From the NCBI GenBank assembly GCA_030390025.1, contig CM059443.1:6324001-6388000 (forward strand): a DNA stretch of 64,000 nt, in the 5' to 3' direction. Below, one piece after another: positions 1 through 64,000 of this stretch. Position 1 is the first letter of the stretch. The number at the start of each line of letters is the position of its first letter. The notes below the pieces were generated by a model. It was not told the origin of the DNA. It saw nothing but the letters and a program-made list of their open reading frames with translations, and searched no databases. Made by a program: the position numbers and the translations under genes. Source of the stretch: Squalus acanthias. Taxonomy: Eukaryota.

Positions 1-2339
1 GCAACGTGGGAAGAACAGTACTATTCTTTTCATCTTAACGCATCACTGCTTCTCATGGCAACCATCCCTCAAGAGTATGTAGTCTAGCCTTTTCACTATG
101 TTAACTATGCATAAATTTGGACCAATTTTGATGGTCTTTCCTCCATGTTATAGTCTCTCTTCAGCTCCAAATAGAACTACCTCCTTCAGTTGGGCAGTTT
201 CGGATGACATCATCTGGACTGCCAGGCCAACAGGGTCGGAGTGCTATTCCAGTACAATTTCTATTGACACTGTTGATTTTTTAAATAATTCTTCTGGTGA
301 TCTACCCATAATAGTCCTGCTCATCTACCCTCCTAACAGGGAGCGCTGTCTGCCATTAACTAATTAAATAAGGAAGATCAACATCCAGGGATCGCATAGT
401 TGCTCCAATCATCTATCACTGTGGAACCAGTGCCTTCCTCCTAAGAATGATGTCATCAAAAATGGACTGGTTGGTTGGCATCACCGTTGACAACTGAACA
501 GGTAACTGGACGAGTGCCATTTGGTTCCACTTGCGAAAGAAATAAAGTCTTTCCTTCTGACTCAGAGACATGGAACTGCCAGTACAAATATACTGTGGTA
601 TCGATATACCAGTTATTTGCTACATCTGTGCTGGATGGGATCATTCCTTAAACACCCTTAAGGGTTTTCACCCAATCTGATAGTGAGCCCTTGTTGAAAA
701 AAACAATCTTGCCGAACACGTGGCTTCATTTATCGATCAAATGCCATTTTGTGGCAATAAAGTTTTTTTTCTCCTAAATTTTGTGTCTGCCGGAGTGAAT
801 GGCAGGTTTGGGGAGACTTGAGTCAATGGTTTTGGCTGCCTGATTTCATTTATTCTCAACTCATTGAAAGAGGATACACAGTTCCGATTTAAAAAAAAAG
901 CTCTTCATGAGTCTTGCTAATATTCCCAATAGAGCTTTCTTTCCCTCTTTACCTTGGTGGAAAAAACTGACCCATTGACCCATAGCTCCCACCCTGTCCG
1001 CCCACAAAAAGTTCAGTTGTCCGTTGGCCGCTTAATAACAGCAAAGCGACAAGCAGTCGCGACCAAGATGGCGGCCTTATCCAACCCAGTCCAGTGCAAC
1101 TGTTGATGGAAAATGAAAACATCGGCCACCAAATCCATTGAATGGGGTGTAGCTGGCTGGGCAGCCACGGGAAAAGGCTGCAATTGAAGTGCGTCCATTG
1201 ATTGTCATCTGTGATGGATCAGAGGTGTCCAATTGGCTGGGAACAATAAAGATGAGAAACACTAATGAAATTTTTGTGGTGCAGGTATATCGACTGTACG
1301 AAGCCTTTTCAAGATATTACAAGGATCCATCAAATAGATGCATCTATCAGTTCACAGACACCATGCAGAAGGTAGAGAGATATATAAATATATATATGCA
1401 CATAGGAATATATAACTGGAGGATCGCTAGCATGCCCAGACGGATTGGGGAGGGACCCACTTCAATGCTGCGTTACTTCCAGCCGATGTGACAGAATGTG
1501 GTGGCTCACATTGTCACATCGCAGCAGTCCTGGCAGAAAAAGGAAAACAAATAATAATAATAAAAAAATAAAAAATAAAAACTATAAAAGAAATGTTGAC
1601 TACACCAACAGGTAGTGCATCTCCTTTGCTTGGAAGTGGATGCAGCCTCAAGACCTTACACAGTCGAACATGGATGCACATGGGACGAGACAGAGTTGCG
1701 GCATGGACAACATATGGGGGAGGGAAGGGTGGGGAGAAAAGGGACACTGGAGGTTCTCATGCAGACACAGGCAAGGGAATGGGTACAAAAGGACTTGCCA
1801 GTAGTGACAGCCAGAGAGAGATAGAGAGAGAGGGGGGGGAAGAGGGGGGTAACTGTTCAGGCACAGGTACTGCACGCACCAATATTAGGCCTGTGCCACA
1901 CTCACATCCCCGATCCACAAGTACAGGCCCACTTTAAGAAACGCACAGAATCATAAACATGGAGAGGTCCCACGCTTTCGCGTAAATTGCTCTCAGGTTT
2001 TTCTTTTTTTTTTGCACACTTAAATCATAATGGCATGCCACTTTACACCAGTTCCTAAATATTCACCCATAAAGTGCCACCAATATGGCATATTTTGGTT
2101 GTCCATGTTCCATCTACAACAGTCTCCAAAATCATGTCAAGTTTTTTATCCCCTCATCTCCCTGTGCTAACTCTGGCCACAATGAACATCTGTTGAATGC
2201 TATGAGGGTGGTACAGGGGCCCCTTTCAGTCTCCTTTCACGTCTCGAAGCCAGACTTTTCGTTTAGCATTGATCATGGTCTTCTATATAAAACGGCTGCT
2301 GAGTCCCAAGTGAAAGGGGCTTGAGCAGGCTCATCTGGT

Positions 2340-2700
2340 TATCAGAGGAATACTAGGCAGCAGACTGGCCTGCCAATGTGCATTGATAATAAATGACACC
2401 ATTTTTCTAAAAACCCATGGTCACCCATCAGTGATAAACTTGTCCACAATTGCCTCCACAGATGGATGACTATTTGGCTTTTATACCCTTCATGTAAATT
2501 GTTAATTATGGCCACCAGACTGTGATATTGGTCACATAACTTGAAAATTATTAATGAATCATTGTAATTGGGCAAGCTATCACCCCTAGCAACACAGAAC
2601 TGGATTCCCATGGGGGTTGAATTTTGACTGCTGTTCAAACGCAATGCACCTTAAGAGGAGACTTTTACCACCCCTGGCCAGGCTATTATTGTGCACTTCA
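2340..2700 (-). mobile_element. Highly decayed RTE-type LINE reverse-transcriptase remnant
   Basis: Minus-strand translation KLCDQYHSLVAIINNLHEGYKSQI resembles the RTE RT segment GCPxKFxxIIxxLHxGMxAxV. Confidence 0.35.
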
Positions 2701-4394
2701 GGACTGTTGAATGACTGATATCTTTGGCGGAGGGAGAAACCGAGCTGGGATAACTCTTCCCCGTGAAAACATTCCCTTGCCTTCTTTTGTTGGCCAGCTT
2801 GATCGAGATCCCACAGTCAGTCAGGTCATGAATGGAGGCACATGTAGGAGCAGGCCTACCAAGGGCCTGAAGTGAAGGGGGACAAGCTCCTAGTGGCCTC
2901 AGGTTATGTTATTAGTAGCACTGCTGTGAGCAAAGTCAGCGTGGGTCACTTCCAAATGATTTGCAGGAAGAGATATTGGAATGGCACTGTCAGGGTCATG
3001 GGAGATGGTCCCCATTCTCTCAACCATGGAATGAGTATGGCGCAAGACGAATGGGAAAAAGAGAAAGTAACTTTAAATAAAGGAGGAATCCTCGCACCAA
3101 ACAGAAAACAGTGCTCCTATGATCTAATTTTTCGATGTCTTTTGTTTGTATTTCGTAATTTTAGAAGTTAAAGCGAAGGGGCAATACCTCACGCCAAGGG
3201 CATGAGAAACATTGGGATACACCCGCAAAACAAACTTCAGATTTCTGTTTCTGAATTTTGGATTCTCGTTTCCCCAACGTCACGATCACTTTTATAATAC
3301 ACCCTCAGAGGTCCCCTGTAACTGGACTATACTGGAACGGGCAGAGTTGGTGCCGGGTCCTCAATTGATCAAAGCCGCCAAATTCAGATCCTCAAACCAT
3401 TTTGCTCCTTGGTCCTACCCATGGCTCCCTCGTTAAAGGGCAGTGCGAACCTCGTTTCTCTGACTATGGCACATACAGCGCCACATGAATAAAAAGAAAA
3501 GACAAGGTTCTCGTGACTCGCGAGCAACCAGGCTCATGTTTGCTGATGAGTTATAAAGTGGCATTGAGTGGGACAAGATTTCCGAATCTAACTGGTGAAA
3601 CGAAACCCCCGCCCGTCCCAATCATCCTCTTGCAGATACAACATGGACGTCAAAAAGTGGTTGGCTTATCAGCGGTGGACAGTGTGGTAAGCGGACAGTC
3701 CTACGACGGACACGCCACAGCAAAGCCACATGGTCCTCGCATCTTTCGTATTGGACTATTACCACCAGCAAGCACCGGATGGGAGAGGCTCCAGGAACTT
3801 ACACGTACAAGATACAGTTCGCAAAGAGACGCAGAGGTCGAATGTGAGATGCATACATTGAGTTACCATGGTGATTGAGGAGGGGGAGGGGGGGGGTACA
3901 GAACTGGCAGTAAATTAAAGAGAAGCACCATCAATCTGTTTGTGATTGAGACTACAGGGACATGTGGATCAAGGCTTGAGGGAAACAACTAACGAGCCCA
4001 AAGACTGAAAAGAACGTCAAAAATGGCAGAAGGGAGGGAAGACGGGTGAAGGAGCTGAAAGAGATACACTTGCAAAACATAGTAGAAACTCATCTACCTT
4101 AAAAAGGAACACTTCTGTAGAGGGCACTAAAGAGAACTAGAAGTGGTATATTTGTAGAACTTAATACAGCCAAAAAACACAAGCAATTTAAAAAATGAAT
4201 TTCTACAAATGAGTAGCGCATTTTAATGAGGCAATGGCAGTGCCAGAGAATATTTCAATCAATTTCCTTTCCCCCCGGCCTGGCCTAACAGGAAATAAAA
4301 TCAAGAAATAACTTAGGCAGGTTTTGTTGTTCAACTGTTTTTGTTAATATTTGTTCACATTTTTATGCACAGTATTTTATTTTAATTAATTCTG

Positions 4395-4752
4395 TGCATT
4401 TGTATGGGAGGGGGTGTGTGTGTCTATATCAATATGTGTATCTATATAAATGTGTGCGCTTGTGCAAGCGTCTGTGCCTAGAGGTGTGTGTGTTTGTAAA
4501 GATGTGTGCATAGATGTGTGTGGCAGTATATGTGTCCATATGTAGGTATATGTGTAGGTGTGCACCTGTTTAGGTTCCAGTGTCAGTATGTGCGTGTGTA
4601 GGTGTGCATCTGTGTAGGTCTGTGTGGCTATGTGCATATTGTGTGTACAGATGAGTGCCTGTGTAGGTTTGTGTGTCAGTGTAGATGTGTCTACGTGTAT
4701 ATTTATGTGTGCGCAGGTATGTGTCTGTGTTTGTGCCTGTGCAGGTGTGCGC
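4395..4752. repeat. Degenerate (TG)n low-complexity tract
   Basis: TG/TA dinucleotide-rich run; explains the HT- and CV-rich ORFs. Confidence 0.9.
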
Positions 4753-4846
4753 AGAGAGAATCCTGTTCCATTATTCATGTTCTTGTGTAATCTGAAGTTG
4801 ACGGATTGTTCGTGCTGGGGGAGAGGACAGAGTCAGGGTGAGATTA

Positions 4847-5150
4847 CACGGTGGCATAGTGGTTAGCACTGTTGCTTCACAGCGCCAGGGACCCGGGTTC
4901 TAATCCGGCCTCGGGTGACTGTTTGTGTGGAGTTTGCACATTCTCCCCGTGTCTGCGTGGGTTTCCTCCGGGTGCTCCGGTTTCCTCCCACAGTCCAAAG
5001 ATGTGCGGGTTAGGTTGATTTGGCTATGATAAATTGACCCTTAGTGTTAGGGGGATTAAATACGGGGATAGGGTGGGATATGTGTCGGTGCAGGCTCGAT
5101 GGGCCGAAATGGCCTCTATCTGCACTGTGGGGATTCTGTGATTCTGTGAT
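4847..5150 (+). mobile_element. HE1-like V-SINE (tRNA-derived), near full length
   Basis: A box tggcatagtgg and B box gggttctaatcc. V-domain gtgtggagtttgcacattctccccgtgtctgcgtgggtttcctccggg. CR1-type tail ending in (attctgtg)n. Flanked by GATTACAC at 4842-4849 and 5148-5155 (putative TSD). Confidence 0.85.
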
Positions 5151-6599
5151 TACACCAGGAAGGGGACAGTTATGATACAGCCAAAGGATACAGGGATAAA
5201 AGTGCTGATCAAGGAAGAGGTGGCTCCTGCTTTTGTGGTCAGGTTTTTAACAAATTGTTGTGCTCAGTTCTTTTAGGCAGATGTACTAAAACCTTTAAAG
5301 CAGAAAGGTCCCCCCTCTAATGACCTTTAGTTTACAAAAGCATTTAGCACAACATATTGCCCAGGCCCATAAAAGTCTTCGGGTAACAGCAGATCTCAGG
5401 TTCTTTAAAAGCAAAATCAATGAGATACTGCTGCGAATCTTCATTCAATGGGATCACCTTTGCCACCCCTGACACACAGGTCACAGCACTTCACACACGT
5501 TCGTGTGTTTGTTATGGAGACAACAGGAGTCCCTCTGTCTTTGGCTGGACCAGCCATATTCTGTAGAACTAAGGACCAAGTAACAGCTGGATATCACATC
5601 TCCATCTCAAGCAATGTCAAACTCAAAGGCAACCAGAAGTGGAGAGTAGAAGACATGGTGTTCAAGCCGCAAATGGACAGACTCCATGCACAAAGTAAGA
5701 AGCATAGGATTAATGAGTTCTCAGAACAGCTTCAAAATAAATGTGGAGCACGTCAAAAATAATTTGCTTTAAGGGTTCATTTTCCATTTTACCAAATTTC
5801 TCCCATCACCCATGTGGGAACGTGGAGAATGGGGTGTGGATGAAGTGAACCTGTTCGATTGCTGAGGGCAACATACCAAATGTCCTCCTGTCCTCAGCCA
5901 ATGTCGATGCGAGTGTACTGTCCTGCAGAGCCTCAAGAAATGTTCTGCCCTGAATTTTCCCCCTCTTTAACCTGGGGCCTCTAAGGCCAAGTGTAGCATC
6001 CCTACTGCTGGCCCACCTTAATCAGCTCACTCAGCCCAGAACCGAGGGCCTACCTGCTCTGTCCGACTCACGACAACACTGAGCAGTGGACTGACTCACC
6101 AGGACAGCTGCTGTGAAGGCTACTCAGGTGTCCTCAGCCCTGCATCAGCTAGGTTGACGGATGTACCTCTTGATATGGGCAACTGAGTGACAGCACACAC
6201 CCACTGCACCATGTTGGCACGCAGTGTGGTGCAGACAAGTCATGTGGTGATGCAAACCACATTGCATGGGAGTGTGATCATGTCAGGGTGACAAAGAAGC
6301 TGCAGGAGTGAAGGGATGGGAATTGGTAAGGAGATTCTCCGCACATTGGTGCCACTCATTGTGCAAAGATCAGATTCTGCTGGAATCTATTCTGTGCAGT
6401 AATTCAGGTCCAAACCAGTCCTGGGACTCCTGGAAATGTGTGGAATGTTGGGTCCAAATCTTGATATATCCTAAGTGACATAGGAGGCCAGTTTACACTA
6501 CCATACTTTAGTTCAGATTCTAGGAGCTCAGCACCCTTGAACCAGCTCCCAACGTTTACACTGGTAAATTGCATTCCCTTATCCCGGCAGCAGAATCAC

Positions 6600-7251
6600 C
6601 GGTCCTGATATTGACAAGGGCGGGTTATGTAGGCGGAGTGGCGGAGTTCTGGACGGGAAACTGGGAAGTTCGGGTTTCCCCGGATGCTGTGGAGTTTTAA
6701 CTTCCCGTTGACATTTTCTTTGATTGACAGACTTGCCTTCCAGTCGGGCGGGGAGCACTCGGAGCAGGCCTGAGCCGCAGGTAAGGAACGTGCAGCTGCT
6801 AGTGGGAGCGTGGGGGGGCGCGGCGGGGTCCAATCGCTGACCCTGAGTGTCTTTCTATTGGGAGGAGGGGGATTTTCTGATGGGGGGGATTTCAGATCCC
6901 AGGGGGGGAAGCACTCCTGCTCCTCCTGACCCACAAGCAGTGCTGTAAAAGCACTTACCTTCTCCCCGAAGCTGTCCTCGCCTCCCTTGAGCTGCCGAGT
7001 TTCCAGAGGCCTGGGTAATCTGGCCAGCCAGGGTTAAACCTGCAAAGCAGGTTAAATGGGAGGCTTCCTGTCTCATTAAGGTATTTAAATTTGCCAACCC
7101 ACCTCCTGGGAGCGGGTTGCCTGCCCGCCCCCCCTCGTCCCGCCTACGTTAAAGCTGGAAGTGGGCGGGTTGGGGTCGGGTTTGAGATTTAAAAAATTTA
7201 ACATCTCACCCGACCCCAACCCACCTGTTTTTGGGGGTTAAAATTCACCCC
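6600..7251. mobile_element. GC-rich MITE-like element (probably Harbinger type)
   Basis: Abrupt GC/CpG-rich block with gcggg/cccgc subterminal motifs, ending in ttaaaattcacccc. Left end is unclear. Confidence 0.5.
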
Positions 7252-7969
7252 GTGGACCCAGAAACGTGCCTAGAGTTACTCTACAACAAATTGCACTTAT
7301 AGAGCAGGACTCCTTTTTGCTTCTCAATGACCCAATTTCAGACAAATCTAGAATGAAAGAACCAACTTCTCAAGCCTACAGGACACTGATCACATATCAC
7401 GAGCTGAATACAATGTTCAAAGGTCCCCAACTCAGATCAAAGCGAGGAAGGGGGAAGGGGAGGGAGAAAAGAGCCAGAGGGAAGTAGATTTGTCCTGGTT
7501 TTATCGGGCATTGTAGGGCTTATATTCAGTCAGACATGAAAAGCAGTCTAGCCAGAGATGCCACATGACCTCACCACTAACTCTTCCCGGGTTCATCCTA
7601 CGTCTTAATCTGCAGAATAATGCAAACAGTCTGGGTTTCACTCCAAAATGAGATTTGTCCTGGTTACACACAAGTCCACGTGTAATCTGGCTCCACTCCT
7701 GATACCGGCAGAGGTAAAATTAAATAAATGATTTCTAAGGAGCGAGGAAGGAAGTTTTCTTCCCATTTTGCATGACTAATATTTTTCAACAGAAATGTTT
7801 CATTGATTAGGGAGTGCAAGGTCAGCACGAGACAGCCTGACCAATGAGATGTTTGATGATCTCAGTATGAACCCCCCCATTAACCTTCAACCCTGTTCCC
7901 AACCAGGCACTTCTGATCATATAATTAAAGACCATCCACTGTAGTGCCTGTTGATGCCACTCCCACCTT

Positions 7970-8340
7970 TCTGGGTTCAAGCAGCACTTGAGTAAATAAT
8001 CTAGGCTGACACTTCAATGCAGGAGTGAGGGAGTGCTGCCTGTTCAGAGTTGCTGTCCTTCAGACTGAGGTCCCATCTGCCTGTTTGGGTGGATGTTAAA
8101 GATCCCATTGCACTATTTCGAAGAAGGGGAGGGAGTTCTCCCCAGGGCCCTGACCAATATTTCTCCCTCAACCAACACCAGCAAATTTAGACTAATTCAT
8201 CGCTGCTTGTGGGATCTCACTGGCTGCCTTATTTGCCGATATATCGATCACTGCACATGAAAGTAATCTGTCGTATGTGAAGAGCTTTGCGATGTTTTCG
8301 AGAGATGTGAGAAGATGCTCCATGAATGCAAGTCATTTTT
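7970..8340 (+). mobile_element. Deu-domain SINE, decayed copy
   Basis: Colinear with 62619-63075 (gagggagtgctg, ggtggatgttaaagatcccattgcactattt, ccaatatt). Confidence 0.7.
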
Positions 8341-11300
8341 CTGTCCAGGAGACAGGCTGTGTTATAGAGACACGCAAGGTCGATTCTCACTGTGAACAGC
8401 ATTATGGTAATAATTTGATCAGCCAGCGCTCATTATCATGTAACATCATATGTGATGATGCGTGGTTTATCCTAAGACTTGCTGTTATGACTTCTACATC
8501 CGATCCCTTTTAAAACAAAGTTACAGAAATAATTATGACAAGGCCCCAGGGAAGGGTTTAATGATTGGTTCAGAAACTTGAAGAACTTAAGGCAGTGAAA
8601 GAAAGACGCTGACTTCAGTTTCAGCTGTGTTTTGCGAGTGTTCATCTTTCAAAAGAAAAAAACGTAATTAATTTTGTTTTAAATTGGATGGGGAAGGGAA
8701 TAAAGAGTGCTCTAGACTATTCCTTTGAAAGCGTGGCAACACTGTTTGGATGATTCCGAGCCCTGATTCACAGAAGAATGTGACAGTGAGTACATTCAGG
8801 GAGGAACGGGTGGTGGCGGGGTAGTAGGGAGAAGAGGGAGGGACTTCATCACCAAATAACCTCCACAAGGCAAGCTACACTGCACCAGACAGCAAAGCAC
8901 CAATGAGCAAGAAGGCACAGATTATCTGCCATTTTGGCAAGAGCCATAATCTGTGCCAAAATGTTGAAAAGCCACAATAATTTGCATCTTCCAGTTCATT
9001 ACTACAATTAGATTACACCAACCCACTGAGAAGGGGGGCTCTGCTTTTATATATATGTATACATATAAAACTCCACTGGCCTGAGTTACAGGTGCTAAAA
9101 GGGAGAATGTAAATTAGAACCATGAACCAGCATTTCAAGCACTTCACAAACAAAGGCTCTTTTAAAATGGGGTTGGGCGAACCTCGCTCAAAGTGGCCTC
9201 AAACGGCAAAATCTGCCACCATGCTGAAGCACACAGCACAAGGAGACCAGAGATGCTCTGAAAGGGATTTCAGATCAAAGCTGAATGCTGACTCAGATTG
9301 ACTCTTGTCGGTAATTTCCAGATGGCAGTGGGATCTTCCACTATTATTGGACAGCCCAATACCAGCAGTCGGGGGATAGATGTGGAAGGTGTTGGGTAAG
9401 GTTAGCCTCTTAGTTTGTTTGGAAAGCCTCATTATTACAGGTTAAACAGACACAAAGACAGCCACTGTATTCCTTCTAGTGCGATGGCTAACTGGTTTGA
9501 ATTGGGGCATAGACTTCAGAAGGTGTAATCTAATCAATTGGAAGACAGAGAAGAGCAGCGCAGGATAGCAAGAGCAAAGACAGGCAGACATAGAGAGAGT
9601 TCAACATACCAGACAGGTCAGTGTTCCCACTGCACAAAGTGTGTTCTGATGCATGATGATAACCACCTGATACAGAGTCCTTTGGCGTTGATTTTCTGAC
9701 ATTCAGAAGTCTTGTTTACGCCACAAAAAATGACTTTCACACCCACTTAACACTCGCTTTGTAAACAGAAACCCCATTTATACCATGTGAGCAGCACTTG
9801 AATCTAATTCCAACTATGTCACACCATCATAAGACTCCTCTCTGGTGTCCTAACAGCCATGTCACATCATAAAGAACCTTAAAGGAATGGCATTATTCAA
9901 AAATGAAGCTGGAGATATAAATTTGTCTCTGATTACAACTATTTAACGGTAATCACCAGCTTCATTGCAATCGTGAGTGGCACCTTCACAATTCACTCCT
10001 GAAACTATCACTGGTAGATCACAGGGTGGCCTTTTTGCTTGTGGACTCAAACTGTTCCACTGTTCCTTGCTCGTGTACCCTCTATGCAATCAAGATCAAT
10101 CATCAGGCCTGTCCATTTACACAGATCAAATGGACAGTGCCACGCAATTCCGCGTTACTTTGTCTTGCCTCCCATCGGAGCTTTGGCTCCAGTTTTGCCC
10201 TCAGGGAGTTTGGTCGTCTGAGGTAGAAAAGAACAGGGTTGTGCTAAAACACCAGTGTGCCAGTGAGAGTCCATGTTGGCTGGATTATAGCTACTGGACT
10301 CTCTCTCGTTCCTCCGTCCCTCCAATTCTGTACAGATATGGTGTCGATTCCTTCAAGGTTTAAGGTGACTCCAAACTGTGATGGATTCTATTGTAAAAAC
10401 ATGACCAACTGTTGTCCAGGCAACAGGCTCATTGTGGGTCTACTCTTTAAAGCTGCAATATGTTGCCTCAAATCAGTCTTCTTTACCCATGACAGACTGC
10501 CACCAGTCAATCAGATCAAACAGCTACTGTCATTTTTTAAAAAACAAATGCATCTAATTAATGCACTAAAGAGCCATCTGTGTATTTTCCTTCCAAGTGA
10601 AGAATATGCAGGAAACTACAGGATGCAGCCAAGGTCAATTATCCGGCCTGTCCTCAATTTGGTGAAACCATTAATTCATTATTGTACATAGCATCTTAAT
10701 CTTAGAATTTAATTTTGTATTTCTTTATAGTATTTTAATGATGCAGGTTATTGTCCATCCTATGAGCCATGGCTGAATTCAATATGACACCATTAAATCA
10801 TCATCAAGGCCTGCCCAATCAAGCTGAACCAATCGCAATCAGATGTAAGAGACACCTTTGAACTGCCAGCTTTTGGTATAGAAGGTGGAAGATGGCGATG
10901 GAGATGTGTGATTGTGGGAGGTGGGGAAAGCGCAGGGGGAAAAGTCAGCTATTTCTGAATCTAACTGGATGGTTGGCAAAAGGTTATAATGGGCAACAGT
11001 GAGCTAAAAACTAGATGCACAGACCCATACCTTTCAAATTAAATAGTTCCATCAATTCTCCACATCACTGAGCCTGTGAACTCAGTCGTATTGTGGGCAG
11101 GTGGGCGAGGTGCTTCCTCATGGGGAAAGGGGAAAGAAATCAGATGGAAAACCACATGGTGAGCCACTCCCATGTGCAAAATGGCATAGGTGTAGGCCTG
11201 GGATCAGGTTGTCTACCCACCATCTCAGCCATAGGCTGCGCATGGCCTGCGAGATGAGAGGTGGGAAGAGAAGAGTTTGTATCCTCCCAAACATAAAGAT

Positions 11301-12359
11301 GGTTTTCTACTCCCCCGAGCTATGCTGCCTATCAGTGCATTCATTCAGCTGATCCCAGGCTCCCATTATAAATAACAGCAATGAGATATTAAATCTTAGC
11401 CTCCGCCTTCACCACAGACTTTCAACACATTCTGCCGAACTGGAAGTTTGGCTAACTCAAGGATCACCCTTAGAGGCAAGCAGACCATCCAACTGCTGAC
11501 TCAAGAAGTAATGCTAATGTGGGAATGAGTGTGAAGGTTGACTGTAAAGGGGACTTGGGACCAGAAATGCGAGACTGAACTTGAAAGCGATTACCACCAG
11601 TCCATATCAGCAGCTTGTTGTCAGTACTTCATGTGTCTCATTGAGACTTATCTTCACGAACCAAAGAGATTGGATTGTGTGGATTTACTCCAGTTTGATC
11701 CATCTTACACACAAGGTACAATATCAACACAACTGCAACATCTATATGTGGAGTACTGCAGTTAAGCTTCTGCAATCAGCATTAGTTCAGTTATTAACAG
11801 CAATAAGCAGAAGCCATAGCCATAAGTGGATTATCTCAATGTTCCTGGGTCCAGCATCAAGACCCAGATGCTGTATGCAGCCTGTAGCTGATTAGAGATG
11901 GTGACTGGGCACGTACCTGTCTGCACAGCTTGCTCACCTCCTCCCGAGACACTGATTGTTGCTGGGGCACAGATCTTTGGGTGCCTGCCGCCCTCTTTTC
12001 TACCTCACCCCAAGGGCCCATTTTTCATGTGTGAACCTAGCCACGTGACAACAGACAGCATCACAGCCAAGCTTGCTCCTGCCCTTACCTGACAACCACA
12101 TACACACTCCATCCAGGATTAATGAATGGCTGTCATGAGTAGGGGCCCATCGATGCATTATAATCCATGCTGAATCTGCTTAGTTCCACTGTCTGCTACA
12201 TTTGTGAGTCCAACCAATTACTCAGCAGCTGAAATGGGACTACTGATAAACTGGGAATATTGGTGGATTACAGAGATGCCAACCCCTCCTTTTCTCATGG
12301 CCAGTGTCAATAGCTGAAAACTGCAGTAAACTGTATACGGAATACGGACCTACAACCGA

Positions 12360-12856
12360 CATGTTCTTTCAATATTTAGGAAGGATGTCAAGACTATGAA
12401 GAATAGATATGCTAAAATGATACAGTACCAGGAATGACGGGCTTTAATTATGAAAGACTGGAGAAACTGGGGTTCTTCTCACTAGACCAGAGAAGGTTAA
12501 CAGGAGATCTGCTAGAGAATTTCAAAATGATGAGGGATTTTGATAAGATAAATAGTGAAAACCTATTTCCACTAGTTGATGCGTCAGCAACTAGGGGACA
12601 TAACTTTAAGATCATCACCAAAAGAATGAAAGGAGAGGCTAGAGTTTTTTTTTTAACACAGACAGTTATTAGGATGTGGTATGCTCTTATAGAAGCAGAA
12701 TCTGTAAGAGCTTTTAAAAGGGAAGTAGATAAATATCTGAAAAATAAAGATGTGGGGAAAGAACAGGTGAATAGGATTAATTGGACAGCTCTTTGAGAGA
12801 GCTGGCACAGGTGCAATGGGTTGAATTGCCTCCTTCTGTGCTGTAAAACTCTATGA
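12360..12856 (+). mobile_element. CR1 LINE 3' fragment
   Basis: ORF2 C-terminus YERLEKLGFFSLDQRRLTGDL...TRGH, followed by the tail gggttgaattgcctccttctgtgctgtaa. Confidence 0.85.
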
Positions 12857-15384
12857 GGTAGATATTTAACTTGTCGCCCGGGTGTAAAACTGGTGTTGTG
12901 GGTCAGTCGCTTGTTCTGGATGATTTCAATGGGAATCGGGTGGGCGCTACAAGCGGCGGCCCACCCGCAACGCCCGCTTGATGCTCGGGCGGCAAGTTGA
13001 ACATCTACCCCGCGACTCTGTTTTGATTTACTGAAAAACAGCATGTCGGGCACACTGACCTGCTTGGCAGTCTTAAAAGGCCACTCTGTCAAAATGCACC
13101 ATAAGTTGAAAGCTGCTGATTCAGAATACTGCTCTGTATATTCGACACCAGTGTTCTGTCAGGGTGTTTAGTGCACCGTGACTTACATTAGACTGTGCAA
13201 GCTCTAAAGTGGTGTCTGACATTCCAATTGGACAGCCTGTCAATATAATAATAAAGGTTGGCGCAGCGTTGATGTACTGTCACGGCATGTCACTTGGACA
13301 AGTAGTAAATAAGATTGGATATTCTTGAGTTTTTTTCCCCTCTCTTCTTTTCTTCACTAGGCTCTGCTGTGACTCATGCTGAGGTAATGGCTCCACTAGT
13401 TGTGGAGGCCCTCTGGTAGTTCAACCAATTGGCCCTTCTTTACATGTGAGCCTCAACAGCGAGTGCCAGTAAGATAAGGGCGGTCGACACAGTCAAGCCT
13501 GATGCTCTCGGGCTTCACGTGTGCGTGGGATGGCTACCAGGAGGAGAACTTGAAACTGTTTTTTCCTGGGATTCTAAGGGCTGCAGTTGCTACAGCTTTA
13601 ACTCAGCACAGAGCAGGGATGGAATCTGAGCCTTCCTGGTCTGTATTGCAGTTGAATGTTGCCTTTACCCACTGGGGAGGTCCTGGATATCATATTTAGG
13701 ACTTGCGTTAAAAACTCTCGGCAGAACATCACTATTGCAATAAGATGTCTTTGAGCCCAATAACAGACTGTTGAAAATTGGATTCGGAAGTCTGAATGGT
13801 CCCCAAATGTTCGGACTGGCCAAAAGGATGATGTAAGATGGTATTCCACAACTCTGTTGATTATCGGAACACGATATATGTTAAAGACACTGGGTCCAGT
13901 GGAGACTCGCATTCAATGAGTTGCTTTAAAGCGAATCTGAAAATCTAATTTAACAGAACGTTACACTTCATAGTTTAATTTAGGGATGGGCAATAAATGC
14001 TGGCCTTGCCAGCGACGCCCAGAACTCATAAGCGAATTTTAAAAAAAATGGCAACCACAATCCCTTTCCCTGGGTTCTATCCCACATTGTGGAAAAATCT
14101 AACTGATGTAATTGTACTGTTTCACCACATGGGCAGCAAGGAGCCTTCTGACCACCTGCAGATTCCCAGGTGTGGGCAGGCTACCAGTGGAAAATGGTTT
14201 GGGCAATCGAAAAGGTGCCAACACACTGGCACTCGTGAGGTGAGGCAAAATAAAATGACAAATATTACAAAGCTGGACGTCTCCGCAACACGGAGCTACA
14301 TGGCATTTGTGGGAGTGGCAAGACGGGCAGGCTTCTGGGGAGAGCAGTGCGACGGCAAAGATAGATCATTTGTTACGCAGATGACTTCCTCTTTAAGAGA
14401 TATGGGCTGTACTTTGTTCAATAAATGATTTGATTTCATTCTTGCTTACTTCTATGTACCTAGAGGGCTGGAATTTTTTCTCTTAATGACTTTTAAATTT
14501 CTTCAAATAGAGGAGCTAAGCAGAGAGGATCGGCAGACATGAAGACTTGGAGTCAGTAAATCCTCATTAAATTAAGAAAAAAGGCCAAATTCAAACCTTT
14601 TGCCTATTTCCAGTCTTAATTACTGTCTAAATACAGCATAAAAGGCAGCTGAGCCGTGCTTTATTGAGCAAACTGTTGTCAGAAACCATCAGGGAGCTCT
14701 TTCGTTTTCTATCTTTTCTCCTCCTGTGTGCTGAATTATGGGACTGAGCGGGAACTGCGCCAAGGGCAGTAACAGCACCGCAGAATATTTCAAATGACTG
14801 GCAGGTTTTTTTTCTTCTCGTCGCTTCTGTTTTCTCTCTTTCGACTTGAAACTATTTAATTCCTTCGGATGCATCCCTGCTGAGATTTCAGTTCCAACTC
14901 CCGCTTCCTCTTTATATTTGATCTTCAGTCTAAATGTCACTATTATAACCCACCAACGCTGCACAAACACAGAGCGTCTGGTATATGTGTGCGTGTGTGT
15001 GTGTGTGTGTTGGGGAGGGGGGGGGGGTGGGGGAAGATGAGGTGAAGTAGATTATAAAACAGATTGTTCATGTTTTCCCGACGGTGCCACTTTGTCACAG
15101 GACGTGTTCAATGAATATGGTGCAGTGTGCACTGGTGTGCCAATGTGCTGTAACGCTGAGTGGAAGGATGTTATTTCGCACCCTTTCCTGTCAGGTTGGG
15201 CTTCCTGCCTTACTTTTGTCATTGGGGAAGGAGAATACTAGAGGGTCAATCACCTCTGTACGTGCTCGTACCTCTCCTTGGGGCTTGGCTCCAGACAGCA
15301 CTTGGTAGAACTCTAACAGCAGACAGCCTACACGTCTCTAGCTTGGGAATGGAAAGCAGGGAATCTAAAGAGGTGAATCCAATT

Positions 15385-15670
15385 CCAATGGCTCAATTGG
15401 TAGGGCAATGACTTTTGAAACCGCACAGAGCAGAACTCACAGCTTCAATCGCCAACCAGTTGGTCTAATTGGTGTAAGTGCCCTGGACTAGGGAGGGTGA
15501 AAATCAGCCCATTTCTGCTGCTGATAGATTTCCAATGACCTCTTTTGGAAGGTGTGTAGACCTTAGGTGAAGACAGAATTAGGCTTGGCTGTGATGTGCT
15601 CCATACTCAGACAGGTTGCTGACACCATCTAGGCTTACATATGAAAATCATACACTTAGGTGAGTCACCA
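15385..15670 (+). mobile_element. tRNA-headed SINE-like family (unnamed here), representative copy
   Basis: A-box-like tggctcaattgg head and core ctagggagggtgaaaatcagcc...ggctgtgatg...tctaggcttacatatgaa. Related copies at about 5960-6110(-), 11840-12150(-), 13420-13680(-), 25370-25470(+), 28260-28560(-), 30200-30460(-), 32330-32510(-), 32575-32780(+), 36130-36500(-), 39440-39720(-), 42000-42190(-), 49540-49725(+), 52525-52730(+) and 63325-63560(+). Confidence 0.7.
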
Positions 15671-16849
15671 GTCCATTTGCTACCATCATTTTTTTCAGTG
15701 ATAACCTTCCTCCAGCTGGGAAGGTGGCAAAGATTTTGCTATAACCATCTTTGCTGCTGGTCTGAGATTCCCTCAAAGGCCTCTTTTAAATCCTTCCTCT
15801 CCTTTGCTTCCCTTTCTCTCCCGGAAATGGAATACTTATTTTCTATGTTTCTATACTGAGGTAGCATGTTCAGCCATGAACGCATTGAATGGCGGTGCAG
15901 GCTCGAAGGACCGAATGGTCTACTCCTGTACCTATTTTCTAGTTCCACTTGGGACTCCACCTGATGGCCCAGCTCAGGACGGACTAAAAAAAATGAGGCA
16001 GACAAGCGGCCACTCTGCTCTTGGACCTCAGAGGCCCGTTCTTCTACCGGGTCAAGGACTCAAGCACTCCCTGTACTGGGGGAATCCTCTTGTGACATTT
16101 TGTAGCACAACTTACCAAGCTGTTTGCATCATGAGGAGTGAGATGCAAGAGACCACAGCAAGGCTGCATTTTTCTTACTCCCTCTCCAGACCTTCACTAT
16201 TTCCCAGTGGAGATAACAAGTAGGTGACCCACTCCTCGGCCTCTACCAACGCTGCTCTCAAGCTGGCCGCTCGCAGACGGGCAACATTGCTGTGGGATAT
16301 CACAGCTTTTACTTTTCATGATTCGGAACTCATCACATAGGGAAACACAGGCTTTGAACCTATGCTACCAACTACTCCAGGCACACCAACACTCACATCT
16401 ACAGGGGATCCATGGGTTGTGCTAGCTTTCAAAATGTGAGATACACAGAAAGGGGTAATGTACAGTAGCCACTCCACATCAGCTGAATTCGAAGCTTACT
16501 ATGCTATTCTGCACGTTGCAAAAATGGAAGATAAACTGAACTATTTCTGCCCCGTCTTACAGTTGGCCTCTTTCAGGGACGGTCTCTCTCTTTCACCGTT
16601 CTCTCGCTCTCTCTTGCACACACACCTGTGCACCTAATTTGGATTCCAAGTACTCTCCCATTGAGTCAACCAAGGAAAAGAAGCTGGAGAAATGGTGGGG
16701 GGGGGCGGGGAGGGGAGAAGGGAGAAGACTGCACTGGCTCAAAAGGTGAGGAATCCCCCAACTTCTCTGTCTACCTAGGAATGAAATAGTGGTCATCAAA
16801 AGAAGCTGGATGATGTGGGTGGGGTAGATTGTTGAAGCCACCATCACCG

Positions 16850-17470
16850 TGTACGGCAGAATATAGGATCATGGGCTGTATAGCAAGAGGAAAGAGCACA
16901 AATCTCAGGTAGTAATTCTGAGTTTGCAAGGAGCTTTGGTACAGCCCCACCTGGAGTACTGTGTACAATCTGGTCACCATAGTGTGAGAAAGACATCCAG
17001 GAATTGGAGCAGGTACAGCGAAGGGCAACTAATCTGATAGCTGGGATTAGGCATCTGAGCTCCGAGGAGAATTCTGCAAAAGCTGGGAATGTTTACACTG
17101 GAGAAAAGGAAGCTCACAGGTAATCTTAATGAAGTATTCAAGATCCTAAAAGATATAAACAAGATAAAGATCAACATGTTTATCACAGATTCTGCAAGAG
17201 AGCCTCAATCTTGGAAGAGGGAGAGTGGAAAGGCAGTTTATATTTAACTACTTGACACAGAGGGTGGCAAATGTATGGAATGGTGGACTGCCAAAGGAGG
17301 CAGTGGGGGCTGAATAATTTGCTGATACAAGAGAGCTGGGTAATTATCTGGAGAAAGGTGTGATAGAGGGGTATGAGAGAAAATGATATTCCTTAGACAC
17401 TGGGACTGCCCAGATGGACCGCAGTGGTGTTTTCTGGGCCTGCACATTCCTATTTGTCTATAACTTTGTC
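16850..17470 (+). mobile_element. Old CR1 LINE 3' fragment
   Basis: ccccacctggagtactgtgtacaatctggtcacc (PHLEYC..WSP) and the following ctgggaatgtttacactggagaaaagga segment. Confidence 0.75.
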
Positions 17471-18225
17471 GGTTAGGTGACATCCCGAAGACAGCATCCT
17501 GTGCTAAGCCGCAAAGCTGCTCAATTTCCACACACAATCAATTTTTGAAAATCGGGAACAATTCTAAAATGATCTCAATGTGGGCAAGTTGCAATGCAAT
17601 AACTTTATTGTTGCTATCTCGGGGGCGGGGGGGGGGGCAACTTGGAAGACAACGCAGCACCTTTTAGAGGCTGCCATTTTGGCACCATACCTCCCATTTC
17701 ACCCGTGTTCACTTCAGTCCCACAATGCACTTCAAAAAATGTACCCAGTAATCCTATCAGCCGGCATAATCTACAGTTATACCTTCGCCTCCCCTCCCCG
17801 CCCCTCCCCACACACAAAGTAGTCTCATCAGGTAGTTATTAATCAGTGTAGTCCAGGTGTAAATAGTGCAATTAGGTGCCTGGCAGGCTCCAAGACCATC
17901 GTTAAACCTTGAACCCTCATTAAAGTGCAGCAGGAACACTGTCTTGTCATAGCATATTTTAGCGTGACCCAGCGGCATGCAGCGTATTTCTTACATTCTC
18001 CCATCATGCACCAGGCAACAGTGTACAAGCGCCAAGGTATCATCACCACAAGGCACAGCACATCACCAAAACGAGTGGGGGAAAAACTTTGGGATGCAAA
18101 AACGGGAGACCCACAGACTAGTGCAAATTATCTGAACTGTGCTGTGGGGTTTTAGTTTTTTTTTATAAAAAGATTATTCATATGTAATGTGGGTTAAAAA
18201 AAGTAAAAAAGAAAAACACACCAAC

Positions 18226-18237
18226 CTTCTCGTAGCT
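18226..18237 (-). CDS. PTPRS: PTPRS microexon meB (12 nt, ELRE)
   Basis: Minus strand reads catccctcag|AGCTACGAGAAG|gttggt. In phase 1 this gives E-L-R-E, the conserved Ig2-Ig3 linker insert. Confidence 0.92.
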
Positions 18238-19244
18238 CTGAGGGATGTAGGGGGTTTGATGCGGAACACAATGACATGGGGAGAAGAGAAATAGGGGAAA
18301 CACAGAGAGAGTAAAAAGGCCTCTTCAAGGCTTTTAGCTGCAACATCTACTCTCACTAACGACCTTTGACCTTTCCACCTAGATCTTCAAGAATCTAATT
18401 TTTTTTGTGTGTCGTCTCAATAGTTAGTCCTTCTGAGGGAATTGAATTTTAACTCAAACAATTCCATTGATAAATCAAATTAAAAAATAAATAAAAACTA
18501 ACACAAGGCTGTTATACTTATATTATCTTCGAACACATAACTTAAACATTTCCTTTATTCCCTTTCATCTCTTTCACTTCTTCTGTCGGCTTCAGAATTT
18601 TGACAGAAAGTTGCTCAGAAATAAAGTTGCCACGAGCAGTTTTATCGTTTTTCCTGAAGTCTCGGCACTTGGGCCCCCATCTCTCCCCACCACAGCGGCC
18701 TTCTTAAGGAAGTGAAAGAGATGCAGCTGTATTGTTCCCATCGCTGGCCAGGAACAACCGACTCGAACTCTGAACCTCTGCGCCAAGCGCGCGGCAGCCT
18801 GCAGCTCTCTGGACAAGGCCTCGTGCTACAAATTGACTGCGCGCTTGTCGCTCCTGGAAAGGAGTCCGCTGTTCCCACACTGCGGCCACAAATCATTTTT
18901 AAACACAGCAGAACCTTGTATGTCGCAGAGTTGGGAGGAAAGCTCCGAGAGGGATCAAATATCCATCCCCCTAACATTTTTATATTCAAAATTAAAATTG
19001 CAGGAAAAAAATCATTTGCATTATCTTCAATACGTCACCAATGACCTTTTACCTTTCCATCCAATTGGTATTTATTTCTTTCCCAATATCATAACTTGTC
19101 TAATGGCGCTAGTTCAAAGTAGAGTTTTTCAAATTATTTTTCCTTCTAGTAAACCTCATCCATGACCTTTGAACCCTCAGAGGTCAGACCTTCAGGAGGA
19201 TGAAGCGACCATCAAGCAACAGTCCCCAACGCAAGGGTCAAACC

Positions 19245-19258
19245 GTTGCCTTAGTAAC
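19245..19258. promoter_or_regulatory. RFX X-box motif
   Basis: GTTGCCTTAGTAAC fits the RFX consensus GTTNCCNNRGNAAC. Motif match only. Confidence 0.4.
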
Positions 19259-21219
19259 CACTTTATCCTCTGAAGAGGGAGCTCAGGGGCATTGATAGTT
19301 TACAGGCACCAGGTGGAAAAAAAACAATTTTAACAAAACAAATGACTTTCTTATGCTATGAGTGGTACTTTACACATAAAGCATGCAAGGAGGATAATAT
19401 TTTTTAACAATCTGTATTCTGGTAAATTGACTGTCTGGAGTGAATTCATAACTCTCAGCTGGGAATGCTGATCTACTTACAGTGTAGCCATTATGTTAAT
19501 ATACTGCATTAATATTTCCCCTTTGTGTTGTCATTTCATCATTTTCAAATTATTAGTTGTTACAGCATAAGGAGAGGAAGGCCTGAAGCAGCTTTGCACT
19601 GTTCGAACAAGAGGAAGAGAGAATACATTAGAAATATATGCGCAGGAAGAAAAAAATCTCAGAGGCCACATAGTCTCTGCCTTGCTAGCCAGGGGGCAGG
19701 GGTAGAGGGGCAATGATCCCTCTGTAGTCAAAAGATTTGTCTTCTGCTTCGAGGACTCATTAGGGGGGTGTTTTAATGAGTCCCCACTCCCAGTGCGGAG
19801 GCCTCCCCTTCTGGGAGCATAAATCAGAAATGCGGGCAACGTACGGCAGAAATTTCCGATACGCACATCCAGTGGTCAAGGCGTCACACCAGAAGCACGC
19901 ATTCACAACATTACCCCTTTTGTACCAACTCTCACCCTAACATCCTTTCCCCATGGCTACGCCTCCATCAGTCTTCCCGTCTCCCTAAAACTTACAGGCT
20001 TTTGTTACCTAGCCATCTAAATCTTCATTTTCCTTGTCTTCTCTCCTGCCAATCTTGACTGTATCCTGCATAATGGGCCTCAACATTCACCGAGGTTTCT
20101 CCAGTTAAAAAAAAAAGAGAATATGGGAAAAGGGCAGGAGAATGGGACTAAGTGAATAGCTCTTTCAGAGAGAGGCCTGGCACAGGCACGATGGGTTGAA
20201 TGGCCTCCTTTGGGCTGTAAAATTCTATGATTCTATCATACATTTTTCTGCCCTTGCCTTTGGACATCAAGACATAGATTTACTGAGTGGTGTTACTTTA
20301 ATGCGGCTGTGTATGCAAGATTTCTAATAACACATAGGTGGATTAGTGCTCGGAAACTCTAGGCTCGATGGTATTAAATCGGTTTGATAGACTAGCTCCC
20401 CTGAAGCAAGATTAACAGCCTTCTCACTTTCAAAATGTGTTCTGTTCTATTGATATGGATCTCTGCCAGTTTCCTGCCAGTCTGGAACTTAAGAAGTTGG
20501 CAGAACAAGCTAGAATGCAGACTTGAAAAGAATCACTAATGGTCGAGAGTGACCAGGCCTCATTTCAGGTGAAGCTGCGCACAGCAATACTTCAACATAG
20601 TCCACACGAAGGCAGCCATCACCTTCTGAATCAAGCACGTGCTTTATTGTAAAGAATTCGTCTTTTGGGACCGCAGCACACCTTAAACACCAAAAAGTCT
20701 TGAATTATCTATTTCTTCTGCTACTGAGGTTTTGGCTCCAATGTGCACGGCGATATTGGAGAATATCATATTCTTTAAGAAAGGAAAAAGAGGGACAGGG
20801 CTGCACTATCCTTCCATCCTTTCATCTCCAGGGCTGCAGCTGGAATTGAGCCCAGATGGATGGGATGAAAGTCTTCTTTCTGACAGCTGTTAAAGAATCC
20901 AAAATTAAATGAGTCAAGCTCCAACCCAGCTCTCAACGGGCTTGAATTCACAGCACAAAACTGCTCATAATTCAGCTTCAATTCACTCTGATCGGGCCAT
21001 TTCATTCAACGAGGTCACAAATTGAACTGATGCAGCGTTCCACTCGGGAGTCCTCTTGAGCGGAGGTTGAAGGCCTGGATTGTCCACTCTGAGGCGCGAA
21101 TAGGATTGTACGTGGAGGGACAAAAGGTGCGAAAGGCAAAAACCTTGTGACAACATTTACACGTTGCTGGGAGGTGCCCATTATTAATGAGGTGTAAATG
21201 AGCTGGTCATACAGGCCAA

Positions 21220-22066
21220 GGGCTGGATTTTCCAAGCCCCGAGGAGGCGGGCATGGAGGCAGGACAGCCGGTAAAAATCGGAGAAAGTGGGGGCGGATGG
21301 CAAACCCGCCCCCATCCTGCCTCCGTGCCCTTTTGCCAGGAGGCGGGAGGAAGTGCAGCTTCGGGTCCCGTCTCCTGGAGGCGGGAAAGCCACTTAATCC
21401 TTTTAACTGCCTGTTAACAGGTAGTTAACAGGCAGAAAAAAGGATTAGTGCCATTTTACCTTCGCAGGTGAAGGCTTCCCGACCTCGGAGAACCCCGCCA
21501 GGTTGGAGGAGACGTGAAGGAGGTCTGCGGTGGTCGGAGGCACCTGGAAGTAAGGTGTAGAGGTGAGTGATGGGTGCAAGTGTGGAGTGGTAAGTATGTA
21601 AGGTGAGTGATAAGTTTAAAAAAGTGTTCACTTACCTTGTTTTCTTTCTACAGCCTTTAGCCGCGCTGGATCGGGAGAGCCGACATTCTCCTCGTCAATT
21701 TCAGATAATAGCTGTTGGATCCTCCGATCCTACAGACATGTGAAATTTACAACGTTGAAAGGTTTGATGAGTCCTCACCACGAAGACTCATCAAACTAAA
21801 GAGAATATCAGTGTTTGACAGCTTCACAGAGCTGTCAAACGCTGTCATTTCTTCTTTCAAGAAGTCTTGACAGATAGCAGGTCTGACATTGACGTGATCT
21901 ATCAGTGACTTCCTCCCTAATTGGCCTGCTGAGCCCACAGGGCGGGCTTAACAAGTTCAATTAGGGGAAAATCCCTCTGATTGGTCAGACGAGGATGGAG
22001 GCGGAACATTGACACGACAAGCAGCTGTCCCACCTCCAACTCGCCTCCATTCACAAAATCCAGCCT
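21220..22066. mobile_element. PIF/Harbinger-like MITE
   Basis: TIRs gggctggatttt and aaaatccagcct, with a 3-bp TSD CAA (21217-21219 and 22067-22069). Second copy at 58047-58893. Confidence 0.8.
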
Positions 22067-25000
22067 CAAGTGTTTGCCGTAACTCTCCAAAAAAAATAGG
22101 CATTAAAGTTCTTGACTTTTGTCTACAAAGAGAAAAAAAGGAATTGGATTGTGGGACACAGAATTCTTCTGCGGCAAGGCAGTGGCTAAGATTGTGGTTT
22201 TTATTGTGCAATAAGGTAGGGCATGTTAGATTACCCAACAAAGACACTCCTCACCTTGGTGAAGGCCAAATCCTCAACTCTCCCGTAAAGATTGAAAAGA
22301 TGATGATTCCATCAGAAAGTCTCAAGATTCTACCTTGATGGCCTCACACCAATGCATTAAAGCATGGAGTGTCGAAGCATGGACTCCCAACTTGAAATCT
22401 GCCACAGGTGGAGGGACTGAGTTCCTCAGGTATGTCAGTGTAGAGAGGCACCAAGTGGAGGCCAGGCAGTTCTCCACAACTAGCAGGAGAGAGTCAAAGG
22501 GAGAGGCACCTTCGATCATTCTTGAGTGTTCTGTAGACTTTCCCAGAGATATCCTGCACACTAACACGAGTTTCATCATGGTTGCAGCTTTGATTTTGGC
22601 ATCTGTATACCAGTTACATGCAACCTGAGGCTTTGCTCTTGCAGTTTAAGGTATTGACTATAAACTGCTTTGCGATCACTCCCATGTATCCATTATTCTA
22701 CAGCTGAACCCCTCAAATAATCTACCAGCTGGTCTCTGTCATCTATTCCCAGACTAAGATATCTTTGGATGCCTTGTCTGTTTAAGTTACTAGAGTAGAA
22801 GCCTCCTGAGGCTGCAAAGAAGCCAAGAGGATGCATCCATTTCACTTGGATTTGCCTCCATCTGGGGCTGATATGCCACATGCAGGTTCTTTAAAGGGTC
22901 ATGTGCCGCGGGTAAGCCCATCTGGTACCAACCAGAGAAATCACTAATGGATCTCAATTCCTTCCCGTTGCCCCTGGAGATACATACTGTTTGAGTCAAT
23001 GCTGCTGCCTGCCTGCCTCTCTGACTGTCAGTGCGCCCTTCTCTGGACATCAGAAAACACTGAATAAGTACTTGTCGTCTAGTCTCGTTTAAAATGACAA
23101 CACAAGTTAGGAAGAAATACTATACAGACGCAGGCAATTATTTTACTTAACATGGTCTCTTGCGTTCTTAAAATCGTTGCGATGGGTTGCAACACATATC
23201 CCAGTGGCGATGACCAGAAAGGATTTGGAAATAGTTCAGAAACAGTTCCTTTTTGTTGCAACTTTGACAACAGTCCCATTTGGGATCAGCTGAACTGGGC
23301 CGAGATAAAACCTGGTGGTGTGACAGGGTGGGGTCCCTCTGTACCACATGAACGTTGTCCAATTTTTAGGAGTCGAGAGATTTCTATAAACTGCACGCTG
23401 TTTATCGATGGATGGGAAAGATACCAGGTTTTGCCATCAGCCCTTTTCAGGCTCTCGGCCTAGCTATAGGCTGCGATAGTAGACTCAATATTCGACAATT
23501 CCCAGCTGATAGTTATGCTGACATTTCTGGAAGGATCTGGATAGACAACTGATAGTTTACAGTTTGACTTTCAAAAATTACTCAAGGCACAATATTTAAT
23601 CCTTTTCTATTCCTCCACAATCGACACTCACTGGGTCAAAGACCAAATGATGTAAAAATATCAGAAATTATAATTTTAAAGATTTGAGAACCAACAATAT
23701 TTTTAGACGGTTTGGAAAACCCACTGGGTCCTTTCTTCCATTCCAGCTATTGAGGCAAGAGTTTGTCAGACATTGAGTTTTTACACATTGTCCCGTAATA
23801 CGGTTTTACTGGTACATTACTTGAGAATTTTATAAATATAAATTTTATAGAAAATATAATATAATACTAATTATTTAAATAGCTGTTAAATTTGGAGTCA
23901 CATCATGCTGAACGCTCAAGGAGAATGAATGACTTTAACAGAGGCGTAACTATTAGCGGCCTTCAGCAGGAAGAGGCACTATTCCCTGGGCTAGATTTTA
24001 GATATTGCAGTCAAGGGTAAAATAAATGGGAATGAATTATTCCAAACTAATGCCCACTTTATATACATTTCAATGCCCTCTCTGGACACAAGTGGCCAAG
24101 GCTGGAATGGACAGAGATCCAGTGAGATCTGGAGATATTTTAATTCCTGTCCTTATACATCAACTCTCCTAAACTGAGCTCAAGCACATTCAGTTATCAC
24201 AAGTTACATAAAAGGCTGAGTTAGCTCCTTCCCTTGCTACCTACAGTTTATAGCCTATCTTCAGATAGAACAGGGGCGTATATTACAAGATTTGAAGGGA
24301 TGTGGCAAGAGACTGGGTGACCAGCAGTACTCTAACTATACTGAATGGTCCAATGTTGCAGCCGCTTTAGGTGTAACAGTGTACTCGCATGATGCACCTG
24401 AAGCCAGCTGGCCCTTCAGTTGAGTGCTTCAATGGGCCCCAACACACGTGTCGCTAAATTGGACACGGGCATGATGAAACCACACTTTTTTTTTTTAATA
24501 TCCCTTCCTGCCATTAGATTTCACAATCCAGTACCTCCTGGATTCTGCCCAAAATAAATGATTGCCCTTGACTGTGTTTGTTGAGGACTTTAGCACACTT
24601 TTGAATATCCATCGTCAATGGCAGATACCCACCTTGGCAAAATGCCCCACACTGCATGGCTACAAGAGGCTGAGCCTTGAAAGGTGACACTTAATGTAGG
24701 GTCAGCCCAGACTCTCAATTTGGTGAGAGGGAATATCACGTGACCATTTCTATCCAATCCCATGTAGTAACTCCATTCTTTAACCAATCAGAACTGACAT
24801 GGTGACATCACATGGCTATGACGTCACCCAAGCAAGTTTTAACTGTGCTGTTTGGATGACTGAAAGTTACCAATTAGATCAACTATTCTGAGGAGTCTGA
24901 TCAAATAGCTCCTCAATTTGATTGACTAGTTTTTATTCTTTTCCTACGAGGTTAGATGATCTTGTTTGAAATGTGTCTTGTTGTTGGGGTAGATTGCACT

Positions 25001-26510
25001 ATACTGCTCTGAGCCGCTCACTGCAGAATCTTTCAGAGGACCTGCTGGAATGAGAGGCTCTCACTGCTCTGCCATATTGGAGAGAATGTTGATATAAAGA
25101 ATACCAAGAAACTATTTAATGAGATAATTGTACATCTACTAAAAAGGGCAAATTGAGGGTGCCACCTTGCCTGGTTCTTATTGCTTTTCTCCCTCCCTAT
25201 GGACAATAGTTGAGCGTACCTCTGATTAAACGAGCTTGTTTCCCAATCTCCTACATTTATTTTAAGCTATTTCTCCCACAGATATTAATTTTAGGAATAA
25301 TTACTAAGATCAGCAGGACTTGGAGTTATTTATTTTTCTGAAAAGCAGTTTCCACCTGCAGTCTGCTCAGGTAACTGATCTCAGTCAAGCTTCAGTGAGC
25401 CCGAGTCAGGGAGAGAGTTCAGAGTTTGTGCTCCTGATTATTATCCAGCAACCCCTGCTGGAAGCGCATGTTTATTCTTATCTTATATTGTATTTGTGAT
25501 TTTGTTGGCAGCAATTCGGGATTTTTTTACTAATCGGGCACATCCTGGCCTGCCTGACTGGGCCTCACCCTGCCATCCTCAACCTGCCTCTTCAAATAAA
25601 GAGTTTGGAATAAGCAGGAGAGGTGTGGGATGCTGTTTCCGCAGAACACTTTTCAGAGAGACAGTGGGGCACAAACTAGGTCCAAAAAAAATGTCTTACT
25701 TATGCTGGGGCCGTTTCTAAATTATTTGTCTCAATGTGGGTGTACAGACTGCAAATTCTGGAGGCCCACATGAGGTCAGTCAGCATCTGAATAAGGTAAA
25801 TGCTGTGGGTGGGGTCCCTCGATCAGAGTTCTGTTGGGGTTCTGATGAAGGGCGTTGACCCTAGGACAGTTGGCGAGAGGGTAAGGGCGACTCTGGCAGA
25901 TGCTGGGTGACCTGCCGTGTGTTTTCAGCAATCCTAGTCGCTCCTTCTGTGCTGCAATCTGCTCTCAGTCTTGAACTGTTTAGTTTCTACGGGTACAAGG
26001 ATGCTCTCCTGTTGCGGAGCCCAATTGGACTTGTGGTGTCTGCCGGCGATTAAAATCGGTGGGGTGGGGGGGGGGGCGGGCGCACCCAACTCGTGGAGCA
26101 ATGCCATTCAGGCGCACTGATACCTGTGCCCGATTCTCCAAACCCCGTCAAGTACGGCCCAGTGTCAGGAGAGCCACCTTGAAAAATGTACACTGAGCTG
26201 TTTGATCTTTAGTTATTGAAGAGGAAAATCAAAAATAGAAAAGGATTTCTTTTGATCCTTATGCCAAGGCTCTTCTGGGACGAATATAACCTGTCCTTCA
26301 CGCTGCAAAATTCCTCCCAGGAAATCCGGTGGGTTCTCCCAGGATTTTTAATATATGAATCCAACCTAACGGGAATATACGCCCCTGTGCTGAACTGCTT
26401 TAGTGGAAAACAAACAAACATTCAGGCACTAGAAGCTCATAGAAGTCGTGCTCTGCCAGAGGCCCAGCACCCTTTAGTGAGAGGGTGTTGAGTAATCAGC
26501 CGCTCCCTAC

Positions 26511-26621
26511 CTCTCACGTAAAGATTAGCAGGAGGAGAATACCGCACCCCGGCGTTGTTCGATGCCACACATTCGTATTTCCCCTGGTCGGTTTCTTCGC
26601 TGTTCTCGATCTGCAGGGCAC
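26511..26621 (-). CDS. PTPRS: PTPRS coding exon, second part of Ig2 domain
   Basis: 111-nt phase 1-1 exon, acceptor tctcctgacag|GT and donor GAG|gtaggg. Encodes [37 protein letters not shown]; SEETDQG and AGVRYS are PTPRS-type. Confidence 0.95.
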
Positions 26622-29087
26622 CTGTCAGGAGACAAACGGCAGCAGAGGGAATTAAAATCCCGGGACTTCTCACGCACGACATGCAGAAATGGCCGCATTT
26701 CCCGACCGACCTTCGCGCAATGCCCTGTTTGGATCACCAATTCTGACGTCACAAGCCATGAGACCGGCTCACCCAAAGTGCTGTTCACTAGAAAAGCAGC
26801 TGGTCAAGGGGTAAGCTTGGGGCTGGGTATCTATTGCTGACCTGCGTGAGGAGAGATGGGCTTCTTAATCCGGGACCCCCTTCTCAGCTGTAATTTTTCC
26901 ACAGGTTGCTTCCCCCTCCCCACCCCAGGCCACACCAGAAGAGTGTGCCTACCTGCCCGTTGCAGTGCACGCCAATCGCCAATGCTGCAAGGCTCAACGG
27001 TGCCCACACACGGATCAAGTGCTCCAAAATGAGCGTGCCCCGGTCAGCTCTGGTGCAGTCTGTAAAAGGGGACGCGGCTCTAGGTTCTTTCAGCTGGAGT
27101 GAACCGAGATCAGTACCAGTACCAAACTGGCCCCCGAACCATCTGCTAGGGCAGTCTGAACAGGGCACAGGTAGTCATGAACACAGCACACGCCTGTTAA
27201 AGGGGTCCATTTAACAGGGAACACCTCAGGTTATATTCCACAGATTTGCTTTGTGGTCCGTATTGAAACAGAAAACACCCCGGGACCACACTTGCATTAA
27301 GAGACGTCAAGGTGGGTAAGCAGTGTGGGCAGGTACTGCAGCGACTCTAATTATGTTGGCCTTCACTGCTTACCCAATGGCACAGGGCAACCCTTTATCA
27401 GGGGGCATGTCTACCACACTAGCTTGGCACATTTTCAGTACCTATTTGCAACTATTCTATAGCCTAGCCGTAACCTTCTAACTGCAGCTAATTCAGCCAA
27501 TCCCACTGCCACAATCTCTCTACGGTGATTAACCCCTGGGGTGGGGGGGGAAAAGAGATATAATGCTGAATAGACAAGATGCTAGAAAGAGGAATATGGG
27601 CACTGAATGCGATTACACCTGTTTAAATTCGTATTGTGCACACTTAATTAGATGGGAAATTTCTCTGGGACCTGCGTTCAACATAGATCACCCTCAGCAC
27701 ACCGAGACTGAAATGGGGAAAAAAAAATCACTTGAGCATTTATAAAGCCAACCAAATATATTCTTCTACAATCCGGCGGAGGTATTAGTTCTCCGCTCCC
27801 AGTAACAAGGTCCCTCCATTTCTGATCGAAAGCCCACCCCCTCACATGGTCACCCCCTCACGCGGCCCAGTGTAGCCTTGGCACCGGCAGCTTTGAACCC
27901 TGACCCCCACAGACGTATTTCTGGTCAAGCTGGTTTGCTGCCTTGAACCCCTCTCACATGATTTATTTATACAGATACCACTGTAAAGAGCATCTTACAG
28001 CTGGGGAAAACACATTTGAGGTCAGAGGATTCGTTTCTTAATGAGGGACTGGGCCTGGAGGCTGTGGGTTCCTAGATTCCAATTCTGAGACAGTGGAACT
28101 TATTATTCAGATTATATTCCTAAAATGGAAAAATTAGGGCCAACATTGTTTTTTAAACTTCTTTTTGAGGAACTTCCAGGACTTTCCCTTCAGTTTTCAT
28201 CTCTTCTTTTCTGAAAGTGATGCCGGTGGCTGGATTATGATTTTTCAGGCCTCATCACTTTTCCGACACCTCGTCCAAGTGGCCATTCTTCATGACTGAG
28301 CCCAGACAATTAAGTGTCAGATGTCTAGACTATTCAACCATGCAGGGGCTTCACAGCTGAGCCCATCCTGTCCTCACCCAGCGCCCATTCGTGCACAGCA
28401 TTCAGGGACAGTGTTCAGGAGTGGAACCCCAAATTAATTTCCCCCCGTCCCTGCTCTTTCCCCGAAAAAACTGCGGTCAGCTGTAGTGCCCCAGCCTGCT
28501 AACATGGCAGAAACCAGGGATCAAACCCTGGATCTTGCCTGGTCTTTGTGGATCAGAAACACTGGGCCCAAAATTCCAGGATGCCCCCTCCCCCCCACTT
28601 TGCTCATGGGATGAGCAGAACTCCCAGCCCACCCTCCCCCATGCAGCCCACCAATTGTGGGGATGGGGGCCATATAATTTACATGGGGTAGGCACTTGGC
28701 ACCTGTAAGGGCGCATTAGTGGCACTCATACTGACGGAGGCCTGGAAATCTGGGGTTGGTGTCATGTCGCTATGATGCAGCACAATGGCCAGGGGAGAAC
28801 CTTGCCAAACAATTGCTCGCTCCCTCCTGCATTTTGGGGGCTTTTCAATGGCTTGCTCGGAGCAGGCATAGGTTCCGCTGGACCAATCAGGGACAGAACT
28901 GATTCATGAAGTCACAAGACCATCTGCACAAAATGTCCGCATCCAGCCTGCCTCCAACTAACGCTCTGAAGTTTAAAACAACGGGTGACCGAGAGACACT
29001 GTTATCAGCACAACCATCTCCCCTTTACACAGTTCCTCCATCCCTGAGCGAATGGGGGAACTAATCACATGATGCAGCTACACTCAC

Positions 29088-29135
29088 CAAGTACCTGCTC
29101 AACAGGGAAACACAAAGAAACCAACAAAAGACCAA
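29088..29135 (-). CDS. Candidate 48-nt in-frame cassette exon (VGLLLVSLCFPVEQVL)
   Basis: Minus strand reads gtgactgttttcttgttccag|TTGGTC...GTACTTG|gtgagt. Phase 1-1, no stop, with a long pyrimidine tract upstream. Confidence 0.4.
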
Positions 29136-31492
29136 CTGGAACAAGAAAACAGTCACCTCTGTGAAAAGAGAAGCCCCAGCAGAGATAGGAGGAAAAAAAG
29201 AAAGAAATAGGGAGGGGGAAACGAGGTAGAGGACAGTGAGAGCCCACTTGTTTGATGACAAGATGCTCAACAACAATCATTTTCTCTTGACAGTTTTACT
29301 TAATAGAATTGAAGCTTTCAAAGAAAGAGTTCAAAATCCTCTCAACACAGCTATCTAAACTGTCTAATTAGGCCCTCAAAGTACAACCGTTTGATATTCC
29401 TTGCTTATCTCTCTCAATGAACAGTCAATAGAGTGTGCTTAGGAAAATGGCAATAAACTGTTGGGAAGAGAAAGTTGCCCAGTGCTTTCGTCACCATCCA
29501 CCCGAGAGCCACCTCCCTCCATCCTCCAAGTTCTTTCCCTCGTTCTCTTTCTCAGATGAGGTGGGCGAGACTGGGATCTCACCAATGCATGGTAAACCTT
29601 GGGCACGAACCATAATCCCACCACTCTGGGGCTCAATGTTGGGGGTACGCCAGTAAGGTTGCACCCAGGGCTCATGGCAGGGAGCAACTCGTAGCATCTG
29701 CATATCCCCCGCGCACTGAGAAATTTACATCAGTAAATGGCTTGGTGAAGAAGAAACTGGCATTTCAATCAGCTACTGACTGAGCAGCAACACCGAGAAC
29801 ACTTCCCTATATAAGGATTGCCTCGTGTTAACCACTAAGATAGTGAGAACACAGTAAAAGGCTCTACACCGACTCTCGAGAACTGTGCAGACTTTTCAAC
29901 AGAGGCACGGAGGATCCCGCTACGGCTGCTCCACACAGGCAGGCGTTTACACTCCCAGCAAAGAAAGGCAGTACAAAACTTCGAGATCTAGCTCAAGGTG
30001 ATTCAGTTGGGTTGGAGGCTGATATGTGTCTTCTGTAATGGTAGCAGAGGCCATGAATGGAGTCTGCAGGAGCCAGAGAGATATAGAAACTCCAGTCTTG
30101 CCAGATTCCAGTGAATTTCATTCATCTTAGGAAGCACAACAAGGTCACAACACCTCCGATAATTTTACTCATTCTTTCTCTGTGTGTCACCGCTTCCCAC
30201 CCCCCCAGCCCCTGCAGGCATTGACTGTACTGGGGTACTGTTCCAGAGGGATCAGCTGCTCTCTGCAGCCTTGGGGAACATCACGGCTGAGCCTGATCCT
30301 GTCCTCATTTGACTTTCGCAAACCAGTTCCCTTCCAGCAGGGGGGTCACCGGCTCGCAAACCGGGGACGGGGAGCCGGCTGGAAGTTTCCCCTTCCCCAG
30401 TACCGAAAGAACAGAGGCGAATTATAGCGTCTCAAAAGCTGCCCTGGCTGAAATCAGAACAGACAGAGCCTGGGGTCTAGGCTGTGCAATTGATCCATGG
30501 GGAGGGGGGGCAGTGAGGTGCCTCCAAATGCCCATTAACACTGGATTTGTTTGACGATTAGACGGTGAAAGAGCTAGGTAGACAGGGGCGATTTTTATAG
30601 TCAGTTTTCTTTCAAACAATTCGACTGTAAAAAAATATGCTGGAGCACAAGGCTGGTTATGCAGACATTAAGAACACAGTAACATATAGATCTAACACTG
30701 AAATAATCTACAGGTTGTGGGCTATTGACATTATAGATCAGATTCTGCCACCTTTTTAATATACAGAGCGAAGACCTTCTTCACAGCAATGGTTTTGGTA
30801 AAAATCATTTAAAACACACAATTTCAATTTTTTTTTTTACCAACAAGGTTGTTGGTTTCACAAATCATTTTGGCAACGGCACTCTTAAGTTATCGTGTTC
30901 GAGTGCCCTGTCTTGATGCGAAGCCACACAGAGCCGTGAAGCATTTCCCTTGGAGCACGGGTCATCTCATCTTCCATGATGGGCTGTCTTACAATTTTAA
31001 TCATTAAAACGCCTGCCCAAAAACGTTCCTCGAGCTGGTTGTGCGGAGGCCAAGGCTGCCTTGGAGCGAGCCCTCAATGTAATGGCAATCACACAGCAAG
31101 GTCCTCCAAAAAAAAATAAACAAATAAATGACACGGCTTAAAAATTAAAAGGAGAGAGAGAAGCTTTCGTGGGGTGGCGGGGGGGGGGGGGGCAGACACT
31201 GAGAGACAAATATGGAGCTGTGACTGGCTTTATGACACACAAAGCTTTGATATGCTTTCAGTCAAAGCATATCGAATAGAGAGAAATCTTGCTCGATTTA
31301 ATATAAGTTTAAAAAAAAACACAAAGAACAAACTGCGACAAAATACCAGACACAAATTAAAAAAAGACGATTTTTTTTTGTTTTAAACGGAAAATGAAAA
31401 GTTCTGAAAGAAAATGAAAAGGATAAGTAATTAAAACAAAAAGGAAAGCAAAAAAGAAAAGGTGAAAGTTCACCGACTTCCATCATTCTTAC

Positions 31493-31510
31493 CTCGTATC
31501 GGAGTACCAC
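31493..31510 (-). CDS. PTPRS: PTPRS microexon meA6 (18 nt, GGTPIR)
   Basis: Minus strand reads actaac...ttatttgcattcatattatcctcgcag|GTGGTACTCCGATACGAG|gtaaga. Encodes G-G-T-P-I-R, the known LAR-family meA6 peptide. Confidence 0.93.
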
Positions 31511-31731
31511 CTGCGAGGATAATATGAATGCAAATAAGATTAAAAAGAAGAGCCGTTAGTTGAAGAAGACAGGCCGCGGGCTTTTTTTTTGCAGCAGAAG
31601 CAGATTTTAGAAGATAAGATTTCAGACGTATAAACACTTCACTCTTTTTAAACTGCTGGTGGACCTTCAGTTAAAGGAAGACTGTCCTATCAGGGCAGGT
31701 GCCACATTTGAAGGGGAATGCAGAGCTTCCC

Positions 31732-31745
31732 GTTTCCATAGCAAC
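31732..31745. promoter_or_regulatory. RFX X-box motif
   Basis: GTTTCCATAGCAAC, a near-perfect X-box about 220 bp upstream of meA6. Motif match only. Confidence 0.45.
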
Positions 31746-31919
31746 GCGGCCTCCAAAGCTTGGGCCGCAGCAGGATGGTCACCCCACGAGACGTTCATGG
31801 CACGGTAACTGTCGCCCGGGCGATTCATGGAACTGGGCAAGGGGGTGTGAGGTGTGGCCCTACCTACTGGCTGGTGTGAGATACTTCACCTGGTTTGTAC
31901 CAGAAGGAGCGCACAGCAG

Positions 31920-32182
31920 TCATAAGAACATAAAAGAAATAGGAGCAGGAGTAGGCCAATCGGCCCCTCGAGCCTGCTCCGCCATTCAATGAGATCATGG
32001 CTGATCCGATCCCAACCTCAAATCTAAAGAACACAAGAAGTAGGAGCAGGACCCGGCCACTCAGCCCCTGGGCCCGCTCCGCCACCCACAGGGCCTTGAC
32101 CGATCCGAACTCAGCCTCATGTCCAATTTCCTGCCCGCTCCCCGTAACCCCTAATTCCCTTTACTTCTAGGAAACTGTCTAT
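31920..32182 (-). mobile_element. CR1 LINE 3' tail with internal duplication
   Basis: Reverse complement of the tail at 50880-50972; the aggagcagg...gctccgcca segment occurs twice. Confidence 0.8.
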
Positions 32183-33751
32183 TCAGACAGTCCGAGGATT
32201 TGGAATCAGATCAGATACTAATGACGCAGCATTCCTCTTCTCCCTTTCTATTTAATTAAACATTTCCCCCCCCCCCCCTCTCTCCTAAAGGTTCAGACTC
32301 ATTCTGGGATTCGGCTCTTGGGCACCAACCGCCCTCTGGTACCTCGTCCAAGTGTGGCTGGGGGGGGGGGGGGGCGGGTGGCGCGTGTGGAGTCATAGCA
32401 GCTGATCCTGAACCTGTCCTCACCTGACATTCACACACATGCACTTTCCATTAATGGTCATTAGATGGTAATCAGGATTGGGAACCCTAGCTGAATTGTC
32501 CTCCTCCCTCTCCGTGGTTTGTGTGAGTTACCCAGTGTTAGCTTAGTGGCATTATAACTATTCTCAGAATCAATGCACTAAGGGGAAGGAGAGAGGGGGA
32601 AATCAGCCAGGGTCCCTGATCCTGTGCATGTTTGTGTGTGTGGTGGGGGGGGGGGGGGGCGTTGTCGGGTGAAGATAGGATTAGACTCCATGCTCCCCAC
32701 AGCCAAATAGTCTGCCGATATGCACTGTTTAGGCTCGCACCTGATGAGTGGAGCCTTGGGCGAGGCACTGAACCAGACCCTGGCAAGATTCAGTGCCCTC
32801 ACGAGAGGAAGGAAAGAAACTGGGAGGCAGATAGATGTAACTGTATGTGCAGCTCTCCCTCTATACAACAGGACACTTAGAAATTGGGGGGGGGGGGGGG
32901 GGGAGGGGGGGATCACAAATTTCACCTGGAGTTAGAGCAGAAGGAACTCATGATCAGAATTAAACAGTAGGGACAGCGCGGTGGAATGCAGTAAAGGAGC
33001 TCCAGCTAATTGTAATTTTAATTAGTTACATTTTTCCAATTAAATCTGAAATGCACTGACATCTAGTTTAATCTTCACTTTCCAAATACAGGCAGCTGAT
33101 TTTTGGAGCTTACTTTTAGCCTGGCTGAGCTGTTTCAGAGCGATTCTTTCATGCAGTTGGTGGATCAACTCCAAAGCAATGGGTGAATTAACATCCGCTG
33201 TATTTGATCCATGACTGCATTGAACAACAGACGCTGCCACCCAAGTTTTGCAGCTTCAAGTTTGAGAAAAATAGATTCATCAGTTGCTCAGAATTTTCAG
33301 GAGCTCGGCAAAAATTGGGCTGCATCCAGAATAGCGGATGGTATCAAAGGGAGAGCGGTTTTCATTTGGTTTTTGGGCCCATTGCGAATGGGACCGAAAT
33401 CACAAGGAGGCGCAGAAGAGAAGAGGGGCTGATTGGTATCCGGTCTGCCTGTTACCACAGATGTCATGCAGAAACTAGCCACTAGAGGCCGCGCGAGTGC
33501 GGCCCAGGGAAAATTTTCCCTCCGGGCATTCTGGTGGAAGCGAGAGGTTGCCACTCGAGATGTGGGAGGAATAAGGACAGGCCTGTGTCTTTCTGCCATT
33601 GAGCTGACTATTTCGGTCGCATGGCGCAACTTGTCATGAGGCTCAATTTTTAGACGCTGGTCTGATCTGTTTGAATTCTATTGGCCGGGCGTCACCACGT
33701 TACCGAGACCAGTTTCTTGGCTGCTGCTCTTACAACCTGGTGGCGTTCAAG

Positions 33752-34092
33752 TCGGGATGCCAACCCATTAGGATTGGCCTGGAGATTCCTGGAATTGATG
33801 ATTAATCTCCTGTAAGCAACCCTGGAGAAAATCATAGGGGTATATAAAAAAAAACTGTGTGTTTTATTAGTTCTAAAAATATTTGAGATGGGAGAGGGGG
33901 GAAAAAACTGACTCACAGTCAAGAATCACTCGATTGGGTATTAAAGATTTATTTTGTTCCCAACTGGCGTGGCGACGAGAGATTGGCCGTGTTGGGTGAC
34001 CAATGGCGGGAGTGTGGGGGTGGGGCGGTTGGAGGCAGGAGGTCATGTGATGAGACCTCCAGGAATACGTCCAACCAGAGTTGGCAACCCTA
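33752..34092. mobile_element. hAT-type MITE
   Basis: TIRs tcgggatgccaac and gttggcaacccta (TAGGGTTGCCA type). The 8-bp flanks cgttcaag and agctcaag match 6/8, a decayed TSD. Confidence 0.7.
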
Positions 34093-35861
34093 AGCTCAAG
34101 TCAGGTTTAGAAGGTCTTTAGGACTCAAATCGCTCCCGTTTTGAGCGGACTTGCGATTGCCAGATGCGTCACTCCTGCGCTGGGAGCCTACACTCCAGGG
34201 GAAGTAGTACTGTCAATCAGCAAGACAGTGACGTTGCAATCCCATTTCCTGCACCTGTGATTGACAGTGCAAGTGTTCTGCTTTTAAAGTCTCCAAAAAC
34301 ATACCACCGAATATTCAGCTGTGTGCGTAACAAAATACACCGTGAGCCTGCAGATTCATTCTGGGATGAATCTGGATTGGGTGCGTACCCAAGGTCCAGA
34401 ATCATCCTGGAACGTCCTCCCACAGTGCACTGTATGTGTCACTGACAGAGGACCTCCCAACTCCTCACCCAAATCTCCCTAGGAACGTGGCAAAGGTCAG
34501 GGGTGGAAAAGTACACGACTTAAATTCCAGGATTTGCAAGGCTACGTGAAAAGACCAGGGCAGTGGGACCAATTGAACGGCTCTTTTAAAGAGCTGGCAC
34601 AGGCATGATGGGCTGAATGGCCGCCTTCTGTGCTGTAAGATTCGATGATTCAGATTGAGGCAATGTGGGCACTGCTCCCACATTAATCCCAGAACTTCAG
34701 GTTCCATGGAACATCGTGATGTACATTCAAATAATGTAACCATGGGACCAGAGTCGCCCCTCCTCATCACCAAATGGGCGGGATCAGATACCATGCAAAA
34801 CTATTCCATTAGGCGAATCCGAAATTGCTCTGGTTGGATTATTTAAAACATTTTCAGAAGTCACAACTTTTTTTTTGACTCCTCTTTGAGAGTGTGGCAC
34901 AATCTTCCTTTAACAGATGGCAGGTCCTTTGGCTACCAGCAAGGTGGCACAATTTCAGGCAACATTTTACCACATTCCTAAAATCCGGCACATCCAAACG
35001 CTTGGTGTCTTGGATACAGAGTTCCAATGGGTCACAGAATTTGATTGTTCGGTAGCCATTTTGGAAGGGGGATGGATCTCTGCCTACACACTGGGGTACA
35101 TCCCATATACCCACAGCCCCCGTTATCCGTGCCATTGTTCAACAACTTCCCTTTTCCTTCTCAGGCAGGATGGCAGGACGCTGGGTCTCTGAAGACCAAG
35201 ATCAACAGTGATCCGTGGTCACCTGATGGGCTATATTGGGGAAGGGGGTGGAGAGGGTTCACGACACCCTCCCTCAAAAACGAGGACCTCCCACTTTGCA
35301 GGATAACTCCGAAACTTACTCCCATAAAACGGCAGCCAGGCCATGAGTTAATGGCCGACTGAGGATTCCAACGCACAGTTTGGGAGGAAGACACACTGCA
35401 CCTTTGAGTTTTCCTTACTTATATTCTCCCCTCCCCCCCCCCCCCACCCCAATAGGAATATTTAAACTACAGGGCTATTATTTCTCACTGAAACATTATG
35501 ACAGGGCATTCTAATATGAGTTAAAGGATGTTAAAGGCCTCATTTCCAAACAGAACATATTCTCTCTTTACAAGGACAGCTTGTACCAAATTTCTCTGTT
35601 CAAAACGCAGCCAAAAGAATTATCTAGGGGCTCTTAAAAAAAAATAACTTCTATGCTCATCACAGTGAGGGGTGTCAGCACTGGGAAAAAGAGCAAGTTC
35701 CCTTTCCAGGCACTCAGTATCTGCACCAAGCAATCCCAGGTCAGGTGCAGCACAGTTGAATGCAGAGTAAAGCTCCCTCTCCTCTGCCCCAACAATGTGC
35801 CTCAGAAGAGCACCCCTTATATTGCACTAATGTGTCACGTACCTTTCCTTCGCTAGCTAAT

Positions 35862-36679
35862 CAGACATTTTTAGTTAACAGGCACTTAAGTTAACTCAAA
35901 ATAGACCCAAATGCCTTAATCTAGTTCTTGGTGGGCATGGTGCCACGGCACAAAACTGCCCCTACGTTGCCACTCAGTTAGCATCCTCGCTCAGAGGAGC
36001 AATAGACGGCTGGTCTCGGAACTGGAAAGTGCCACCCTGCCTGCTCCAATGGCTCAGCAGGTTTATCCCGTGAGTGGCGGAGCCATTCAGATCTTTTCTG
36101 AAGGTGTTGACTCCTTGCTGGGGTATGGTGACGTGGCACCAATTGTCCTCCGGGACTTCACCTAAATAGCCATTACTGCTGAGTGCATCTAGACAGTGAG
36201 TGCTAAGAGGCCATTTGACCGCAGAGGGCATCACCGCAGATCCTACTCCTATCCTCACCAGACATCCACACGTGCACTTCCCGCAGGGGTCCCTACAGAG
36301 CAATCAGGAAGGAGAGCCCTGATTGAAATCCCCCTCCCTGATCCAAGGGCACCGAGAGTCCCACGGTAGCGCCCCTATGACCGATCTACTTGAGATGAGC
36401 CAATTCACCACAGACGGGGGGGGGGGGGGGGTCGAATGTGGGACTTTCTGGTCTGAATGGCTCCGCTACTCATGGGATAAACCTGCTGAGCCATTGGAGC
36501 AGGCAGGGTGGCAACTTTCTAGTTCCGAGACCAGCCGTCTATTGCTCCTCCGAGTGGGAATGCCATCTTAGTGCCAAAGGGCAGTTTTGTGTCATGGCAC
36601 CATGCCCACCAGGAACTAGATTAAAGCATTTGGGTCTATTTTGAGTTAACTTAAGAGCTTGTTAACTAAAAAACATCTG
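35862..36679. repeat. Long inverted repeat (about 230-bp arms)
   Basis: 35862-36091 is the imperfect reverse complement of 36450-36679, with a SINE body in the spacer. Confidence 0.9.
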
Positions 36680-37427
36680 CTCGGCAGTAGTGGAGAATGT
36701 TACCAGTAGATTGGCCCAATGGGACACCAGCTGGAAGAGGACTGTCTGGGGCAAGTCAAATACAGGATGTTATATTCTACACTGACATCACTTCCTGCCA
36801 GTTCAAGAAAAGAAACACAACAACACCCAACTTCAACATCAAAATAAAATAAAATAAAATATATAGATAAAGGGGAAACCATCCCTTTCCAGAAGTGTCG
36901 GATTTAGGTAGCTCCCAATTCCAGAATGTGCCAAACTGCAGCCTGAAACTGTGTTGAGTTTCTAAAGGGAGTTAATCTAAAGGGAGTGGGGTGTTAATCT
37001 GTTAGGGTTATTAGGTAACAGTTACAGTTAATAAAGCAGGTTGTTAGCTATTAGGAGAGACCTGTATGTAATGGTGTGGGTGCTGAAAGCTAAGATTAAT
37101 TAAAGGGGAGGGAGGGGTGGGGAGGAAAGGGCAGTCAGAATATAACTTTAAGAGTGTTCCACGGTTTATGATCTAACAGAAGCTTTAGATACTGGAAGGA
37201 GTTTCACATCCAATGCAACAAGCAGGTCCTGAATGGAAAAACCTGCCTGCCAAGTCTCTGACTACAGGATCAACCCATCCTACTTCGTGAAGGGCAGCTG
37301 TGCATTTCCGTCACCCTCAGTTCTGAGATTGCACAAAAACTTCCCGCCACCTCCCCCATAAAATGTTCTCCTGAATGGGCACAGAGTTTACATGGTGGGA
37401 GGTGCTAGGAGGGAGAAGGAAAAGTGA

Positions 37428-37535
37428 GTGTGGGCACAGGGCAATAGGAGGGAGATTGAATGGGTGAGGAGTGGGCACAGGGCAATAGGAGGGAGATTGA
37501 ATGGGTGAGGAGTGGGCACAGGGCAAAAGGAGGGA
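37428..37535. repeat. 41-bp minisatellite, about 2.5 copies
   Basis: Unit tgggcacagggcaataggagggagattgaatgggtgaggag starts at 37431, 37472 and 37513. Confidence 0.9.
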
Positions 37536-37640
37536 GGCCAACAGGGTGAGCGGTGGGCACTCAGGGTGGTAGGAGGAAGGAAAGGGTGAAGGGTAGGAAG
37601 AGGAGAATAGGAAAATGTCTGATCGGTTGTGGAGAAAGGT

Positions 37641-37772
37641 CTGACGAAAGGTCATCGACCTGAAACGTTAACTGTTTCTCTCTCTACAGATGCTGCCTGA
37701 CCTGCTGAGTATTTCCAGCATTTTCTGTTTTTATTTCAGATTTTCAGCATCCGCAGTATTTTGCTTTTGTAT
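37641..37772 (+). mobile_element. Penelope-like terminal repeat with hammerhead core (family B)
   Basis: CTGACGA-A-AGGTC-ATC-GACCT-GAAA-C-GTT, then cagatgctgcctgacctgctgagtatttccagca. Related copies at 38250-38400 and about 25770-25935. Confidence 0.7.
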
Positions 37773-38249
37773 TGGAGGAAAAATTGATTCCCCGCCTATC
37801 TGGAGATTTGAGGAAGGCCGTGTTATTTAAACCTTTGCATTTCAAACAGGGGCTTCCTCAGCAGGTGAGCCCTGAAAGGGAATTGCTCAGTTTACGAGCA
37901 GGAAACCGGTGTTAAAAATAAATGAAACCCTGCTGGTGAATGCAGCCTGCTTGTGCTTCAACCTCCAGTTCCTGGCCTTCACAGGGAAGCGGCTTTTGAT
38001 GCGGGAGGGGTCGGAATTCCTTAAAGGGGATCCTTTCCTCACATTATTGGGGATGGCCCTGTTAATTAAAACTCCAAATGTATTCAAGTAACGCGGAAAC
38101 CCACCCTCTCTCAGTGGTGCAGGTCAAGAACAGGTTTTTAAGGTGCAGTCTGGGCAGCGGGGAGGCCATGGAGCCGGGTGAGGAGTCAGGGGCAGCCGAG
38201 GGGAGCGGGCCAGGTAGGAATGATGCAGGTCCCCAGAATGTTTATGATA

Positions 38250-38400
38250 GCAAAATACTGCGGATGCTGGAAAATTGAAACAACAACAGTTTAATTTCCT
38301 GCTTTTTTCTCAGTTCTGACGAAGTGTTTCGACCTGAAACGTTAACTCTGTTTCTCTCTCCACGGATGTTGCCTGGCCTGCTGAGTTTCCCCAGAATGTT
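38250..38400 (+). mobile_element. Penelope-like terminal repeat with hammerhead core (family B), partly inverted
   Basis: Inverted piece aaatactgcggatgctggaaa, followed by AGTT-CTGACGA-(stem II)-GAAA-C-GTT-AACT at 38312-38347. Confidence 0.7.
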
Positions 38401-38469
38401 TAGTTTTAAAGAAGATATACAGACCTAATATTAAATTTATGAATAGATTAAATGAAAAATAAAACTTAC

Positions 38470-38472
38470 CTG
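38470..38472 (-). CDS. Candidate 3-nt microexon (CAG, adds Ala) or recursive splice site
   Basis: Minus strand reads catttttgattttattctttccag|CAG|gtaagtttt: a strong acceptor and a consensus donor 3 nt apart, between meA3 and meA6. Confidence 0.5.
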
Positions 38473-39577
38473 CTGGAAAGAATAAAATCAAAAATGGTGG
38501 CTGGGGCTGGGTGACCCCGCGCCACAGAGCCACTAGTGGTGGGAGGGCTGCGACTGCACGCTGGAGACTCAAAGCATTTCCAGTCATTTGTTACAGGGCC
38601 CGTCGCAGTTCAGTGACCAGATTAACATTGGAAATCCTATTAGAGCGTCTCCTACTGGCGTTACAGGGAAGCATCACCACTACTGTGGACTTCTGAACAC
38701 AAGAATCTTCATAGGAACGTCGACATAGGATTTTTCAATAGAACGCATGACCCATGTACTGATTTTAATATATTATAAATATTAAAAATATTGATAGATA
38801 GATCTCACTTAATATAAATGCTTATCCCTCTGACTGATCAGTGATTAGTGAGAACTATAGAGTGCGGAGTTCTTACTGATGCGTACCTGGTATAATCTCT
38901 TGACTCACTATATTACAACATATTACAACAGTGACTACACTTCAAAAATACTTCATTGGCTGTAAAGTATATATAAGTAGTTTATAGAACTATCGAGAAG
39001 CAGCTTGCAAGGTTTGGGCAGTGCAGCCTCGAGAAGCTCCTAACTCTCAGAAATCATTCATTTAGCGTCTTTGTAGCTATTGTGTGAACTTATAATCGGG
39101 AAGGAACTTATTTTTAGGGCCGTTTCATCCACCTCTATCTACTCAGAACTCCATCACCCGTCCCTTCAATTTGGTCCCCTCCTCTGCTGAAGGTCGGGCT
39201 TGATTACATCGGCTCAGGCCTCCCTCTGATGCCTTACCCAAGAGGCCATTCCTCATACCTGAGCCTCGACACTGAGGCCCAAAGTCTCCGATTGACATCA
39301 TTTTAACGCTGGCGGTAACCCGTTTAAAATAATGCCGATCGCAAAGCTCAGGCTTGAGTTTCATCAGGTTATCCTGTCGTGTGGGGAACCGCAGCTAAAC
39401 CTGGTCACACGATGGACGGATGGGGAGGGAGGAGGGAATATTGTTCGATCAGCTTCTCGTGTGATTGAATCTGTCCTGGTGCCTGGCTGCCCAGTTGTTC
39501 CACTTTCCAACGGGAGTCACTGGACCACAATCAAGAGTGGGAACTCTGGCTGCTTGTTCCCTAAGGCCAACTGTACC

Positions 39578-39625
39578 ACCCCAACCGTAGGACCCCAACC
39601 GTAGGACCCCAACCGTAGGGTCCCA
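39578..39625. repeat. 15-bp tandem repeat x3
   Basis: Unit ccccaaccgtaggac. Confidence 0.85.
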
Positions 39626-40176
39626 ACTGAGGTTAGCTCATTTATCAGACTGGGATCAAACCTGGGCCCATCCTGCTCTGTATGGCTCTGAGTGTATTTA
39701 TCTGCCAGTCACTGAGGGAGCTTGCTTACTTTAGGAAAACAATTTAATACCCTGTATTAATGGCAACTTAAATAACCGAAATGGTCCCAGGGTGAGCATA
39801 ACAATTTGTAGAGGTTGTTAAAATTGAGCATGGTTGATCCTAAGCCAAGACATGACCGCATTAAGGAGAGGTATCTGTATGGGTTAGATGTGGAACTCCA
39901 AAAGACTACAATGGATGCAGAAAACGGGTATAGTTCAAGAGGGTGGAGCATGAAGAATTCCTAAGGGATTCTGGGTAAAATCTGTTGCTAGGTTATGGAC
40001 AGGGTTGTCTGATGGGGTTTAAAACAACAACAGTCTTGTGTAGGTCGGTTGGGTAGGACCAGCGGGGTTTGTTTTTTTAAAAAACAGTTAGTAAAATGCA
40101 AGCATGCATTTTAAGCTATTTGTGACATTAGTCTGGAGAGGGTTTTGTGAATTAGGCTTCGAAGCCAAATACTTAC

Positions 40177-40185
40177 CAAAGGATT
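40177..40185 (-). CDS. PTPRS: PTPRS microexon meA3 (9 nt, ESF)
   Basis: Minus strand reads ttctttctttctgtttcttaatcttaaag|AATCCTTTG|gtaagt. In phase 1 this gives E-S-F, like PTPRD ESI and PTPRS ETF, at the expected position after ...KQLRS. Confidence 0.9.
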
Positions 40186-41147
40186 CTTTAAGATTAAGAA
40201 ACAGAAAGAAAGAAAACATTATAGAAGACATTATTCAGCTACATAGTCATTGTTATGTAACATTAAAAAGCTTTAGACTTAAATGTTTTACTTAGGTTCA
40301 AACACATTAGAAAAAAAGAGGTTAATTCAATTCACTGTCATCTTATTTAAATGATTGTTAGTATTTTTTTGTTGTTAATATAATGAGCAACATGCATTCG
40401 CAAAATAGCAAGGATAGACCAGTTGCTAAAGTCAAAGTTCAAAACCATGGCAATAGAGGTCCTTGAACCTTTTGGGGAGTTCAATCATGTGAAGGATTAA
40501 GTGCAGCTCACTGCAGGATGTGAGGTTTAGATTAAACATTTATACGTTAGTTCCTTTTTTAAAATAGGTTTTATTTTAGACTTAGTATACAAGTTAAAAA
40601 ATTCAACCGGTCAGGTTTTTTTTTGGTACCATGTTCACTGAAGTTCTTGATACAACTTGTTCACTTTGCCAATGGTTCCACTGGGTTAAAATGGCTGCCG
40701 CCTCCTCACCTACACATACCACAACCAGCAAGGACAGCATAAAAGCTTCATAAGAGTTTCCCAATCCCAACGATTACTTTCAATTTGACACATTGGTCAC
40801 AGAATGGAATCCCAAATGGAAAAAAATAAGAGAGAGAAAAGAAAAACAAGAAGAAAAAGAACAAAAAATAAATAAATGGAGGTTACAGTAGGCCCAGGGA
40901 GGAAGAGCCACTTCAAAGAATATAATGAAAGGAACTGGAGATACAGTCACAGCAGTGAGCAGCGTGAATCAAAGAAAGCTCTACGCACAGGACAGACAGA
41001 CAGAATGACAAGCTATGAGGACGTCACAAACATCAACAGCAGTAACAGCTACACAAAGGTCTTTTGGTTCCACGTTTTCTCTTAAAGAAGCAGATTAATC
41101 ATTTTTGGATTTGTCGGTAATATTTTGGTTTTTTTTCCGGCCCCTAC

Positions 41148-41333
41148 CTGACCGCAACTGTTTGATGCGTGTACTGGAGCTCGGGTCGACAGGCAGGAAG
41201 TCTTTGAACCAGGTGATCTCGGGATCTGGGTTTCCACTGGCCGCGCACAGCATGGTAGCCGTTCGGGTACGCTCCACCACCTTCAGCTGGGGGCCCATGT
41301 CGATGTTAGGGAAGCCGGAAGGCAGCTGGTCCT
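41148..41333 (-). CDS. PTPRS: PTPRS (LAR-family receptor PTP sigma) coding exon, first part of Ig2 domain
   Basis: 186-nt phase 1-1 exon, acceptor ttttgctcgcag|AG and donor CAG|gtaggg. Encodes [75 protein letters not shown] matches PTPRS rather than PTPRD (EDQIPRGFPTIDM). Confidence 0.95.
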
Positions 41334-43149
41334 CTGCGAGCAAAAAGTGGAGAGGGAAGACAATTAGAAAAACTCAAACCTAGTTTACGTGAGGCCTGAA
41401 AAGGGAAAACCCCCAAATAGTCCATCCATTTTACTTAAATTGCATTGGGACCAGAAAGACAGAAAGTACTAATTAATGGACTCATTGACTCCAGTTGTGA
41501 ATGCAGGCCCAGGTGTGTAATCTAACCTCTTACCTGCCCCACTTAAATAGCCCCAACACCGAACAGCGCCAAACAGGGTGGTGGCACTGGGTCTGCAGAC
41601 TCCAAAATCCAGCAAAGTTGGCTAATTCGCCATCTTGACAGAAAACCGCACTCGCATTCCAAGAGCCAACCCTGAATTCCACCCTTTCGACATACAACGG
41701 GTTGAGAGGAACTTTATAGAGCACAATCTATACATTGTATGATGGACAGGAGTAGCAGAGATGCAGTATAACCCTCATGTTTTGTGAAGAATTGGCTTTT
41801 ACGCTGTAGAATTCTACACAGAACCACTTCGCTTGGCTAGAATTGTACAGAATCCAACGGTATGCTCATTCAGGGATGGAACAAGATGGTGATTTTGAGG
41901 GAGAGCTTTTTTTCTTGCCCCCCCCCATTTATTTTTAGAAATTCTCCCTTCCACCATTTCCCGCCCTGTCCATTGTCTTCCTTTCTGGTTCCACAGGCGC
42001 TGCTTAACCTTTCATACCTTCTCCAAGTGGCCGTTATTCATGCGTGGCCTAGACAGAGTGCGTCGGGAGGCTATTCAACCGGGCGGGGAAGGGGGGGGGG
42101 GCCCATTCGGTCCTTGTCCGACATCCACACAAGCACATTTTCCAGTAGGAGGTTGTTGACATCAATCGGCAGCAGGAATCCTTTTGACTTAAGGCCAATT
42201 GTAATGCTCATTCAGGAATGGAAAAAAGACGGCGTTTTTGAGGGAGAGTTTCTCTCATTGGTGGATAAATCCCAAAAAAACAGAGCCCCAAGTATCAGCA
42301 ACGTGAGATATACGCGAATTAATGGAAAGCTGGATTTAAAACGTGTGGTCCATGAGGCTTCATTGTGGGCCTCTGAGATGCGTACTAAGACAAAACGCTC
42401 GGACCTTCAGCTTGTTTCCAGGAATCTGGATTAAATTCAACAATCTGCCGAGTAGATCCTGAGCCCAATCGATATCCTTCCCTCCCTTCCTGCCACGTCT
42501 TGCGACAGCTGCTCTCCCTCTCCTTCTCAGTCACAAAGCAGCAGTCCACAATGTGCAGAGCCACGAGCTGGCCTGAGGTACGAGCTACATGGTGCATGGT
42601 TACTCCCGTACCACTTTTACTCTTCGTTTACCCCCTTACGGTAAAGAGAGGTGGACAGTTTCTGCTCAGCCACCTCCCCCACCATGGGGCAGTCTGGAGA
42701 GCTGTGTGGTAATAATTATGCCACTATTTACCGCGAACTGGCTCTTAGTTTGGATTCGGCATGTCCATTTAAGTCATATAAAAAAGAAAAATGTCTCGTG
42801 TAAAGCTCATCTCAAAGAAGTAGGTAAATCTTTCAAAGACTTGCCCGACATGCCATCAATTAGAGCAGCTCGTGGCAACACACCTTCCTCTCTGCAAAAC
42901 CGATTTAACTTCATAATCCTCTCCTCTGTCACATTGTACAAATTAGTGCCTGCATGAGGATATGCAAATGGCTGATTTGAAATCATTCAGGATGGAAGTA
43001 GGACTGATTCACCAACCTGACTGTTCCCAGAAGCAGTTTCAAATGCACATATTTAATTAATGGCCAGTTCCCAGAGTGAAAAATCTACATGAAAATAAGA
43101 TTACCATTTTTCTGTTTAATTAGAAAAGAACTAAAAAGGCAGTAATACT

Positions 43150-43560
43150 GCGAGAAAACTGTAGAGACAGAGAGAGAAAAATAAATAGACAGAGAGAAAA
43201 ACAGATAAAGAAATATGAAGAACAATAGGGAAAATAGACAAAGATAGATAGAAAGATGGAGAAAGAAATAGACAGAGAGACTGAAGAGAGAGTGAGAGCA
43301 CGAGATAAACAGGCACAGGCACACACAGACAGACTGAGAGAAGACACAGACAGAGCCCGACAGAGACAGACAGAGCCTGACAGAGACAGACAGACAGACA
43401 GACAGAAGACACAGAGACAGGCAGGCAGCGAGAGAGAGACAGACAGATAGACAGACAGAAGACACAGAGACAGGCAGGCAGCGAGAGAGAGACAGACAGA
43501 TAGACAGACAGAAGACACAGAGACAGGCAGGCAGCGAGAGAGAGACAGACAGAGAAAATA
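43150..43560. repeat. (GACA/GA)n tract with 53-bp higher-order unit x3
   Basis: Unit gacagaagacacagagacaggcaggcagcgagagagagacagacagatagaca starts at 43401, 43454 and 43507. Confidence 0.92.
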
Positions 43561-44055
43561 GATACTGAAAACAGGAGAGGAAGAAAAATAAGTGAGCCGG
43601 TGAAGGAGGAAGCCTCAAAATTCCTGCCAGTGATAATAGCAAATGCTGCCCAATATTTTAGCGAGGCACTAACCTGCGGACACAGGAATATTAATCTGCT
43701 GAATGCCAACAACAATTTCTAAGTATCAGAGAAAGGACAGAAAAAAAGGAAGACAGAGGGAGAGAGAGAGAGAGATACAAGTAATCAATGTCCAGCTGGC
43801 CCTACAGAACGAGAAGGGCAAAATAAATAAAAGATTTCCCAGCTGCCTGACAGAGCTGGACTCTAATTCTCGAAGCACACTCACGATCATTTGCCTTCCA
43901 TCTCGTCATCCCATGATTTCCATGGGAACAGTGTTGCTAAGTCAGAAGAGTACCAGGTGTCAGAAGGTCACACGAGAGATGCAAGTACTGTCCGTTTGGC
44001 TGATGTGTTGGTGACCCAGCCCTCCTCCGAAAACACGGCTTCTCATTTTGACAGA

Positions 44056-44262
44056 AGTGAGAAGTCGCACAACACCAGGTTATAGTCCAACAGCTTTATT
44101 TGAAATCACAAGCTTTCGGAGCGCTGCTCCTTCGTCAGGTCACCTGACGAAGGAGCAGCGCTCCGAAAGCTTGTGATTTCAAATAAAGCTGTTGGACTAT
44201 AACCTGGTGTTGTGCGACTTCTCACATTTGTCCACCCCAGTCCAACACCGGCATCTCCACAT
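44056..44262 (+). mobile_element. Palindromic hammerhead-bearing mini-element (family A, Penelope-like), copy 1
   Basis: Perfect 84-bp arms 44057-44140 and 44142-44225, then a 37-bp tail. Flanked by CATTTTGACAGA at 44044-44055 and 44260-44271. Confidence 0.85.
44139..44177 (+). ncRNA. Minimal type I hammerhead ribozyme motif
   Basis: Stem I GUCAC/GUGAU, core CUGACGA, an extra A, stem II GGAGC-AGC-GCUCC, GAAA, and a palindromic stem III AGCU. Predicted cleavage is after CUU at 44172. Confidence 0.7.
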
Positions 44263-44484
44263 TTTGACAGAGGCAGTTATATTGGCACAGTGGCGATCTG
44301 TTACAAGTCCATTCTCATCAGTTCCGTGCTAACGAGTTCAATAACTTGAATACAGGTGTGGTGAAACAGCATAATGGGCACGGCAAGGCCCCTTCAATCC
44401 TCCCTTGCGCTGCTCATGGTTCTCTAACATGACGCTTTCCACCTTCTCACTTTGGCTATGTGTATGGAGAGAGAACAGGTCGTT

Positions 44485-44710
44485 TGTGTCTAGGCCCTAA
44501 GCTCTGGAATTTCCTCCCTAAACCTCTCCGCCCTCTCTCTCGTTCATTAAGTTGCTCCATAAAACCTACCTCTGTGACCGAGCTGTTGGTCACCTGTCCT
44601 AGTGTCTCCTTCTTTAGCTCGGTGTCAATGTTTGTCTGATAACGCTCCTGTGAAGCACCTTGGGACGTTTTTACAACGTTCAAGGTGCTATATAAATGCA
44701 AGTTGTTGTT
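44485..44710 (+). mobile_element. L2-like LINE 3' end
   Basis: ctctggaatttcctccctaaacctctccgcc...ctccataaaacctacctct...gctatataaatgcaagttgttgtt. An antisense relative lies at about 51035-51400. Confidence 0.65.
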
Positions 44711-45544
44711 GCGATGGTGGTTGAACGATGTATAGCCAAACAGTAAAGTACAAGTCGGTGGAAAGTCACACTCAGGTTAGACACCACCTTGAGTACTCTG
44801 TCCATTCTGGGCACCCGACAAAAGGCATTCAAGACATTCAAGCGCTGAAGGTGGTGCAGAGAAGAACCACGAGGCTGATCCTTGCGTCAAAGGATTGAAC
44901 TGTGAGAAGCGACTAGAGAAACTCAGGATTTTCATTCTCGAAATGAGGTGACCGAGAGAGACCCAGCTAAGGTAGATTATAATAAACTTGCATTTACAGA
45001 GCACTCACCACCTCTCTCAGCAATGTCTCGAAGCACTTCACATACGTAAATTACTGTGACGCACTGTGGCCTTTGTTATTTGAACATACAAAAAGAAAAG
45101 GACGGGTCAAAGGTCGAGGCCCACCAAGGAAATGTCCTCTTCACCCAGGAACCTGCCAAGTTCCCTTTTAAAAGGCTGCAGCTATCCATACCCGCCACAA
45201 GTCCCCACATTCAGTAAAAGAGGCAGGTGATTATCTGTGAAAAGAAATACTTTTTGGAATTTGGCTACTTTGCCTCAGGATTTTACACCTTGCCCTCCCG
45301 TCCTACCATCCTTATCCAACTCCAATAACCCATCTAACCGGACTGAATCCATAACCTTCATCATTTTAAGAACCTAAATCATATCTCTCTAAGCCAGTGC
45401 TTCTTTAAATAGCCCCTACTCTTGGAACCTATGCTTATAACTAAGAGCCCAGTCTGGTCACCTCCCCCCCTCTGCACCTTCTCCCAGAACCTCAATATCC
45501 TTAGCCATGTAAAATTAGAGTGAGATGATTAACAAATTAGCCTG

Positions 45545-45873
45545 GTTTTTCTGTTCCCATTGGCGGAAGGGTCAAGAACCAGAGGACACAGATTTAAGGT
45601 GATTGGCAAAAGAACCAAAGGCAACATGAGGAAAAACGTTTTTACGCAGCGAGTGGTTATGATCTGGAATGCACTGCCTGAGAGGGTGGTGGAGGCAGAC
45701 TCAATCATGGCTTTCAAAAGGGAATTGGATAAGTACCTGAAGGAAAAAAAATTGCCAGGCTACGGGGAAAGGGCGGGGGAGTGGCACTAGCTGAAGTGCT
45801 CTTGCAGAGAGCCGGCACGGGCTCGACGGGCCAAATGGCCTCCTTCTGTGCTGTGACTATTCTATGATTCTAT
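45545..45873 (+). mobile_element. CR1 LINE 3' fragment
   Basis: SRTRGHRFKV...FTQRVVMIWNALPERVVEA, with a tail ending (attctatg)n. Confidence 0.9.
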
Positions 45874-45954
45874 GGTGTTGATTGCGAGAGGAACATTGGA
45901 CAGAAGAACAGTGCATGTTCAGCTGACCACCCTGTACAAGAGCTTTTTTAAAAT

Positions 45955-46230
45955 TAGTTCTCGGAATGTGGGCAACACTGGCAAGGCCGGGATTTATTGC
46001 CCATCTCTAGTTGCCCTGAGAAGGTGGTGGGGAGCTGTCTCCTTGAACCATGGTAGTCCCTGTGGTGAAGGTGCTCCCACAATGCTATTGGGTAAGGAGT
46101 TCCAGGATTTTGACCCAGCGACATTGAAGGGAATGGCGATATTTCCAAGTCAGGATGGTGTGTGCAGGAATTTCTGCAGTGTGTCCTGTAGATAGGACAC
46201 ACTGCAGCCACGGTCGCTGATGGTGGATGT
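45955..46230 (-). mobile_element. LINE 3' end (second family)
   Basis: Minus strand has aaaatcctggaactccttacccaatagcattgtggga...gatgggcaataaat. The same tail occurs on + at about 13978-14030. Confidence 0.6.
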
Positions 46231-46349
46231 TTAGCTCTACTGGTAAAATCCGCGAATATGGGCTTTGGGTCAGGACTTGATTCACATCGTCCGTGACGTC
46301 CTCACTATCGAACAGTTTAGCAACACTCACTGTCTAGACTCATACACAG

Positions 46350-46790
46350 AAATACATAGAAGTTACAACACGGAAACAGACCATTCACTCAGCCAGTCCA
46401 TGTTTGCATTTGCCTTCCAAATGAGCAAAGAGTTCTAAACACATCCTGTTCCCATATCCCTTTCTCCCCTTTTACTTCATCCACCTCTCCAATCTAACTT
46501 TCAATGTTACCATAGTTTCTGCCTCAATCACTAATCCTGGAAGGGAATTCCATAACCTTCTTCCTTCTCGAAAGCTTCAATATCCTTCCTACAGTGTGTA
46601 GCCCAATACTGCACACAGTACTCTCACTGAGGTCTTATTAAGGTTTTCTATTGGCTCATCATTACCTGTTGGCTTTAATATTCTATAATTCTTGTGATAA
46701 AACCTAGAATTCTATTAGTTTGTTTTTTATAGTCTTATCAACTGAGGGGCTGCATTTAATGTCCTGTGAACCTGTATCCCCAAATCCCTC
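46350..46790 (-). mobile_element. Old CR1 LINE fragment
   Basis: Reverse complement gives gagtactgtgtgcagtattgg and the CR1 tail. Confidence 0.6.
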
Positions 46791-47619
46791 ATCTCTTTCA
46801 TGTATAGTGTGGCCAGTTGGGTGAGGTTGTGAAGGTGGCTTTATCCCAAAAGGAGTCAACACCTTCAGGAGAGATGGGAGAAAATTGGGGTTTACAAGCT
46901 CCTCTTTATTTATCTACAGCTCTCGCAGTCAACCTCCAAAACATTTTCAGCAGCGGGCTGCCACACCCCCTTGGGCTTGACCTCCGTCTTAAAGAGGTTT
47001 GCCATCATGCAAAAGTGTTTGGCAAACTATTTTTTTTTTAAATGGGAAGGGAGAAAAAAACTACAGTTCTTTTTCTCAGAATGTGTCATACACAAAGCAC
47101 TCAATGCTGTACTTTGTCCCAATTTGTATCACTGCATTGCGTGCATTCAAGTGAAATAAAGCTTGTCCTTTCTCGAAGATGACGTGGCCGCTTTAGCTGG
47201 TTGTCTAAGTACAGCCAAAAAACGTGCTGTTCCAGTATGTGATCTTGTGTAAAATTCTGGTTACCCTCAACAGGCTGATCAGGGGCTACACTTGATATAA
47301 GCCCCTGTCAGGAGAGCCTCCATTCCGACACAAATCCTATGTTCAGCAGCTGAGTTACGAGGAGAGGCGGCAGAAGCCGGGATTGTTCACATTGGAGAAG
47401 AGAAGGCTCGGTGATCTTACTTAAGTATTCAGGATCCGAAAGGCAAGATAAAGAATAAGCTTAAAATAGTCATGGTTTCTACAAAAGGGCATCACCTCAA
47501 ACTTAGAAGAGGGAGGGTGAAGAGATAGTTTAGGTATAACTGCTTTGCATAGAGGGCGATGCACATTTGGGCTGACCTGCCAAGGGAAGCAGTGGGAACA
47601 AATTCAAGAGAGAGTTGGA

Positions 47620-48515
47620 TAAGTGTTGATGTTCAGAGAGATTTGGGTGTCCTTGTGCAAGAAACACAGAAAGCAATAAGGAAGGCAAATGGCATGAGTA
47701 AGGAAGTCTTGCTACAATTGTACAGGGCCTTGGTGAGACCACACCTGGAGTACTGTGCACCAGTTTTGGTCTCCTTATCTAAGGAATGATATACTTGCCT
47801 AGGAGGCGGTGCAACGAAGGTTCACTAGACTGATTCCTGGGATGAGAGGGCTATCCTATGATGACAGATTGTGTAGAATGGGCCGATACTCTCTGGAGTT
47901 TAGAAGAATGAGAGGTGATCTCATTGAAACATACAAGATTCTGAAGGGGATTGACAGGGTAGATGCTGAGAGGTTGTTTCCCTTGGCTGGAGTGTCTAGA
48001 ACTAGGGGGCATAGTCTCAGGATAAGGGGTAGGCCATTTAAGACCGAGATGAGGAGGAATTTCTTCACTTAGAGGGTTGTGAATCTTTGGAATTCTCTGC
48101 CCCAGAGGGCTGTGAATGCTGAGTCATTGAGTATATTCAAGATGTGGAGATGCCGGTGTTGGACTGGGGTGGACAAATGTGAGAAGTCGCACAACACCAG
48201 GTTATAGTCCAACAGCTTTATTTGAAATCACAAGTTTTCGGAGCGCTGCTCCTTCGTCAGGTGAAGTAGGAGGACCTGACGAAGGAGCAGCGCTCCGAAA
48301 GCTTGTGATTTCAGATAAAGCTGTTGGACTATAACCTGGTGTTGTGAGTATATTCAAGGCTGAGATAGGTAGATTTTTGGACTCTAGGGGAATCAAAGGA
48401 TATGGGGATCGGGCGGGAAAGTGGAGTTGAGGTCGATGATCAGCCATGATCTTATTGAACGGCGGTGCAGGCTCGAGGGGCCGTATGGCCTACTCCTGCT
48501 CCTATTTCTTATGTA
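47620..48515 (+). mobile_element. Young CR1 LINE 3' fragment, interrupted by family A element
   Basis: LYRALVRPHLEYC and QRRFTRLIPGMRGLSY...RRMRGDLIETYKI. Near-identical to 50205-50972. Confidence 0.92.
48142..48344 (-). mobile_element. Palindromic hammerhead-bearing mini-element (family A), copy 2
   Basis: Same sequence as 44056-44262 in reverse orientation, with a longer central spacer and one shorter arm. 14-bp TSD TGAGTATATTCAAG at 48128-48141 and 48345-48358. Confidence 0.88.
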
Positions 48516-50204
48516 CCTGTGAAACCTTTGAGACCGGCGTATGAGAGGTGTGCTGGGATATTATATTTCCTAGACACTGGGTCCAACCAGATGAACATTC
48601 GTGGGCTTTCCCAGTCCTGTACAGTCCCCTGGCCCTATTGTACTTGGATTACCAGCTAACTCCTAGCCATGATGGATTTCCACCTTTTACAATGAAGCAT
48701 CACCACATTCAGCCTATCTACCAACAGGCCAGGTTCCTGTTTCCAGCCAGCTCCCTCCTGGGGCAGTGCGCCATTCCCGCTGAAAGGAGCACTTGGCTGT
48801 TGCCTGCGCTTTAATTAGTTTCTTGGCCCCAATTCCAACACAGGGTCTGCTGGTGACGGCACTGTATCCACAGAACAGAGTTCACAGCACACAAAAAACA
48901 GGCCTAATTTATCACTTTCAGAGAGGGGAGCAGAGGCTGAAGGCATGATGAATGAATGCTATACAACCTGTGAAAACAGTACTGTCAAAGGAGCAGGACA
49001 AATGGTCTTTGGCATGGCCAGCCTTAAAATAGAGAGGTGTAGACATTAATGTCACAAAGAGATGCAGGTAAGGTTTACACATTTGCATTCATTCGTGTGT
49101 TTGCTTTTTGAACATTCATGTCTGTCTTGCAAGGGGCATAATCCTCTTGTACCCAAGACTTGCAAACTGCAGCCTCTCTCTCCCATACTGGCACAATGAT
49201 CCTGTCCCCTAGACTGGGAGTGTTATCCACAAATTTGGTAATGACACATATACACATCTGCATTTCTAGATCCATAGACTTCAGAGCAGCTCCAGATTCA
49301 TGTACTGTACAAACGCCTCGCATCATTGGGAGCTCGAGGCCCTTGGGATGTCTGATGTCATCGCCAGTCGCACACACAACATGCAGCTCTGGCTCCTGTT
49401 GGAATAGCCGCTGATCTGAGGAACAGGCTCTGCAGATACTGTGCAGGGAACATTGCCCTCCTCCTCCTGCTCTCCAATCACACATCACCTACGATAGACC
49501 ATAGACGCAGGCATAGCTGGAACAGCTCTGCCCTCAAGAGCTCCTGATCGCTATCCAGTGACCCCTGTACGTGTGTGGAGGGCAGGTGCGGACAGGAGCA
49601 GGCTCAGCTCTGATGCTCCTCCCGGTTGGACAGCCTGCTAATACTCACTGTCTGAGCTCTGACGTGAAGAATGGGCAACTTAAGCAAGGTACTGGAGGGG
49701 GACTGGTGCCCGTGGAACTGTATCCCCGTACCAGCATTTTCCTTCTTTCTGGACTGCGCCTGTTCCTTGTAAGGCTTCCACTCTCTCGTTTTTCAGATGT
49801 TATTGTTTTCTTGCTGTTCAAGTTCTATTTTGCTGGGAGCTGTTCTCACTCTCCGGCTCAGTGACAGCTCTCGAGCCGGTCAGTGATTGCTCCTCTGACA
49901 CGCTCCATTTAACCCAATCCACTGTTACATTACTCATTACAATCATGTTGAGGAATTCCAGCTCGCTGGAAACCTCCGGAACATTCAGTGTTAACTGCTG
50001 GTTCTCGCGGACCGGATATTTATAGCAAATCACCAGCAGCACCAAACTCACAGCTTTATTTCTGAACGTTTGCTTTGTCTACACATATCTGTCACTGAAC
50101 CAAATTTCATTTAATTCAAAAGCGAAGCAAGCTCGTGCATGTTATAGATTGAAACAAATAAAGTGAAGTTGCTCTTGAAATCAGAAGGGTGGGTTTGACT
50201 ATTC

Positions 50205-50972
50205 CATCCTGTATTTTGGTAGGAAGAATAGAAAAACAGAATATTTTTTAAATGGTGAGAAACTTTTAAATGTTGGTGTTCAGAGAGATTTGGGTGTCCT
50301 CGTGCAAGAAACACAGAAAGCTAGCATGCAGGTACAGCAAGCAATAAGGAAGGCAAATGGCATGTCGGCCTTTATTGCAAGGGGGTTGAAGTATAAGAGT
50401 AAGGAAGTCTTGCTACAATTGTACAGGGTCTTTTGGTCTCCTTATCTAAGGAAGGATATACTTACCTCGGAGACGGTGCAACAAAGGTTCACTAGATTGA
50501 TTCCTGGGATGAGAGGGCTGTCCTATGATGAGAGATTGTGTAGAATGGGCCTATACTTTCTGGAGTTTAGAAGAATGAGAGGTGATCTCATTGAAACATA
50601 TAAGATTCTGAAGGGGATTGACGGGGTAAATGCTGAGAGGTTGTTTCCCCTGGCTGGAGTGTCTAGAACTAGGGGGCATAGTCTCAGGATAAGGGGTCGG
50701 CCATTTAAGACCGAGATGAGGAGGAGTTTCTTCACTCAGAGGGTTGTGAATCTTTGGAATTCTCTGCCCCAGAGGACTGTGGATGCTGAGTCTTTGATTA
50801 TATTCAAGGCTGAGATAGATAGATTTTTGGATTCTAGGGTATTCAAGAGATGTGGAGATCGGGTGGGAAAGTGGAGTTGAGGTCCAAGATCAGCTATGAT
50901 CTTATTGAATGGCGGAGCAGGCTCGAGGGGCCGTATGGCCTACTCCTGCTCCTATTTCTTATGTTCTTATGT
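50205..50972 (+). mobile_element. Young CR1 LINE 3' fragment
   Basis: 196-aa ORF 50290-50880 is a CR1 ORF2 C-terminus. Tail ends cctactcctgctcctatttcttatgttcttatg. Confidence 0.93.
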
Positions 50973-51528
50973 CCCCATCCCTACAAGTGATTGACTGGTA
51001 AATGGTTTGTCTGGGGTAGAGCTAAGCCAGTCAACAGCAACTTGCATTGATATATGATGCCTTTAACAGAGGAAAATGTTTCAAAGGGCTCCACAGAGGA
51101 GAAATTAGGCAAGATGACCGAAAGCTTGGTCAATGAGATGGGGTTCGAGGAGGTTTTTAACGGTGGGGAGGGAGGTAGCGGCAGGAGGGGTTTAGGGAGA
51201 GAGTTTCAGACAGTAGGGTGCAGCATGTTGAAGGCTCTGCCGTTAAAGGTGGAGGTGGGGATGCACAGGAGGTCAGAGTTAAAGAACTCTAGGGCATGTG
51301 AGAGGGCCCAAAACTGGAGAAGGTTGCAGAGGTAGGGTGAAGGAAGACCCTCTTTTGTAGATAAGGAGGAGGATTTTAAATTTGATCATTGGGGATTAGG
51401 GAGTCATCGTTGGTCAACACTGAACAGGAAAGTCCCAAGTCCCATCCTGCTCTATGCCGAGTTAGCTGATCTTAATTTATTAATCTTAATTAATTAATCT
51501 GAAATTAGGAAACACTTCTACACACAAA

Positions 51529-52301
51529 GGGGTAAAAATTGAGTCGCGCCCCATTTGGGGCGCTAACCTCGCCGGGGCGCGACTTTTAGCGCCCCGAAAA
51601 AATTAGCGGCCCCGCGCCGGAACTTCAGTGGTTGCGCCCCAAGAGGGAAGCGGGGCGCAACTGGAAGCACGCCGCATCCCTCTTGGGGCGCTGCGAGTGA
51701 ATATCCTGGCGCTACGTGCCGCAGCGCCACGCGCTGCGGCACGTCGCGCCGCGGTATTGCAGGCCTTCCTCCCCTTCTTAAAGGGGAGGGACCCTGCGCA
51801 GCGCGAACCGGGGCCCAGCTGGGCCCCCAGGGATCGGGAGTGCCGGCAAAAGAGCCCGGCACTCAAGAGAAGTGCCGGGCTCTTGGAGCGCAGCCGGCAC
51901 TTCACGGTGGGGGGGCTTCACGGGGGCCGGGGACAGCAACGGGGGCAGGTGCTGGCAGGCGGCCAGCAACAAAAATGGCCGCCTGCCACCTCCCCTTTAA
52001 ATATCGCCGCCCCGGCCGCACGTACGCCTCCCTGAACCCGTCGGACATAGCGTCTGGCGGTAAATCAGGGGGCGCGACTGAAGATCACGGCCGGGGCGCG
52101 AGCGGGGTGCTGCGCACGGCAATGACGTCATCGCCGGCGGCGCAGCGCCACAGGGCGCTACCGGCTGCCGCCGCCGCTAACCTCCCACTAAATTTTTCGG
52201 GAGGCGTGGGCGGCGCTGCGCCCGGGCGTTAGCTGCTTTACGCCCCATTAGCGCCCTCTTAAGGCGCTAACGGGAGGCGCAAGCAGCTGAATTTTTCCCC
52301 C
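51529..52301. mobile_element. CpG-rich PIF/Harbinger-like MITE nested in a CR1 fragment
   Basis: 15-bp TIRs ggggtaaaaattgag and ctgaatttttccccc match 13/15, with a 3-bp TSD AAA. Removing the element restores CR1 sequence cacacaaagagtggtagaaatttggaactc (host about 51500-52520). Confidence 0.85.
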
Positions 52302-52772
52302 AAAGAGTGGTAGAAATTTGGAACTCTTTTGCGCAAACAGCAATTGATGCTAGATCACAATTGTAAATTTTAAATCTGAGATTTAGAGATTTTTGTTAAC
52401 CAAAGGTATAAAGGGGTATGGGCCAAAGGCGGGTATATGGAGTTAGGTAGCAGATAAGCCATGATCTCAATTAATGCGGAACAGGCTCGAGGGGCTCAAT
52501 GGCCTACTCCTGTTCCTATCTCTATTGGCCTCAGCCCCCTTGATCAAGCAGCCGCAATTGGTCAGCACAACTGGATCAAGCCGCAAAAATATCAGGCAAG
52601 GTTCCTGCTCCTGATCGTTACCCAATGGCGCCTCTTGGATGTGGATGAACATGGTTGTCAGGGTAGCAGGATTGGCCTCAACTGCAATGCCCCAATTTTG
52701 AATAGTGTCCGGGCTCACAGAGGAAGAATTATACCAGAGAGTAGCCAGTGCTCACGTCACTGTACAGTAGCC

Positions 52773-52960
52773 TGGGTCAATGCCAGTGCCACTGCACCCT
52801 AGCACGGGTCAATGCCTGTGTCAGCGTACCCTAGCATGGGTCAATTCCCCTGGCACCTTACCGTAGATCCATGCATCACTGTATACTCACATGGGTAAAT
52901 GCCCTAGTCACCATACCCAAGCTTGGGTCACTGCCCGTGTCAATCTACCCTAGCAAGGGT
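52773..52960. repeat. Degenerate 32-bp minisatellite
   Basis: Unit tgggtcaatgcc.gtgtca..gtaccctagca at 52773, 52805 and 52837, then decayed copies. Confidence 0.75.
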
Positions 52961-54514
52961 TAGTATCATGAGGGAATGACAGAAGCAAATTGTGAAAAAA
53001 ACATAGCTTAATATGTATTATCTAACTCTATAAACGATATATGACTGCAGCTGCTGACTTGTGCTGCAGGGGTACAGTGCCTTGCAGCAACGATGCAGTG
53101 CGTCACTGAGTGGTATATCACAGATCGATGCCCAGATTCCCTGCACGGTCAATGTCTAATCTTGTGTGTTCCATCGCGGGTCTGCCAAATGAATGAAAGC
53201 CAAGCATTTCATAGAGGGAAGGAGAAGGAAGTTAGACAGAAGGTCGTTCCAAGTAAGACCAGCACAGTTCCACTGGTAGAGACCTAGGAGGGATCCAACT
53301 TGTAAAACTCAGCCAAGGCAATGCAAGGCCGGAGAGCAGCACAGCAGAGGAAACCAGCAAATGCAGTGCTGTGTTATTATAAACTCGACACCTTCTGTGC
53401 ACAATCTGTACTCCGTACATGATCTAAACTTTACGCTGTATATTACAGAAGTCAGAAAAACAAACAGAAGAGAGCTGCTTTTATTAGCTTTTGTTTACGC
53501 GCATCCTGTTCAAATATTACAGCCGGCAGAATGTTTGGATGCGATTTACGATGGACCTTTGCAAGCATACAAATGAGAGGCAAGTTAGCCAATCTGTCCT
53601 GACCACTTTCCCCAATAGCTATTGTTATCCAAATACAATTTGTTTAACTACCCCTGATATTGTGAGAAGTCGCACAACACCAGGTTATAGTCCAACAATG
53701 CTGCAGTCTGTATGGAAAACCATAAACTTTAAACTTTTTACTTTTTTTTTTAACTGGAAATCACATCTGCGAATAACAACGACGACTGATATTGTGAGCC
53801 GGTTTAGGTGCCGATATTCCCCCTTTCTGATAATCCATCCAATTACAGGGCTTCCGTCCCAAAAATTACACATCTATTTGGGGCCGGAACCTGAGGCGTT
53901 GAGCCTCTCATCCTGTAATTCTGAGGCCCAACCTGTAAAGGTGAGCTCCACGATGTTGAACATTGGTCAGCTCAACTCTATTGGCGTGGCAGTGCAGCGA
54001 GGCGGACAATGAAGGCCAGCGACCCTCGAGTGTGCTTGCCCGGAGACAGGGTCTGAAGTTGCCAGCCCGGCTGGTGGGAGAATGCCAGCTCTTCCTCTGG
54101 TAACCAGTTGTGCGACAACATCGACTCCTCTGTGAGTCAGTGCTGTCAGTGAGGTGCCAGGGCAATGAGCTGTGCATCTTCAAAGGGATGAACTGTCTTT
54201 TAGCACAGAGTGTTTTACCCTGAAATCTGCCAGGCTTTGTTTATGCTATTCAAACCCTTCCCCATGGGACTTAAAACAGGCTCCGAGCTCATTTAACTCA
54301 GATTGGTGCATCTATATTTAATTTTTTTTTTTAAACAGTATCTTCATACCTCACCAGACATGTATTGCTTATTGGCTGAATACTGGTCATACTTCCTGAC
54401 ACACAGAATACAATGTACAAACTCCATCCTGTGCTGTTACTGGGTTTTATTTGGTGTAGTGGGACTAATACACTGCATTAGTTGTCAAGTCAATACACAA
54501 TAAAATTACTCTTG

Positions 54515-54875
54515 TCAGTTGGGAGCACTCGCGCTTGCGGCAGAGGGTTCAAGCCTCACTCGAGGACTTGAGCACATCATTTAGGCCGACAATTCAGGCA
54601 TCCTTCAGATGAGACATTAGATCCATCTGCCTGTGCAGGTGCATGGTAAAATTACACAGCCCTATTTGAGGACGACCAGAGAACAACACCACCTAATATG
54701 TTAACATCTCCGTCCTGTTTGTGGGACCTTTCTGTCTGCAAAACTGCTGCCCACATAAACGTTTGCCCTCATAACAGTCGCTGAGCTTCAAAGTAATTTA
54801 TTCTCTGTGGAGAACTTCTGGATCTTTCTGAGAGAGAAACAGTAAGAAGCTAGATAAACGCAAATCTTTTTTCTA
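54515..54875 (+). mobile_element. Deu-domain SINE, decayed copy
   Basis: Colinear with 62619-63075 (gggttcaagcctcactc, cagatgagac, tttgtgggacctt, cttcaaagtaa). Confidence 0.6.
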
Positions 54876-55319
54876 TTTTTGTTATGCCAATACGCTTCTT
54901 GTGTGATAATTCAGCACCTCAAACTGCTCCCAGAACTCATTCTTTCCCACGGCCTCAATACTGTGGAACTCCTTCTCGTCCTCAATCTGCAGACTTCTAA
55001 AACTCATGTTTGGTGTTAACAGTACCTAACAACTGTTTCTTGGATTTCCTTCTTCTCTTGCTCCTACTCCTTTGAATGTTGATGCTATCTGGCGCTGCAG
55101 ACTTCAACCCTTCACCTTACTTTTCCCATAATAAAACAAATTGAGCCACCACTAGCACCAGAGATAGACCCATACCAACAGTTCTTCACCCTCACGTGAT
55201 GCAGCTCAGAATCCTCCCTCCAGACACAAGCCAAGTTTGTACTGCTGGGCGCATTCCACAGTTAAAGTGGACAATTTCACACACCCACCATTGCACTTTT
55301 CACCAGATCGCAAGGTACT

Positions 55320-56260
55320 TCAGATAGGTGTGTATGAAGAAGGCCCTTCAGCCCATTTGATCTCATCCTTCTAGAATATTGGTAGAACCAGCTCTCCATT
55401 ACAGCATCCAGTGGTTTCTTTAAATGAGTCGTGACTTGATCGCAATTGCTCTTACTAGCCACCCACTCCAGCTCTTGATCACCCTCCGTGTAAAGAGTCA
55501 CTGGTGTCTGTCCCAAACGTGCCCTTCATAACCCTGAACCTGTGCCCTCTTGTCCCGTTGCCCTGACACACCTGGAAGTATTGCTCCAGGTTTACTTTCT
55601 CTGTACTGTTAAGTATCACATATTTCTATACTCCCCAGAATATCTCTTTTTGAGGCTAAGGAACTCTGGCATTTCCAGTCTTTCCTTACAACTCTGGGAT
55701 CAGCTCATTGCTCAACTCTGCACTGCATGCAGGAGCGGGATGACTCCCTCATGTCACAGTGCTCCAGGTGTGGCTGACCAGGGCTCGATACAGCTTCAGT
55801 GTAGCCTCTGGAGATTTGACCACAACTGATTTGACAAATATAACCTTGCATCCCGTTAGCTCAGTTTTTTTGCCACTTTACACTGGCCATGTTAATAAAG
55901 GAGCCAACAAACACCCCTAAGGTCTCCTTGAACTTCTTCCTTGGCAAATTCTATCCCACTCACGGAGCACACTTGCCTCCTGATTTGACCTTTAATAAGT
56001 ACCCTGCATTTGTCCATATCAAACACCATTTGCCACTGATCAGCCCAGGTGCTCACCTTGTCCACAGTGCCCTCCAGCTCGATGTCATCAGCAAACTGAA
56101 GAATCTTACGCTGGCACTGGGAATTCAGGCCATTTATGGATATCAGGAGCTGGTGAGGTCCCAGCACAGGCACCTCACTCAATACCTCCTCATTTCAACC
56201 GCGCTCCCCTTAGAGCTCCTCTCTGCTTCCTTCCCTTTACCTGGTTACTAATCCACATCC
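55320..56260 (-). mobile_element. Old CR1 LINE fragment
   Basis: Minus-strand ORF VLGP.L..I.IN.L...QFADD...WADQWQMVFDMDKCRV is CR1 RT. Confidence 0.8.
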
Positions 56261-57224
56261 ATAGTTTCTGAATTCCTGAAGATGTGAACAGCATGACAGA
56301 GTGAAAATCTCACACACCCACCCCTGCACTTCTCTGAAATCCTCGTGACAACACTGTGTATAATTTGCTGTTTCATACCTTTCATAAGTTTCAAGTCTTG
56401 AAATTTAAGTGCTTCTTTTTTTTAAAGACAGGAAGCAAATGCAGCGCATGTGTGGAGCACTGGGTCTCTGGAGAAGGAGCTGATTCATTACGACAAAGCC
56501 AAAATGTGTTTCAGGGGAATACAGTCTCTTTCCATGTCCCCCCTCCTCATTATGTATTGCAGACACATCATCAGCAAACACTACATCAGCCTTGGAGCAA
56601 TGCATCCACAGGATTGAGTGTCTCAAAAGACCCAACTCACTCAAGGTCAATAAGGAGGGTTTGTTGACTGGATTAAACCAGTGTAATGAAGTGCAGCAGT
56701 GAATCAGCCATGTAAATTGCTTCAGCACATTTACATGGATCTGTTGACTAGTTTGCGTCATTAAAAAAAATCTGCCGTTCTCGCTCTCTTTTGCTGCTTT
56801 TCCCTCCCCTGAGTCTTTCCAGCTGCACATGTTGTTAAACTAGGTAACTCCACCGTACCACACCGCAAAGCTGCTTTTATATTATGCGAGGCCCTGTGCT
56901 CACACTGCTGCCTTCCTAAGGATAAACGGTGCTGAGATACACCAAGACTGGTGGCTGAAGTGGCACCGGGGGGGAGAGGGGGGCGGGGAACCTGTTTACT
57001 TCTTACTTCGGTGGCAGGCCTTAACAAATCCCAGCAGGTTTCACCGTGGGTTACAGCTGGGCACTCGAAGCTCATGTGTCGGGAATGGGAGGTATGAAGC
57101 AATCGGTAATTTGCCCATTGCCACCTCAACCAGTAAGCTAGACATTCAGAGGGTACACGTATGATTGGTTACCAGGATGCTGGTGTGCCGCTGAAGTTCT
57201 TCCCGCATTTCCCCTTAAATGTAG

Positions 57225-57725
57225 AGACATAGGAACAGGAGCAGGCCATTCAGCCCCTTGTGCCTGTTCAGTGAGATCATAGCTGATCTGTATCCTAACT
57301 CCATCCGCCTGCCTTGGCTCTATATCCTTGTCTAGCAAAGATTTATTGATCCCAGATCTAAAATTATTAATTGAGCTAGCATCTACTGGTTTTTGTGGGA
57401 GAGAGTTCCACACTCCTACCACCCTTTGTGTGAAGAAGTGCTTACGAACTTCTCTCTTGAATGGCCTGGCTCTGATTTTAAGGTTATGGCCACTTGTCCT
57501 AAACTTCCCCCACCAGCAGAAAAAGTTTCTCTCTATCTACCCCATCAATCCCAATCTAAATTCTAATAACCTCAAATCAAATCACCCCTTAACCTTCCTT
57601 ATTCCAGGGAATACAAGCCTAGCTTATGTAATCTCTCCTCATAATTTAATCCTCAGAGCCCTGGCAACATTCTGGTGAATCTGCGCTGCACTCCTTCCAA
57701 GGCCAATATATCCTTTCTAAGAGAT
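57225..57725 (-). mobile_element. CR1 LINE 3' fragment
   Basis: Minus-strand VVGVWNSLPQKPVDASSINNF plus the CR1 tail. Confidence 0.85.
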
Positions 57726-58046
57726 GTTGGATATTCCCCGCTGTGTGAAGGTTAAACAAATACTCTGCAGTCTTGCTTCACAAAATTACAAGACAGATGC
57801 AGGCGAGGAAGGACAATGAGCCCATCCTGCATAACAGTCCCTGCAATTCACAGTCATTTATTGTATGAGATGCTTGTGATGTGATCAAGTGCTATATAAA
57901 TGTAAATCTTTTTATGTTTGGCATTCAGCCCAAACCTAGCTTATTAATCCAGAAATACCCTGCAGTCCTCCCCCTTCACAGCAATCAACAGTTCCAGTAA
58001 TTCCAGGGTTTTTGACTCCACGAACCTACCCGGAAGTCCATTCGTT

Positions 58047-58893
58047 GGGCACGATCTTGCCAGCCCTGGGGAGGCGGGACTGCCAGGAAAATGGCAGAAT
58101 CTGGAGGCGGGTGCCCAACCCGTCCCCAAACCGCCTCCGTGCCATCTTGCCAGGAGGCGGGTAGCCGACCCGCGCCGGGTCCCGTCTCCTTGGAGGCGGG
58201 AAGGGGATTAGTGCCACATCTGCCTGTTAACAGGTAGTTAACAGGCAGATAAGAGGATTATCCCCATTTTACTCACACAATTGCGGGCTTCCCGAAGGCT
58301 CCGAACCCCGCCAGGGTCACCGAGGCGAGCAGTGGGTCTGCAGGGGTCGGAGGGGTGTAAAAGTGCGCTGTGTAAAAGTGCGCTGTGAAGGTAAGTGATG
58401 GGTACAAGTGTGGAGAGGTGAGTATGTGAGGTAAGTGGAAAGTGTTAATAAAAGTTTACTTACCTTTGTTCCTTCCTGCAGTCTTCAAGAGTTACGTATG
58501 CGGAGAGCCTCGCACCTCCGCAGCAAAGATGACAGATGGCCGCTGCATTCTCCAATGCAGCAACCATCTAATTTCTGCTAAAGAAAGAGGTTTGATGAGG
58601 TCTTGAATTCAAGAACTCATCAAACTACAGAGAATGTCAGTGTTTGACAGCTTCACAGAGCTGTCAAACGATGACAATTCATCTGTCAAAAATTTTTGAC
58701 AGATGAACATCATACGTTGACGTTCTCTGTCACCGGCTTCCCCTTAACTGGCCTGCTAAGCCCGCTGGGCGGGCTTCACAAGGTCAATCAAGGGAAAATA
58801 GCGTGGGTTGGCCAGAAGTTGATGGAGGCGGGACTGAAACCCGACAAGTGGGAGTCCCGCCTCCAAAAGCTCCCCATTGACAAAATCCAGCCC
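58047..58893. mobile_element. PIF/Harbinger-like MITE, second copy of the 21220-22066 family
   Basis: Shares tgcctgttaacaggtagttaacaggcag and gtgtttgacagcttcacagagctgtcaaacg. Ends aaaatccagccc. Confidence 0.8.
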
Positions 58894-60289
58894 TTTGTGT
58901 TTATTACTCTTCGTGTGAAGAAGAACTTCCCGACACCAGCTCTAAATTCGCCTTTGGACAGTTGGAACCCGCACCTCCTTGCCCTACTGTCATGGTTCAA
59001 CTTGAATTAGTGTTCTTGATTTACCTTTTCATACAGCTCACTACCTCATATACCACACAGATGTCCTGTCTTGGCTGCCTCCATTCAAGACCAAAACACC
59101 CAAGTTCTTCCCGCTTTACCTCCAATGCTTGAACGTCTCCCCTCCATCTTGTCGACCCGTCAGTACTCTAAGATTTGGTTTGACCTGAACACTGCGTCTC
59201 CTCCCCTGCCTAGTACTGTACTGACTTGGCCACAGACTACTCTGCTCAACTCGAACAATCCGATAATGCAACTTTTTTTTTTAAAGCACGGAATTCCTAA
59301 TTTGCTGTGTTATTTATATTGCTTAATTTGAATTATTGGATCATTTAGGTTTTTTAGCATAAAAAGTGACTGAAATATGAGGAGCAGGCGCTATAATGTT
59401 TAAGCATTCTAGTTGCTTTGTTGATTGTTGCTTGACAATGACTGTTAAGTGTGCGATGTACCTTTTGAGGGGGAGGGGGAGGGGAGGGCGACAGGACTAA
59501 ACTGCGTCGAACCTTTGCCTGGATGAAGCAGAGCGGACCATAGATGGTCTCTGGAGAATGGACTTTGATGCATCAGTTAACGGCCATTCAGGCCTTGCTT
59601 TCTCGCAATTCCGATAATTCTGATTGAAACAACCAGCAACATTTATTTAATTTTCAAACTAGCACAATTACTCATCCTGCAATTTACAGGCTGTTAAAGG
59701 CCAAACTTGGCATCACTGAAGCACTAACTCTTGATTTCCCCCCTCAACCTGCGTGTCCTGCACAATGGGCCTCGGGCCTTAGACTAGGTTTCTGAATAAA
59801 AATAAAATCACTGTAACGACATCTGTGTAACAAATTCAAAAGGAATCATAGCAGTTTCAGTGGCGAGGCAACACAGCCTAGGGGAACATCCTCCTTTTAA
59901 CTATGAACAACACATTTTGCCAATCTCAACACAACTGCAGGCTGCCTCAGTACACAGTGCTCTTCAGACTGGTCCTGTACAGGATATTCCTGCATGGCAT
60001 CATCACATTATGAGGGATCTAACAGAGCTTTGTTAGATAACTACAATAACCCACCACTCATCGTTCATTAGGGCGCTATCCTATGCATGGACTGTGTTCT
60101 TGTGGAGTCCTGGAAGGGTTGGGAGGGATGATGTATTCCATCATAAACAACCTATGTAAAGCACGTCTATTAAATGTGACTCAGTGCCTCCCTGACTTTG
60201 TGGAGCTTAGGGGACAGTTCAATAGGGTGAGGACTACTCTGTGTGTATTGTACAGAGCTCCTGTCTATTCAGCAGTGTGAGGACCACGT

Positions 60290-61782
60290 AAATTAAAATA
60301 AGTTATGGACGAGATAGCAGAGGCTATTACAAATATATAAAAATTCATTAGAAAAGGGAATAGTGCCAGAGGACTGGCAGACAGCTAATGTTACTCCTAT
60401 ATATAAAAAGGAAGATAGAACAAGTCCAGAGAACTATAGACCAATGATTAGCTTAACATCGGTGGTAGGAAAGATAATCGAATCCTTACTCAAAGATGTA
60501 AGAAAAACATCTAGAAAATGAAAATATAATGAAGAGTAGTCAGCACGGATTCCAAAAGGGAAGGTCATGCTTGACCAGCCTTATTGAATTCTGTGAAGTA
60601 CTAATAGAAAGGGTAGATAAGGGTAATGTGGTAGACGTAATATATTTGGATTTCTAAAAAGCTTTCGATAACGTACCGCATAGTAGACTCATGTCTAGGC
60701 TCAGAACAATTGGAGTCAGGGGACAAGTAGCAGAATGGAGAGCAAGCTAGCTACAGAACAGAAAACAGAGAGTAGGGGTTAAAGGTAGTTACTCAGATTA
60801 GCAAATGATGGAAAGTGGTGTTCCACAGGGATCAGTGCTGGGACCACTGTTGTTCACCATTTATATAAACGATTTGGACTCAGGAATCGAAGTACAATTT
60901 CAAAATTGGTAGATGACACAAAATTGGGGCATGTAGTTAATTCAGAGGAGAGCTGCGACAAAATACAGGAAGACATTAATATACTTGCCGAATGGGCGTG
61001 TAATTGGCAAATGAACTTCAATATAGATAAGTGTGAGGTGGTACTTTTTAGTAGGAAGAATAAGGAAGCCACATATTACTTGGAAAATAAGTGTCTAAAT
61101 GGGGTAGAGGAACGGAGGGATCTGGGGTACAGATACACAAATCACTAAAAGTAGCGAAGCAGGTTAATAAGGCCATAAAAAAAGCAAACAAAGCACTGGG
61201 GTTCATTTCTAGAGAGATAGAATTAAAAAGCAGAGAAGTTATGTTAAACTTGTATAGGACCTTGGTTAGACCACACTTGGAGCACTGAACAGTCTGGTCT
61301 CCATATTATAAAAAGAATATAGAGTCACTGGAGAAGATGCAAAACAAATGACTAGAATGATACCAGAGGTGAGAGGTTATGCCTATCAGGAAAGATTGAA
61401 CAAACTGGGGCTGTTTTCTCTAGAAAAGAGAAGACTGAGGGGGGGCCTGATAGAGGTCTTTAAGATTATGAAAGGGTTCGATAGGGTAGATGTAGAAAAG
61501 ATATTTCTACTGGTGGGTGAGACCAGAACTAGGGGCCATAAATATAAGATAGTCACTAATAAATCCAATAGGGAATTCAGGAGAAACTTCTTCACCAGAG
61601 AGTGGTTAGAATGTGGAACTCGCTGCCAGTAGTTGAGACGAATAGCGTCGATGCATTCAAGGGGAAGCTAGGTAAGCAGATGAGGGAGAAAGGAATGGAA
61701 GGATAGGTTGATTGGGTGAGATGAAGGGTGCGAGGAGGCTCAGGTGGAGCATAAACACCGGCATGGACCTGTTGGGCCAAAT
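60290..61782 (+). mobile_element. CR1 LINE ORF2 remnant (RT domain to 3' tail), with frameshifts and stops
   Basis: [72 protein letters not shown]. Confidence 0.95.
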
Positions 61783-62618
61783 ACTTTGTAAGGACTACTC
61801 TATGTAACTGTACAGAGCTCCTGTCTATTCAGCAGAGTGCAGGTGAGTTGTGCTTTTTTTCTATATATTAATTATTCAGCTCCTGGGCCAGCTGCAGAGT
61901 TGTTACCAACACCCCATAAATTAAAATACATCACAGAAAAAGTTGAGATCACCGTAATACTTAACGAAAAGCAATTCAGCTTTAAACTGCTCCGTTGCAT
62001 CTCTCCGCCCCCCAAGTGTGGCGGCAGACTTTGCAGGTACATCTGGTTTGATTCACACCAAGCGTTCTGAATAAGTGCTGGACGAGGTGTTGCTCAGATC
62101 TCACAGTAGGTCTCTTAATAAAAAAAGAGCACTGGGTACATGATGGGACAATAAACATTCAGTGCAGGCAATTTTTCCTCTAAATGTCAAGGATGCAGTC
62201 CCTGACCCACGAGCCACCCTCTGGAAGAACGCCTGCTCCATAAATGGATGTTTCTTCATTTTGTGAGCAGTCACTCTGTCCTATTTAATTAAATGGACAG
62301 GCAGGCCAGTAGAGCACAGAAGATTGATGTCAGCACGGGTCCTCCCTTGCAACCCATGCACTCACTTCAATTATTAAGAAGCTGTCACATCTTGCCGACC
62401 TCTTCCTTGCCAGTTAACCATTTCCACCACAGGGACTACTTTCCCGCTTCAATCAGGTATCACCCAACAGCTGAAGACGGATTTGCTAACTGTGGGACTT
62501 CTCCCCCCCTCCCCCTAATGTTCTCCTGCTCCGGTCCCCTGAAGATGCTGCCATTTCCCGAGGCGTGCGTCCACGAGTACCTTACCCGAGTGACCGTCCT
62601 TTATACCCGAGTGTCAGG

Positions 62619-63075
62619 TGTCAGCTGTGGCTCAGTGGGTAGCTCTCTCGCCTCTGAATCAGCAGGTTGCGAGTTCGAGTCTCACTCCAGGGACCTGAGC
62701 ACAAAATCTAGACCAACACTTCAGTGCAGTACTGAGGGAGTGCTGCATTGTCGACAGTGCTGTTTTTCAAATGAGACGAGGCCGTCTGCTCTCTCAGGTG
62801 GATGTAAAGGATCTCATGGTACCATTCGAAGGAGAGCAGGGGAGTTATCCCTGGTGTCCTGGCCAATATTTATCCCTCAATCAACATCACTAAAAATAAA
62901 TCAGACTATCTGGTCATTGCTTATTTGTGGGTCCTTGCCGTGCGCTAATTGGATGCCACGTTTCCTACATTACAACAGTGACTACACTTCAAAAGTACTT
63001 CATTGGCTGTAAAGCGCTTTGGCACATCCTGAGGCTGTGAAATGCGCTATATAAATGCAAGTCTGTCCTTCTTTT
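62619..63075 (+). mobile_element. Deu-domain SINE (SacSINE1/AmnSINE1-like), near full length
   Basis: tRNA-like head (gtggctcagtgggtag, gagttcgagtctc), Deu-like core (ggtggatgtaaaggatctcatgg...ggtgtcctggccaatattt) and tail gcgctatataaatgcaagtct. Confidence 0.8.
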
Positions 63076-64000
63076 AATCAACCATGGTGGTCATTACAGC
63101 CAAGCTGAGACCAGTTAACCTCGTACACACCAGGGATCAAGCCTGGAACCTGTCTGGTCCACGAAGCTGAGTTCCAGTCTAGGCTGAGCGCCATCAGGAG
63201 AACTGGCAATTGTGGTTTGATTCATAAATGATTAAATACCAAGTTCAGATCAATTCATGTAGCATCACTACTGAAAATTACGATTGTTTCAGAATGCCCA
63301 TGGTAAGGCTTGAAATCTCCTTATCTGCTCAGTGGGCAAGTAACTGCTCACTGGGGTACAGAGCCACAGATCCCAGGTTCAATCTCAGACAGGGTGGCTG
63401 TTGGGAGTGCTACCATTGGTCTTGTTGTCAGGGGTTGAGGGTCAGGGCTCCCATTTCTGATTGCTATCCAGTGACTCCTGCAGAGAAATGTGGATATATT
63501 ATATTAGCAGACCCCACCCCGGCATTGCTCACAGTGAATTGGAGGAAACGCCGTTTTATGACAACACGGGTGTTATGCCACTTGACGCACAGTGTACTTT
63601 CAGGGCCACTGATTTTTCGAGCCACTTTCATTGCTTTTGATTTGCACGTTCCTTACCTCTATAATTCTGGTTTGCTCCTGTTTTACATTGAACCAATCAA
63701 AGAAGTGTAACAGCTGAAGTGTGGCCAGAAGTAAATGTGACACTTACAGGAAGAGTGCCATAGGCAACTGTTTTAATAACTGCTCTAAGGGGACGGATCA
63801 GTCAGTTGCCCAGTGGATACTTTGACAAATGGCTCAGTTTAACAGTGAATGCGATGAGTGGGCAGAGGAGGGTTATCTGGGCACCTTGATAGAAACAAGT
63901 CATGACCAATTGACCATGCTGCCCTTCATTCTATACCACTGGTCATGTGTTTTAATCTGTTAACATATCTGCCTGCTTGGGGATGGAACGGGTAGCACAG

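What the first reader, a model, noticed from the sequence alone, without database searches (positions are those of the whole stretch)
44056..44262. Young palindromic mini-retroelement with back-to-back hammerhead ribozyme cores
Seen: a perfect 169-bp palindrome (84-bp arms around one base at 44141) plus a 37-bp tail, bounded by a 12-bp direct repeat. Each strand reads CUGACGA-A-GGAGC(AGC)GCUCC-GAAA-GCU-U-GUG from the centre outward. Known: Penelope-like elements (PLEs) carry minimal type I hammerheads with a short palindromic stem III, thought to cleave as dimers, and often have inverted terminal repeats. Inference: this is a ~200-bp non-autonomous PLE derivative, still mobile recently, that encodes a ribozyme core whichever strand is transcribed. 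In PTPRS pre-mRNA it would form either a long dsRNA hairpin or a hammerhead; the two folds exclude each other.
Basis: partly seen in the sequence, partly recalled or inferred. Interest (0 to 1): 0.75.

Follow-up and report, generated by a model that had tools for sequence, protein, structure and literature searches.

The report
Penelope-type hairpin stump with hammerhead motif
This is a real, well-preserved 200-base mirror-image insertion from a very abundant repeat family, most likely the truncated end of a Penelope-like jumping gene laid down in that group's already described "inverted copy plus tail" pattern, and its ribozyme motif is predicted to be locked shut by the hairpin, so it is mostly ordinary.

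Summary
A 99%-identical second palindrome (48142-48346) sits in a repeat whose empty paralogue proves the target duplication. Runs from three organisms give thousands of contigs, with 3' ends clustered near 44229-44234 and 44261-44262: the Penelope "tail" signature. Head-to-head inverted ends, the tail and opposite-strand hammerhead pairs are all published for Penelope-like elements. No link to an RT/GIY-YIG gene could be tested (no genome held).

Native stem I exists only on the + strand. The PTPRS-like host gene runs on the - strand, where the cut would be at 44110, and the hairpin is predicted to win by about 44 kcal/mol. Core bases were not better conserved than the rest (p=0.69). Earlier scan notes report the same kind of element in this genome and in two others. 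New member of a known kind; interest 0.2.

The parts
44044..44055 (+). left target-site duplication (12 bp)
   Evidence: chance control
44056..44056 (.). one extra base at the outer junction of the inverted arm
   Evidence: mismatch at arm position 85; not in the right direct repeat
44057..44140 (-). inverted arm, 84 nt, perfect copy of the sense arm, lacks the tail; in host pre-mRNA orientation it is the ribozyme-sense copy
44141..44141 (.). palindrome centre; T44140 and C44141 match the family's own upstream sequence
   Evidence: loose ends at 44140; copy 2 spacer
44140..44262 (+). sense unit: 3' end (pLTR plus tail) of the repeat family
44140..44176 (+). minimal type I hammerhead motif: stem I (4 native pairs), core, bulged A, 5-bp stem II, palindromic stem III half; predicted cut after 44172
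   Evidence: anatomy as in PMC4209133; no Rfam hit; cleavage untested
44106..44142 (-). mirror hammerhead core with damaged stem I (2 pairs, G.G mismatch, then 4 pairs of which 2 G.U); predicted cut after 44110
44190..44247 (+). 9-bp inverted repeat (44190-44198 with 44239-44247) predicted to close a stem-loop over the inner 3' end
   Evidence: 0 of 18 stem places variable vs 10 of 40 loop places (p=0.02, post hoc); fold z only -1.3
44226..44262 (+). tail present on one arm only; last 3 nt shared with the right direct repeat
   Evidence: 3' ends of family contigs cluster at 44229-44234 and 44261-44262
44260..44271 (+). right target-site duplication
   Evidence: a 94%-identical contig of run X10 begins here (record 16)
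48128..48358 (-). second palindromic copy: sense arm plus tail 48142-48262, 11-nt spacer, 73-nt inverted arm 48274-48346, 14-bp direct repeat 48128-48141 / 48345-48358, inserted in another repeat
   Evidence: empty paralogue at 50707-50964
53654..53798 (-). third insertion: 37 nt of the unit ending at the inner 3' end, joined to 88 nt of unrelated sequence, between 13-bp direct repeats
41098..41373 (-). host gene: frame holding the first exon of Ig domain 2 of a type IIa receptor tyrosine phosphatase (best hit PTPRS)
   Evidence: (E 2.7e-44)
26440..26733 (-). host gene: frame holding the next Ig2 exon
   Evidence: E 8.2e-20

Best explanation
The element is a target-duplicated insertion of a high-copy repeat end in head-to-head form, most likely a 5'-truncated Penelope-like element (PLE) whose mirror half was likely built during this one integration. 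Inferred mechanism: the PLE protein nicks both target strands 12 bp apart, and each 3' end primes reverse transcription on element RNA through a few base pairs. One strand starts at the outer site (tail end, about 44262), the other at the inner site (about 44226-44232). Both cDNAs stop just 5' of the hammerhead and are joined. The hammerhead motif is inherited from the pLTR; it would need a same-sense partner and probably protein to cleave, and here it is predicted to be silenced by the 84-bp hairpin in either transcript. Shown: palindrome, duplication, tail, family abundance, two clusters of 3' ends, junction microhomologies, host strand. Inferred: PLE membership, double priming, ribozyme silence.
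For: Anatomy matches published PLE insertions: head-to-head inverted pLTR, 30-40-bp tail on one arm, 8-10-bp TSD (PMC3846280, PMC8557442). Target duplication verified on copy 2 by an empty paralogue. Family contigs in 4 of 4 runs (3 organisms) end near 44229-44234 and 44261-44262 (the listed rows of table 7); the third window insertion ends at 44226. The purified Anolis PLE cleaves and extends both target strands and has two RT starts that delimit the tail (PMC11167929). Outer junctions share 3, 0, 1, 2 and 6 nt with the target (sum 12 over 5 of 5 junctions, p about 4e-5 at 0.25 per base). At the junction scored 0, six target bases pair with the unit RNA (one G.U) one base further out. Copies 1 and 2 differ in spacer and arm length. 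Hairpin favoured by 44-47 kcal/mol; stem II pair probability about 1e-19.
Against: No RT or GIY-YIG gene is linked to the arm here: no genome is held; 129 window frames gave no GIY-YIG and one weak RVT_1 hit 16 kb away; four collection scans were empty; the protein search was empty. No Rfam hammerhead match. Core bases are not significantly better conserved. PMC11167929 reports priming at RNA sites not homologous to the cut DNA, unlike the microhomologies seen here, which could also come from end joining. Copy 2's inverted arm ends 12-20 nt short of the inner cluster. One junction score (1 nt) rests on a low-agreement consensus. Only two palindromes were compared in full.
Confidence: 0.68

Rival explanations
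1. Same PLE origin, but the mirror half arises by fold-back self-priming of one nucleic-acid strand, and its outer end is then joined to the target by microhomology.
For: Proposed for head-to-head PLE junctions in PMC3846280 (Discussion). The two arms of copy 1 are identical even at places that vary in the family, as a single template predicts. Both inverted arms in the window begin at the same base, 2 nt before the core.
Against: A 1-nt loop cannot close a priming hairpin (established RNA/DNA folding; inference). The inverted arm of copy 1 ends near the family's inner 3'-end cluster. Both-strand extension is shown in vitro (PMC11167929). Arm identity is also expected from two RNAs of one young source, since copies 1 and 2 are 99% identical.
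Confidence: 0.18
2. One reading: a self-propagating ~200-bp palindromic non-autonomous element, transcribed and re-inserted as a whole.
For: Two palindromic copies within 4 kb, 99% identical, each with its own target duplication. Non-autonomous PLE derivatives exist (PMC8557442 passages; bioRxiv 2026.07.22.740005).
Against: Spacers (1 vs 11 nt) and inverted-arm lengths (84 vs 73 nt) differ. Family contigs continue upstream of 44140 into non-mirror sequence. Described animal retrozymes are head-to-tail tandem repeats, not palindromes.
Confidence: 0.07
3. A non-PLE element (a MITE-like DNA transposon or a SINE-like repeat) that happens to hold a hammerhead-like string.
For: Inverted arms plus a target duplication; no PLE ORF link shown; no Rfam hammerhead match.
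Against: Ends are asymmetric (tail on one arm) and vary between copies, and duplications vary (12, 12-14, 13 bp), unlike the fixed ends of cut-and-paste elements (established knowledge). The motif has the bulged base, G-C first pair of stem II and palindromic 15.2-16.2 listed for PLE minimal hammerheads (PMC4209133).
Confidence: 0.04
4. The insertion acts as a hairpin-versus-ribozyme switch that affects the host PTPRS-like pre-mRNA.
For: It lies 2.7 kb upstream of a - strand exon of the gene, and a second core in the same orientation lies 4.1 kb away.
Against: Hairpin favoured by 44 kcal/mol; the antisense arm is transcribed before the core; stem I is damaged on that strand; the partner core in copy 2 has lost the stem III palindrome. 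The insertion is young and seems absent at the matching site in organism E (suggestive only).
Confidence: 0.03

Closest known systems
EN+ Penelope-like element insertions with inverted pLTR and tail (Adineta vaga Pen2a/Pen2; PMC3846280, passages and Discussion read; PMC8557442 Fig. 2 legend and passages)
   Same: Head-to-head inverted copy, 30-40-nt tail on one arm only, shorter inverted arm, target-site duplication, solo pLTR inserts, capture of unrelated sequence between duplications.
   Different: No ORF between the repeats; duplications of 12-14 bp rather than 8-10; a 1-nt centre; vertebrate host.
[quoted passage not shown]
   Same: Type I core, bulged base between 9 and 10.1, G10.1-C11.1, 4-bp stem I, palindromic 15.2-16.2 with no loop 3. 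That paper already notes dual motifs 100-700 bp apart on opposite strands and many single motifs from truncated PLEs.
   Different: Stem II is 5 bp (7-8 in the Schistosoma families); cores are only 6 nt apart; cleavage is not tested here; sharks were not found in the two supplement files searched (file 1 could not be searched).
PAc, Poseidon PLE of Anolis carolinensis (Frangieh et al. 2024, PMC11167929; main text read)
   Same: Two 3' ends about 30-35 nt apart, an AC-rich stem-loop near them, hammerhead upstream, AT-rich targets.
   Different: In PAc the ORF starts inside the hammerhead; here no ATG lies in the unit, and the first appears just past the tail's low-agreement consensus. PAc primes without homology in vitro; these junctions show short microhomology.
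Animal non-LTR retrozymes (bioRxiv 10.64898/2026.07.22.740005; first fifth and passages read)
   Same: Short, non-coding, type I hammerhead, PLE-related; one chondrichthyan genome was positive.
   Different: Retrozymes are defined as head-to-tail tandem repeats that allow dimers; this is a head-to-head palindrome whose cores lie on opposite strands.

Membership tests
Penelope-like elements (EN+) | Repeat is the terminus of an ORF with telomerase-like RT plus GIY-YIG endonuclease | not testable with these tools
   No genome; no GIY-YIG in 129 window frames; collection scans empty; protein search empty. Earlier scan notes report intact PLEs in this genome; not checked, family identity unknown.
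Penelope-like elements (EN+) | Inverted 5'-truncated copy adjacent head-to-head | tested here: met
   two copies in the window.
Penelope-like elements (EN+) | 30-40-nt tail at one end; two alternative 3' ends | tested here: met
   (34-37 nt); one search end clusters at 44229-44234 and 44261-44262; copy 3 ends at 44226.
Penelope-like elements (EN+) | Variable-length target-site duplication | tested here: met
   12, 12-14 and 13 bp in 3 of 3 insertions; verified by an empty paralogue for copy 2.
Minimal type I hammerhead (PLE type) | Eleven core bases, stem II, stem I, palindromic 15.2-16.2 | tested here: met
   + strand motif complete; - strand motif has damaged stem I.
Minimal type I hammerhead (PLE type) | Match to a curated Rfam hammerhead model | tested here: not met
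   E<=10. Not a defining feature of the minimal class, which was found with a descriptor lacking helix III (PMC4209133).
Minimal type I hammerhead (PLE type) | Core conserved above background across copies | tested here: inconclusive
   1 of 11 vs 20 of 110, p=0.69. Changes inside the motif fall at N7, N17 (U to C), loop II, one stem I place and CpG sites. Contigs were selected at >=85% identity.
Minimal type I hammerhead (PLE type) | Self-cleavage as a dimer | not testable with these tools
   Bench assay needed; contigs cannot show RNA ends.
Non-LTR retrozymes | Head-to-tail tandem units each with a hammerhead | tested here: not met
   Both palindromes are head-to-head; no tandem copy in the window.
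MITE / cut-and-paste non-autonomous elements | Fixed symmetric termini and fixed duplication length | tested here: not met
   Ends and duplication lengths differ among 3 insertions.

The most novel reading that the evidence does not exclude
These stumps are direct genomic records of a twin-primed PLE integration. Both target nicks prime on element RNA through short base pairing, including G.U, at the two tail-defining sites, and both cDNAs halt at the 5' edge of the hammerhead, so each insertion comes out as a self-silencing palindrome. A family this abundant would let the open question of how PLE inverted repeats form be settled by counting junctions.
Probability: 0.3. Interest if true: 0.45.

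Novelty: new member of a known kind. Interest (0 to 1): 0.2.

Why it matters
As a single insertion it matters little: the architecture and the ribozyme type are published. Its value is as material. How PLEs form inverted repeats and tails is still called undefined in PMC8557442, and thousands of young, target-duplicated copies with readable junctions could separate twin priming from fold-back priming. Long perfect hairpins in introns could also be sources of double-stranded RNA (inference, untested).

Tried and rejected
Whole-genome search: no genome is held, so copy number and ORF linkage are open. Pattern scans of metagenome contigs, viral contigs and prokaryote genomes: 0 hits each, as expected for a vertebrate repeat. 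Rfam: only sub-threshold microRNA-hairpin models and noise; the microRNA hits reflect the palindrome and were rejected. Pfam on 129 of the 132 window frames of 84 aa or more (three low-complexity frames at 43088-43718 left out; 213 frames of 62-83 aa not scanned): 3 of 129 had hits, none GIY-YIG. Protein search with a 40-aa frame over copy 2: 45 candidates, none at E<=1; weak evidence. Polymorphism in the host species: runs X1, X2 and X6 gave no cover of the flanks, so it is untested. The depth dip at 44138-44139 was set aside as an end effect. Fold z-scores of the single unit, the hammerhead and the 3' stem-loop are unremarkable (-0.9, -1.1, -1.3). No upstream Ig1 exon was found in the window by short motifs, so the intronic position is inferred. 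Lunse et al. (PMC5785218) is not held and was seen only as cited in PMC6765202. Paper searches for this family in sharks: 1 review listed and not read, 0 papers, general listings only; 'Penelope' plus 'twin priming' gave 3 listings, none on PLEs by title. Repbase, Dfam and subscription journals were not searchable, so the family may already be named. Scan look-ups by sequence, near and relatives were empty.

Full report
1. Observation. The sequence and a script confirm perfect 84-bp arms at 44057-44140 and 44142-44225 around C44141, and a 12-bp direct repeat at 44044-44055 and 44260-44271. Nothing else in the window comes close: the next perfect palindrome is 27 bp and belongs to a second copy. 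All 4 of the 12-mer repeats at 200-230 nt spacing in the window belong to these two elements. The hammerhead-like string is on both strands. A relaxed descriptor finds 5 cores in the window against 0.3 in Markov controls. Rfam gives no hammerhead match at E<=10.

2. It is a family. The window holds two more insertions. Copy 2 (48142-48346, sense on -) shares 120 of 121 nt of arm plus tail, but has an 11-nt spacer and a 73-nt inverted arm. It interrupts another repeat, and a paralogue of that repeat at 50707-50964 is continuous with the duplicated word present once, which proves target-site duplication for this copy. Copy 3 (53654-53798) is 37 nt of the unit ending at the equivalent of 44226, joined to 88 nt of unrelated sequence between 13-bp repeats. 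Of 24 runs listed I laid 4: 10,985, 14,276, 4,204 and 27,933 contigs fit, almost all on the element alone. These are contig counts, not copy numbers, but they show an abundant family in three organisms. Among the loose-end rows shown (24, with 633 not shown), 3' ends cluster at 44229-44234 (three runs) and 44261-44262 (all four runs), and 5' of 44140 the family continues into sequence unrelated to the left arm. So T44140 and C44141 belong to the sense unit and the mirror half is an addition. One contig of run X10 (organism E) matches 44260-44480 with 13 differences in 221 and starts exactly at the right repeat; this suggests an empty orthologous site, but the joint itself was not among the 15 of 242 shown. 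Runs X1, X2 and X6 did not cover the flanks, so polymorphism is untested.

3. Age. There are no differences in 84 arm pairs plus 12 repeat pairs (upper 95% bound about 3%), and copies 1 and 2 are 99% identical. The insertion is young relative to the 6% flank divergence from organism E. Arm homogenisation could make it look younger (inference).

4. Host context. Two frames on the - strand match consecutive parts of Ig domain 2 of type IIa receptor phosphatases, with PTPRS on top. The element is 2.7 kb upstream of the first of them; no earlier exon was found by motif in the window, so the intronic position is inferred. The pre-mRNA is therefore the - strand. The organism was not determined here; earlier scan notes call this genome shark-like (unchecked).

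5. The ribozyme. On + the motif has four native stem I pairs (seven in the palindrome context), the core, a bulged A, a 5-bp stem II and a palindromic stem III half, and the isolated 37 nt fold that way. These are the traits listed for PLE minimal hammerheads in PMC4209133 (results and discussion read), which also reports no cleavage for a single motif and low cleavage for dimers. On - stem I has two pairs and then a G.G mismatch. In the full element the hairpin has an energy of -167 (+) or -176 (-) kcal/mol, forcing stem II costs 47 or 44 kcal/mol, and the stem II pair probability is about 1e-19. Because the arms are head-to-head, the antisense arm is always made before the core (read from the sequence). 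The two cores are on opposite strands and cannot pair as a dimer in one RNA. The only same-strand partner in the pre-mRNA, copy 2's sense core, carries the one substitution that breaks the stem III palindrome. Conservation did not help: folding one search's variable places onto one arm gives 21 of 121, with 1 of 11 core places and 20 of 110 others (p=0.69). The least variable parts include a 9-bp inverted repeat (44190-44198 with 44239-44247; 0 of 18 places against 10 of 40 in the loop, p=0.02, post hoc).

6. Mechanism. PMC3846280 (passages and Discussion) and PMC8557442 (passages) describe this layout for PLEs: an inverted, shorter copy head-to-head, a 30-40-bp tail on one arm, a target duplication and solo repeats; PMC8969392 (passages) lists it in a curation guide. 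PMC11167929 (main text) shows that a purified PLE protein cleaves and extends both target strands, starts at two RNA sites that delimit the tail, and does not need ribozyme cleavage. I infer that both nicks primed here, one at each site, and that the two cDNAs were joined just 5' of the hammerhead. The five outer junctions in the window share 3, 0, 1, 2 and 6 nt with the target (p about 4e-5, or 1e-4 without the least certain one); at the junction scored 0, six target bases pair with the unit RNA, one as G.U, one base further out. Against this, the Anolis protein primes without homology in vitro, end joining also leaves microhomology, and copy 2's inverted arm stops 12-20 nt short of the inner cluster. 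Fold-back self-priming, proposed in PMC3846280, remains possible. Unexplained: both inverted arms start at the same base, 2 nt before the core (n=2).

7. Membership. Three PLE structural features were tested and met; the defining one, an RT plus GIY-YIG ORF, could not be tested. It works like a PLE end, and is probably one (about 0.9, my estimate). It fails the tandem criterion for retrozymes (bioRxiv 2026.07.22.740005, first fifth and passages) and the fixed-end criterion for MITEs.

8. Novelty. The architecture, the ribozyme type and opposite-strand hammerhead pairs are all in print. I found no paper on this family, but Repbase, Dfam and most subscription journals were not searchable, and one supplement of PMC4209133 could not be read. 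Earlier scan notes describe the same kind of element in this genome and in two others; one of them states the 'mirror half built anew' reading, which I tested on the two copies here and reuse. Verdict: real, new member of a known kind, interest 0.2.

Noticed in passing
window 37636-37770 (+) and about 38317-38400 (+): A second, different hammerhead-like repeat family: core at 37641 with 5-bp stem II, palindromic stem III half and 3-bp stem I; a more decayed copy near 38317; a 41-bp inverted piece at 38249-38289.
   Followed up: partly
window 53654-53798: The 37-nt family fragment is joined to 88 nt of unrelated A-rich sequence inside one 13-bp duplication, which looks like capture by template switching; the 88 nt have no long match elsewhere in the window.
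   Followed up: partly
window 48235 (copy 2, unit position 28): The only difference between copy 2's sense arm and copy 1 breaks the stem III palindrome, in the orientation of the host pre-mRNA. A single event; may be chance.
   Followed up: partly
window 35868-36672: An 800-bp fold-back with nested inverted arms of 94, 64 and 62 nt at 86-97%; possibly a MITE.
   Followed up: no
window 21395-21849 and 58219-58674: Two inverted copies, 36.8 kb apart, of a repeat with internal short palindromes.
   Followed up: no
window 60789-61145 (+): Weak RVT_1 match (E 0.003, below cut-off), probably a decayed LINE piece.
   Followed up: no
loose ends after 44262: The low-agreement consensus continues with an ATG right after the tail end in all four runs, a candidate start codon of the parent element's ORF.
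   Followed up: no
window 51619-51884: A cluster of short GC-rich inverted repeats.
   Followed up: no
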